A DNA stretch of 35,527 nt. It comes from a virus. Lineage: Duplodnaviria > Heunggongvirae > Uroviricota > Caudoviricetes. Positions within the stretch are counted from its first letter, which is position 1; each line of letters opens with the position of its first letter. Positions 1 through 35,527 of this stretch are shown one piece after another. The stretch lies in IMG/VR virus record IMGVR_UViG_2734482778_000013, positions 1 to 35,527 of that record; one strand, 5' to 3'. The notes beneath the pieces are model-generated. The model ran no database searches and was not told where the DNA came from. It worked only from the letters and a program-made list of their open reading frames with translations. The translations under genes were made by a program, and so were the position numbers.

Positions 1-993
1 CTAATCGATGGACAGTTTATGGACACTTTCAGCCAGCGGATTAAAGTTGATCGCGTCCTGTAAGAAATCCGGCGAAAAATGAGCGTACGTCATTGTCTGC
101 TGAATCGTGGCGTGCCCCAGGATTCGTTGCAACGTAACAATATTTCCGCCATTCATCATAAAGTGTGTGGCAAATGTATGACGCATGACATGCGTAGCCT
201 GCCCCTTCGGCAAATCCGGTTTCACCTCCTGAAGAATCTCCCGGAACTTCAGATAATCAACCTGATACAACAACCCCGTTCGACGGGTTTTAATCAGAGG
301 CACAACCGAATCCGCCACAGGAACCGAACGGGATTTTCCGTTTTTGGTGTTAAAGAACGTCACCCGGTTGCCAACGATATGCTCTCCACGTAGTTCTGAT
401 GCTTCACTCCATCGGGCACCAGTAGAAAGACACAGAATGGCAACACGACGCGCATCCCCCTCCAGTCGCTCAAGAAGCCGCTCAATCTCATCATCAGAAA
501 GAAAGGCCATCTCTGTGTTCTGAACTTTCAGTTTACGTATACCGCGTACAGGGTTCGCGTTGTGAAAGACCTCAGCTTCAATCAGCACCGTGAACATGGT
601 AGACAGAACGCATAAATCACGATTAATACTGGACGGCATTAATCCGGCCTGTAATTTCTCTGACCGATATTCAAGCATAAATTTTCGCGTCATCTGACTG
701 GCGCGAGGATCTCCCATTTCACGAATAACCTTCCCTAGCCTGACCCTGTAGCTATCCCCGTAAGCCTGATTACGCCCGTCAAGCATCCACCACGCATCAA
801 GCAGCTCTGATAATCGCCGCTGATCAGCTGGCTTAGCCTGCCATGGCTTGTCATGGAAGTTCTGTAACACATACTTCTCAAACTCCTGAGCCTTTGATTT
901 CAGGGTAAAGGTTTTCCGAATCCGCTTTCCTTCCGCCCCCTGAGGTCTGACATCAACCCGATAACGTCCGTCTTTGAGTTGCTTAATCGACAT
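1..993 (-). CDS. int: Phage tyrosine integrase (P2/186 Int-like); ATG at 993 preferred over track TTG at 1008
   Basis: ORF ends with stop at 1-3; N-terminus MSIKQLKDGRYRVDVRP resembles P2-family Int N-termini; C-terminal tyrosine-recombinase signature (HTFATHFMMNGG...LGHATIQQTMTYAHF); GGAGG RBS 8 nt upstream of ATG 993. Confidence 0.9.
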   Translation of the reverse strand: MSIKQLKDGRYRVDVRPQGAEGKRIRKTFTLKSKAQEFEKYVLQNFHDKPWQAKPADQRRLSELLDAWWMLDGRNQAYGDSYRVRLGKVIREMGDPRASQMTRKFMLEYRSEKLQAGLMPSSINRDLCVLSTMFTVLIEAEVFHNANPVRGIRKLKVQNTEMAFLSDDEIERLLERLEGDARRVAILCLSTGARWSEASELRGEHIVGNRVTFFNTKNGKSRSVPVADSVVPLIKTRRTGLLYQVDYLKFREILQEVKPDLPKGQATHVMRHTFATHFMMNGGNIVTLQRILGHATIQQTMTYAHFSPDFLQDAINFNPLAESVHKLSID

Positions 994-1062
994 GATTAGC
1001 CCCTCCAACGGATAAATTAACTAAACACTCCTTGCGAGATGTAATTCGCTCAATGTGTAAAG

Positions 1063-1395
1063 TCAGCCAACATTGCGGCCTGATCGGGGTGATTTTTGGG
1101 TAATGCCGATTGAAGCCTGATCGTCCTCCGACTGAATGGAGCCATCAAGAGAGAGAGCCGGAGCAACCTGCCCGGCAGCGGGAAATGTTTTGTCGTGAAG
1201 TATCCACATAGTGTATTTTTCGAATCGCTCGACTTGGATTACTTTTTCTACAACCTCAATTCGCGCAGGTTTATATCCAGACTCATAATTTCCTATAGTC
1301 CCTACAGAAACCCCCGTTACTTGCGAAAACTGAGATTGGGTAAGTTTTTCCGCATTTCTGATCGCCTTTAGTTTTTTGGCATAATCTCTTGACAT
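1063..1395 (-). CDS. C: P2 C-type immunity repressor (XRE-family HTH)
   Basis: HTH segment LTQSQFSQVTGVSVGTIGNYESG; C-terminal FEKYTMW...GQVAPAL resembles P2 C as recalled; divergent from early operon; alternative start at 1404. Confidence 0.8.
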   Translation of the reverse strand: MSRDYAKKLKAIRNAEKLTQSQFSQVTGVSVGTIGNYESGYKPARIEVVEKVIQVERFEKYTMWILHDKTFPAAGQVAPALSLDGSIQSEDDQASIGITQKSPRSGRNVG

Positions 1396-1507
1396 GTTCA
1401 CCATACGATGAGTATCCTCTCTTCATTCTTCACCACAAGGTGAAGTAAACAAACCAAAACAAACCATCACAAGGCGCGACAAGCGCACCAACGCAAGAGG
1501 ATAACAA
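1396..1507. promoter_or_regulatory. Divergent repressor/early promoter-operator region with tandem direct repeat and inverted repeat
   Basis: Tandem 10-bp repeat AAACAAACCA at 1447-1456 and 1457-1466; 7-bp-arm palindrome CTTCACC-ACAA-GGTGAAG at 1425-1442; lies between divergently transcribed C and cox-like genes. Confidence 0.5.
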
Positions 1508-2035
1508 ATGCGGGACATCATTGCCGATAAAGAGTTATCTGACCATTCACCACTTCAGGAAAGTGACACACTCAGCGGATCTATTGATGCCGCCAACGAC
1601 GACGAACACGAAAAAAACAAGAAAAAGCGCTCTTACAAAAAAGGAGCAACTTTACGGCTGGATGGTCCGATCGCCGGGCTTTGCTCTCTGGAAAGAGGCG
1701 CGGCATATATTGGGCTAACAAAAGCCGCACTGCGCATAGCCCTTAATCGCGGTCAAATGCCAGGACACAAAACGCGCACAAACCCAGAAGATGAAGATTC
1801 AGACGGCATATGGTGGTTTAACACCAAAGAGTGGGACGCACTGGCTGACGAGCTACCAGAGCTTGAGCCACCAGAATGGCACAACTGGAAAAGCTACTGG
1901 ACGTATGACCGCCAGAAAAGAAAGTTCTCTCCAGCCGACAAAGAAGACTGCCAGACCGTTAACGGAAAACGGGTTTATATGGGTAGAAGCTCAAAACTGG
2001 AAAGACGCAGAGATCACGAGGGCGATTTATCATGA
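1508..2035 (+). CDS. Cox-like excisionase/transcriptional regulator with N- and C-terminal extensions
   Basis: Internal segment AAYIGLTKAALRIALNRGQMP followed by W-rich wing resembles P2 Cox HTH as recalled; first gene of rightward early operon; AGAGGA RBS 7 nt upstream of ATG 1508. Confidence 0.5.
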   Translation: MRDIIADKELSDHSPLQESDTLSGSIDAANDDEHEKNKKKRSYKKGATLRLDGPIAGLCSLERGAAYIGLTKAALRIALNRGQMPGHKTRTNPEDEDSDGIWWFNTKEWDALADELPELEPPEWHNWKSYWTYDRQKRKFSPADKEDCQTVNGKRVYMGRSSKLERRRDHEGDLS

Positions 2036-2116
2036 GCAACATCAAGAGCGTCGACGCATTCTTTGCACGCCCGAAAGAACAACGAGACGCATGGTTGCTG
2101 TGGCTGGGGCTTTGAA

Positions 2117-2608
2117 ATGACAAACCACGAAGACAAAGCACTACTGGAACGACTGGAAGCCCTGAAAAACGAAAAACCACACCAGAAGCTTTTGCTGGTT
2201 TTTCCGGGCAAACCACAGATTGAAATCAGCGTTGACTACCACGAATTACACAGAACGTTCGCTGACCTGATGGCATTTAAATCAAAGCTTCAGAATGGCG
2301 AAGATTTGAAAAGTGTCACCCTGCATCCTGACGATGAATACGGTCATTTTTGTCGAGATGACGTCAAAGAGACGATTGGAATGATTTTAGAACCAATATA
2401 CGGCGTCATGCTCCGTTTTCCTGCTGAAGAAGCCCTGGAACTTTACGGGCAGATTCTGAATAACAAATCAATGCTAATTGAACCACGAAATATATCGGGG
2501 GCCTGTACCCCCGATATAAAAGAAAGTCAAGACCTTCAAGTTGACTCAGTAAAAATGAACCGGCGGTACCTCAAAAAAGGGAAGTTCCTCGGATTCATAA
2601 ATCAATGA
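2117..2608 (+). CDS. Hypothetical early protein (position of P2 gene B; function unassigned)
   Basis: First in-frame ATG of ORF 2063..2608; synteny only. Confidence 0.4.
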   Translation: MTNHEDKALLERLEALKNEKPHQKLLLVFPGKPQIEISVDYHELHRTFADLMAFKSKLQNGEDLKSVTLHPDDEYGHFCRDDVKETIGMILEPIYGVMLRFPAEEALELYGQILNNKSMLIEPRNISGACTPDIKESQDLQVDSVKMNRRYLKKGKFLGFINQ

Positions 2609-2838
2609 CGTGATTTAGAGCTTAAGGATTCTGTAATCTCAGCCTTTGAGATGTATTGCTGAAGAAAAACAACAAGGTCTTTTGCTTGCTCAAGAGTTAA
2701 GGCCGTAAACAACTCTCCAGCTTTAGGTAACTCAGTATCGTTACCTAAATCATAATGGAAACGTAGGCAGGCATGATTATTAACACTCAGACACTCAAGT
2801 TCACTGGGCGTATAAACAGGTACTGATTTTTGAGTCAT
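2602..2838 (-). CDS. Hypothetical small protein, opposite strand within early operon
   Basis: 78-aa ORF with GAGG RBS 5 nt upstream of ATG at 2838; 3' end overlaps convergent ORF 2117..2608 by 7 nt. Confidence 0.4.
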   Translation of the reverse strand: MTQKSVPVYTPSELECLSVNNHACLRFHYDLGNDTELPKAGELFTALTLEQAKDLVVFLQQYISKAEITESLSSKSRH

Positions 2839-2932
2839 ATAAACCTCATTTGTGGTTGGTTAAACACGCGCCCTTTACAGCCCCTTCAAGACTGCGGGCG
2901 CCGGAAAAATACCACAAAACCATGCGCCGGGC

Positions 2933-3331
2933 ATGGCTAAAACCCGGCACAAATTCGCAACAGCAGCAGGATATTTTTGTATGAAGCAACGACGTAATTC
3001 TTCACAGCAACGCTTCCGCAACGGGGCGGAGCGCCATGCTAACCGTTTCGCTACCAGTGCATCACGCAGCAACATCCGCTACAGCCTGAGTGATACACAC
3101 GCAACGCCGGATGGCCACGCTGTAAAACAAATCGGCGAGCATACCTGGCTGATTGAGAAGGCTGGAATCGTGGTTCACAGATGCCCACGCAATCCGTTTA
3201 CTGGAAACCGCATTTTTGCTCTAAGCAGCGGCGACAATCAGTTCGGGCAGGATTTCACATTATACGAAGCGCTTCGCACGGTTGATCGTCTGCTGCGTGG
3301 ACAGAGTTTTATTAAACAGACTGATTTATAA
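2933..3331 (+). CDS. Hypothetical protein (alternative start at 2981)
   Basis: 132-aa ORF; no recognised domain. Confidence 0.4.
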   Translation: MAKTRHKFATAAGYFCMKQRRNSSQQRFRNGAERHANRFATSASRSNIRYSLSDTHATPDGHAVKQIGEHTWLIEKAGIVVHRCPRNPFTGNRIFALSSGDNQFGQDFTLYEALRTVDRLLRGQSFIKQTDL

Positions 3332-3341
3332 CAGGTGATTT

Positions 3342-3629
3342 ATGACCAAAGAGCATGCACAAGGTGTATTTATCCGTTTTATTGATTTTCGCGGTGAACT
3401 GTTATTACGCGCATCCGCTATTGATGGAGTGGCTCCGGCGGGTAAAAACGGAGCCAACGAAGCCACTTACGTTTATCTGAACGGCACGCGACTGCTTGTG
3501 GAACTTCCGTACCAGACCGTACGAGAAATCATTAGTGAAGCTGAAAAGGCACGCCAGGCTAATGGCGATAAACCCTATATCGAAATTATTTGTATGGATT
3601 CAGAAACTGAAATTCAGAAAGCAGATTAA
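3342..3629 (+). CDS. Hypothetical protein
   Basis: 95-aa ORF with AGGTGA RBS upstream. Confidence 0.5.
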   Translation: MTKEHAQGVFIRFIDFRGELLLRASAIDGVAPAGKNGANEATYVYLNGTRLLVELPYQTVREIISEAEKARQANGDKPYIEIICMDSETEIQKAD

Positions 3630-3640
3630 AGGGCGTTGCG

Positions 3641-3883
3641 ATGGGCAAAGAATATAAAACTCTCATTAACAAAGCACTTGAGCGTTTTTATTTTCGCTTA
3701 AGTGCATCAGGCGCTCATGCTGAACGTGCAGCCCGTGACTCATTGACCAGAGCAATCCGGAGTCTGTATGACGTTGCTTTTTACGCTGATGATCTGGATG
3801 CACTTAACGAACTTTCCGAGCTGATCTGTGCCGCAGAATGCGGGGAACACATTGAACCGTATAAGCTGGGGAATATCGCATGA
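3641..3883 (+). CDS. Hypothetical protein
   Basis: 80-aa ORF, tight spacing in operon. Confidence 0.45.
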   Translation: MGKEYKTLINKALERFYFRLSASGAHAERAARDSLTRAIRSLYDVAFYADDLDALNELSELICAAECGEHIEPYKLGNIA

Positions 3884-3993
3884 GTATATTTATTTCGTGG
3901 CTCATTCTGATTATTTCGGTGATCTGCGCTATTGGCATTATGCGAATTATTCATTCAGTGAAAAAGATTGAGCGTTTTTTCTCTGACGAATAA
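3880..3993 (+). CDS. Candidate small hydrophobic membrane peptide (37 aa)
   Basis: ATGA start/stop overlap with upstream ORF; translation MSIFISWLILIISVICAIGIMRIIHSVKKIERFFSDE has one predicted TM helix; below ORF-track length cutoff. Confidence 0.3.
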   Translation: MSIFISWLILIISVICAIGIMRIIHSVKKIERFFSDE

Positions 3994-4086
3994 CAGCACA
4001 AATAAAACACCAGATTAAATAAGAAAACGTGAAAACCATCCGCATTAGCGGAGGTATTCGCACACGTAAATAACGGAGATACAAAA

Positions 4087-4497
4087 ATGAACGCAAAAGA
4101 AAAAGGCATTGTAACTGCGCTAAAAAATATATCGGAGGCCGCAAACAGAGCCATTCAGGATGCAACAAATGCAGGAATGATTGGGCCTGCCACCACAGCC
4201 ATGATGATAGCAAGAGTAACCGCCGAAGCAGCCGAAATTATCGCAAAACAGGATGCTGAACTAGCGGTTCTCAGAACACAACCAGTCACCGGACTGGATT
4301 TGTCTAACACCGGACGCCTTATTTACACAATTGGCTCGGAACCACAGCAATACACCATTATCGTCGGATTACAGGATAAATACCTGATCACTCCTCACCC
4401 CATAAGGGAATCAGAAATTCTGACAAATCTCCGCCTGATAGAGCGTTCTCACGTCGCATTCATTGATGAAGCACAGCGCACCGTATTTAACGCATAG
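4087..4497 (+). CDS. Hypothetical protein
   Basis: 136-aa ORF with GGAG RBS upstream. Confidence 0.5.
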   Translation: MNAKEKGIVTALKNISEAANRAIQDATNAGMIGPATTAMMIARVTAEAAEIIAKQDAELAVLRTQPVTGLDLSNTGRLIYTIGSEPQQYTIIVGLQDKYLITPHPIRESEILTNLRLIERSHVAFIDEAQRTVFNA

Positions 4498-4520
4498 GGT
4501 TACTGGACAAAGGGGGCGCA

Positions 4521-4724
4521 ATGGCAATTAAGCGATTTACCGTCGTTCGTTTCACTTCCAGAGGACGTGAATACGAAGTTGACGAACGGCTGATTAAAAC
4601 GCTCGACCGTCACCGTTTGCAACCTGACGCGCATCACATTTATCTCACTGACGACACTTACTTCTGCGCCACCAACGTGGTGCAGGTGAACCTTATCCGA
4701 CAGGTACAGGAGTCACGCAGATGA
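4521..4724 (+). CDS. Hypothetical protein
   Basis: 67-aa ORF, GGGGG RBS, ATGA overlap with next gene. Confidence 0.45.
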   Translation: MAIKRFTVVRFTSRGREYEVDERLIKTLDRHRLQPDAHHIYLTDDTYFCATNVVQVNLIRQVQESRR

Positions 4725-4966
4725 CCATTCTGGACTACATCGCCGCCAATCCGGGTTGTAGCGGTGGAGAAATCGCCGCCGCGCTGAATACCCCAACCAC
4801 AGCCATTAATGCGGAGTTACGCCGACTCTGGCGCAGCGGTTCAGTCATAAGAAAAGAGCGCAAAACAGGCGGTCGCTTTCCTTACCAGATAAACCCGATG
4901 CCGTTCGGGTGCGGCAATCCACTTACCAACATGTTTAACCAACTACTGAAGGAAGCCAGAGCATGA
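4721..4966 (+). CDS. Putative winged-helix DNA-binding protein
   Basis: 81 aa; segment GGEIAAALNTPTTAINAELRRLWRSGSV resembles a wHTH recognition helix/wing; translationally coupled on both sides. Confidence 0.4.
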   Translation: MTILDYIAANPGCSGGEIAAALNTPTTAINAELRRLWRSGSVIRKERKTGGRFPYQINPMPFGCGNPLTNMFNQLLKEARA

Positions 4967-5262
4967 GCACCATCAACCACCAGGAACTACGCGAACTGGC
5001 GACTGACCTGCAACGAATGGCAACGCATCAAAAATTACTGGCGTTTCGCGCAATGCTCTCGCCGTCTGCCGTACTGGCGCTACTGGATGAACTGGAGCAC
5101 GCCAGAACCATGGCTCCTGCCATTCGTCTGACGCTCCATCATGAAATCAAGGATTTTTGCGCGACGCTGGAGTCACCAGGTGAATCAGAAACGCCGGAAG
5201 CAATGCAGCAGGAGCTGCTGCAACGCATCGACAACGTTTTCGATTTTTTCCTTAACCAGTAA
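4963..5262 (+). CDS. Hypothetical protein
   Basis: 99-aa ORF, ATGA overlap with upstream gene. Confidence 0.45.
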   Translation: MSTINHQELRELATDLQRMATHQKLLAFRAMLSPSAVLALLDELEHARTMAPAIRLTLHHEIKDFCATLESPGESETPEAMQQELLQRIDNVFDFFLNQ

Positions 5263-5273
5263 AGGACCGCGAT

Positions 5274-5477
5274 ATGAACAAAAAGACCTGGTTTCGCGCA
5301 TACATGTGGGCGCTGGTATGCGTCCTCGTCTCTCTCATTCTGTATGCAGGACTACTCCCCCGAATGATTTCATCAGACAGCTCCTTCCTGGTATTGCTAG
5401 GCATTTTCATTGCCATGCTGTACCCGGCAGGCGTTGTTCGCCTTTTCAGTAAGTACATCGAGGAAATCAAACAATGA
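5274..5477 (+). CDS. Small two-TM membrane protein, partner of SPFH lipoprotein
   Basis: 67 aa with two hydrophobic helices (WALVCVLVSLILYAGLL; FLVLLGIFIAMLYPAGVV); stop overlaps start of downstream gene (ATGA). Confidence 0.55.
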   Translation: MNKKTWFRAYMWALVCVLVSLILYAGLLPRMISSDSSFLVLLGIFIAMLYPAGVVRLFSKYIEEIKQ

Positions 5478-6304
5478 AGAAATTCAAACTCTTTCAGATT
5501 CTCCCGCTTTTTGCCGCCATCCTGCTGGTTGGCTGCGATCGCGTTGAGCCTGGTAATGTGGGCATCAAAGTCAACAAGCTGGGCGACGACAAAGGCGTTG
5601 GCGAAGTGGTTGGCGTTGGCCGCTACTGGACTGGCTGGAATACAGAGGTTTACATCTTCCCGACCTTCAAACAAATGAAGACCTACGATGAGCCGTTCAG
5701 CTTCCAGATGAGTGACGGCACAACCATCGGCTATCACATCGGCGTGGCTTACAAGGTTGATCCATCCAAAGTTACCACAGTGTTTCAGACCTACCGCAAA
5801 GGCGTGGATGACATTACCGACACTGACCTGCGCCAGAAGATCGCCGATGCACTCAACCGACTGGCCAGCAAAATGACCACCGATAAGTTTATCGACGGTG
5901 GTAAGTCTGAACTGCTGGATTCAGCACTTAAAGATATTCAGGAAGAGATGACCCCCATCGGCATTCAGGTCATGAGCCTCTCTTATGTCGGTAAACCGGA
6001 ATATCCGCCAACCGTTATCGACAGCATTAACGCCAAAGTCACGGCAAACCAGAAAACCCTGCAACGCGAACAGGAAGTCAAGCAACGCGAAGCAGAAGCC
6101 AACATGCTGCGCGCAGAAGCTGCCGGACAGGCTGATGCCATTCGCACGAAAGCCCAAGCCGAAGCCGATGCCATTCGTTTACGCGGTGAAGCACTGCGCC
6201 AGAACCCCGGTGTTATGGAGCTGGAAGCAATTAACAAATGGAACGGCACGCTGCCGCAATACATGACCAGTAATACCGCTGTTCCGTTTGTTCCGGTGAA
6301 GTAA
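5474..6304 (+). CDS. SPFH/band-7 (prohibitin/HflK-C-like) domain lipoprotein
   Basis: N-terminal signal peptide with lipobox LLVGC; central band-7-like region and C-terminal Ala/Glu/Gln/Arg-rich coiled-coil segment typical of HflK/HflC-type proteins. Confidence 0.7.
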   Translation: MKKFKLFQILPLFAAILLVGCDRVEPGNVGIKVNKLGDDKGVGEVVGVGRYWTGWNTEVYIFPTFKQMKTYDEPFSFQMSDGTTIGYHIGVAYKVDPSKVTTVFQTYRKGVDDITDTDLRQKIADALNRLASKMTTDKFIDGGKSELLDSALKDIQEEMTPIGIQVMSLSYVGKPEYPPTVIDSINAKVTANQKTLQREQEVKQREAEANMLRAEAAGQADAIRTKAQAEADAIRLRGEALRQNPGVMELEAINKWNGTLPQYMTSNTAVPFVPVK

Positions 6305-6310
6305 TTAAAC

Positions 6311-6355
6311 CCGGCCAGTGAAAATCGCTGGCCGGAGCAGTATCAGGATTTTTTT
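6311..6355 (+). terminator. Rho-independent terminator after SPFH gene
   Basis: Hairpin CCGGCCAG-(9 nt)-CTGGCCGG followed by a T-run (GATTTTTTTAG). Confidence 0.6.
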
Positions 6356-6672
6356 AGTATGCCGTTCTCACAAAAAAACCGCTTGCCATGCCGCAATCAG
6401 TCAGGTTACATTTCCGCTGCACCTCATAAAACGGGTGCCGGGATTGGAACCCCGCACACTAACAGAGCGCACAACCGCGCCAGCGGTTTTTTTGTGCGTA
6501 CCGTATCGCCACGTCTTTTTCGCGTCAGAATTATGGTGGGGCGTACAGGGCCAGCATCAGCTGGGCCGGGTCCTCTGTTAGCCGGTAGTTCCAACCCTGT
6601 ACGTCTCACCACCCCGAGCTTGGAACCTCTGGATGGTGAGTTTTCAAAACTGACTAACAGAGAGGCCACACC

Positions 6673-6903
6673 ATGGCAAACCGCAAACAGCACCGCGCTA
6701 TCGCGGAGCGTCGTCACATCCAGACTGAAATCAACCGCAGACTTTTCCGCGCATTCCGCGTCGCGCAGATCATGCACATCAATATGCTGCATGAGCGCAG
6801 CCACGCGCTATCGAACAGCTATTCCGCCTCTGTTTTCAGCTATCTGGCGGATGATCTGCGCGAGCTTCAGCGGCTCATCCAGCAGCAAAACAAACTCCAT
6901 TAA
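6673..6903 (+). CDS. Hypothetical small basic protein
   Basis: 76-aa ORF with AGAGG RBS 7 nt upstream of ATG. Confidence 0.4.
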   Translation: MANRKQHRAIAERRHIQTEINRRLFRAFRVAQIMHINMLHERSHALSNSYSASVFSYLADDLRELQRLIQQQNKLH

Positions 6904-6975
6904 TTCTGGTTCCGGGCCTTTCCTGCACCTTGCGGCGGGAGGCCTTCGCACATCTGTAACAAGAGGATTGCCGCA

Positions 6976-7341
6976 ATGATTCTCGCCAACGACTTTCTTG
7001 AATACCTGCTCAACACAGAGCGCGATCTTGCCGTTCGCGTGCGTGACCGTTATGACATGTACCTGAAATCCCTGCCTGTACCGCAGCTCGCTGACGGAAA
7101 GATTGTTATTGATGGCCGCTACATGATTGACAGCCACGAGGGAAATTACAGGCTTTACCGCATTGAAGGCGGCACCCCGTCCGTTATTGGCATTTACCAG
7201 CGCCCATCCTCTGCAATCGTCGATGTGATTGCCGACAGCATCCGCATCACACATCGCCATGCCGACACAGAAGACACCGTGCTGGAAATTCAGCGGCTGG
7301 CTACAGTCTGCCGCGACACCCTGAATGGCATGACGAAGTAA
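6976..7341 (+). CDS. Hypothetical protein immediately upstream of gpA
   Basis: 121-aa ORF with AAGAGGA RBS; stop 7 nt before gpA start. Confidence 0.5.
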   Translation: MILANDFLEYLLNTERDLAVRVRDRYDMYLKSLPVPQLADGKIVIDGRYMIDSHEGNYRLYRIEGGTPSVIGIYQRPSSAIVDVIADSIRITHRHADTEDTVLEIQRLATVCRDTLNGMTK

Positions 7342-7347
7342 ATCACT

Positions 7348-10170
7348 ATGACGGCAGAGTACATCAGGGACTGGCAACAACCGCGCCACGCAGTGGGGCG
7401 TGAAGGAACGGGGATCCCCGCTCCTGAATCCGCGCTTTCCTCCTGGCTGGATGCCTACCGGGTAGAGAACGAGCGCCGCCAGGAAATGGCTGATGCGGCG
7501 TTCTCCGCCACGCCGCTGGGCAACCTGATTAATAAAAGCCTGGACGCACAGGAAAAACAGGACAAAACCATCACACTGGCAGGAGACGCCAGAAAACAGG
7601 CACGCGGCGCGGTGGATGAAGCCATGGCCTCGCTGCGCCTGCTGCCGTCCTATCTGCGCGATCCGCTTATTCGCCACCTCTCCTTCCTGCGCAAAAAACA
7701 GGAAGCCGATCGCCGGAAAGGCAAAAAGAGCTGGCAGGCAGAACGCTATGCACGCGGAACCCTGCGCAAGATATTCGATCGCATTAACCGTGCCGACAGT
7801 CGCTGGCTGACACCGGGTTATCGCTCCCTCGCCGGACGTGAACGCCTGGATGATTTGCTTTACCTGCCGCAGCTCAACAAACACCAGATACAGACGCTGG
7901 CCACCATGACGGCGGCGATGTTCAGCAGCACCTTCGAAAAACTCTGCGATGGCTTTGGCGCGACCGATGGCGAGCTGACCATGGATGTAACCCTGAAGGC
8001 GTATCAGATGCTGGCCCGCATGGCGTTACACCTGCACGCCATGCCTCCACATTATGACGCACTGACAACAGACAAAGACCGGAGGAACGAACCGGACACG
8101 GAGCTGCTGCCGGGCGCAATCCTTCGCCTGACCTGTGCGGAATGGTGGAAACGCAAACTGTGGCTGTTACGTTGCGAGTGGAGAGAAGAACAACTCCGCG
8201 CCGCCTGTCTGGTTTCCAGAAAAACATCACCCTATCTGAGCCAGGACGCGTTAAGCGAGTTTCGCGCACAGCGCGAGAAAACACGCGATTTCCTGAAAAG
8301 TTTCATGCTGGAAAATGAAGACGGGTTCACGATTGATCTCGAGACGGTGTATTACGCGGGAGTAAGTAACCCGGTTCACCGTAAGGCAGAAATGATGGCC
8401 ACCATGAAGGGGCTGGAACTTCTGGTCGAAGCCCGTGGCGACAAAGCGGTGTTTCTGACTGTCACCTGCCCGTCAAAATACCACGCCACAACGGAGAACG
8501 GTCATCCGAATCCCAAATGGAACGGGGCCACAATGCGCGACTCCAGCGATTACCTGGTTAACACGTTTTTTGCGGCGGTCCGCAAGAAACTGAATCGCGA
8601 CGGCCTGCGCTGGTATGGCATCCGCACGGTGGAGCCTCACCATGACGGCACAGTGCACTGGCATATGATGGTCTTTGCACATCCGGAAGAAATCGACAGC
8701 ATCGTGGCCATCACCCGCGATATTGCCATTCAGGAAGACCGCCACGAGCTGGGCAATGATATTACTCCGCGCTTTAAGGTGGAGTATGTCGACGGCTCAA
8801 AAGGCACACCGACCAGCTATATCGCCACCTACATCGGAAAAAACCTGGACAGCCGCGCCGTGGATGGCATCGACCCGAAAACGGGCAAGCCACGCGTTGA
8901 CCACGAAACCGGAAAATCAATGGCCGAGAGCGTGGAGCGCGCCATCGGCTGGGCGCGCCTTCACCGCGTCCGCCAGTTCCAGTTCTTTGGCATCCCCTCC
9001 CGTCAGGTGTGGCGTGAACTGCGCCGCCTCGCCAGCCAGATGGCACGCAACCCGGAAGGCCCGCAACGGCTGAAGGATGACGCAATGGATGCGGTTCTTG
9101 CTGCCGCTGATGCCGGGTGTTTTGCCTCCTACATTGAAAAACAGGGTGGCGTACTTGTTCCACGCAAGGACTACCTGATTCGCACCGCCTACGACCTCGC
9201 AGATGAGCTGAACGATTACGGCGAGCAGGGCGTACAGATTTACGGGATCTGGTCACCACTCATCGGGGAATCCTCCCGTGTGTGCACGCATCCGGATAAC
9301 TGGAAGCTGGTAAGACGCAAACCGGAAGCGGAAGACAGCGCCCGCGAAAATGGTTTTGACCTTCAGGGCGGCCCTGCCGCCCCTTGGACTCGTGGCAATA
9401 ACTGTCCCCGTGTACAGGAAACAGGCAACAACGGGACAGAACAGCCGGAAGAACGGCCAGCACCGTGGCCGCAGATTCCTGACGGCGTTGAAGTGAATGA
9501 ATGGATGCGCTCACTGAAACGGCACGAACGCCGGGCGCTGATGCGTTCGCTTCGTGACAAACAGGCAAAAAACAGCAGTGATGAAATGCAAAGCTGGACA
9601 CAGAGCCGCAAACAGCAGCGGCCTTTGCCTGATAACCACGAATTACTCGCTAAAGAATGGCGGGAGTCTGCTGAATCTCTCGGCCTGCATATTGGTGAAC
9701 AGCAGATGCAGCACCTGTTACGGGGCGGCAGTCTGTACGTTGACGGCAGCATCATTGCACCGCAGGGATTTGAAATTGTACGCAAACCGGATACCCGCCC
9801 GGACAGCCGAATCACGCAGCTCTGGCAGCGCCTGAGCCGTAATCACGGCGTAAGCAGCACGGAGATCCGCCATAACCCGGCCGCCAGCTATCTGGAACAG
9901 CTGGGGGCATCAGACCCCGAAGCCGCCGCACGTCTGGCATCCACACTTCAGCAGGACCAGAACACCATGAAAACCCCCGTTACCGTGCTTTCTGACATGC
10001 TGCGCGCCATCCGCGACGCAGAGCATGCACAGAGAATCAGTGAAACCACTGAACGCGCCCGCCGCAAAGCAGACCTGCTGCGGGGTGGCCTGACAAGTGG
10101 AAACAAAAAACAGACAGAAACGGGATTCACAAATCCCGTAAATGAGCAAAAAACGCGCCGCGATATATGA
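7348..10170 (+). CDS. A: Rolling-circle replication initiator endonuclease (P2 gpA family), with long C-terminal extension
   Basis: HUH motif VHWHMMVFAHPEE and paired catalytic tyrosines YIATYIGKN; 940 aa (longer than P2 gpA); position after early operon. Confidence 0.85.
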   Translation: MTAEYIRDWQQPRHAVGREGTGIPAPESALSSWLDAYRVENERRQEMADAAFSATPLGNLINKSLDAQEKQDKTITLAGDARKQARGAVDEAMASLRLLPSYLRDPLIRHLSFLRKKQEADRRKGKKSWQAERYARGTLRKIFDRINRADSRWLTPGYRSLAGRERLDDLLYLPQLNKHQIQTLATMTAAMFSSTFEKLCDGFGATDGELTMDVTLKAYQMLARMALHLHAMPPHYDALTTDKDRRNEPDTELLPGAILRLTCAEWWKRKLWLLRCEWREEQLRAACLVSRKTSPYLSQDALSEFRAQREKTRDFLKSFMLENEDGFTIDLETVYYAGVSNPVHRKAEMMATMKGLELLVEARGDKAVFLTVTCPSKYHATTENGHPNPKWNGATMRDSSDYLVNTFFAAVRKKLNRDGLRWYGIRTVEPHHDGTVHWHMMVFAHPEEIDSIVAITRDIAIQEDRHELGNDITPRFKVEYVDGSKGTPTSYIATYIGKNLDSRAVDGIDPKTGKPRVDHETGKSMAESVERAIGWARLHRVRQFQFFGIPSRQVWRELRRLASQMARNPEGPQRLKDDAMDAVLAAADAGCFASYIEKQGGVLVPRKDYLIRTAYDLADELNDYGEQGVQIYGIWSPLIGESSRVCTHPDNWKLVRRKPEAEDSARENGFDLQGGPAAPWTRGNNCPRVQETGNNGTEQPEERPAPWPQIPDGVEVNEWMRSLKRHERRALMRSLRDKQAKNSSDEMQSWTQSRKQQRPLPDNHELLAKEWRESAESLGLHIGEQQMQHLLRGGSLYVDGSIIAPQGFEIVRKPDTRPDSRITQLWQRLSRNHGVSSTEIRHNPAASYLEQLGASDPEAAARLASTLQQDQNTMKTPVTVLSDMLRAIRDAEHAQRISETTERARRKADLLRGGLTSGNKKQTETGFTNPVNEQKTRRDI

Positions 10171-10217
10171 AGCGCGCATAAAACAGGCAAAAACGGGATT
10201 TAAAAATCCCGTAAACG
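10117..10217. promoter_or_regulatory. Two copies of a ~25-bp palindromic repeat; candidate parC-like centromere/ParR operator (alternative: replication-associated site)
   Basis: AAACGGGATTcacAAATCCCGTAAA at about 10118-10143 and AAACGGGATTtaaAAATCCCGTAAA at about 10191-10216, each an 8-bp-arm inverted repeat; the second overlaps the presumptive parM promoter. Confidence 0.5.
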
Positions 10218-10246
10218 ATTAATTAATCAACATAAGGAAAAGCGAC

Positions 10247-11206
10247 ATGAAAATTTGTATCGACGACGGCTCCACCAACATCAAGCTGGCATGGACTGAG
10301 AACGGCGAACGCCGCAACGCCATCAGCCCGAACAGCTTCAAGTCGGAATGGTCTGCGCCGTTCGGTGGCACGCAGCCCGCGAACTACATGCTTGATGGTG
10401 TGCGCTATGGTTTTGATCCGGTCAGCGATCGCTTTGTCCAGACGACCGACACGCAATACCAGTACAGCGATGTGAATGTCATTGCCATTCATCACGCGCT
10501 GGTCAAATCAGGCATCACGCCACAGGAGGTGGATGTGGTTGTCACCCTGCCACTGAGCGAGTATTTCGACACAAACGCACAGCCGGACATGGCCAACATC
10601 AACCGCAAAAAAGCGAACGTCATGCGCCCGGTGGAGTACCAGAACGGCGAAGCATTCACTATCCGTAACGTACGGGTTATGCCTGAATCCATTCCGGCTG
10701 GCTTTAAAGCACTGGCCGACATGAGTCCGTTTGAATCCCTGCTGATTGTGGATTTGGGCGGAACCACGCTGGATGTGGCAAAGGTTCAGGGGCAGCTGGC
10801 AGGTATCAGCCAGGTGTTTTGCGATCCACACGTAGGCGTTTCTCTGATGGCCGATGCCGTGCTGTCGGTGATGGCCACCAACGGTATGCGCACCAGTCAC
10901 CACATCGCCAATACCATTATCGAACATCGCCACGATGAAGCCTGGCTGCGCCAGCACATCCACAATGACGCGCATTACGCCAGCCTGATGGCAGTTATTC
11001 GTGAAAAGGAAGAAACACTGAAACAACGCGTGATCCGCGCGCTGGCGGGTTTTTCGGGTTACGGGCGGGTGATGGTTGTAGGTGGAGGAGCGGAGATTGT
11101 GGCACCCGCTATCTGCGAAGCCTGCGGAGTTAATGCGACTTTCATCGCGGACGGGGTGCCACAGTTTGCTCTGGTTAATGGGCTGTACGCAATGGACCAG
11201 GAGTAA
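10247..11206 (+). CDS. parM: ParM/StbA-family actin-like segregation ATPase
   Basis: Strong resemblance along the whole length to plasmid R1 ParM as recalled (IDDGSTNIKL..., YSDVNV..HHAL, VMPESIPAG, LIIDLGGTTLD, GGGAE, LVNG); AAGGAAAAG RBS. Confidence 0.85.
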   Translation: MKICIDDGSTNIKLAWTENGERRNAISPNSFKSEWSAPFGGTQPANYMLDGVRYGFDPVSDRFVQTTDTQYQYSDVNVIAIHHALVKSGITPQEVDVVVTLPLSEYFDTNAQPDMANINRKKANVMRPVEYQNGEAFTIRNVRVMPESIPAGFKALADMSPFESLLIVDLGGTTLDVAKVQGQLAGISQVFCDPHVGVSLMADAVLSVMATNGMRTSHHIANTIIEHRHDEAWLRQHIHNDAHYASLMAVIREKEETLKQRVIRALAGFSGYGRVMVVGGGAEIVAPAICEACGVNATFIADGVPQFALVNGLYAMDQE

Positions 11207-11210
11207 ATCA

Positions 11211-11525
11211 ATGACGACACCAACCAGACGGATAAGTTTCTATCTGAAGCCCACCGTCGTCAAGAGCGAACGGGAGGCGTGCAGTTACCTCGACAGCCTG
11301 CCAGCCTCCGAACGCAGCCGCGCACAACGCGCGGCTTTTCTGGCCGGACTGGCTCTTATAAAACGCACCCCCGCGTTGGCGTATTCGCTGGCAGAATGGT
11401 CAGAAGACGAAATACGGATGCCACCGCTACCAGTACAGCCTGAAAAACCGGCGCAACCAGCAGCAGACAGCGCCCCCCATATGCAGCAGGTGAAAAAGAA
11501 TATTCAGGCGTTTTTCCCGAAGTGA
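11211..11525 (+). CDS. parR: ParR/StbB-family centromere-binding adaptor
   Basis: N-terminal RHH-like region ISFYLKPTVVKSEREACSYLDSLPASERSRAQRAAFLAGLAL parallels R1 ParR as recalled; GGAG RBS; directly downstream of parM. Confidence 0.75.
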   Translation: MTTPTRRISFYLKPTVVKSEREACSYLDSLPASERSRAQRAAFLAGLALIKRTPALAYSLAEWSEDEIRMPPLPVQPEKPAQPAADSAPHMQQVKKNIQAFFPK

Positions 11526-11539
11526 AAACAGGAGTAACT

Positions 11540-11827
11540 ATGTCCACCATTACCAAAGAATGGTTACAACGTAAAATCACAGAGTTTAAATCGTGGCGCG
11601 AAGACATCCCGTTCGGTCTTGATGAAGACGATCACAATATGTTAATCGCACTGGAAATCGCACTTGCATCACTGGAAGCAGAGCCAGTGGCATGGATGCA
11701 CGCAAATAATCCTATTGGAATACCGGCGATAACAAGAAGTAAAGATGTTGCAGACAGCTGGCGCTCTAAGGGATGGAATGTATTGCCTCTTTATTCACTG
11801 ACCCGCTCCATCAATTTATGCCATTAA
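11540..11827 (+). CDS. Hypothetical protein (AT-rich cargo)
   Basis: 95-aa ORF from ATG 11540 with AGGAG RBS; track start 11522 is an upstream GTG. Confidence 0.5.
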   Translation: MSTITKEWLQRKITEFKSWREDIPFGLDEDDHNMLIALEIALASLEAEPVAWMHANNPIGIPAITRSKDVADSWRSKGWNVLPLYSLTRSINLCH

Positions 11828-11838
11828 TGGAAGTAATC

Positions 11839-12198
11839 ATGATGAAAGATAATTCCGGAAGCCAGCGTGCATCAGTTGCAGTTATGGTAATGATTAAATT
11901 TGTGAAACAGTACACCGGAAAGCCAATCTCGCTCCGGCAATTAAGCAAAGAAACCGTTTCACTGTCATATCTGGAGCAAATATTCAGATATTTACGGGAA
12001 AGTAGCCTGGTAAAAGCCACACGCGGCCCGGGTGGTGGATATATCCCAACAAAAGAAAATTACAGTGTTGGTGATATTGTCCGGGCAATGAAGTGTTCCG
12101 GATTATATACACAGCACGTTATTCTGGCTGCACTGGATAATATTTCTTTAACCAGCCTGCAGGAAGACACAAATTATCAGTTGTCTGCCATTAAATAA
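11839..12198 (+). CDS. Rrf2-family (IscR/NsrR-like) transcriptional regulator
   Basis: Rrf2 HTH signature ISLRQLSKETVSLSYLEQIFRYLRESSLVKATRGPGGGY; lacks the 3-Cys cluster ligands; low-GC region; GGAAG RBS before ATG 11839. Confidence 0.7.
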   Translation: MMKDNSGSQRASVAVMVMIKFVKQYTGKPISLRQLSKETVSLSYLEQIFRYLRESSLVKATRGPGGGYIPTKENYSVGDIVRAMKCSGLYTQHVILAALDNISLTSLQEDTNYQLSAIK

Positions 12199-12252
12199 GA
12201 AAACCCGGAACGGGTGCGCAAATTCTTTGTGCGCCCGTTCCGGGTTGGACAA
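12199..12252 (-). terminator. Long hairpin terminator downstream of ogr-like gene
   Basis: AACCCGGAACGGGTGCGCAAA-TTC-TTTGTGCGCCCGTTCCGGGTT, about 21-bp stem allowing G-U pairs; on the minus strand it is followed by TTTTCTTATTT. Confidence 0.55.
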
Positions 12253-12266
12253 GCGAAGCGCGTCAG

Positions 12267-12524
12267 CTATCCGGCCTGCAACAACTCCAGAGCCATTTGT
12301 TTTTCTTCCGGACGCATCCGCTCAATCAACAGCTTTAACACACCATTCTCCAGCCCGCTGGGCACCAGTGTGTGCGAGTAGGTCAGATTCATCACCCAGG
12401 TATGTCCGCACTCGAGACGGGTGCAACGGTAATACACATCAGCAAACTGATCGGTTTTCCAGGCTGTTTTCTCAATCACTGCATGTGCACCGCAGCAATG
12501 ACATCGCGCTTTCTGTCTGCGCAT
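12267..12524 (-). CDS. ogr: Ogr/Delta-family zinc-finger late-gene transcriptional activator
   Basis: C-x2-C-x22-C-x4-C arrangement (RCHCC...YYRCTRLECGHTW) matching P2 Ogr spacing as recalled; strong RBS GGGAGG before ATG at 12524; longer ORF-track start at 12593 rejected. Confidence 0.7.
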   Translation of the reverse strand: MRRQKARCHCCGAHAVIEKTAWKTDQFADVYYRCTRLECGHTWVMNLTYSHTLVPSGLENGVLKLLIERMRPEEKQMALELLQAG

Positions 12525-12568
12525 TTTCCACCTCCCGGAACAGCGTTTTACTGCCACCGATTTTACCC

Positions 12569-12588
12569 GCTCTTTCCCCATACCGCAC
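12569..12588. other. Candidate cos (cohesive end) site
   Basis: Minus-strand GTGCGGTATGGGGAAAGAGC shares the GGGGAAAG core and flanks with P2/186 cos as recalled; located at the 3' end of portal gene Q as in P2. Confidence 0.3.
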
Positions 12589-12589
12589 A

Positions 12590-13624
12590 TCACTCCATGG
12601 GTTCATCAAAATCAAGAATAAATTTCACCTCCCCCAGTCGTCTGATATCCGGGTCGCTGTTGATCCCCTCCATAATCAGGCGGCGCATCGGGATAACCTC
12701 ATCCCTGTAATATGCCTCGCGGGATTTCAGTGGGTCACCAAGCCCGGCCGTATTTGCGGGAATGATGCCGGCAAGTCCGGGTGGGAAACGGTGCGCAACG
12801 AGCTGATCCTGGGCACTGATGGTTTTTATATTCAGGAACTCATCTTTTGTACCTGAATCCCCGATAGGGATCACCTTAACGCCTTCTTTGTCTCCGCCCG
12901 GTATATTGATAAACATGGATTTAAAGTTGCCCGCCCCTTTTGACGCCTCTATCTTTTTACGGAATTCCGCCTCGAGCTCGGGATCCATGTCCGGGTCAGT
13001 GGAATACAGGATATAACCAAGATGTGCGCCGTTCTTGTAATACTTGCGGCGAAAGCGGGTGGCATCCACATTCAGCATGGCAGATTCCATCCCGTGAATA
13101 TAATCCGGGACACCGTAAACCTGCTGTTGTGGGTCATAAATTGCCACGAACACCACTTCGCCTGGCGGGTAAACGAGATCTTCCAGTGCCGCCTGCACAA
13201 TCACCGTGCCACCTTCGTTGTTGCGCCGCAGGTACAGAGAAGGCAACGTATGCAGGCGCACCACCCGCCCGAAGCCATTGCGCACTTTAAGCAGCCCCAT
13301 ATCCCCGAATATCAGCAGATTGGTCACCGCTGCCGCCATGGCGGCGTGTGTCATACCACCACCACCCCGAAAACCCTGCATGATCATATTGACGCGCGCA
13401 CGCAATACCGCGCCGTGATACGGTGCGATATTGGCCAACATAGCGAGATCCATGCGCTCAATGGGCGGCGTGTACCAGCCGTTATAGCCATCCCAGAGCG
13501 AGCCGTAATAACAGCCCCATGCAGCGACTGGTTCCGGGTCACCAAATTCAATAAACGTCATTTTGCTGGCTGTTTTTTTTGCCACGCCATCGTGTAGCAC
13601 GGGGGATTTTTTCTTTTTACTCAT
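12590..13624 (-). CDS. Q: Portal protein (P2 gpQ-like)
   Basis: 344 aa, same length as P2 Q; 8-nt overlap with terminase gene; synteny Q-P | O-N-M-L. Confidence 0.9.
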   Translation of the reverse strand: MSKKKKSPVLHDGVAKKTASKMTFIEFGDPEPVAAWGCYYGSLWDGYNGWYTPPIERMDLAMLANIAPYHGAVLRARVNMIMQGFRGGGGMTHAAMAAAVTNLLIFGDMGLLKVRNGFGRVVRLHTLPSLYLRRNNEGGTVIVQAALEDLVYPPGEVVFVAIYDPQQQVYGVPDYIHGMESAMLNVDATRFRRKYYKNGAHLGYILYSTDPDMDPELEAEFRKKIEASKGAGNFKSMFINIPGGDKEGVKVIPIGDSGTKDEFLNIKTISAQDQLVAHRFPPGLAGIIPANTAGLGDPLKSREAYYRDEVIPMRRLIMEGINSDPDIRRLGEVKFILDFDEPME

Positions 13625-15404
13625 CTGACAGGATCCATGTTGATTTGCGCTTGTGCTTATAGTTCAGAGGTTCATTACTTGCGGCATGAGCTATGGCAAA
13701 GAAGATGTCAGCGTGCCCGGTTTCTTCGCTGCGTTCGGCGGTGAAAGTGACTTTATTGCCACTGTTAGTGGACTCCTGACGAATGGCCAGGAACGATGCC
13801 GGAATATCTGTGGCTTCTTCATCCCACTCAATACGGTTGGCGTAAATCAGATCCAGCATCTTCATCACCAGGCGGTTTTTGGATTCAACGCTGTAATGAA
13901 TGGCCACTGTTTCACGGCGGGCAAATCCCTGGACCAGCTCAAAGACACCGTAGCCAAGACCGGTGACGTCAATGCCGATAAATGTCATGTTATAGCGCGC
14001 CTTAATGCTGCGGATACGCTCTGCCATAAACTGGAATGACATGCTGCGCCAGTGGTGTTTTTCCAGCACGCGGAATCGTTCTGCCGCAACCAGCGGCGGT
14101 GCCAGTACCACAAACGTGGCGTTATCGCCGGAGCGCGCAGGGTCAAAGCCACCCCACACCTCACAGTTACCAAATGGCATGGGCTCTTCCGGGTGAAAGT
14201 CCTCCCACGTACTGACATCAACACCACAGCGCACAAGGTCATCAAATTTAAAGACGCTCTCTTTGTCGTCCACAAACACGCACATAAACAGCATATTGAA
14301 CGCTGTTTCGTTGTACCGTTCGCGCAGCTCGTTGATGTCAGCAAGGTTAAAGCCGCCGGCAATGGCATCTTCCAGCGTAACCACATAGCGCCACTGACCA
14401 TCCGGGCATTCGCGCCCGCCATCGCGCAGCTCATCAAAGGACGGAAACTCAACCCCTTTTCGTTTCGGATCGCCTTTGCGCCATTCATCGCCAGACCAGA
14501 ACGGATAGCCCTGATGGGTTTTGGTTGACGGCGTGGAGAAGTAGGTAATGCGCCAGTGCGAGTGGGTGGCCATACCGGACGCCACTTCATTGAGGCGACG
14601 AAAGCCGGGGATCCACAGATATTCGTCAATGTACAGGTGGCCGCTGTTTGACTGCGCCGTGTTACTGTTGGTCGCCAGAAAATACAGTTCAGCCAGATTA
14701 CTTAACTTAACCGGGTTGCCTTTAATGGGAATGCCAAATTCCGTCTGTGCAATCTTAACGATATAGGTGCGGAACACTTCGGCCTGACGTTTTGATGCCG
14801 ATAAAAATATCTGTGTGTCGCCGGTTAATACCGCATCTTCAAATGCCTCAAACGCGAAGTAATACGTCGCCCCAATCTGGCGCGATTTAAGCAGGTTGCG
14901 TACACGACGGAATTTGTTTTCACGCAGGTGCAACTGATAAGCGAACAGTTTTTTGGTAAACGGCTCAAAACTTTCAGCAGTCAGCCCGGAAACGTCATTA
15001 GCTTTACGGGGGCGCTCTTTCTTACCTGCACCTTTTTCTCCGCGTTCTTCTTTTCCATAACGACCAGGCTGAGGAATGTCCGCCCCCATTCGTGCAATCT
15101 CAGCCATTCGCTCCGTGTGCTTGTTTCTGACCGACATCAGTTTGACGTGGTGGCCAATCAGGCGATCGAGTTCATCGTGTTCTTCCGGCGTTTTATGGTC
15201 ACGCTCCGCCAGTACAGCGAGACGCCGGGCGATGACATCCTCCACGCCCTCAGTATTAAGCTGTGTGTACCACTCAAACTTTGTCGCCCAGTAATAAACA
15301 ATTCGTGGGCTGTTCAGTCCGAGCTTCTTTTGTATTTCTTTTGGGGTGTGCCTTTTCAGATAGAGTGATTTTGCTGCGGCAATAACTTCATCAGAATAAG
15401 CCAT
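13617..15404 (-). CDS. P: Terminase large subunit (P2 gpP-like)
   Basis: 595 aa; position and overlap with Q; divergent from O. Confidence 0.9.
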   Translation of the reverse strand: MAYSDEVIAAAKSLYLKRHTPKEIQKKLGLNSPRIVYYWATKFEWYTQLNTEGVEDVIARRLAVLAERDHKTPEEHDELDRLIGHHVKLMSVRNKHTERMAEIARMGADIPQPGRYGKEERGEKGAGKKERPRKANDVSGLTAESFEPFTKKLFAYQLHLRENKFRRVRNLLKSRQIGATYYFAFEAFEDAVLTGDTQIFLSASKRQAEVFRTYIVKIAQTEFGIPIKGNPVKLSNLAELYFLATNSNTAQSNSGHLYIDEYLWIPGFRRLNEVASGMATHSHWRITYFSTPSTKTHQGYPFWSGDEWRKGDPKRKGVEFPSFDELRDGGRECPDGQWRYVVTLEDAIAGGFNLADINELRERYNETAFNMLFMCVFVDDKESVFKFDDLVRCGVDVSTWEDFHPEEPMPFGNCEVWGGFDPARSGDNATFVVLAPPLVAAERFRVLEKHHWRSMSFQFMAERIRSIKARYNMTFIGIDVTGLGYGVFELVQGFARRETVAIHYSVESKNRLVMKMLDLIYANRIEWDEEATDIPASFLAIRQESTNSGNKVTFTAERSEETGHADIFFAIAHAASNEPLNYKHKRKSTWILSDE

Positions 15405-15634
15405 AAACTACCTGTGGAATTTATTTTAATGGGTTTTCACCTTTTTTCGGTTCGTTCCGTAACGTTCCGTAATATCCCATTATTTGCCGCAGGCATTTTT
15501 TTAACGATTATCTGTTTTCGGTATTTTTCGGATATATGCGCATATCCGAAAGTACCGGAAATTAATCAGGTGACGGCTTTTTTATTTCCCACTTAAATAA
15601 CGCTCAGTTAATTTTTATCAGCGGGTTAATTCAG
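15405..15634. promoter_or_regulatory. Divergent late promoter region (P and O operons) with perfect 24-bp palindrome and tandem repeat
   Basis: Perfect palindrome TTCGGATATATGCGCATATCCGAA at 15527-15550; tandem CGTTCCGTAA x2 at 15452-15471; AT-rich. Confidence 0.55.
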
Positions 15635-16525
15635 ATGTCGAAACTGAAAACAGACTGGGTGGTCGTAGCCACTTCAGGCCCCACCATCGACGGTCGGGAA
15701 ATTGATCCAAAGTGGCTGACGGATGCCGCCGAGGTTTATAACCCGGACGAACACACTGCCATGCTCTGGCCGTTTCATGCCAGCGCCGGCTGGCGTGCTT
15801 TCACCAATAACTATGGTCTTGTTGATGCACTGAAGGCAGAAAAAGTCGGTGATAAAGTGCAACTGAAAGCCCGCCTGATACCCAACCGCTTTCTGACCGA
15901 AGCCAACGAGGCCGGACAAAAACTTTTCACCTCCATAGAGGTAAAGGAAAACTACCTGGGGACAGGCAAATTCTTTGTATCCGGCATCGCCGTGACTGAC
16001 ACACCGGCCAGCATCAACACCACCCGCCTGCAATTTTCGCAGGGAGATTCCATTCACATGGGTAATGCGGAAGAACTGAATTTCACGCTGCAGTCTGACG
16101 ACGAGCAGGCCAAACGCAGTTTCTTTTCCGGTCTTTTCTCCATGGGACGCGACAAACAGGAAAACGATATGAACGAAAAGCAGTTCGACCAGTTGATGGA
16201 CGCCATCAACAAAACCGGCGAACGTCTGGGCAAACTGGAAGAAAACGTCGCGCAGTTCAGCGCGAAGGATGCCCCGAAAGATACCAATAATAACAAGCCG
16301 GAAGGCAGCACCGGCGATCAGGGGCAGAACAACGCAGAACAGAACAACAAGGACGAGAAAACCTTCACGCTGACTACCGAGCAGGGCGAAAAGCTGTTCT
16401 CCACAGTGAACGCCATCGCGGAGAAGGTTACCAGTATGGAAACCGCATTTGCTGAACTCAGCAAGGACGCCACGAAGCTGCCGGGCAACAATCCGGCCGG
16501 TGGCGAAACTTTTAACCTGGTGTAA
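15635..16525 (+). CDS. O: Capsid scaffolding protein (P2 gpO-like)
   Basis: 296 aa; acidic, low-complexity C-terminal half; synteny. Confidence 0.85.
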   Translation: MSKLKTDWVVVATSGPTIDGREIDPKWLTDAAEVYNPDEHTAMLWPFHASAGWRAFTNNYGLVDALKAEKVGDKVQLKARLIPNRFLTEANEAGQKLFTSIEVKENYLGTGKFFVSGIAVTDTPASINTTRLQFSQGDSIHMGNAEELNFTLQSDDEQAKRSFFSGLFSMGRDKQENDMNEKQFDQLMDAINKTGERLGKLEENVAQFSAKDAPKDTNNNKPEGSTGDQGQNNAEQNNKDEKTFTLTTEQGEKLFSTVNAIAEKVTSMETAFAELSKDATKLPGNNPAGGETFNLV

Positions 16526-16539
16526 CCGGAGAGAACGCA

Positions 16540-17553
16540 ATGAACATGACACCAGAAGCACAAAAGCTGGTTAATCAGTACATCAGCGAACTGCAAAAAA
16601 CATTCAGTGACTGCGGGAAATCAAGCGATCGTTTCTTTTCGCTGACCGAGCCACGCAGTATTGCTCTGCGTAAAGCCCTGCTGGAAAGCACGGAATTTCT
16701 GAATTTCACCACCTGCATGGATGTTCCGCACCCGCAGGGGCAGGTCGTCACCGTGGGCGAATCCACGCTGCGCACCGGTCGCGTGAAAAGCGGTCGTTTC
16801 GCCAAAGGTTCTGGCATCAAAGGCAACGAATTCAAACTCGTTGAAACTGATTCCTGCTGTGTGATCACCTGGGAACAACTCGCCATCTGGGCGAATGCCG
16901 GCAGCCCACAGGAATTTTTCAACCTGATGAACTCCGCCGCCGTCACCAACTTTGCGCTGGATATGCTGCGCATCGGCTTTAACGGTAAAACAGCCGCAGA
17001 AAACTCCGATCCTGAAAGTAACCCGAACGGTGAAGACGTCAACATCGGCTGGCATGAAATCGCCAGAAAGTGGGGAGAACAGCCCGGCAATACCTCCCGC
17101 ATCCTGACAGATGCCGTTACCCTGGGCGAAGGCGGTGATTATGTCGGCCTTGATGCCATGGCCTCAGACCTGATCCGCACTTACATCCCGGCGCAGTATC
17201 ACAACGATCCTCGCCTTACCGTGCTGGTTGGCGCAGATCTTGTGGCTGCTGAAGAACTGCGCCTCTACAACAAAGAGGACAAGCCTACCGAAAAAGTGGC
17301 CGCACAGTTGCTGACGAAGAACATCGCAGGCCGCAAGGCCATCATTCCGCCGTTTATGCCGGGCAAGCGTATGGTAGTGACCATGCTGCCAAACCTGCAG
17401 ATCCTGACGCTGAAGGGGTCCCGCCGTCGTAAGGCAGAAGATGTGGGCGATCGCAAACAGTTCGAAAACTCATACTGGCGTTATGAGGGGTACGCCCTGG
17501 GCGATCCGGATTTATATGCTGCCGTGGATGAGTCTGCGGTCACCATCGCCTGA
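16540..17553 (+). CDS. N: Major capsid protein (P2 gpN-like)
   Basis: 337 aa; GGAG RBS; synteny after scaffold. Confidence 0.9.
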   Translation: MNMTPEAQKLVNQYISELQKTFSDCGKSSDRFFSLTEPRSIALRKALLESTEFLNFTTCMDVPHPQGQVVTVGESTLRTGRVKSGRFAKGSGIKGNEFKLVETDSCCVITWEQLAIWANAGSPQEFFNLMNSAAVTNFALDMLRIGFNGKTAAENSDPESNPNGEDVNIGWHEIARKWGEQPGNTSRILTDAVTLGEGGDYVGLDAMASDLIRTYIPAQYHNDPRLTVLVGADLVAAEELRLYNKEDKPTEKVAAQLLTKNIAGRKAIIPPFMPGKRMVVTMLPNLQILTLKGSRRRKAEDVGDRKQFENSYWRYEGYALGDPDLYAAVDESAVTIA

Positions 17554-17570
17554 TAAACGGAGCGCACGGT

Positions 17571-18281
17571 ATGCCAACGCCAATGCAGCGACAACGTGCC
17601 CGACAGATGGATGAGCGCCGTGCAGCACTCATGACCAGAACGGACGGGAGCGCCGTCAGTACAGAGAGCCAGCACATTAAGCTGCTGGCACTGGATAACG
17701 ACATCAGACAACTGCACAACATGGAGCTGCTGTCTGACAAGCTGGAATTCAAGCGGAACACGCTGCTGCCCCGCTGGCTGCCACACGCACAGGCTTATCT
17801 GGAGGGGGAACGCGTCTATCAGAATCCCATTCTGGTGTACTGCATCATCTGGCTGTTCGATACCGGGCAGTTTGAGCTGGCGCTGCGGTGGACTGACATT
17901 GCCATTGAGCAGGGACAGAAGACGCCGGAGAACTTCAAAAGCGAGCTGCCAACGTTTGTGGCCCATTTCATTCTTGAATGGGCAGAAACCGAAGCTGAAC
18001 GCGGGAACAGTATCGCGCCATATTTTCAGCAGGTGTTTGAAAACATCCGTGACAAATGGCGCGTGAATGAACGCCTTGCTGCCCGCTACTGGCGCTTTGC
18101 AGGCGTCCTGCTGTTGCGCGGCGATGACGGTAAACCGCTGGCCAGTGCAATTAACGATCCGGAGAGACTGCAACAGGCCGACCAGTGTCTGGAACAGGCT
18201 GCCTGGCTGCATCCAAAAATTCAGGTGAAAACCCTGCGCCAGCGCATTGCCGCAAGACTGCGCGCGTTGCAGGGCACGTAA
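17571..18281 (+). CDS. M: Terminase small (endonuclease) subunit (P2 gpM-like)
   Basis: 236 aa; synteny after capsid gene. Confidence 0.8.
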   Translation: MPTPMQRQRARQMDERRAALMTRTDGSAVSTESQHIKLLALDNDIRQLHNMELLSDKLEFKRNTLLPRWLPHAQAYLEGERVYQNPILVYCIIWLFDTGQFELALRWTDIAIEQGQKTPENFKSELPTFVAHFILEWAETEAERGNSIAPYFQQVFENIRDKWRVNERLAARYWRFAGVLLLRGDDGKPLASAINDPERLQQADQCLEQAAWLHPKIQVKTLRQRIAARLRALQGT

Positions 18282-18379
18282 ACGACTCCCAACAACCGGG
18301 CGGGCGCGGTGGAGGTGTGCCGGCAAAAGCCATCAGCACACTGCGGAAACCGGTCAGCCCGCCTTTCCCCGGAGTGAGC

Positions 18380-18874
18380 ATGTTTGACGGGAAAAGCATT
18401 CACTATCAGCAGGCCATTATTCAGAACGATGGATTCTGGCCGGATATTGATGCCGGCGATTTTGAAAAGAGCCGCAGCATCCCCGCCGTCACGTCACACA
18501 AAACGGTGCTGACGGCGCTGCTTTGCGCGGTAACAGAGATTAACACTGAACTGGCTGCACGCCGTGAATACTGGCAGGAACAGGGCCACATCCGGGCCGC
18601 TGATATTCCGGGTTACACCGTGTTGCAACCAGAGCCGCGCAATACGGATGCACAACCTGAACGGATGCAGAACCACATTACAGCACTGTACACCAAGGCT
18701 GTGTACGCCCGCGCAAAGGCCGATCTTTTGCCGGAATCTGCCAGCGTGGGGCGGCGTGAGGCGCAGCCATCATCAGAAGCCAGCGAGAGCCGCCGGACGT
18801 TGCTGGCTGAAGCGGCCATGGCGGTGCGGGCGCTGCTGGGCCGACCGCGCGCCTCCATTGCACTGATTGATTAA
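18380..18874 (+). CDS. L: Head completion/stabilisation protein (P2 gpL-like)
   Basis: 164 aa from ATG 18380 (MFDGKSIHYQQAII); ORF-track start 18185 is an in-frame upstream extension. Confidence 0.75.
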   Translation: MFDGKSIHYQQAIIQNDGFWPDIDAGDFEKSRSIPAVTSHKTVLTALLCAVTEINTELAARREYWQEQGHIRAADIPGYTVLQPEPRNTDAQPERMQNHITALYTKAVYARAKADLLPESASVGRREAQPSSEASESRRTLLAEAAMAVRALLGRPRASIALID

Positions 18875-18883
18875 GGAAATGGT

Positions 18884-19357
18884 ATGACGCAACTCGCAAG
18901 CCTGACGGCATTCATTGAAAACAATCTGCCGGCACGCGCACGCATTCCGTTCACCAGTGACATGGATGACATCACGCTCGTTCCGTTCACGAAGTCGCTG
19001 GGGCACGGGCAGTTATGTACGCAGGTCCGAAAATATACGGCTTTTCTGCGATGGGACGCATGGCCCTATCGTCAGCTCAATCCGGATTTGGTGTTTTCTC
19101 TGGTTGAAGCCTGGCTGGCAGACAACGGCGGCGACCTGCGCCAGCGCCTGGCACCGGATGCGCCAGCCGTTGACGTCGAAGTGGATGATGAAAATGAAGT
19201 GGCATGGCTGGAAATCAGTCTGCCGCTGGTTGATCCCATCACCCTGATTGAGGACGAAAACGGTCCCATCCCCAGAGGCGGGAAACGTTACCAGCTGGAA
19301 AAGCCTGAAATCTGGGTGGCTCAGGCGCATCAGCTTCACTGTCAGGTGATGCCATGA
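18884..19357 (+). CDS. R: Tail completion protein (P2 gpR-like)
   Basis: 157 aa; motif LVEAWLADNGGD parallels P2 gpR as recalled. Confidence 0.6.
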   Translation: MTQLASLTAFIENNLPARARIPFTSDMDDITLVPFTKSLGHGQLCTQVRKYTAFLRWDAWPYRQLNPDLVFSLVEAWLADNGGDLRQRLAPDAPAVDVEVDDENEVAWLEISLPLVDPITLIEDENGPIPRGGKRYQLEKPEIWVAQAHQLHCQVMP

Positions 19358-20067
19358 CGCGCCCCGTGATTAACGAGTCACAACTCCGGCAGGTTCGCCG
19401 CGCCATCAGAGAGGCAGAACTTCCGCCGGCAAAGGCCAGAAAGCTGCTGGTTCGCATTGCGAAATACGGCCTGATACCGGCTGCACGACGCAATGTGAAA
19501 GCACAGCGAACACCGGAGGGGGCAGCCTGGGCACCACGAAAAAGACCGGATAAAGCCAGCGGCAGGTATAAAAACAAAATGCTGCTGGGACTGCCGAAAC
19601 TGCTGGCCATCAAGGTTGACGGCAGCGGGAAAAGTGTCCGCCTTTTCTTCAAAAAAGGGGATTACAACACCGGCTCTCATGGCGGGGCGGTCGCGTGGGT
19701 GCAACAGCACGGCGCAACCATCAAAGGCCGCGCAACAAAACGCCGGAACAGCGAAGCCATGCGCACTCGTCCCGCCACACGACGGCAGGCAGAACGCCTT
19801 CTTTCTCTGGGCTTTCGCGCCCCCGTCGGCGCAGTCAGCAAAAAAACCGGACGCAGGGGACGCAGAAAGCCTTCCCTGAAATGGATTATGGAAAACATGA
19901 GTATGGCGCAGGCCGGGCTGGTGATCAGCATTCTGAAAGGCGAACAGAAAAAACGTGTATGGGAAATCAAAATTCCCTCCCGCGCATTTCTGGGAGCCAG
20001 TAACGCTGAATTTGCCCGCATTCTGGAGGCGCAATTGCGCAGCCTGCATTACGGCGGCACGAGATAA
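19354..20067 (+). CDS. S: Virion morphogenesis/tail completion protein (P2 gpS-like)
   Basis: PEGAAWAPRKRP motif parallels gpS-family PDGTPWAPL; ATGA overlap with R; basic central insertion. Confidence 0.65.
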   Translation: MTRPVINESQLRQVRRAIREAELPPAKARKLLVRIAKYGLIPAARRNVKAQRTPEGAAWAPRKRPDKASGRYKNKMLLGLPKLLAIKVDGSGKSVRLFFKKGDYNTGSHGGAVAWVQQHGATIKGRATKRRNSEAMRTRPATRRQAERLLSLGFRAPVGAVSKKTGRRGRRKPSLKWIMENMSMAQAGLVISILKGEQKKRVWEIKIPSRAFLGASNAEFARILEAQLRSLHYGGTR

Positions 20068-20086
20068 CAAAATCAGGAGACAAATT

Positions 20087-21235
20087 ATGACCTGGCCATC
20101 TGTCACAATTGAACAGTACAACACGTTCAGTAGCTCGCCGGACGGCGTGGAAAATACGCTGCTGTTTGTGGGCAATGCACAAAACAACAAAGGTAAGGTT
20201 CTGCCGGTTAATGCCAACAGCGATCTGGATGAACTGCTGGGAACGAACGCCAGCCCGCTGAAGAATTTCCTTCAGTCCGCACTGACCAATGCCGGACAGA
20301 ATGCCTTTTTCTATGTTGCCGTTCTGCCGGAAGCAGGCAGGGGCAAAGAAGCGACGCCAGCCTGCCAGGCATGGCAGAACGCCGTACTGGCGGCTCAGGA
20401 AACTGTTTCAGTTGAAGGCGCGGTGATCACCGAACCAGTCAGCACGAAGGATGACATCAACGCCATACAGGCGTTACGTCAGACCATCATCAATAAATAT
20501 CAGCGCCGCATATGGTTCATCCTGACCATCGCCGCCAACGACAACAGTAAAACCTGGGCGGAATACGTTGCCGAACTGACCACGCTACAGAAAGGCATTG
20601 CAGCTCCGCAGGTCATGCTGGTTCCGGAGATTTTTGGATTTGAACCGGGCGTTCTTGCCGGTCGTCTGTGTAACAGCGCCGTCACCATTGCTGACAGTCC
20701 GGCACGTGTGGCAACCGGGGCCCTGTCCGCACTGAAAACCACAGAACGCCCGAAAGACAGCGCAGGGCAGGCAATTGATCTCGCCACCCTGCAGGCACTG
20801 GCAGCCGCCCGCTACAGCGTGCCCATGTGGTATGCCGACTATGACGGCCTTTACTGGGCCGACGGCGTGACACTTGAGGTTGAAGGCGGGGACTACAACG
20901 TCATTGAGCATGTCCGCATTGCTGATAAGGTGGCGCGCCGCGTACGGCTGATGGCCATCCCCAAAATTGCCGATCGCTCACTGAACAGCACACCAGGCAG
21001 CATTGCCGCACATGAAACGCTGTTTGCCCGCCCGCTGCGTACCATGGCGAAATCCACGCAAATTAACGGCATCACGTTTCCGGGCGAAGTGAAATCGCCA
21101 CAAAAAGGCGATGTGTCCATCACCTGGCAGGACGAAAAGACGGTCAGCATCAGCATTGTTGTCCGCCCTTACGCCTGCCCCAAAACCATCAAAGTGGGCA
21201 TTCAGCTGGACAAATCTCTGGAGGAGAACGCATGA
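20087..21235 (+). CDS. Contractile tail sheath protein
   Basis: 382 aa from ATG 20087 with AGGAGA RBS; directly followed by tube gene with ATGA overlap. Confidence 0.8.
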   Translation: MTWPSVTIEQYNTFSSSPDGVENTLLFVGNAQNNKGKVLPVNANSDLDELLGTNASPLKNFLQSALTNAGQNAFFYVAVLPEAGRGKEATPACQAWQNAVLAAQETVSVEGAVITEPVSTKDDINAIQALRQTIINKYQRRIWFILTIAANDNSKTWAEYVAELTTLQKGIAAPQVMLVPEIFGFEPGVLAGRLCNSAVTIADSPARVATGALSALKTTERPKDSAGQAIDLATLQALAAARYSVPMWYADYDGLYWADGVTLEVEGGDYNVIEHVRIADKVARRVRLMAIPKIADRSLNSTPGSIAAHETLFARPLRTMAKSTQINGITFPGEVKSPQKGDVSITWQDEKTVSISIVVRPYACPKTIKVGIQLDKSLEENA

Positions 21236-21687
21236 CAACCCGCATTAACGGCATGGCCTTTGATGTTTATGTTGGCGGAACGGATATCCGCGTAAAAAAC
21301 ATTTCGCTGGATATCAGCGACGAAAGCGCCGTGGCCAAAACCCGTGGCATCCCTGACGGCAAACTGCGCGGCCCCGTCAGTGCCGAAGGTGAAATCGAAA
21401 TGAGCACCCGCAGTTTTAACCAGCTCGGGGAAGCGGCCGCTCAGGCGGGATCGTGGCGTGACCTGCCATCAATGGATTTTGTGTTCTACGCCAACACAGG
21501 CACCGAAGAAATCCGCGTTGAAGTCTTCGGATGTGAGCTGATGCTTTCGAACCTGTTAAGCATTGACACCGAGAGCGCGGATCTGACCACGCACAAAATC
21601 AAGTACGTGGTGGCAAGCCCTGACTTTGTACGTATCAACGGCGTGCCCGTTCTCTCAGAGAACGACGTGCGCGGGCTGATGGGGTGA
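21232..21687 (+). CDS. Tail tube protein
   Basis: 151 aa; position immediately after sheath. Confidence 0.75.
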   Translation: MTTRINGMAFDVYVGGTDIRVKNISLDISDESAVAKTRGIPDGKLRGPVSAEGEIEMSTRSFNQLGEAAAQAGSWRDLPSMDFVFYANTGTEEIRVEVFGCELMLSNLLSIDTESADLTTHKIKYVVASPDFVRINGVPVLSENDVRGLMG

Positions 21688-21690
21688 ACC

Positions 21691-21987
21691 ATGCAGGAGC
21701 ATGAGCGCACCATTATCACCCTGGGCATTCTGGGCGGAATCGCTGCTGCAAGTCGGGTGCTGGCTGGCGCAGAGCCGATTACGTTGCGGTTGTTTGTGGG
21801 CCGAACCCTGCTGGGGAGCGCGCTGGGGGTTTCTGCCGCCGCCCTGCTGGTTCGTTACCCGAACCTTGACCCACTGGCCATTGCCGGCGCAGGTACCGCA
21901 ATGGGCGTTGCCGGTTACCAGATTGTGGAAATCTTCCTGCGCCACATGCGTCGGAAGCTGGACGAAAAAGAGAACAAAGAGGAGTAA
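21691..21987 (+). CDS. Holin (class I-like, three predicted TM helices)
   Basis: 98 aa with three hydrophobic segments and a charged C-terminus RHMRRKLDEKENKEE; immediately upstream of endolysin. Confidence 0.7.
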   Translation: MQEHERTIITLGILGGIAAASRVLAGAEPITLRLFVGRTLLGSALGVSAAALLVRYPNLDPLAIAGAGTAMGVAGYQIVEIFLRHMRRKLDEKENKEE

Positions 21988-21992
21988 CCGCA

Positions 21993-22076
21993 ATGCAGTC
22001 CCGCAGGGATCAGAAAGCCGCTGCCATTGTCTGGAAAATTATCCGGGCGTTGTGGCGCTGGTTGCGTAAACCTTAA
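21993..22076 (+). CDS. Candidate 27-aa basic peptide between holin and endolysin
   Basis: GGAG RBS 8 nt upstream; MQSRRDQKAAAIVWKIIRALWRWLRKP; below ORF-track cutoff. Confidence 0.25.
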   Translation: MQSRRDQKAAAIVWKIIRALWRWLRKP

Positions 22077-22096
22077 CAACCCCGTAAGGAGCAAAA

Positions 22097-22438
22097 ATGA
22101 AACTCTCCGATAAGCAACAACAATTTACCGTCATGATCGGAAAACTCATCCAGTTTGCCCATCAGCGCGGTTATGGCCTGACGTTCGGTGAGGCGTACCG
22201 CACGCCAGAACAGGCAAAACTCAACGCACAAAAGGGATCAGGCATCGCCAATAGTCTGCACTGTCAGCGACTGGCGGTGGACTTTAATCTGTTTATTAAC
22301 GGTGAATACCAGACCCGCACAGAGGCTTACCGCGAACTGGGCGAGTACTGGGAATCCCTTGGCGGTTCATGGGGCGGTCGTTTTAAAAACCGCCCGGATG
22401 GCAATCATTTCAGCCTTGAGCACGACGGCGTGCGCTGA
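22097..22438 (+). CDS. Endolysin, peptidase M15 family (zinc L-alanyl-D-glutamate/D-Ala-D-Ala peptidase-like)
   Basis: Metal-ligand motifs SLHCQRLAVDF and DGNHFSLEH; AAGGAG RBS; adjacent to holin. Confidence 0.75.
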   Translation: MKLSDKQQQFTVMIGKLIQFAHQRGYGLTFGEAYRTPEQAKLNAQKGSGIANSLHCQRLAVDFNLFINGEYQTRTEAYRELGEYWESLGGSWGGRFKNRPDGNHFSLEHDGVR

Positions 22439-22445
22439 TTTTACG

Positions 22446-22480
22446 CTTAATAAGCCTTCCTGCAGGCTTATTAAGCCCTC
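22446..22480 (+). terminator. Hairpin after endolysin gene (possible terminator)
   Basis: 11-bp perfect stem CTTAATAAGCC / GGCTTATTAAG followed by a T-rich tract. Confidence 0.4.
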
Positions 22481-22505
22481 TTATTCTTGACTTTAAAAGG
22501 AAATA

Positions 22506-22796
22506 ATGATGAACGATAAAAACACCCAGACTACCGCAGAAAACGCCATCACTTTACAGGTCGGTGAACATGAGCTGACGTTTATCCCGACCGTTAAAGC
22601 CTACAACGAACTACAGAACGACTTCATGCCGGATAACAAAATCGCGCCGCTGAAAAACTACCTGCGCCGCATCGTGATTAAAGAGCACCGCGATCTGTTG
22701 AACCAGTTGCTGGAAAAACCGGGAATGCCGGCCAGTCTGGCAACTGCCGTGAATAACGAGTTTGTGCCGGAAGTGGAAATCACCGTAAAAAAATAA
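22506..22796 (+). CDS. Tail assembly chaperone (P2 gpE-like position)
   Basis: 96 aa located between tube/lysis genes and tape measure gene; ends at slippery A7 tract. Confidence 0.6.
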   Translation: MMNDKNTQTTAENAITLQVGEHELTFIPTVKAYNELQNDFMPDNKIAPLKNYLRRIVIKEHRDLLNQLLEKPGMPASLATAVNNEFVPEVEITVKK

Positions 22797-22984
22797 AAAG
22801 CCATCTGGGGGCCATTGATCGCAATGACCTTACCCGGATGCTGATCCTGCGCCGCCACTGGCTGCCCGGCGAGGATGACTCGCCGCAGTCACTGGCTGCC
22901 GCCGTCTGGCTGGATAACCACTACTGGGAAAATATGAGCATCGCCGTCAATAACGGCATTATCCGTGCTTTTAAGGGATCGTAA
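22506..22984 (+). CDS. Tail assembly chaperone -1 frameshift fusion product (gpE+E'-like)
   Basis: Slippery heptamer A AAA AAA at 22787-22793 directly before the 0-frame stop; -1 frame is open for 63 codons and terminates at 22982-22984, overlapping the tape measure ATG. Confidence 0.55.
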
Positions 22985-25080
22985 TGTCACAACAGCGCCT
23001 TGAATTACTTCTTGAACTGACAGACCGCCTGACAAGGCCGTTGCGTGCAGCCGGGCGACAGGTTCAGGGATTTGCTGCAACAAGTCGGGGAGCCTTTCGG
23101 GACATTGCTACCGGGGGCGCTGCGCTTTGGGGAGTGGGGGCAGCCATTCAGGGGGCACTGATGCCAGCCATTGAAATGGACAGGGCGCTCGGTGAGGTGA
23201 AATCACTGGGCGTCGCAGAGTCCGGATTGCGTAAACTCAGCCGCGCCGCCGTTGATTTCACTATGGAATACGGCGGGGCTGCGCAGGATTTTGTGCGTGC
23301 TTCTTACGACATCCAGTCAGCCATTGCCGGGTTAACTGACGATGAGCTGTCCCGCTTCACCACCGCATCAGCAACGGTGGCAGCAGCAACCAAATCCAGC
23401 AGCCAGACCATTACCGCCTACATGGGCACCATGTACGGCATCTTTAAAGACCAGGCTGATGCCATGGGAAAAAGCAAATGGGTGGAGCAGGTCGCCGGGC
23501 AAACCGCCACCGCCGTACAAATGTTTAAAACAACCGGCGATAACATGTCAGCGGCGTTCACCACGCTGGGTGCCAGTGCAAAAGCGGCCGGTATTGATGC
23601 GGCTGAACAGTTCGCCGTGCTGGGACAACTGCAGGCCACCATGAGTGGCAGCGAGGCCGGGACAAAGTACAAGGCATTTCTTGCCGCAGTAGGCAGCGCC
23701 CAGAAAAAGCTGGGGCTTAATTTCGTGAATAAAGACGGCACGATGAAAAGTGTTGTCGAGATCATGAAACTTATCAGGGGTAAATTTGGTGATCTGTCAA
23801 AAGTGGCTGATTCCGATTTGCTGAAAAGCGCCTTTGGCTCCGATGAAGCTGTGGCCATGATTAAATTACTCAATGCGGACATTGGCGGACTGGAAAAGAA
23901 TATCGCCACGCTGGGCAATATCAAAGGTATGGATAAGGCTGTCGAAATGGCACAAGCCATGGCCGATCCGTGGGAACAGGCCGCTGCTATTATTAACGGC
24001 ATTCGCATTGAAATTGGCACACAACTGTTGCCCGTTCTGTATCCATTCATCCAGAAAAGCAACGAAGGCGGTAAATCCTTTGTTGCCTGGTTGCGTCTGT
24101 ATCCAAACATCACACGTGCAATCGGCTTATTAAGCGCGGCACTTATTGGTGTTGCGGCGGTTGGCGCAACGGTCAATATCGTAATGGGGGTGGCGAAATT
24201 TATCTGGGTGGGATTACGCATAGTCTGGATGGCCGCAATCGCACCACTGAAATTAATCATCTTTCTGTATCGCGCCCTGAAAGTGGTTATGCTGGCGTTC
24301 TGTGCTACTGCCCGCATGGTCAGGGCATTATATCTGGCGATGAGTATCGCCATGGGGGCGCACAATGTCAGGGCCAAAATTCAGATTGCACTGCTGAAAC
24401 TGCAACGCGTCGGTATGTGGCTTTATTCTGCCGCACTGGGCGCTGCAGCTGTGGCCATGAAAATTTATACCGCTGTTACCGGTGGCGCAGCCGTTGCCAC
24501 TCAGCTACTTTTCAGCCCGATAACGTTAATCATCCTGGCACTGGCTGCGCTGGGCGTGGGCATTTATTTTCTGATTACCCGCTGGGATGAGATCAAAGCT
24601 GCACTGATGGATACAGCCGCTTTTCAGTGGGTAACCAGTGTCATAAAAAATATAGCTGTATGGTTCGGAAATACCTGGAAAGGCATTAAAAGCGGCTGGG
24701 ATGCCGTTATTAATTATTTTTCCACCCGCTCACCACTGGAAATATTTCAGGATTATGTCCGTCTGATTAATAAATTATTTTCAGGACTATGGCGCACAAT
24801 TATCGGTATGTTCAGCTCAGCATTCAGATGGATTGCTGACAAGCTGAATATGCTCCCGGGTATAAATATTGATGTACCAGAAATTACAGATAATAGTGAG
24901 GGTTCTGTATTAACCGGTGGAAAAGTCATTAGCGCCGGGCCAGGTGGCATTGCGGCAAAAATGCAAAATAACAGCGACAGCCAGACCACAATTGATAACT
25001 CCCGTCGCGTGGTCAATGTCAATGTGCAGGATGCGTCCCCGGCCCACCTTAATGAATGGATGGAGCTGCATGCATACTGA
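22984..25080 (+). CDS. Tail tape measure protein
   Basis: 698 aa; Ala/Gly-rich with hydrophobic central segments; follows chaperone frameshift pair. Confidence 0.85.
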   Translation: MSQQRLELLLELTDRLTRPLRAAGRQVQGFAATSRGAFRDIATGGAALWGVGAAIQGALMPAIEMDRALGEVKSLGVAESGLRKLSRAAVDFTMEYGGAAQDFVRASYDIQSAIAGLTDDELSRFTTASATVAAATKSSSQTITAYMGTMYGIFKDQADAMGKSKWVEQVAGQTATAVQMFKTTGDNMSAAFTTLGASAKAAGIDAAEQFAVLGQLQATMSGSEAGTKYKAFLAAVGSAQKKLGLNFVNKDGTMKSVVEIMKLIRGKFGDLSKVADSDLLKSAFGSDEAVAMIKLLNADIGGLEKNIATLGNIKGMDKAVEMAQAMADPWEQAAAIINGIRIEIGTQLLPVLYPFIQKSNEGGKSFVAWLRLYPNITRAIGLLSAALIGVAAVGATVNIVMGVAKFIWVGLRIVWMAAIAPLKLIIFLYRALKVVMLAFCATARMVRALYLAMSIAMGAHNVRAKIQIALLKLQRVGMWLYSAALGAAAVAMKIYTAVTGGAAVATQLLFSPITLIILALAALGVGIYFLITRWDEIKAALMDTAAFQWVTSVIKNIAVWFGNTWKGIKSGWDAVINYFSTRSPLEIFQDYVRLINKLFSGLWRTIIGMFSSAFRWIADKLNMLPGINIDVPEITDNSEGSVLTGGKVISAGPGGIAAKMQNNSDSQTTIDNSRRVVNVNVQDASPAHLNEWMELHAY

Positions 25081-25420
25081 TAAACCGCTTTACATTGATT
25101 TGCTTATCACCGGTCGCAATCTCACGCTGAACAGCGCCGCCGAACCGGTGCTGTGCAACAACAGGGAAAGCATTGCCCAGGACTGCCAGCACGCCATCAT
25201 TGAAAGCGGACTGGCAACGCGCCTGCTGGCTGAAAAAAGCCCGACGCTTCGCGCCGACATTATGATGCAGATGACACTGCTGATTGAAGATGATGAGCGC
25301 ATCACACCCGGCACGGTCAGTGTGACAGAGGAAACCCCGCTTTCCGGCCGCCTGCTGATTAGCGCCCACACCGAAGATTTTTTTGATCCCCTGACTTTTA
25401 CGGTATCTCTTGATGATTAA
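25070..25420 (+). CDS. Small baseplate protein (gpW/gp25-like or DUF2590-like)
   Basis: 116 aa from ATG 25070 with GGAG RBS; sits between tape measure and J-like gene. Confidence 0.45.
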   Translation: MHTDKPLYIDLLITGRNLTLNSAAEPVLCNNRESIAQDCQHAIIESGLATRLLAEKSPTLRADIMMQMTLLIEDDERITPGTVSVTEETPLSGRLLISAHTEDFFDPLTFTVSLDD

Positions 25421-26597
25421 CGGCAAACCAACCGCAGATTACGAGCGCATTCTGGCTGATAACGGCATGCCGGTAACCGAAGAACAGGCGCGCACTGAAT
25501 TTGAGGCCATCGTTAAAGACGAAGGGCTTATCACTAACACATCCCGCATGTCGCCGTTCTGGCGGTTGATTACAGCCATTACCACAAAGCCCGTGATGTG
25601 GCTGAAAGATGCACTGGTTAATGTGGTAATGAAAAACCTGTTTCTGGTAAGTGCCAGCGGTGTATTTGTGGATGTTTTCGCATGGGCGGTAAACCTGCAG
25701 CGCAAGGCTGCCACGCACGCAGCTGGCGTGATTCGTTTCACAAAAGACGACATTGATCACGCGGTTACCGTGCCGGCTGGTACGCAGATTCAGACAGAAC
25801 GCATTAACGGCGTGATTTATACGCTGACCGTTGTCAGGGATACCATTATTCCGGCAGGAACACTCAGCATGAACATCGATGTTTCTGCTGAACAGGCCGG
25901 AGCCGGGTTTAACCTCGCGCCGGGGTATTACCGCATTCTTCCGGTGGCGATTAATGGTATCGCCGGCGTTGAGAACGACGAAAACTGGCTGACCACGCCG
26001 GGGGCCAACGAAGAAAGCGACGACGAACTGCGTGATCGCGTTCGCAATCAGTTTAATCTTGCCGGTGCTTATCACACCGACGCTGTTTACCGGGGATTAA
26101 TTGCCGGTGTTGCCGGCATCAGTGCCGACCGCATCTATTTTTTGCATGACGCACCACGCGGCCCCGGCACAGCAAACGCTTACATTCTGCTGGATACCGG
26201 CATCGCATCCGGACCGTTCGTTGATGCAGTAAACGCATTTATTAACGATGAAGGTCATCACGGACACGGCGATGATTTGCGCTGTTTTTCCATGCCTGAA
26301 ACGCGCCATGCCCTGACCGTGACACTCTGGCTGTATGCAACACTGAACCTCAACGCTGAAGAGATACAGGCTTTATTACGCAACGTAGAGAATCTGGTCC
26401 GCTGTGCGTTTCGCGAAAACAGCGATTATGACGTTCAGAAAACATGGCCGTACAGCCGTTTCAGCATGTCCCGACTGGGCGAAGAGATCCACCAGGTATT
26501 TCCGCAGGTGGAATCGGTCACGTTTTCCCTTCCGGATATTCTCAGCGACCTGGCTGTGCCTCGCCTGGAATCCCTTATCGTGGAGGTGGGATCATGA
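25413..26597 (+). CDS. Baseplate J-like protein
   Basis: 394 aa; position before I-like and fibre genes; overlaps neighbours. Confidence 0.65.
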   Translation: MINGKPTADYERILADNGMPVTEEQARTEFEAIVKDEGLITNTSRMSPFWRLITAITTKPVMWLKDALVNVVMKNLFLVSASGVFVDVFAWAVNLQRKAATHAAGVIRFTKDDIDHAVTVPAGTQIQTERINGVIYTLTVVRDTIIPAGTLSMNIDVSAEQAGAGFNLAPGYYRILPVAINGIAGVENDENWLTTPGANEESDDELRDRVRNQFNLAGAYHTDAVYRGLIAGVAGISADRIYFLHDAPRGPGTANAYILLDTGIASGPFVDAVNAFINDEGHHGHGDDLRCFSMPETRHALTVTLWLYATLNLNAEEIQALLRNVENLVRCAFRENSDYDVQKTWPYSRFSMSRLGEEIHQVFPQVESVTFSLPDILSDLAVPRLESLIVEVGS

Positions 26598-27229
26598 ATA
26601 TTCCGGAGATGCCCGAATTCCCTCTCCCAACCTGGATGAACAAGGGAGAGCCATTAACACTGGCACATTCTTCACGTCGTTACTGGGAGAAGGTCTACAG
26701 CTGGCTGACATGGCCACTACAGCAAATTGATGTTGATACCTGCGCAGAGCCTCTGCTTAACCTGCTGGCCTATCAGCGCAACATCACCCGCTTCAGTGGG
26801 GAGCCAGTTTCATTATTTCGCTTAAGGGTAAAACACGCGTTTATCAACGCTCAGGACTCGGGCGAACGTGCCGGCTTCGAACGCATCTTTAAGCGTCTTG
26901 GCGTGGGAGAGGTAAAAACCCTGGAACGACAGCTGCAGCATGACTGGGACGTTATTTTACTGCGCATCAATGACACCCAGTTAAGCGAAAACAATGCCCT
27001 GATGATGCAGCTCGTGCGCCAGTATGGCCGTACCTGCAGGCGCTATTTCTTTCAGGTGATTAATACAACCACCGCTTACCTGACAGCCGGCACATTCAGC
27101 GGTGATTACCGGTATTACGTGGCAAAAGCGACGATACGACCAGGCACAATCAGATTAAACGCATCATTACAGGCAGGGCATTACGGATTATCCGTGGAGC
27201 ATTACACATTACAGGCAGGTAACGTATGA
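26594..27229 (+). CDS. Tail protein I-like (baseplate)
   Basis: 211 aa from ATG 26594 (ATGA overlap); motif LLNLLAYQR; J-I-H synteny. Confidence 0.6.
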   Translation: MNIPEMPEFPLPTWMNKGEPLTLAHSSRRYWEKVYSWLTWPLQQIDVDTCAEPLLNLLAYQRNITRFSGEPVSLFRLRVKHAFINAQDSGERAGFERIFKRLGVGEVKTLERQLQHDWDVILLRINDTQLSENNALMMQLVRQYGRTCRRYFFQVINTTTAYLTAGTFSGDYRYYVAKATIRPGTIRLNASLQAGHYGLSVEHYTLQAGNV

Positions 27230-28923
27230 GCACAATTATTACCGAACAATATGAAAACTGGTGCGCAGATCAGATTATCAGCGATAAACCCGCACGCCCG
27301 GATATGTTTGTTTTTGCGTATATTCCGGGACAGGATGAGTCTGCAGAAATTCCCCGTGATGAGGCTTTGCCCGATGAATCCATGATTCAGTATCGCGCGC
27401 CGGTCACTCAGTATGGACTGCTGTCCCCGAATGCTGCCGCATTTTCCATTATTCTGGACACCACTATCGGTGACTTCGAATATAACTGGATTGGCCTCAT
27501 GAACGAAGAAAGCGGCGTGCTCTGCATGATTGCACACACACCGCGCCAGCAAAAAATTAAAACAGCAAACGGCGTGCAGGGAAATAACCTTATTCGCACC
27601 TTTGCCATGGAGTTTGACGGTGCGGCTGCGGCAATGCATATCGATGTCAGTGCTGATGTCTGGCAGATTGATTTTACTGCCCGACTCGCGGGAATGGATG
27701 AATCACGTCGCCTGTTGGCATTTGATCACTACGGTGAAGCCGCCTTTCTGGGGGACGGTTTTCAGGTCAGCTATCAGGACGGTACCGCCACTGTTGCCGC
27801 CGGCGTGGGTTATGTGGGAGGCCTGCGCGTCAGTCTGCGCGAACCTTACAGCCTGCCGGCTGCGGTCGGGGATACCCTCTGGATTGATGCAAGCTGGCAG
27901 GGATTTGTTACCGGCGAATGGAATACCGTTTTTACGTTCTGCGCCCGCAAGGAATATACGTCCTATACTGACGGTAACGGCTTCCGACACTTTGTCGCGC
28001 CACTTGCAAAAATGACAGGAGACGGCCCACAGGATCTGCGCCCGGAAACACCCGACGAGGAACAAAGCAATGCGCTGGCAGAACACGAAAAATCCCGCAG
28101 ACATCCGGATGCCACACTGAACGAAAAGGGTTTTGCGCAGTACAGTAATGACACCGACAGTGACGCAGAAGACCGTGCCGCCACATCAAAGGCAGTAAAA
28201 ATCGTAATGGATAAGGCAAAAGGCGCTGTTGAGCGCGACGGCGATACCATGACTGGTGAGCTGAAAATCCGTGGTATTAATGCGCTGCGAATTTTCGACG
28301 AAGCCTTTGGTCTGATTTTTCGTCGTTCGGAAGAGTGCCTGCACCTTATCCCTACCAGTGAAGGTCAGGGCGAGAATGGCGATATTGGCTCCCTGCGTCC
28401 GTTCACCATAAATTTGCGGACGGGTGAGATATCCATGTCGCACAAAGTGTCTGTTGGCGGTGGTTCTCAGGTGCATGGTGCGCTGGGTATTGGCGTTCAG
28501 AATGCGCTGGGCGGTAACTCAATTGCTCTCGGGGATAGCGATACCGGTATAAAACAAAACGGCGACGGCCTGCTGGATATTTATGCCAATGGTCAGCACG
28601 TATTCCGTTTTCAGAATGGCGCGTTACAAAGTAACCGGGCAGTGAATGTTTCAGGGCGGGTAACACCAACTGATTATGGCAATTTCGATGAACGCTACCA
28701 GACCAGAACAGGAGGCGTGCAGAATTTTCAGTACACCAGTGAGCTGTTTTACAACCCGGGAGGGAACGAACGCAGCTGGACGTTCCGCGCACCGCCTGGC
28801 TGCACCCTGTCCGGCATTCTGGTTCAGGATACCGGGAGCAACTCTGCGGATAATATCGGTGGCGTGTATTACAAACAGGCTCAGATTTATATAAATGGCG
28901 CATGGCGTTCTGTGTCAGGTTAA
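27226..28923 (+). CDS. Tail fibre protein 1 (P2 gpH-like C-terminal region)
   Basis: Collar-like motif EHEKSRRHPDATLNEKGFAQ; C-terminal NALGGNSIALGDSDTGIKQNGDGLLDIYANGQHVFRFQNG and INGAWRSV parallel P2 H as recalled. Confidence 0.85.
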   Translation: MSTIITEQYENWCADQIISDKPARPDMFVFAYIPGQDESAEIPRDEALPDESMIQYRAPVTQYGLLSPNAAAFSIILDTTIGDFEYNWIGLMNEESGVLCMIAHTPRQQKIKTANGVQGNNLIRTFAMEFDGAAAAMHIDVSADVWQIDFTARLAGMDESRRLLAFDHYGEAAFLGDGFQVSYQDGTATVAAGVGYVGGLRVSLREPYSLPAAVGDTLWIDASWQGFVTGEWNTVFTFCARKEYTSYTDGNGFRHFVAPLAKMTGDGPQDLRPETPDEEQSNALAEHEKSRRHPDATLNEKGFAQYSNDTDSDAEDRAATSKAVKIVMDKAKGAVERDGDTMTGELKIRGINALRIFDEAFGLIFRRSEECLHLIPTSEGQGENGDIGSLRPFTINLRTGEISMSHKVSVGGGSQVHGALGIGVQNALGGNSIALGDSDTGIKQNGDGLLDIYANGQHVFRFQNGALQSNRAVNVSGRVTPTDYGNFDERYQTRTGGVQNFQYTSELFYNPGGNERSWTFRAPPGCTLSGILVQDTGSNSADNIGGVYYKQAQIYINGAWRSVSG

Positions 28924-28937
28924 TTAAGGAGAAAACA

Positions 28938-29474
28938 ATGGAGCTCAGAAATGTTACGCGTTACTACCCTGAAGATATGCCTTATGGTGAAGGCATTCAG
29001 TATTTCCGTAGTGAAGACGGGCAGGATTTTTATGAATCACTGGATAAATTCACGAAGAAATACAAGCTGTGCACGCATCCTGAAACCGGCGTTATTTATT
29101 CAATGGCGGAAGACGTATCCCGGCTTTATCCGGCAGGTTTTACCATTGTGGAAGCGGATGAATTACCCGAAGGTTTTTGTATTGAAGCACGTTGGTATTA
29201 TAAAGATGGCGCAGTTCTTCCTGTTCCTGTTGACTACAGACAGCGGGCGGAGTCGGAGCGTGCGCGTTTTATAGAGATTGTTGAACGGGAAATATCCGAT
29301 AAAAAGACAGACTTGCTGCTGGGGTTAATCAGCGATGAAGACAAGGAAAAGCTGAAAGTCTGGCGTATTTATACAAAAACGTTACGAGAGATGACATTCA
29401 GTCAGGTTACAGATAAATCATCGTATGCCGCAATTGTATGGCCAGAATTACCGCAGAATATTAGCGAGAATTAA
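28938..29474 (+). CDS. Tail fibre assembly protein (P2 gpG/Tfa-like)
   Basis: 178 aa directly downstream of fibre 1; AAGGAG RBS; lower GC than head genes. Confidence 0.7.
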   Translation: MELRNVTRYYPEDMPYGEGIQYFRSEDGQDFYESLDKFTKKYKLCTHPETGVIYSMAEDVSRLYPAGFTIVEADELPEGFCIEARWYYKDGAVLPVPVDYRQRAESERARFIEIVEREISDKKTDLLLGLISDEDKEKLKVWRIYTKTLREMTFSQVTDKSSYAAIVWPELPQNISEN

Positions 29475-29480
29475 GAAGTA

Positions 29481-31037
29481 ATGAGCGCACTGTTAACGAA
29501 ATCATTTGAAAAGTGGGTTGCTGAATGCACAGCCAGTAATTTACCTGCACGTCCTGATGCCATTATTTTTGCCCTGATGGAGCGGGAGCCGACGCGCGAA
29601 GATGATGCCATCCCGGAAGAAAAAATCACATATATTGTTAATGAACTGACCTATGGGCAGTTAAGTCAGAACAATATTGTGTGTAGTGCCGTTGTTCCCG
29701 ATGACTCCGCATTCAGTTATGACTGGATTTGCCTCATCCATCAGGCCAGCAGAACATTGTGCGGCGTAATAAAAACGCCTGTTCGACAAAAAGTAACAGG
29801 CGAGTCACTTATTCGTAATTTCACGATTATATACAGCGGCATTGCTCAGTCTGCACAAGTCACGGCCCCTCCGCAGAGCTGGCAGGTGGATATCACTCCG
29901 GAACTGAAAACAGCACTGAAAGCACCTAATCGCCTGTCAGAAATTGCTGATGAGGGCAAAGAGGCACAACAGGAATCACGCGATAATCTCGGGCTAAAAA
30001 AAGCGGCCACAATGGAACCTCAGAATGGTATCCGTGACCGTTCTGAAGGTCGTCTGGCGACACCTGGTGCATTTGGTTTTGGTCACAGGTTTATTCCGGG
30101 GGAGGCCGTCAGGTTTAAATCTGAGGCTGATTTTCTGGCATGGGCAAGATATGTGGAGCCAGGAGAATATTATGTGGATGGGGCAAACGGTGTACTTCCC
30201 GGCATTGTTTTTCAGGGGGTGATAAGTATCCGCTGGCTGGAAGCAAACCATAACCCACCACTTCCGTTACATACAGCAAAGGCCATTATTTTCTACGGCA
30301 TTAATGGCAATATTTATTACAACCGTTACTGGTCCACTGGTAATGGCTGGCTGACTGGCTGGGAAAACCTGAAAGTAAACGAGGTTGCACTCAGGGAACT
30401 TATTAAAACAAGGGCTCCTCTGGAAAGCCCGGAATTCACAGGAAAGCCGACTACACCAACACCGCCGGATGATGCAGCAGGTAATGAAATTGCCAGTGTG
30501 GCCTTTGTTCGCAAACAGATGGAATCTCTTGACACCACTTCACCAGAGGGTCCCGAAATTTCTTCTGCGCCGACCAATTTACTGTCCAGACAACAATCCG
30601 GAGACTTATTTGTTGATGGCGCTCATCCGGTCATTCCAAAGGTGGCTGTAAGTACCCTGAACAGCAACCTGGATTCATTTAAAAGTCTGCCGGATGGTTC
30701 ACGTATTTATGCTATGGAACTGGATGTATCTAATCCTGTCAGGAAATCCTCTGTTGGAGGAGTGGGTATCGCTGTTTCTGCTCTGCTCGAACCACGTTAT
30801 CTCTACATGAATCAGAACCGACAATACATTCCTGCTCAGTATTTTGTCGGTTCTGTCTCGGCTACCGCGAGCACAATAACAGTAAGAATACGGGTGGTGA
30901 TGCCAGACACACCTTACTATGCACTGGATACATCGACACTGGAGGAGACAGCCAGCGCAAAAAATGGACCTCTTCCCTGTATTGTGGTGGCAAAAATATT
31001 TGCGGGAACAACATTACGCCAGAACGGAATGGGGTAA
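29481..31037 (+). CDS. Tail fibre protein 2 (shared N-terminal domain, distinct distal domain)
   Basis: N-terminal ~150 aa align with fibre 1 (PARPD, F.Y.WI.LI, LIR.F, WQVDIT); collar motif LESPEFTGKPTTPTPPDDAAGNEIASVAFV; lower GC. Confidence 0.75.
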   Translation: MSALLTKSFEKWVAECTASNLPARPDAIIFALMEREPTREDDAIPEEKITYIVNELTYGQLSQNNIVCSAVVPDDSAFSYDWICLIHQASRTLCGVIKTPVRQKVTGESLIRNFTIIYSGIAQSAQVTAPPQSWQVDITPELKTALKAPNRLSEIADEGKEAQQESRDNLGLKKAATMEPQNGIRDRSEGRLATPGAFGFGHRFIPGEAVRFKSEADFLAWARYVEPGEYYVDGANGVLPGIVFQGVISIRWLEANHNPPLPLHTAKAIIFYGINGNIYYNRYWSTGNGWLTGWENLKVNEVALRELIKTRAPLESPEFTGKPTTPTPPDDAAGNEIASVAFVRKQMESLDTTSPEGPEISSAPTNLLSRQQSGDLFVDGAHPVIPKVAVSTLNSNLDSFKSLPDGSRIYAMELDVSNPVRKSSVGGVGIAVSALLEPRYLYMNQNRQYIPAQYFVGSVSATASTITVRIRVVMPDTPYYALDTSTLEETASAKNGPLPCIVVAKIFAGTTLRQNGMG

Positions 31038-31061
31038 TATCCGGACACACAGGAAGAACAA

Positions 31062-31784
31062 ATGAACAATTCAACATGGATACGCTCTGTTTTGCGACCA
31101 GCCCCCATAGCTATTACCTGTTCAATGGTTTGCCTCCACCCATGGTCAGAAAATACGGGAAACATTACACCATCAGGGCGTTACCTCAGCCCGGATAATG
31201 CTGTATCCGCGCTTTTACCTTATCTGACAGAAAACACAGAAAAAGACGTTGTGGCGCTGTTATTTTGCGCCCCGTCTGCTGGCGAGTTTTTATCACTCGC
31301 CAGGCAATTTTCAGGCGCATTTCCGTTACCAGAGGTGGGACGAATGTCCCGCATGATCTCCAGCCAGTTTTCACTGGCCATCAGCAGAATGCAAATCCCC
31401 GCCAGACCGGTAACATCACTTCCGGAACCGATAATGCTATCGACACAGACCACTCGCAGCATGTCGCTGGCGGCAACCATTGCACAGGCAGCCACTCCTG
31501 CCGTCACATCACCGGAAACATTGTCATCATCACTGCGTCAGTTCATGAATGCGAGAGATAAAGCCTTACAGGAAATCGCTGATCAGCAGGCCGCACTCCG
31601 GCAAAAATTTTGCCCGGTGTGGCGCTTTTGCCACAAGGGAGCCCTTAGCCAGGCCGCAGTGCTGATACAAAAAAACATCCCACACCCCGAGTGGGTTTTT
31701 ACAGCTGTGATGCTGTTTGTCGGTAATGATCTTTCATCACTAAGAGAATCACTACATGACCCAGATGATCGTTCTTGCACTTGA
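31062..31784 (+). CDS. Hypothetical protein (possible fibre-2 accessory/chaperone or moron)
   Basis: 240 aa, AGGAAG RBS; Ser/Ala/Thr-rich; no recognised domain. Confidence 0.45.
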   Translation: MNNSTWIRSVLRPAPIAITCSMVCLHPWSENTGNITPSGRYLSPDNAVSALLPYLTENTEKDVVALLFCAPSAGEFLSLARQFSGAFPLPEVGRMSRMISSQFSLAISRMQIPARPVTSLPEPIMLSTQTTRSMSLAATIAQAATPAVTSPETLSSSLRQFMNARDKALQEIADQQAALRQKFCPVWRFCHKGALSQAAVLIQKNIPHPEWVFTAVMLFVGNDLSSLRESLHDPDDRSCT

Positions 31785-32331
31785 CGGGGAAGCCATTCTG
31801 TTACGCAACATCACCGTCAGCGCCACCATGCAACTACCGGATAAAGATATGTCCGGACAGTCAACCAGCACCACCAGTGCTCAGCAGGGAAGCAAGGCTA
31901 AAGAGCTGCGTGTATCAGGCGTCATTGATTTTAATGATGAAGCTGTTCTGACCCGTATATTTCAACTTGCAGAAGCCACAGAAAGCAACGGGGCTAAAAA
32001 AACATACCGCATCGCCAACGCTACTGCTAAGGCGATTAATATGCGACAGGGTGTTTTTTCGGGCGGTATTGATGCAACGGAACAACAGGGCAAGATGCAC
32101 TGGCAGGTCACCTTTACTCTCAGGGAAAAATTAAGCGTGCCGGAAAAAGCATCGGCACGCAGTGGCTCACAGAAAACAATCGCAAAGCAGCAGACACAGA
32201 ACGGCAGTGAGCAGGCACCGGATAAAGGAATAAATACCCAGGAGACTTTCTGGAAAAATATCAATGATGGTATTGGCTCCGGGCTGGACTGGATTGGCAT
32301 CGGGAGCGTGAAAGAGGAAGGGAAAACATGA
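31756..32331 (+). CDS. Putative tail/baseplate-associated protein
   Basis: 191 aa; ATGA-coupled to downstream hub/spike gene; function from context only. Confidence 0.4.
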   Translation: MTQMIVLALDGEAILLRNITVSATMQLPDKDMSGQSTSTTSAQQGSKAKELRVSGVIDFNDEAVLTRIFQLAEATESNGAKKTYRIANATAKAINMRQGVFSGGIDATEQQGKMHWQVTFTLREKLSVPEKASARSGSQKTIAKQQTQNGSEQAPDKGINTQETFWKNINDGIGSGLDWIGIGSVKEEGKT

Positions 32332-34025
32332 AATTAATCCAACGTTGCATGATTAATGGCGAGCTGGCGGAAATTGCCGATATCAGCCTTGTTCTTACCC
32401 TGAATGCTGCAGGTCGCGGCTTCATTTCTGTTAATAATCTGTCACCGGAAAAAAGCCTTGCCGGCGCAATGATACAAATTGATCTCGGCCGTAATGGTGA
32501 GGCATGGCGCTATTTCTCCGGCTACATTGAGCGCGATCAACCCGCCGAAAATGGCTCACGCCGCCTTTTTATCCGTGAAGCAGCTGCCGTGCTGGATTTT
32601 GATTTCCCCTGCTCCATGCAACATCCAACGTTACGGGATGTACTCGATAATCTGGGTAAACAAAGCGGCATCGTTTTCATCACGCCAGAAGCGGATTATG
32701 TCGGTACACCGACACCTTACATCACCCACAGCGGCAGCGGAGCACAACTGCTCAGCCAGCTGGGGCGAGCATTCAGTATCAGCGATTACGTCTGGCATCC
32801 AATGCCGGACGGTTCCGTATTTGTGGGAAGCGCACCGGATTCACGGTTTGCCAGTATTACCATGCCGGATATTCCGCAACAGTACACTCTCGGGCAAAGC
32901 GGCGGAAACAGCATCGACATCATGTTTATGGAAACTGTGCGACCGGGCGTGAACCTTCCGGCCGGGCGCATTACCCGTGTAGCCCTCAACAACGAGAAAA
33001 TGACCCTGACATGGGAACGCCTTACCGCCACGGGTAGCCCTGTTTCCAAATCACCATTACGCAGACAGATGGAAACACAGTTCCCGGAACTGGCCAGCGG
33101 CACTCTACATACTAGGCTGGCGCGCGTCATTGCACCAACGGAATCCGTCACCCTGGGCGATATTGCCGACAGCTTCCGCCCACGCTACGCCGTCGATGTG
33201 CAACTGCTTGATGAGAACGGCAACGATAAAAGCGATACGCCTGTTTATCCGGCAGTACCACTCCCCGTCCCGATGGCTGGTAGCGAGGCGGGATGTTTTG
33301 CCTACCCGCCGGCAGGCACCATCGTGGAAATATCCAACATTGAAGGGCGACCGGATAAACCTGTCATCAGGCAAATCTTACCCGCGGGCCATAACCTGCC
33401 TGATGTAAAGCCCGGCGAACAGCTGCAGCAACAGCGCGCAGAAGTGTTTCAGCGCGTCACGACTGACGGAAGCTGGCACAGAGAAACTGACCAGCAAATC
33501 AGGGAGCATTCAGCCAGGCGAACCATTAACAGCGATCAGGAAGAACGCACAACAACAACCAGAACAACAACAGTCCAGGCAAACGACATAACCAGTGTTC
33601 TTGGTACCAGTAAGCTGATGACAGGCCAGACAGAACACCTTACTACCGGCAATTATGCGATCGCAGCCGGTGAGCATATCCAGATGGTAGCGCAGGATTT
33701 GCTGACTCAACTCAAAGGGGCGATATCCACCATTGAGCATGACCTCACCGAAAACGTGGGAGGCCGCAGAACATGCAGGGCGGACGGCGGTCTGGAGTTT
33801 ACCGCCCCGACAGTATTTATTGGTCGCGGCGGCTCGCGGGAAAAGTCCGGGCTTAACCTGCTGACGTTGCTGATCGATATTCTGGATCTGATTCAATTGC
33901 TGGCCACACATACAGCAAACCACACCCATAGCAACACAGGCACGCCAATGAACAGCGGCGAACTTGCCGCAGATGCCCTGCAGGCGACGAGTCTGCGCGA
34001 AAAATACGGCGACATTATCGCCTGA
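32328..34025 (+). CDS. Baseplate hub/central spike protein (gpD/gpV-like fusion, VgrG-like)
   Basis: 565 aa; C-terminal His-rich apex-like motif HTANHTHSNTGTPMN; large size and terminal position in tail module. Confidence 0.55.
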   Translation: MKLIQRCMINGELAEIADISLVLTLNAAGRGFISVNNLSPEKSLAGAMIQIDLGRNGEAWRYFSGYIERDQPAENGSRRLFIREAAAVLDFDFPCSMQHPTLRDVLDNLGKQSGIVFITPEADYVGTPTPYITHSGSGAQLLSQLGRAFSISDYVWHPMPDGSVFVGSAPDSRFASITMPDIPQQYTLGQSGGNSIDIMFMETVRPGVNLPAGRITRVALNNEKMTLTWERLTATGSPVSKSPLRRQMETQFPELASGTLHTRLARVIAPTESVTLGDIADSFRPRYAVDVQLLDENGNDKSDTPVYPAVPLPVPMAGSEAGCFAYPPAGTIVEISNIEGRPDKPVIRQILPAGHNLPDVKPGEQLQQQRAEVFQRVTTDGSWHRETDQQIREHSARRTINSDQEERTTTTRTTTVQANDITSVLGTSKLMTGQTEHLTTGNYAIAAGEHIQMVAQDLLTQLKGAISTIEHDLTENVGGRRTCRADGGLEFTAPTVFIGRGGSREKSGLNLLTLLIDILDLIQLLATHTANHTHSNTGTPMNSGELAADALQATSLREKYGDIIA

Positions 34026-34064
34026 ACACCAGACATAAAAGCCACATAAACGCCCCATCACGCA

Positions 34065-34090
34065 ACGCACGGTCCCGGCCGTGCGTTTTC
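34065..34090 (+). terminator. Rho-independent terminator after tail module
   Basis: Stem ACGCACGG / CCGTGCGT with 6-nt loop followed by TTTT. Confidence 0.55.
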
Positions 34091-34750
34091 CTATCCACCA
34101 CCTGATTAATGCGTTCTGCGTGCCATTCTGGCGCTGTATGCACACACTGCGTAAACGGTGTGACGTAAAGCGTGAGGTGACGTAAACCGCGCTACCCCCT
34201 CCAACCCGCGGGTTTTGTGTCGAAACACTTTTTCAGTTTTCTGCCGTGCAAAAATGACCGCCAGCCCGCGCAGCAACTGAGGGAAAAGCGAAGATCTGAA
34301 ATTTCACGCTTTGAAATTTTTTGCAGTTTTCAGAGTGGTTTTTACGATCGAATAAATGGCAGGAGAAAGAAAACAGACTGATATTAAAAGAGTTTTTATG
34401 CTTTACGTGAGACGAGAAACGATCACGAAAGGATCGCATCAAAAAATCGTCAAACAACGAAGCCAGACGCGGCGCGGCCTGCGTAAAATTAAGAGTCAAA
34501 ATTAAACTGAAAAAAGGATCAATACAGTGCATCGATCGCACATGACGATCTACGCAGCAACAGGACAAAAAAACCGGCGCGAACGCCGGCGGAAGCATGT
34601 ATCAAATGCGTGACTGAATAATGTCTGCGGTCGGGAATTTTATATCAAAAGGCTGACAGGCCTCAACGGATTGAAACAAGGGAAAAAACCAGGCTAGAAT
34701 TCGCGCGGGTGCCTTTCGGCTGATGGCTGGAGGGTAAACCCGAAGGCCGG

Positions 34751-34990
34751 ATGTGGAAAGGCCCCGAGTCAACTTTAACGTTAACCCGAGGCCCTAGCCA
34801 TACAACCTTCGCAAGTCGTAGGTTAGCGCCTCTCCGAAAAAGGAGCAAGTGCTATGTCGCAAAAATCGCTAATCGCCATCACCACACTGTGCGTGACGGC
34901 AATCCTCATCATCTGGATGTTGCAGGGTTCGCTCTGCGAGATACGGATGAGCTTCTGGGGAGCGGAGTTTGCGGCGTTCTTACAGTGTAA
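34751..34990 (+). CDS. mok: mok-like overlapping reading frame of hok locus
   Basis: 79-codon ORF starting about 100 nt upstream of the hok-like ORF in a different frame and ending 7 nt before its stop. Confidence 0.4.
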   Translation: MWKGPESTLTLTRGPSHTTFASRRLAPLRKRSKCYVAKIANRHHHTVRDGNPHHLDVAGFALRDTDELLGSGVCGVLTV

Positions 34991-34997
34991 ACCGTAA
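34854..34997 (+). CDS. hok: Hok/Gef-family type I toxin (47 aa)
   Basis: Translation MSQKSLIAITTLCVTAILIIWMLQGSLCEIRMSFWGAEFAAFLQCKP: TM helix followed by SLCEIR...AAF motif as in R1 Hok; GGAG RBS; below ORF-track cutoff. Confidence 0.75.
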   Translation: MSQKSLIAITTLCVTAILIIWMLQGSLCEIRMSFWGAEFAAFLQCKP

Positions 34998-35006
34998 GGA
35001 AACCGC

Positions 35007-35028
35007 GACGGGGGAGCAATCCCCCGTC
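35007..35028 (+). other. Perfect 8-bp hairpin at hok mRNA 3' region (possible fold-back element)
   Basis: GACGGGGG-AGCAAT-CCCCCGTC located 10 nt after hok stop. Confidence 0.45.
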
Positions 35029-35084
35029 AATCGGTTGCCAGGGTAAGGCCGATAAGGCACCCCATCTCACAAACCTGAATGCAA

Positions 35085-35118
35085 AAAGCCCGCAAGATTA
35101 ATCGCGGGCTTTTTATTT
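35085..35118. terminator. Bidirectional rho-independent terminator
   Basis: AAAAAGCCCGC-(loop)-GCGGGCTTTTTATTT: GC stem flanked by A-run and T-run; lies between convergent hok locus and minus-strand ORF. Confidence 0.65.
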
Positions 35119-35140
35119 CAAGAGAGGTGGTTAGCTCTGA

Positions 35141-35527
35141 TTATTCTTCATTTTTCTTTGGCGTTATTACCACAGCGGCGAGCTTATCAATCAGGCGCTC
35201 ACACGCATCAACATCTTTGAGGTTTCTTAATTTGAGCTTTGCAGTTTTAGGCTCATCGTCTCTGGTACAAAGGTGTAATTCAACTTCGACATCATTCCTG
35301 TTCAATAACCCCATAATAACCTCTGCAAATTTTTTCGCCCGTGAGAGCAACTCAAACATAACACTAAGCATATCGGGTGCATTCGCAGAGAAGCAAGTCA
35401 CACGACCTATATCAAATCCATTATTTTTAAAATACTCCTCTATTGAAGAGGAAAGCTCTGAAGGACATGTAATCCTGACACCTGCAAATCGGGACTGATG
35501 TAATGGCGTTCCTTTTAAATATTGCAC
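35141..35527 (-). CDS. Hypothetical protein, N-terminally truncated by window edge
   Basis: Open frame runs to the last base of the window (first codon GTG); stop at 35141-35143. Confidence 0.4.
   Translation of the reverse strand: MQYLKGTPLHQSRFAGVRITCPSELSSSIEEYFKNNGFDIGRVTCFSANAPDMLSVMFELLSRAKKFAEVIMGLLNRNDVEVELHLCTRDDEPKTAKLKLRNLKDVDACERLIDKLAAVVITPKKNEE

What the first reader, a model, noticed from the sequence alone, without database searches (positions are those of the whole stretch)
22506..22984. Programmed -1 frameshift in the tail assembly chaperone
The 96-aa chaperone ORF ends in a perfect slippery heptamer A AAA AAA (22787-22793) immediately before its stop. The -1 frame then stays open for 63 codons and terminates exactly at the tape measure start codon, the conserved G/GT (E/E') arrangement. 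It is not evident from the ORF track.
Basis: partly seen in the sequence, partly recalled or inferred. Interest (0 to 1): 0.5.

Follow-up and report, generated by a model that had tools for sequence, protein, structure and literature searches.

The report
Tail chaperone −1 frameshift, HP1-type prophage
The small tail-assembly chaperone gene of this HP1/P2-like prophage ends in a run of seven A's where some ribosomes very probably slip back one base to make a longer second protein; this trick is well known in tailed phages, but databases do not annotate it for this family.

Summary
ORF 22506-22796 (96 aa, Pfam Phage_TAC_10) ends ...GTA AAA AAA TAA. The heptamer A_AAA_AAA (22787-22793) abuts the stop. 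The −1 frame then runs 63 codons to TAA 22982-22984, overlapping the tape-measure ATG (TAATG).

In 166 related loci, found mainly through a motif in the −1 domain, that domain lies in the −1 frame in 160. 159 end the chaperone ORF with NTA AAA AA(C/A) plus stop. Among 140 distinct loci:
- Seven nucleotides are invariant.
- The codon before the run is always NTA, whatever the amino acid.
- Third-position variability switches from frame 0 to frame −1 exactly at the heptamer.
- 57 loci have no ATG anywhere in the extension.

The window's internal ATG (22838), which RefSeq uses to call a separate 48-aa "DUF6890" gene in a 91%-identical E. coli prophage, has no Shine-Dalgarno match and is paired inside a predicted hairpin (22799-22842). 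That hairpin starts 5 nt after the heptamer.

This is a new, unannotated member of the known G/GT (P2 E/E+E') type of tail-chaperone frameshift. It is analogous to P2's but has no detectable homology to it. No protein evidence exists; efficiency and the roles of the stop and hairpin are inferred. Interest is modest.

The parts
22506..22796 (+). Frame-0 tail assembly chaperone ORF (the 'G'-like product, 96 aa; 95 aa if started at ATG 22509)
   Evidence: Translation. Pfam PF10963 Phage_TAC_10 over residues 15-96, E 4.8e-26. PHROG 1214. Shine-Dalgarno-like AAAGGAA upstream of the start.
22787..22793 (+). Slippery heptamer A_AAA_AAA, in X_XXY_YYZ phase relative to frame 0
   Evidence: Homologous position is NTA AAA AA(C/A) in 159 of 166 loci. 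Seven nucleotides are invariant in 140 distinct loci. The codon before the run is always NTA.
22794..22796 (+). Frame-0 stop codon TAA, directly abutting the heptamer (possible 'shifty stop' contributor)
   Evidence: A stop follows the heptamer immediately in 159 of 159 canonical loci; among the 140 distinct loci TAA 70, TGA 47, TAG 23. A role in the shift is inferred.
22793..22984 (+). −1 frame extension (the 'T'-like part): 63 codons 22793-22981 plus stop 22982-22984. Proposed fusion CDS = join(22506..22793, 22793..22984), 159 aa
   Evidence: Residues 115-158 of the fusion match Pfam PF21830 DUF6890 (4.5e-23) and PHROG 7050. Codon periodicity in the −1 frame starts right after the heptamer. 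Fusion products of 7 phages align without a gap across the junction.
22799..22842 (+). Predicted RNA hairpin starting 5 nt after the heptamer (candidate frameshift stimulator); it also sequesters the internal ATG
   Evidence: MFE −19.5 kcal/mol, z −2.7 to −3.0 against dinucleotide shuffles. z −4.3 against synonymous recodings of the same peptide. Pair list. Nearly invariant in the close clade. No family-wide consensus structure.
22769..22776 (+). Shine-Dalgarno-like GGAAGUGG, 10 nt upstream of the heptamer (possible upstream stimulator, weak evidence)
   Evidence: −7.6 kcal/mol duplex with the 16S 3' end in the window. Family-wide enrichment at this position is only about 1.5 SD.
22838..22984 (+). 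48-aa ORF from the internal ATG. The equivalent ORF in a 91%-identical RefSeq E. coli prophage is annotated as a separate 'DUF6890 family protein'. Here it is judged to be the C-terminal part of the frameshift product, not a separate gene
   Evidence: RefSeq annotation of that prophage. No Shine-Dalgarno match, 0 kcal against −5.2 to −9.3 for neighbouring genes, and the ATG is paired in the hairpin. The homologous column is Met in only 34 of 140 loci. 57 of 140 loci have no ATG in the extension.
22984..25080 (+). Tail tape measure protein gene; its ATG overlaps the stop of the −1 extension (TAATG)
   Evidence: Pfam PF10145 and PHROG 28. In relatives the tape-measure ATG lies at −3, 0 or +7 nt from the −1 stop in 107 of 140 loci.

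Best explanation

- Most ribosomes translate 22506-22796 and terminate at TAA, giving the 96-aa chaperone.
- A minority slip back one base on A_AAA_AAA (22787-22793), with tRNA-Lys re-pairing perfectly on AAA.
- The slip happens either as a tandem P/A-site slip, or as a P-site slip while the adjacent stop codon waits in the A site.
- Those ribosomes continue in the −1 frame for 63 codons to the TAA that overlaps the tape-measure ATG. This gives a 159-aa fusion: chaperone domain plus DUF6890 domain, with junction ...EITVKK-IKSHLGAIDRN...

By analogy with lambda gpG/gpGT and P2 E/E+E', the short form would coat the tape measure protein and the rare long form would recruit the tail tube protein.

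A hairpin 5 nt downstream (22799-22842) probably raises the shift frequency and blocks independent initiation at ATG 22838.

Shown here: the sequence geometry, family assignment, conservation, nucleotide-level selection on the heptamer, and coding constraint in the −1 frame from the slip site onward. Inferred: that the fusion protein is made, its frequency, its role in tail assembly, and the contributions of the stop codon, the hairpin and the SD-like element.
For: 1. Geometry is exact.
2. Gene context is sheath, tube, holin, endolysin, chaperone, tape measure, baseplate. The frame-0 ORF is Pfam Phage_TAC_10.
3. tblastn of the hypothetical fusion finds 76 phage records, all as two pieces in two frames.
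4. In 166 loci with both halves, the second domain is in the −1 frame in 160. 159 end frame 0 with NTA AAA AA(C/A) plus stop. The 80 genome loci among them were found only through a motif in the −1 domain, so they were not selected on the slip site.
5. Nucleotide-level selection:
   - The codon before the run is GTA 106/106 Val, ATA 26/26 Ile and CTA 8/8 Leu. Neighbouring columns use ATA for 3 of 137 Ile and CTA for 0 of 118 Leu.
   - Lys is AAA in 140 of 140, against AAA 33 and AAG 24 in a nearby Lys column.
   - Column entropy is zero over 7 nt.
6. Third-position variability switches from frame 0 to frame −1 right at the heptamer: 0.83/0.90/1.58 bits over the 42 nt that precede the window's internal ATG column.
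7. Residues just after the junction are conserved (A-I-E/D-x-N), and fusions align without a gap.
8. 105 of 140 loci have no ATG in the first 19 −1 codons and 57 of 140 have none at all. The window's ATG has no SD and is paired in the hairpin.
9. One relative (L025) has A8, which gives an in-frame fusion with exactly the predicted junction.
10. The −1 ORF ends at or next to the tape-measure start in most loci, as in P2, whose record annotates the frameshift.
11. Hairpin evidence:
   - Window z is −2.7 to −3.0 against dinucleotide shuffles and −4.3 against synonymous recoding.
   - The strongest positional folding excess across 56 diverse loci lies 0-9 nt after the heptamer.
   - A Vibrio-clade hairpin is 83% paired, with some compensatory changes.
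Against: - There is no protein, ribosome-profiling or reporter evidence.
- A_AAA_AAA and A_AAA_AAC are much less shift-prone in E. coli than A_AAA_AAG (review PMC5009743), so the yield may be low.
- RNAalifold finds no family-wide consensus structure.
- Only 16 of 56 diverse loci pass the synonymous-recoding test. The hairpin is therefore not a universal requirement.
- One relative (L103) has a substituted heptamer, A_AAG_AAA.
- The same fusion could in principle come from RNA polymerase slippage on the A run.
- The structure models were of low confidence and give no support.
Confidence: 0.87

Rival explanations
1. Transcriptional slippage. RNA polymerase adds one extra A while copying the A7 run, giving a subpopulation of mRNAs in which chaperone and DUF6890 are in frame. 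The protein product is identical, but the step that shifts is transcription rather than translation.
For: The site is a homopolymer run, and an inserted A gives exactly the same 159-aa fusion. A natural A8 variant (L025) shows the fused reading is tolerated at the DNA level. Homopolymer-length variants exist among relatives (L025 A8, L062 A5).
Against: About 70% of relatives have only six A's followed by C (112 of 159; 103 of 140 distinct loci). From my own knowledge of the literature, not tested here, that is short for productive RNA polymerase slippage, where efficient bacterial cases use about 9 or more. The run always sits in X_XXY_YYZ phase with A fixed at the synonymous X position. The downstream hairpin at a 5-7 nt spacer, and the stop that always abuts the site, fit a ribosomal mechanism.
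Confidence: 0.06
2. Two independent genes, as RefSeq annotates the related E. coli prophage. The chaperone terminates at 22796, and a separate 48-aa DUF6890 protein is initiated at ATG 22838. There is no fusion product.
For: PGAP calls the equivalent ORF in a 91%-identical E. coli prophage as a CDS. Pfam DUF6890 and PHROG 7050 model only about the last 44-47 residues. Several phage records annotate a short second ORF.
Against: ATG 22838 has no Shine-Dalgarno match, while all neighbouring genes have one, and it is base-paired in the hairpin. The homologous column is Met in only 34 of 140 loci; 57 of 140 have no ATG anywhere in the extension and 54 of 140 have no ATG, GTG or TTG in its first 19 codons. 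The 15 codons upstream of that ATG are under protein-coding constraint in the −1 frame and carry conserved residues. This model does not explain the invariant heptamer or the fixed NTA codon.
Confidence: 0.04
3. Termination-reinitiation, or no function at all. Ribosomes stop at TAA and restart nearby in the −1 frame, or the −1 ORF is a conserved relic in a decaying prophage with no product.
For: The frame-0 stop and the beginning of the −1 coding constraint coincide. Some relatives are clearly decayed (L047, L048, L095, and the P0004 deletion).
Against: The first −1 codons are CTA, CTG or ATA, which are not start codons. Reinitiation would not need A at the X position or AAA rather than AAG. 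The arrangement is kept in isolated, plaque-forming phages such as HP1, phiO18P, ESSI-2 and vB_YenM_324. The −1 ORF shows purifying selection.
Confidence: 0.03

Closest known systems
Bacteriophage P2 gpE / gpE+E' (Peduoviridae; −1 frameshift annotated in NC_001895)
   Same: Same virus family and same organisation. A chaperone ORF of about 90 aa lies just upstream of the tape measure gene. A homopolymeric heptamer sits near its end. A −1 extension of about 55-63 codons has its stop overlapping the tape-measure start. The fusion is 142 aa in P2 and 159 aa here.
   Different: No detectable sequence homology. P2 is Phage_TAC_7 plus Phage_P2_GpE; this one is Phage_TAC_10 plus DUF6890. hhalign gives 0.2% probability. 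P2 uses T_TTT_TTG with the frame-0 stop 6 codons later; here A_AAA_AAA abuts the stop. Here a lysis cassette separates the tube and chaperone genes.
Phage lambda gpG / gpGT and the conserved tail-assembly frameshift of dsDNA tailed phages (Levin 1993; Xu, Hendrix and Duda 2004, as summarised in PMC5009743)
   Same: Two overlapping ORFs between the major tail and tape measure genes. A low-level −1 shift near the end of the first ORF. The second ORF has no start of its own. Proposed roles: the short form binds the tape measure and the long form links it to the tube protein.
   Different: Lambda is a siphovirus. From my own knowledge, not checked here, its slip site is G_GGA_AAG, well upstream of the G stop. 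The protein families differ. The lambda ratio of about 30:1 is measured; here nothing is measured.
E. coli dnaX −1 frameshift signal (A_AAA_AAG with an upstream SD-like element and a downstream hairpin)
   Same: An A-rich heptamer decoded by tRNA-Lys. The window also has an SD-like GGAAGUGG 10 nt upstream and a stable hairpin 5 nt downstream. From my own knowledge, those are the spacings that act in dnaX.
   Different: Z is A (or C in relatives) and never G (0 of 159), which are the weaker variants in E. coli. The SD-like element is not conserved in the family. The outcome here is an extension rather than early termination.
IS1 insA-insB' −1 frameshift on A_AAA_AAC (from my own knowledge, not checked here)
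   Same: Use of the A6C motif for low-level −1 frameshifting in enterobacteria. This is the motif of about 70% of this family (112 of 159 loci).
   Different: The system is unrelated (a transposase). The window itself carries A7, not A6C.

Membership tests
G/GT-type tail assembly chaperone frameshift of tailed phages | Two overlapping ORFs placed between the major tail (tube) gene and the tape measure gene | tested here: met
   Tube 21232-21687, chaperone 22506-22796, −1 ORF to 22984, tape measure 22984-25080. A holin and endolysin cassette is inserted between tube and chaperone.
G/GT-type tail assembly chaperone frameshift of tailed phages | The upstream ORF is a tail assembly chaperone | tested here: met
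   Pfam PF10963 Phage_TAC_10, 91.2 bits against a cut-off of 25.7. This is a family name, not a tested function.
G/GT-type tail assembly chaperone frameshift of tailed phages | A slippery sequence in the overlap, in the correct phase and conserved among relatives | tested here: met
   A_AAA_AAA in the window. A_AAA_AA(C/A) in 159 of 166 loci, with synonymous positions fixed.
G/GT-type tail assembly chaperone frameshift of tailed phages | The second ORF has no conserved initiation signal of its own and is coding from the slip site onward | tested here: met
   57 of 140 loci have no ATG in the extension. Periodicity switches at the heptamer. The window's ATG has no SD.
G/GT-type tail assembly chaperone frameshift of tailed phages | The fusion protein is actually made at a low fixed ratio, and both forms are required for tail assembly but absent from virions | not testable with these tools
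   Needs expression, mass spectrometry and genetics.
P2 E/E+E' protein families (Phage_TAC_7 + Phage_P2_GpE) | Sequence homology to P2 gpE and to the E' domain | tested here: not met
   No Pfam hit to PF10109 or PF06528 at E up to 0.1, while P2 E+E' hits both. hhalign probability 0.2%.
P2 E/E+E' protein families (Phage_TAC_7 + Phage_P2_GpE) | The −1 extension ends overlapping the tape measure start codon | tested here: met
   TAATG at 22982-22986. P2 E' overlaps T by 8 nt.
dnaX-type tripartite −1 frameshift signal | Downstream stem-loop at a 5-9 nt spacer that stimulates the shift | tested here: inconclusive
   The window hairpin has a 5-nt spacer, −19.5 kcal/mol, z −2.7 to −3.0 and −4.3. There is a positional excess across the family. 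There is no consensus structure, and only 16 of 56 loci are significant. Stimulation itself is untested.
dnaX-type tripartite −1 frameshift signal | Upstream SD-like element about 10 nt 5' of the heptamer | tested here: inconclusive
   Window GGAAGUGG gives −7.6 kcal/mol at a 10-nt spacing. Across the family the enrichment is only about 1.5 SD.
dnaX-type tripartite −1 frameshift signal | Heptamer A_AAA_AAG | tested here: not met
   Z is A in the window and C or A in relatives; G occurs in 0 of 159.
Pfam DUF6890 as a stand-alone small protein | An independently initiated ORF of about 44-48 aa | tested here: not met
   The domain match is strong (4.5e-23), but a start codon at that position is not conserved (Met in 34 of 140). 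Conservation extends upstream to the slip site.

The most novel reading that the evidence does not exclude
The family may use a termination-coupled ('shifty stop') −1 frameshift rather than a plain tandem slip. Two features point that way. The frame-0 stop abuts the heptamer in 159 of 159 loci. The family uses only the weak heptamers A_AAA_AAC and A_AAA_AAA, never the strong A_AAA_AAG. If so, the ratio of short to long chaperone would be set by competition between release factor and slippage at the stop, tuned by clade-specific hairpins. The ratio would then respond to stop-codon identity and release-factor activity in the host. A further possibility is that DUF6890 is a very distant homologue of the P2 E' domain; the only hhalign patch is HW(L)P in both −1 domains.
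Probability: 0.25. Interest if true: 0.45.

Novelty: new member of a known kind. Interest (0 to 1): 0.3.

Why it matters
**Annotation.** The frameshift product is missing from every record inspected: 10 phage records, including HP1, HP2, phiO18P and ESSI-2, plus a RefSeq E. coli prophage. Its C-terminal part is filed there as an unrelated "DUF6890 family protein" or as hypothetical. Recognising DUF6890 as the "T-like" domain of a G/GT pair gives a function to a domain of unknown function. It also corrects hundreds of prophage annotations across Enterobacterales, Vibrionaceae, Aeromonas and Pasteurellaceae.

**Biology.** The finding extends a well-known rule to one more chaperone family. It offers a compact natural test case, made of a weak heptamer, an abutting stop and a variable hairpin, for how low frameshift ratios are set. 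It does not change how tail assembly or recoding are understood.

Tried and rejected
- **Near-identity DNA search against phage genomes.** Found nothing useful. The relatives are prophages and distant phages, which were reached by protein search.
- **Literature.** No held paper describes the frameshift for the HP1 family or DUF6890. Xu et al. 2004 is not held, so I could not check whether HP1 is in their list.
- **Family-wide consensus RNA structure.** RNAalifold on 56 sequences returned none. I replaced it with positional and synonymous-recoding tests and a clade-level pair count.
- **Covariation in the window's own clade.** Not possible, because the hairpin region is almost invariant there.
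- **Homology to P2 E+E'.** Rejected.
- **Solved-structure sequence search.** Only chance-level hits, to ATP synthase b. NCBIfam gave nothing.
- **Structure prediction.** Models of the two parts separately had mean pLDDT 54.5 and 67.7. That is too low for a meaningful fold search, so none was run.
- **Single-window chance estimate.** Uninformative, because spurious ORFs overlap real genes.
- **P0004, listed with both Pfam domains.** It looked like a natural fusion but is a 185-nt deletion between 10-nt direct repeats.

Full report
**1. What is in the sequence**

The ORF at 22506-22796 encodes 96 aa ending ...EITVKK*. In frame 0 its last codons read GTA AAA AAA TAA. The A7 run at 22787-22793 is therefore a phase-correct X_XXY_YYZ heptamer (A_AAA_AAA) that directly abuts the stop.

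The −1 frame is open from about 12 codons upstream of that stop. After the heptamer it runs 63 codons (22793-22981) to TAA 22982-22984. The last base of that stop is the A of the tape-measure ATG (TAATG). The +1 frame closes within 10 codons. A −1 shift would give a 159-aa protein.

**2. Context**

The neighbouring genes are:
- a tail sheath gene (DUF2586 / PHROG 907);
- a tail tube gene (Pfam Phage_HP1_Orf24);
- a holin;
- an M15 endolysin;
- this ORF (Pfam Phage_TAC_10, E 4.8e-26);
- the tape measure gene (PhageMin_Tail / PHROG 28);
- a DUF2590 gene (named so in the RefSeq annotation of the related prophage);
- baseplate J.

This is an HP1-like member of the Peduoviridae, present as a prophage. 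42 complete E. coli genomes carry a copy that is 80-95% identical.

RefSeq annotates the chaperone there, plus a separate 48-aa "DUF6890 family protein" that starts at the ATG corresponding to window 22838. No slippage is annotated. Residues 115-158 of the hypothetical fusion match Pfam DUF6890 (4.5e-23) and PHROG 7050.

**3. Comparative test**

tblastn of the 159-aa fusion against 50,697 phage records gave 76 matches. All came as two joined pieces in different frames. The hosts were Haemophilus (HP1, HP2), Vibrio, Aeromonas, Pasteurella, Yersinia, Cronobacter, Salmonella, Pseudomonas and Pseudoalteromonas.

In seven records read in detail, frame 0 always ends GTA AAA AAC or AAA plus a stop. 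The −1 frame continues for 59-62 codons to within 0-25 nt of the tape-measure ATG. The seven fusion products align without a gap across the junction.

I then collected 160 more loci: 80 from IMG/VR and 80 from species-representative genomes. The genome loci were found only through a motif inside the −1 domain, so they were not selected on the slip site.

Of 166 loci with both halves, the second half is in the −1 frame in 160. 159 end frame 0 with NTA AAA AA(C/A) plus a stop.

The exceptions are mostly indels:
- **L025** has A8, giving an in-frame fusion with exactly the predicted junction VKK-ID.
- **L062** has one A fewer.
- **L047, L048 and L095** have a chaperone domain broken by indels.
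- **L026** has a divergent chaperone end, with a stop between the two halves in the same frame.
- **L103** has A_AAG_AAA.

**4. Selection at the nucleotide level**

The following counts are from 140 distinct canonical loci.

| Position | Observed at the slip site | Comparison in nearby columns |
|---|---|---|
| Codon before the run | GTA for all 106 Val, ATA for all 26 Ile, CTA for all 8 Leu | ATA for 3 of 137 Ile; CTA for 0 of 118 Leu |
| Lys codon | AAA in 140 of 140 | AAA 33, AAG 24 in a nearby Lys column |

- Seven consecutive nucleotides have zero entropy.
- Upstream, mean entropy by codon position follows frame 0 (0.89/0.69/1.54).
- From 2 nt after the stop's first base it follows frame −1 (0.83/0.90/1.58). 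This is measured over the 42 nt that precede the column of the window's internal ATG.
- The −1 frame is therefore under protein-coding constraint from the slip site onward, with conserved residues (A-I-E/D-x-N) right after the junction.
- 105 of 140 loci have no ATG in the first 19 −1 codons, and 57 of 140 have none in the whole extension.
- The column of the window's Met is Ala, Met, Tyr or Val across the family (42, 34, 33 and 23 loci).
- The window's ATG 22838 has no complementarity to the anti-SD, whereas the five neighbouring starts give −5.2 to −9.3 kcal/mol. It is also base-paired in a hairpin.

Together these results reject the two-gene annotation and support a fusion made by shifting at the heptamer.

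**5. Stimulatory elements**

In the window, a hairpin at 22799-22842 begins after a 5-nt spacer.
- Its MFE is −19.5 kcal/mol, with z −2.7 to −3.0 against dinucleotide shuffles.
- Against synonymous recodings of the same −1 peptide its z is −4.3.

Across 56 relatives that are under 90% identical to each other:
- RNAalifold finds no common structure.
- The strongest GC-corrected folding excess in the −240 to +600 range lies in 45-nt windows starting 0-9 nt after the heptamer. It is about −2.7 kcal/mol, or about 2.7 SD. One comparable spot lies at +135.
- 16 of 56 loci beat 95% of their synonymous recodings, against 2-8 of 56 in control segments.

A Vibrio-clade hairpin with a 7-nt spacer is 83% paired, against 25-59% in slid registers. 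It shows three pairs with two-sided changes.

My reading is that clade-specific hairpins exist, that one is likely functional in the window, and that a hairpin is not universal. In the window's close clade the region is nearly invariant, so covariation cannot be judged there.

An SD-like GGAAGUGG lies 10 nt upstream in the window (−7.6 kcal/mol), but family-wide enrichment is weak.

The stop codon abuts the heptamer in every canonical locus. In P2 it lies six codons later. The family never uses A_AAA_AAG, which is the shiftiest form in E. coli (PMC5009743). I infer that this fits selection for a low shift ratio, possibly with a contribution from slow termination. It is not shown.

**6. Comparison with what is known**

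The kind of system is well known: lambda G/GT and the conserved tail-assembly frameshift (PMC5009743), and P2 E/E+E', which is annotated as a joined CDS in NC_001895.

P2 E+E' is Phage_TAC_7 plus Phage_P2_GpE. The present protein is Phage_TAC_10 plus DUF6890. hhalign finds no relationship (0.2% probability). The finding is therefore analogous in organisation to P2 E/E', but it is not a detectable member of those protein families.

None of the 10 phage records inspected, nor the RefSeq prophage, annotates the slippage. I could not check whether Xu et al. 2004 listed HP1.

**7. Rival explanations**

Transcriptional slippage would give the same protein. It is disfavoured because most relatives have only A6C, and because of the fixed phase and the ribosome-type spacing of the hairpins.

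Independent initiation and reinitiation are disfavoured by the start-codon, Shine-Dalgarno and heptamer evidence above.

**8. Verdict**

It is a new, unannotated member of a known kind. Its interest is modest and lies mainly in annotation: DUF6890 is the frameshift-encoded domain. The strictly stop-adjacent, weak-heptamer design is a secondary point.

Attempts at structure modelling gave low-confidence models and were not used.

Noticed in passing
window 22661-22670 and 22846-22855: A 10-nt direct repeat CCTGCGCCGC codes Leu-Arg-Arg in frame 0 and again in frame −1. A Salmonella Montevideo protein (P0004, 96 aa, both Pfam domains) corresponds to a 185-nt deletion between these repeats. It fuses the chaperone N-part in frame to the DUF6890 domain.
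   Followed up: partly
L025 about 1420-1460 (IMG/VR UViG 2767802213, Vibrio yong1-like); L062 about 1420-1450: Homopolymer-length variants at the slip site. L025 has A8, giving an in-frame chaperone-DUF6890 fusion with junction VKK-ID. L062 has A5C, which puts the second domain in the +1 frame. Whether these are real alleles or sequencing errors is unknown.
   Followed up: partly
window 22787-22796 and the homologous sites in L002-L167: The family uses only A_AAA_AAC (112) or A_AAA_AAA (47) and never Z = G or T (0 of 159). The frame-0 stop always abuts the heptamer (159 of 159), whereas in P2 it lies 6 codons later. With Z = A the stop is TAA or TAG and never TGA.
   Followed up: partly
window 21691-22438: A lysis cassette sits between the tail tube gene and the chaperone gene, inside the tail operon: holin 21691-21987 and M15 metallopeptidase endolysin 22097-22438. 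HP1 and several relatives have the same layout, with different endolysin types and with or without spanins.
   Followed up: no
window 22769-22776: An SD-like GGAAGUGG lies 10 nt upstream of the heptamer. Its duplex with the 16S 3' end is −7.6 kcal/mol, as strong as the real ribosome-binding sites nearby. It is only weakly enriched in relatives.
   Followed up: partly
fusion residues 114-124 (window 22844-22876) versus P2 E+E' residues 108-118: The only patch that hhalign aligns between this family and P2 E+E' lies in the two −1 domains: ILRRHWLPGED versus AVIFHWPPSEL. It is not significant (E 0.36) but sits at a similar relative position. It may hint at very distant homology of the 'T-like' domains.
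   Followed up: no
L103 about 1440-1455 (Citrobacter sp. FP75): This is the only relative with a substituted heptamer (GTA AAG AAA TAA) while the −1 ORF remains intact. It is either a weakened or defective site, or a tolerated variant in which GAA is read through a G·U pair after the slip.
   Followed up: no
window 19955-21235: The ORF listing starts the sheath gene at GTG 19955 (426 aa), which overlaps the upstream morphogenesis gene by about 110 nt. The Pfam and PHROG matches begin at residue 45-47, and the RefSeq homologue is 382 aa. The true start is probably about 44 codons downstream.
   Followed up: no

Follow-up and report, generated by a model that had tools for sequence, protein, structure and literature searches.

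Described hok/sok systems

The hok/mok/sok locus of plasmid R1 (parB) is the reference type I toxin-antitoxin system. The closest named chromosomal relative of the peptide described here is K-12 HokA (40% identity over the full length), whose locus adjoins cspA and is split by IS150. In the Stx2 prophage Sp5, hokW-sokW forms a type I pair that is RNase III- and Hfq-dependent and aids phage release (PMC8621323). Escalera-Maurer et al. (bioRxiv 10.1101/2025.08.07.668861) sorted Hok peptides into 60%-identity clusters, found hok genes to be four-fold enriched in prophages and reported that 42 of 45 tested homologues were toxic; the tested set included 72_1621 and 72_1589 of cluster 72, both outside the three non-toxic homologues. 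Its analysis did not extend to the RNA elements regulating this cluster.

The DNA analysed here, a stretch of 35,527 nt (the window), very probably carries an intact hok/mok/sok type I cassette, which would represent a self-contained accessory gene near the right end of a P2-like prophage (Table 1). A previous sequence-only reading had proposed such a locus; its finding is correct and was already known, hok/sok being a textbook type I toxin-antitoxin system. As a discovery it carries little weight: the peptide already has an annotation, the cluster to which it belongs is catalogued and toxicity-tested, and the prophage enrichment of hok is published. In the window, the complete small toxin cassette had been skipped by ORF-length filters.

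Table 1. Features of the hok cassette, in window coordinates
Feature	Positions	Strand	Description
hok mRNA promoter (sigma-70)	34671..34700	+	-35 TTGAAA, 18-nt spacer, -10 TAGAAT; promoter scan
Predicted full-length hok mRNA	34707..35119	+	~412 nt; 5' end from promoter and Rfam, 3' end from terminator
tac-like 5' element, GGGUGCCUUUCGGCU	34707..34721	+	Pairs with 35047-35062 in the minimum-energy fold
Putative mok ribosome-binding site, GAAGG	34742..34746	+	4 nt upstream of the ATG; read from sequence
mok-like overlapping reading frame	34751..34990	+	79 codons; ends 7 nt ahead of the hok stop
Predicted Sok-like antisense RNA	34757..34812	-	~56 nt: variable 5' tail, 14-bp hairpin (34793-34760), UUU
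Predicted Sok promoter	34820..34848	-	-35 TTGCTC (34848-34843), 17-nt spacer, -10 TAACCT (34825-34820); read from sequence
Local hairpin over hok ribosome-binding site	34824..34854	+	GGAG 34842-34845 with CUCC 34832-34835
hok toxin gene	34854..34997	+	47 aa; single N-terminal hydrophobic helix, residues 6-23; Pfam, PHROG, NCBI
3' stem-loop	35007..35028	+	Arms 35007-35015 and 35020-35028; 9 bp, perfect, GCAA loop
fbi-like 3' element	35047..35062	+	Complements the mRNA 5' end; 15 pairs
Bidirectional intrinsic terminator	35083..35119	.	11-bp stem AAAAAGCCCGC/GCGGGCTTTTT, 10-nt loop, flanking A and T runs

The window Hok has 38% identity with R1 Hok, and in both a transmembrane helix is followed by SLCEIR...AAF. 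The two loci also share a leader frame overlapping hok at the same frame offset, pairing between the tac and fbi elements at the mRNA ends, a 3' stem-loop followed by a terminator, and a predicted Sok hairpin rich in G-U pairs; the predicted antisense promoter of the window is alike in layout as well (TTGCGC-17-TATCCT in the R1-type locus, TTGCTC-17-TAACCT in the window), adjoining the hok ribosome-binding site in each case. However, the window Hok is 47 aa long, compared with 52 for R1, the leader is about 30 nt shorter (taking the first nucleotide of the Rfam match as reference, the hok ATG is at +148, versus about +170 for the R1-type locus), and the carrier is a prophage instead of a plasmid. 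Since blastn at word size 7 revealed no similarity between the window and the DNA of R1-type hok or K-12 hokA, the R1 elements were mapped by position and with the Rfam model.

Unlike the K-12 hokA locus, the window locus is uninterrupted and lies in a prophage. The disruption of K-12 hok homologues by insertion sequences, mentioned in the sequence-only reading, is true of hokA, where IS150 separates hokA/mokA from sokA; the accompanying remark that an uninterrupted copy is notable does not hold, as the exact peptide occurs on 44 NCBI contigs, where it is named Hok/Gef family protein, and intact hok loci occur in tens of thousands.

The Hok peptide

The 47-codon reading frame, proposed earlier at the coordinates that the ORF listing also gives, translates into MSQKSLIAITTLCVTAILIIWMLQGSLCEIRMSFWGAEFAAFLQCKP, whose residues 6-23 (LIAITTLCVTAILIIWML) are hydrophobic. 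The peptide is a member of the Hok/Gef family, as the earlier reading had claimed. Indeed, HOK_GEF (PF01848) matches it with 29.3 bits (E 6.5e-7; gathering cutoff 22 bits), aligning residues 7-45 with profile positions 4-42 of 42, and PHROG 251, "MokW-like host killing", matches it over its whole length (E 5.8e-22); these scores place the Hok match far above chance. Moreover, all the residues of the Hok logo are found in the peptide: M1, C13, T15, L27-C28-E29 and E38 are equivalent to M1, C16, T18, L30, C31, E32 and E41 of the logo, conserved in more than 80% of 1264 Hok peptides. The dN/dS ratio of hok is 0.05-0.15 against most homologues, with a ratio of means of 0.16, showing that the peptide is under purifying selection. 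This copy is expected to be toxic, given the results on its tested relatives.

Within the family, the peptide belongs to the subfamily MSQKSL...GSLCE(I/F)R...GAEFAAFLQCK(Q/P), which corresponds to cluster 72 (NCBI WP_000078905/WP_000078916; PHROG 251). It has 91% identity with 72_1621 and differs from the cluster in having 47 and not 46 aa, with one extra residue, and a C-terminal Pro instead of Gln. A Stx-phage locus resembling that of the window, with about 82% DNA identity and located after lom, encodes a 46-aa Hok of cluster 72 and is distinct from hokW.

Two closer identities were considered and discarded. The HokA and Hok models were the only NCBIfam matches of the peptide, the best being the HokA equivalog NF007290; its score of 35.7 bits, versus a cutoff of 89, rules out an orthologue of K-12 hokA. 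HokW, a HokD/RelF-like protein of 51 aa which starts with MKQQKAM according to the cloning primer, is ruled out by its length and N-terminus, the window peptide having 47 aa and starting with MSQKSL. The "MokW-like" label is only the name of a broad PHROG family.

The predicted hok mRNA

The hok promoter matches the sigma-70 consensus at 10 of 12 positions in the promoter scan, and where the upstream sequence of homologues differs, the alignment shows TTGCCG-17-TAGATT in the corresponding position. Position 1 of the Rfam hok-leader model (RF01794) falls on the predicted transcription start, about 34707; the model is named "sok" yet describes the sense-strand leader of the hok mRNA. This model matches the window leader over its full length with 38.6 bits (E 1.2e-6), not reaching the gathering score of 59; it gives 35.6 for the Stx-phage homologue, 87.2 for the R1-type locus and 70.1 for K-12 hokA. 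The sub-threshold score is best read as that of a divergent leader, and not as missing similarity. Downstream, the predicted transcript would end at a terminator with its hairpin at 35083-35114, in the gap that separates hok from the 128-aa gene convergent with it. With a loop of more than 8 nt, this structure escaped the terminator scan; the region gives weak matches to Rfam leader-terminator models on both strands. Among loci of unrelated replicons, homology spans from about 34700 to about 35075.

The predicted full-length mRNA folds with -182.2 kcal/mol (z = -7.65 versus shuffles), and the minimum-energy folds containing the tac/fbi pairing have z between -6.9 and -7.7. This pairing includes a perfect 9-bp core, joining 34707-34715 to 35054-35062; in 41 distinct homologues 95.9% of the cells are paired, compared with 38-67% when the partners are slid, and one of the pairs varies among G-C, G-U and A-U. 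When the RNA is truncated at the 3' end, the tac-like element is predicted to pair with 34756-34765 instead. The hairpin over the hok ribosome-binding site is present in the minimum-energy fold whether the RNA is full-length or truncated and, by analogy with R1 hok, it would bury this site.

The earlier reading had noticed a perfect 8-bp hairpin just 3' of hok; the hairpin is present, and its stem is one pair longer, at 9 bp (35007-35028). Across homologues, 99.2% of its cells are paired, with compensatory changes from G-C to A-U in six distinct sequences and from A-U to C-G or G-C in two. By analogy with a mutational study of R1, this stem-loop is likely to be the protective end of the processed hok mRNA.

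A candidate Sok-like antisense unit

The sequence-only reading had suggested looking for a Sok-like promoter on the minus strand near 34700-34800; a candidate unit was found, its predicted promoter lying outside that interval, at 34820-34848. Across 43 homologues, the two hexamers show little or no variation. The promoter matches the consensus at only 6 of 12 positions and for this reason was not reported by the promoter scan. The predicted Sok RNA, whose 5' tail is hypervariable among loci, folds with -28.5 kcal/mol (z = -4.5). Its U-tail consists of three U only.

The hairpin itself favours the antisense strand: its energy is -24.1 kcal/mol on the minus strand versus -12.0 on the plus strand, since C-A mismatches on the plus strand become G-U pairs on the minus strand, and all 16 distinct variants fold more stably as the minus strand. 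These variants were folded one by one; a consensus fold recovered the outer stem only, because MAFFT misaligned two alternative inner stems. A Sok RNA may be transcribed from this strand.

The mok frame

The 79-codon frame overlapping hok in the mok arrangement was confirmed at the same coordinates in the ORF listing, and its offset from hok equals that counted on the R1-type sequence. Taken alone, it exceeds chance only weakly: the frame stays open in 39% of synonymous resamplings of the hok codons and its 34 leader codons in 17% of dinucleotide shuffles, giving a joint chance of about 0.07 in the window. The comparative data support it more strongly than this estimate. A frame of 60-79 codons that reaches into hok from a conserved ATGTG is present in 36 of 58 distinct homologous loci, the start being either the ATG or the overlapping GTG; counting the ATG only gives 11 of 58, which understates the conservation. 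Which of the two starts, ATG or GTG, is used follows a difference of 1 nt in hairpin length, and the GAAGG site is nearly invariant in the homologue alignment. The gap of 4 nt between GAAGG and the mok ATG is short.

A start placed as in R1, 3' of the Sok hairpin, was also sought: GAGG occurs at 34787-34790, followed only by an out-of-frame ATA, and the sequence after this motif contains no in-frame ATG, GTG or TTG. Consequently, this candidate was rejected, and the only usable mok start is upstream of the Sok-hairpin target, whereas in R1 it falls within the stretch targeted by the Sok 5' tail; likewise, R1 Sok covers the mok ribosome-binding site and ATG, while the window Sok would cover mok codons 3-21. 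The R1 model may therefore not transfer exactly. In addition, the long overlapping frame is absent from 22 of the 58 loci, so that this Hok cluster may be able to do without mok coupling; the loci lacking the frame, about one third of the distinct loci, include phage P88, an Stx phage and an IncI1 plasmid, and they keep the Hok peptide under purifying selection. That the leader-frame logic of the cluster differs from the R1 model, with hok translation not strictly dependent on mok, is a tentative and rather unlikely proposal. If coupling were dispensable, hok translation might need no more than a short leader peptide or RNA refolding. The variable mok frame of this cluster offers a modest lead for studies on type I toxin regulation.

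Genomic context

The window corresponds to a P2-like E. coli prophage, whose P2-family capsid and Ogr/Delta genes mark it as such. In alignment, position 1 of the window falls where the integrase gene ends, and at the right end a single gene follows hok. The estimate that hok lies about 0.8 kb past the last tail gene agrees with the 829 nt measured from the tail/baseplate gene (32328-34025) to the hok ATG. The 0.68-kb spacer contains three candidate ORFs; their conservation is lower at the protein than at the DNA level, so that they are unsupported as genes.

The sequence-only reading had left two options, prophage-edge cargo or flanking chromosome. The same tail-hok arrangement is found in other E. 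coli prophages beside serS, beside raiA and within topB, and in one homologous prophage hok lies between the two halves of the split topB. The cassette thus moves with one baseplate gene among the serS, raiA and topB insertion sites, which excludes the flanking chromosome and favours the first option; this comparison of loci supports the assignment of the cassette to the prophage and not to the host. The cassette is also carried by P88-like phages, including the free phage P88, and by Stx phages and IncI1 plasmids. A GTDB scan returned 6 loci, three of them under implausible host names, and added little diversity. Prophage ownership of the cassette helps to place the right-hand prophage boundary, and gene-based trimming of proviruses often removes the regulatory 3' UTR.

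Proposed mechanism and role

The mechanism can be proposed after the R1 hok/sok model. A constitutive promoter would give rise to the hok mRNA of about 412 nt, which the tac-fbi pairing and the hairpin on the hok ribosome-binding site would keep stable and untranslated. Slow 3' trimming up to the stem-loop at 35007-35028 would strip the fbi element, allowing the 5' end to pair again with 34756-34765; in the trimmed RNA, mok would become translatable, and ribosomes crossing mok would open the hok ribosome-binding site, with production of the 47-aa membrane toxin. The unstable Sok, of about 56 nt (34812 to 34757, minus strand), would pair with mok codons 3-21, just past the mok ATG, blocking initiation and probably prompting cleavage by RNase III. 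As long as the cassette is retained, Sok would hold Hok off; upon loss of the Sok supply, by loss of the element or by shut-off of host transcription, the pool of stable mRNA would become active and lead to cell death. The most likely role is that of a selfish stabilising cassette for the prophage, and help in lysis or phage exclusion are possible as secondary effects.

Three other readings were weighed against this stabilising role. It is unlikely that the cassette mainly helps the phage to lyse its host at induction. An experimental precedent exists in prophage Sp5, where Sok declines upon DNA damage, Hok arrives at the inner membrane and twice as much phage is released (PMC8621323); the presence of the cassette in Stx phages, after lom, and the four-fold enrichment of hok in prophages (bioRxiv 10.1101/2025.08.07.668861) point in the same direction. 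However, HokW is a different Hok (51 aa, starting with MKQQKAM), and the sequence provides no link between Sok and induction. The cassette is also located outside the lysis module, which in the homologous prophage comprises a holin and an M15 peptidase. Moreover, the window prophage is P2-like, and P2 itself is not known to be SOS-inducible.

Less probable still is abortive infection, in which a lytic superinfecting phage would stop host transcription, Sok would decay and Hok would kill the cell before the release of progeny. R1 hok/sok reportedly excludes T4, defence genes are common at prophage ends, and the neighbouring 128-aa gene is without known function; a role of Hok in phage defence is also cited in bioRxiv 10.1101/2025.08.07.668861. 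On the other hand, the same preprint reports no enrichment of hok near defence systems, and the PADLOC models match neither the Hok peptide nor its 128-aa neighbour.

Finally, the proposal that the cassette is a silent passenger, with Hok never translated or Sok not made, decaying like the inactivated K-12 hok loci, is the least likely of the three and quite improbable: it could draw on the broken hokA/mokA/sokA of K-12, on a Sok promoter that is weak by consensus and on the mok frame lost in 22 of 58 distinct loci, suggestive of relaxed constraint on the activation pathway, but all the elements are intact in the window, hok is under purifying selection (dN/dS about 0.1-0.15), the RNA helices are upheld with compensatory changes, and cluster-72 members are among the 42 of 45 tested Hok homologues that proved toxic (bioRxiv 10.1101/2025.08.07.668861).

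Identity of the hok Gene

The prophage very probably carries an intact hok/mok/sok cassette, and the sequence-only reading of the region as a hok/mok type I toxin locus was right, apart from minor corrections. The 47-codon frame in which that reading recognized a Hok signature is present in the ORF list, and its product exceeds the curated threshold of the Pfam HOK_GEF model (29.3 bits against 22, E 6.5e-7) and matches PHROG 251, "MokW-like host killing", from end to end (E 5.8e-22); the only NCBIfam matches, to the HokA and Hok-family models, are both under cutoff. NCBI lists exactly the same 47-aa protein, on 44 contigs, under the name "Hok/Gef family protein [Escherichia coli]". The dN/dS of the coding sequence is 0.05-0.15 against most homologues (ratio of means 0.16), which shows purifying selection on the peptide.

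In RefSeq, 32,532 Hok loci have been catalogued, hok being 4-fold enriched in prophages, and 42 of 45 representatives tested were toxic (bioRxiv 10.1101/2025.08.07.668861). The test list includes 72_1589 and 72_1621 (MSQKSLTAITFCVTAILIIWMLHGSLCEIRMSFWGAEFAAFLQCKQ), neither of which is among the three non-toxic peptides; mok, Sok and mRNA structure are outside the analysis of that 2026 preprint (bioRxiv 10.1101/2025.08.07.668861). The window peptide is 91% identical to 72_1621 and differs from the Hok of the characterised prophage system hokW-sokW, which has 51 aa (PMC8621323). The disruption of K-12 hok homologues by insertion sequences, mentioned earlier, holds for hokA, which is split from sokA by IS150; an uninterrupted copy is nevertheless not notable, intact hok loci being the rule and not the exception. 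The family is known and already annotated, and the locus is an ordinary and apparently functional example of it.

Features of the hok region and of the early-region RNAs (window coordinates)
Feature	Position	Strand	Source or remark
isrK Hfq-binding RNA (RF01394)	6419-6493	+	72.1 bits, above gathering score
C4 antisense RNA (RF01695)	6529-6616	+	78.5 bits, above gathering score
Last structural gene, 565-aa baseplate protein	ends 34025		PHROG 2258
GC-rich terminator of the 57-nt invariant stretch	34590-34573 + T run	-	
Promoter-like site TTGAGG-18-TAAAAT	34666-34637	-	promoter scan
hok promoter, sigma-70-like, TTGAAA-18-TAGAAT	34671-34700	+	promoter scan
mok-type ORF, 79 codons	34751-34990	+	ORF list; other frame, overlaps hok
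Putative Sok promoter, TTGCTC, 17-nt spacer, TAACCT	34848-34843, 34825-34820	-	read from sequence
hok ORF, 47 codons	34854-34997	+	ORF list; product MSQKSLIAITTLCVTAILIIWMLQGSLCEIRMSFWGAEFAAFLQCKP
3' stem-loop, 9 bp, GCAA loop	arms 35007-35015 / 35020-35028	+	repeat search
Terminator, 11-bp stem	35083-35114		A and T runs on flanks
128-aa ORF, last gene of the window	35141-35527	-	convergent with hok, common bidirectional terminator

Homologous Loci

The locus was compared with 92 homologous loci from IMG/VR viral contigs, from E. coli, Salmonella and E. albertii genomes, from phages P88 and phi346, and from an IncI1 plasmid. Where the replicons have unrelated flanks, homology does not extend beyond ~34700-35075, a block that is the transcription unit. 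Many of the IMG/VR provirus contigs (L010, L016, L022, L024 and about 40 others) end exactly 6 nt past the hok stop (locus length 2641, match at 2501-2635); the hok 3' UTR, with fbi, stem-loop and terminator, is therefore lost in gene-based provirus trimming, and so, probably, is the true prophage end. An E. coli-type hok, with 70-89% peptide identity, was also seen on three GTDB contigs, L004, L005 and L007, labelled as Planococcaceae MAG UBA3378, Vagococcus sp. WN89Y (a 226-kb contig) and Xanthomonas pisi DSM 18956, where it likely comes from contaminating enterobacterial DNA.

hok mRNA

From the promoter position, the hok mRNA is predicted to start near 34707, the same point at which a full-length match to Rfam RF01794, "sok antitoxin (CssrC)", begins (34707-34867, 38.6 bits, E 1.2e-6, under the gathering score of 59). 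The matches to this model in the R1-type, K-12 hokA, Stx-phage and window loci lie on the hok-sense strand and span mRNA +1 to the hok ATG, as in the R1-type plasmid locus L094 (332-503, +, 87.2 bits); what the model describes is therefore the leader of the hok mRNA and not Sok itself, and a match marks the strand of the toxin instead of that of the antitoxin.

Regulation of R1 hok is defined by the tac/fbi pairing, sequestration of the ribosome-binding site and protection by a 3' stem-loop (PMC9841398), and the window locus has equivalents of each. The first 15 nt of the mRNA (34707-34721) are complementary to 35047-35062, with a perfect core of 9 bp; folding of the predicted full-length RNA gives a minimum-energy structure (z = -6.9 and -7.65 against shuffles) that is closed by this tac/fbi pairing. 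Both the full-length and the truncated folds pair GGAG (34842-34845), the hok ribosome-binding site, with CUCC (34832-34835); in the RNA truncated just past the 3' stem-loop, the 5' end is predicted to pair anew with 34756-34765. The perfect hairpin noticed earlier 3' of hok is present, with 9 bp instead of 8. Pairing was counted in 41 distinct sequences: 95.9% of the cells are paired in tac/fbi, where one pair runs G-C, G-U, A-U, and 99.2% in the 3' stem-loop, with compensatory changes at two pairs, against 38-67% for both helices together when the partners are slid.

Putative Sok-Like Antisense Unit and mok Frame

The minus strand near 34700-34800 had been suggested as the place to look for a Sok-like promoter; a candidate exists, TTGCTC-17-TAACCT, located instead at 34848-34820. 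It was missed by the promoter scan because only 6 of 12 consensus positions match. It is supported all the same by its layout and its place directly against the hok ribosome-binding site, which are those of TTGCGC-17-TATCCT in the R1-type locus, by its two hexamers, which vary little or not at all in 43 homologues, and by the transcript that it would produce. This predicted transcript, from ~34812, comprises a variable 20-nt tail, a 14-bp hairpin (34793-34760) and UUU, and folds with -28.5 kcal/mol (z = -4.5). The hairpin has -24.1 kcal/mol on the minus strand versus -12.0 on the plus strand, C-A mismatches of the latter being G-U pairs of the former; the minus strand is stabler in all 16 distinct variants (means -19.4 versus -13.3), and pairing is kept by both of two alternative inner stems. 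Of the present evidence, this asymmetry speaks most strongly for a functional minus-strand RNA, whose transcription we infer from sequence.

The 79-codon frame overlapping hok in the mok arrangement is in the ORF list, as described earlier; taken alone, it is not strongly beyond chance (~0.07). Its ATG lies within a conserved ATGTG (34751-34755; columns 45-49 of the alignment of homologues), which holds two overlapping starts in different frames, and the hairpin region varies in length by 1 nt, which shifts the mok frame: loci with the hairpin 1 nt shorter have the long frame on GTG, two bases downstream, the others on ATG. A frame of 60-79 codons reaching into hok from either start occurs in 36 of 58 distinct loci and is absent in 22, including P88, an Stx phage and the IncI1 plasmid. 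The mok frame relative to hok is the same as in R1, but in the window mok starts upstream of the Sok-hairpin target, so that Sok would cover mok codons 3-21 and not the mok ribosome-binding site; reading the sequence and frames of the window locus revealed no start of the R1 kind on the downstream side of the hairpin. The one thread that is new, and mildly so, is that the mok frame varies within this Hok cluster and has two possible starts.

The mechanism favoured here is the R1-type scheme, in which the hok mRNA would be locked by fold-back until 3' processing, hok translation would then be coupled to mok, and Sok would exert antisense control. The role of the cassette is much less certain than its identity: stabilisation of the prophage is most likely, the alternatives being assistance in lysis or abortive infection.

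Prophage Setting and Neighbouring Genes

Window position 1 aligns with the integrase gene end in E. coli CFIAFB20180511, whose homologous prophage (L095) shows the order selD, topB 5' fragment, integrase ... baseplate, hok, 128-aa ORF, topB 3' fragment; the annotated topB (DNA topoisomerase III) fragments, at L095:3385-3768 and 39177-40751, flank the same P2-like prophage, which is inserted inside that gene. The baseplate-hok arrangement is also found in related prophages adjoining serS and raiA; the window therefore corresponds to an essentially complete prophage, with hok as second-to-last gene. Another site used by relatives adjoins a shikimate transporter. Of the two placements first considered, prophage-edge cargo and flanking chromosome, the recurrence of baseplate-hok at the topB, serS and raiA sites favours the former and discards the latter: hok is prophage cargo. 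The gap of about 0.8 kb reported beyond the last tail gene corresponds to 829 nt between the baseplate gene end and the hok ATG.

The 128-aa ORF matches PHROG 14142 (unknown function, E 7e-53), with no Pfam, NCBIfam or PADLOC match; the NCBI pipeline labels it differently in two genomes, as "RuvC family protein" and as "hypothetical protein". The serS-adjacent relative lacks this ORF, and in the raiA-adjacent one it is followed by com and a DNA methyltransferase.

The baseplate-hok spacer (34026-34706, 0.68 kb) is ~93% conserved in 13 related prophages, and the protein conservation of its candidate ORFs is below DNA conservation. The minus-strand promoter-like site is followed by a 57-nt stretch invariant in 12 sequences; the minus strand from 34666 to 34566 could specify a candidate small RNA of ~65 nt, divergent from hok, with an unremarkable fold (z = -1.4) and no Rfam match in the window scan.

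The isrK and C4 RNAs both lie in the early region, and the pair resembles an RNA immunity module of the P1/P7 or IsrK/anti-Q type, here within a P2-like prophage. Just past the replication endonuclease gene, at ~10600-11400 (L095:13544-14822), lie genes for ParM and for a plasmid partitioning/stability protein; these genes are common to the window and P88-like (Xuanwuvirus) phages, with 92-95% identity, and such plasmid-type segregation genes are unusual in an integrated P2-like phage.
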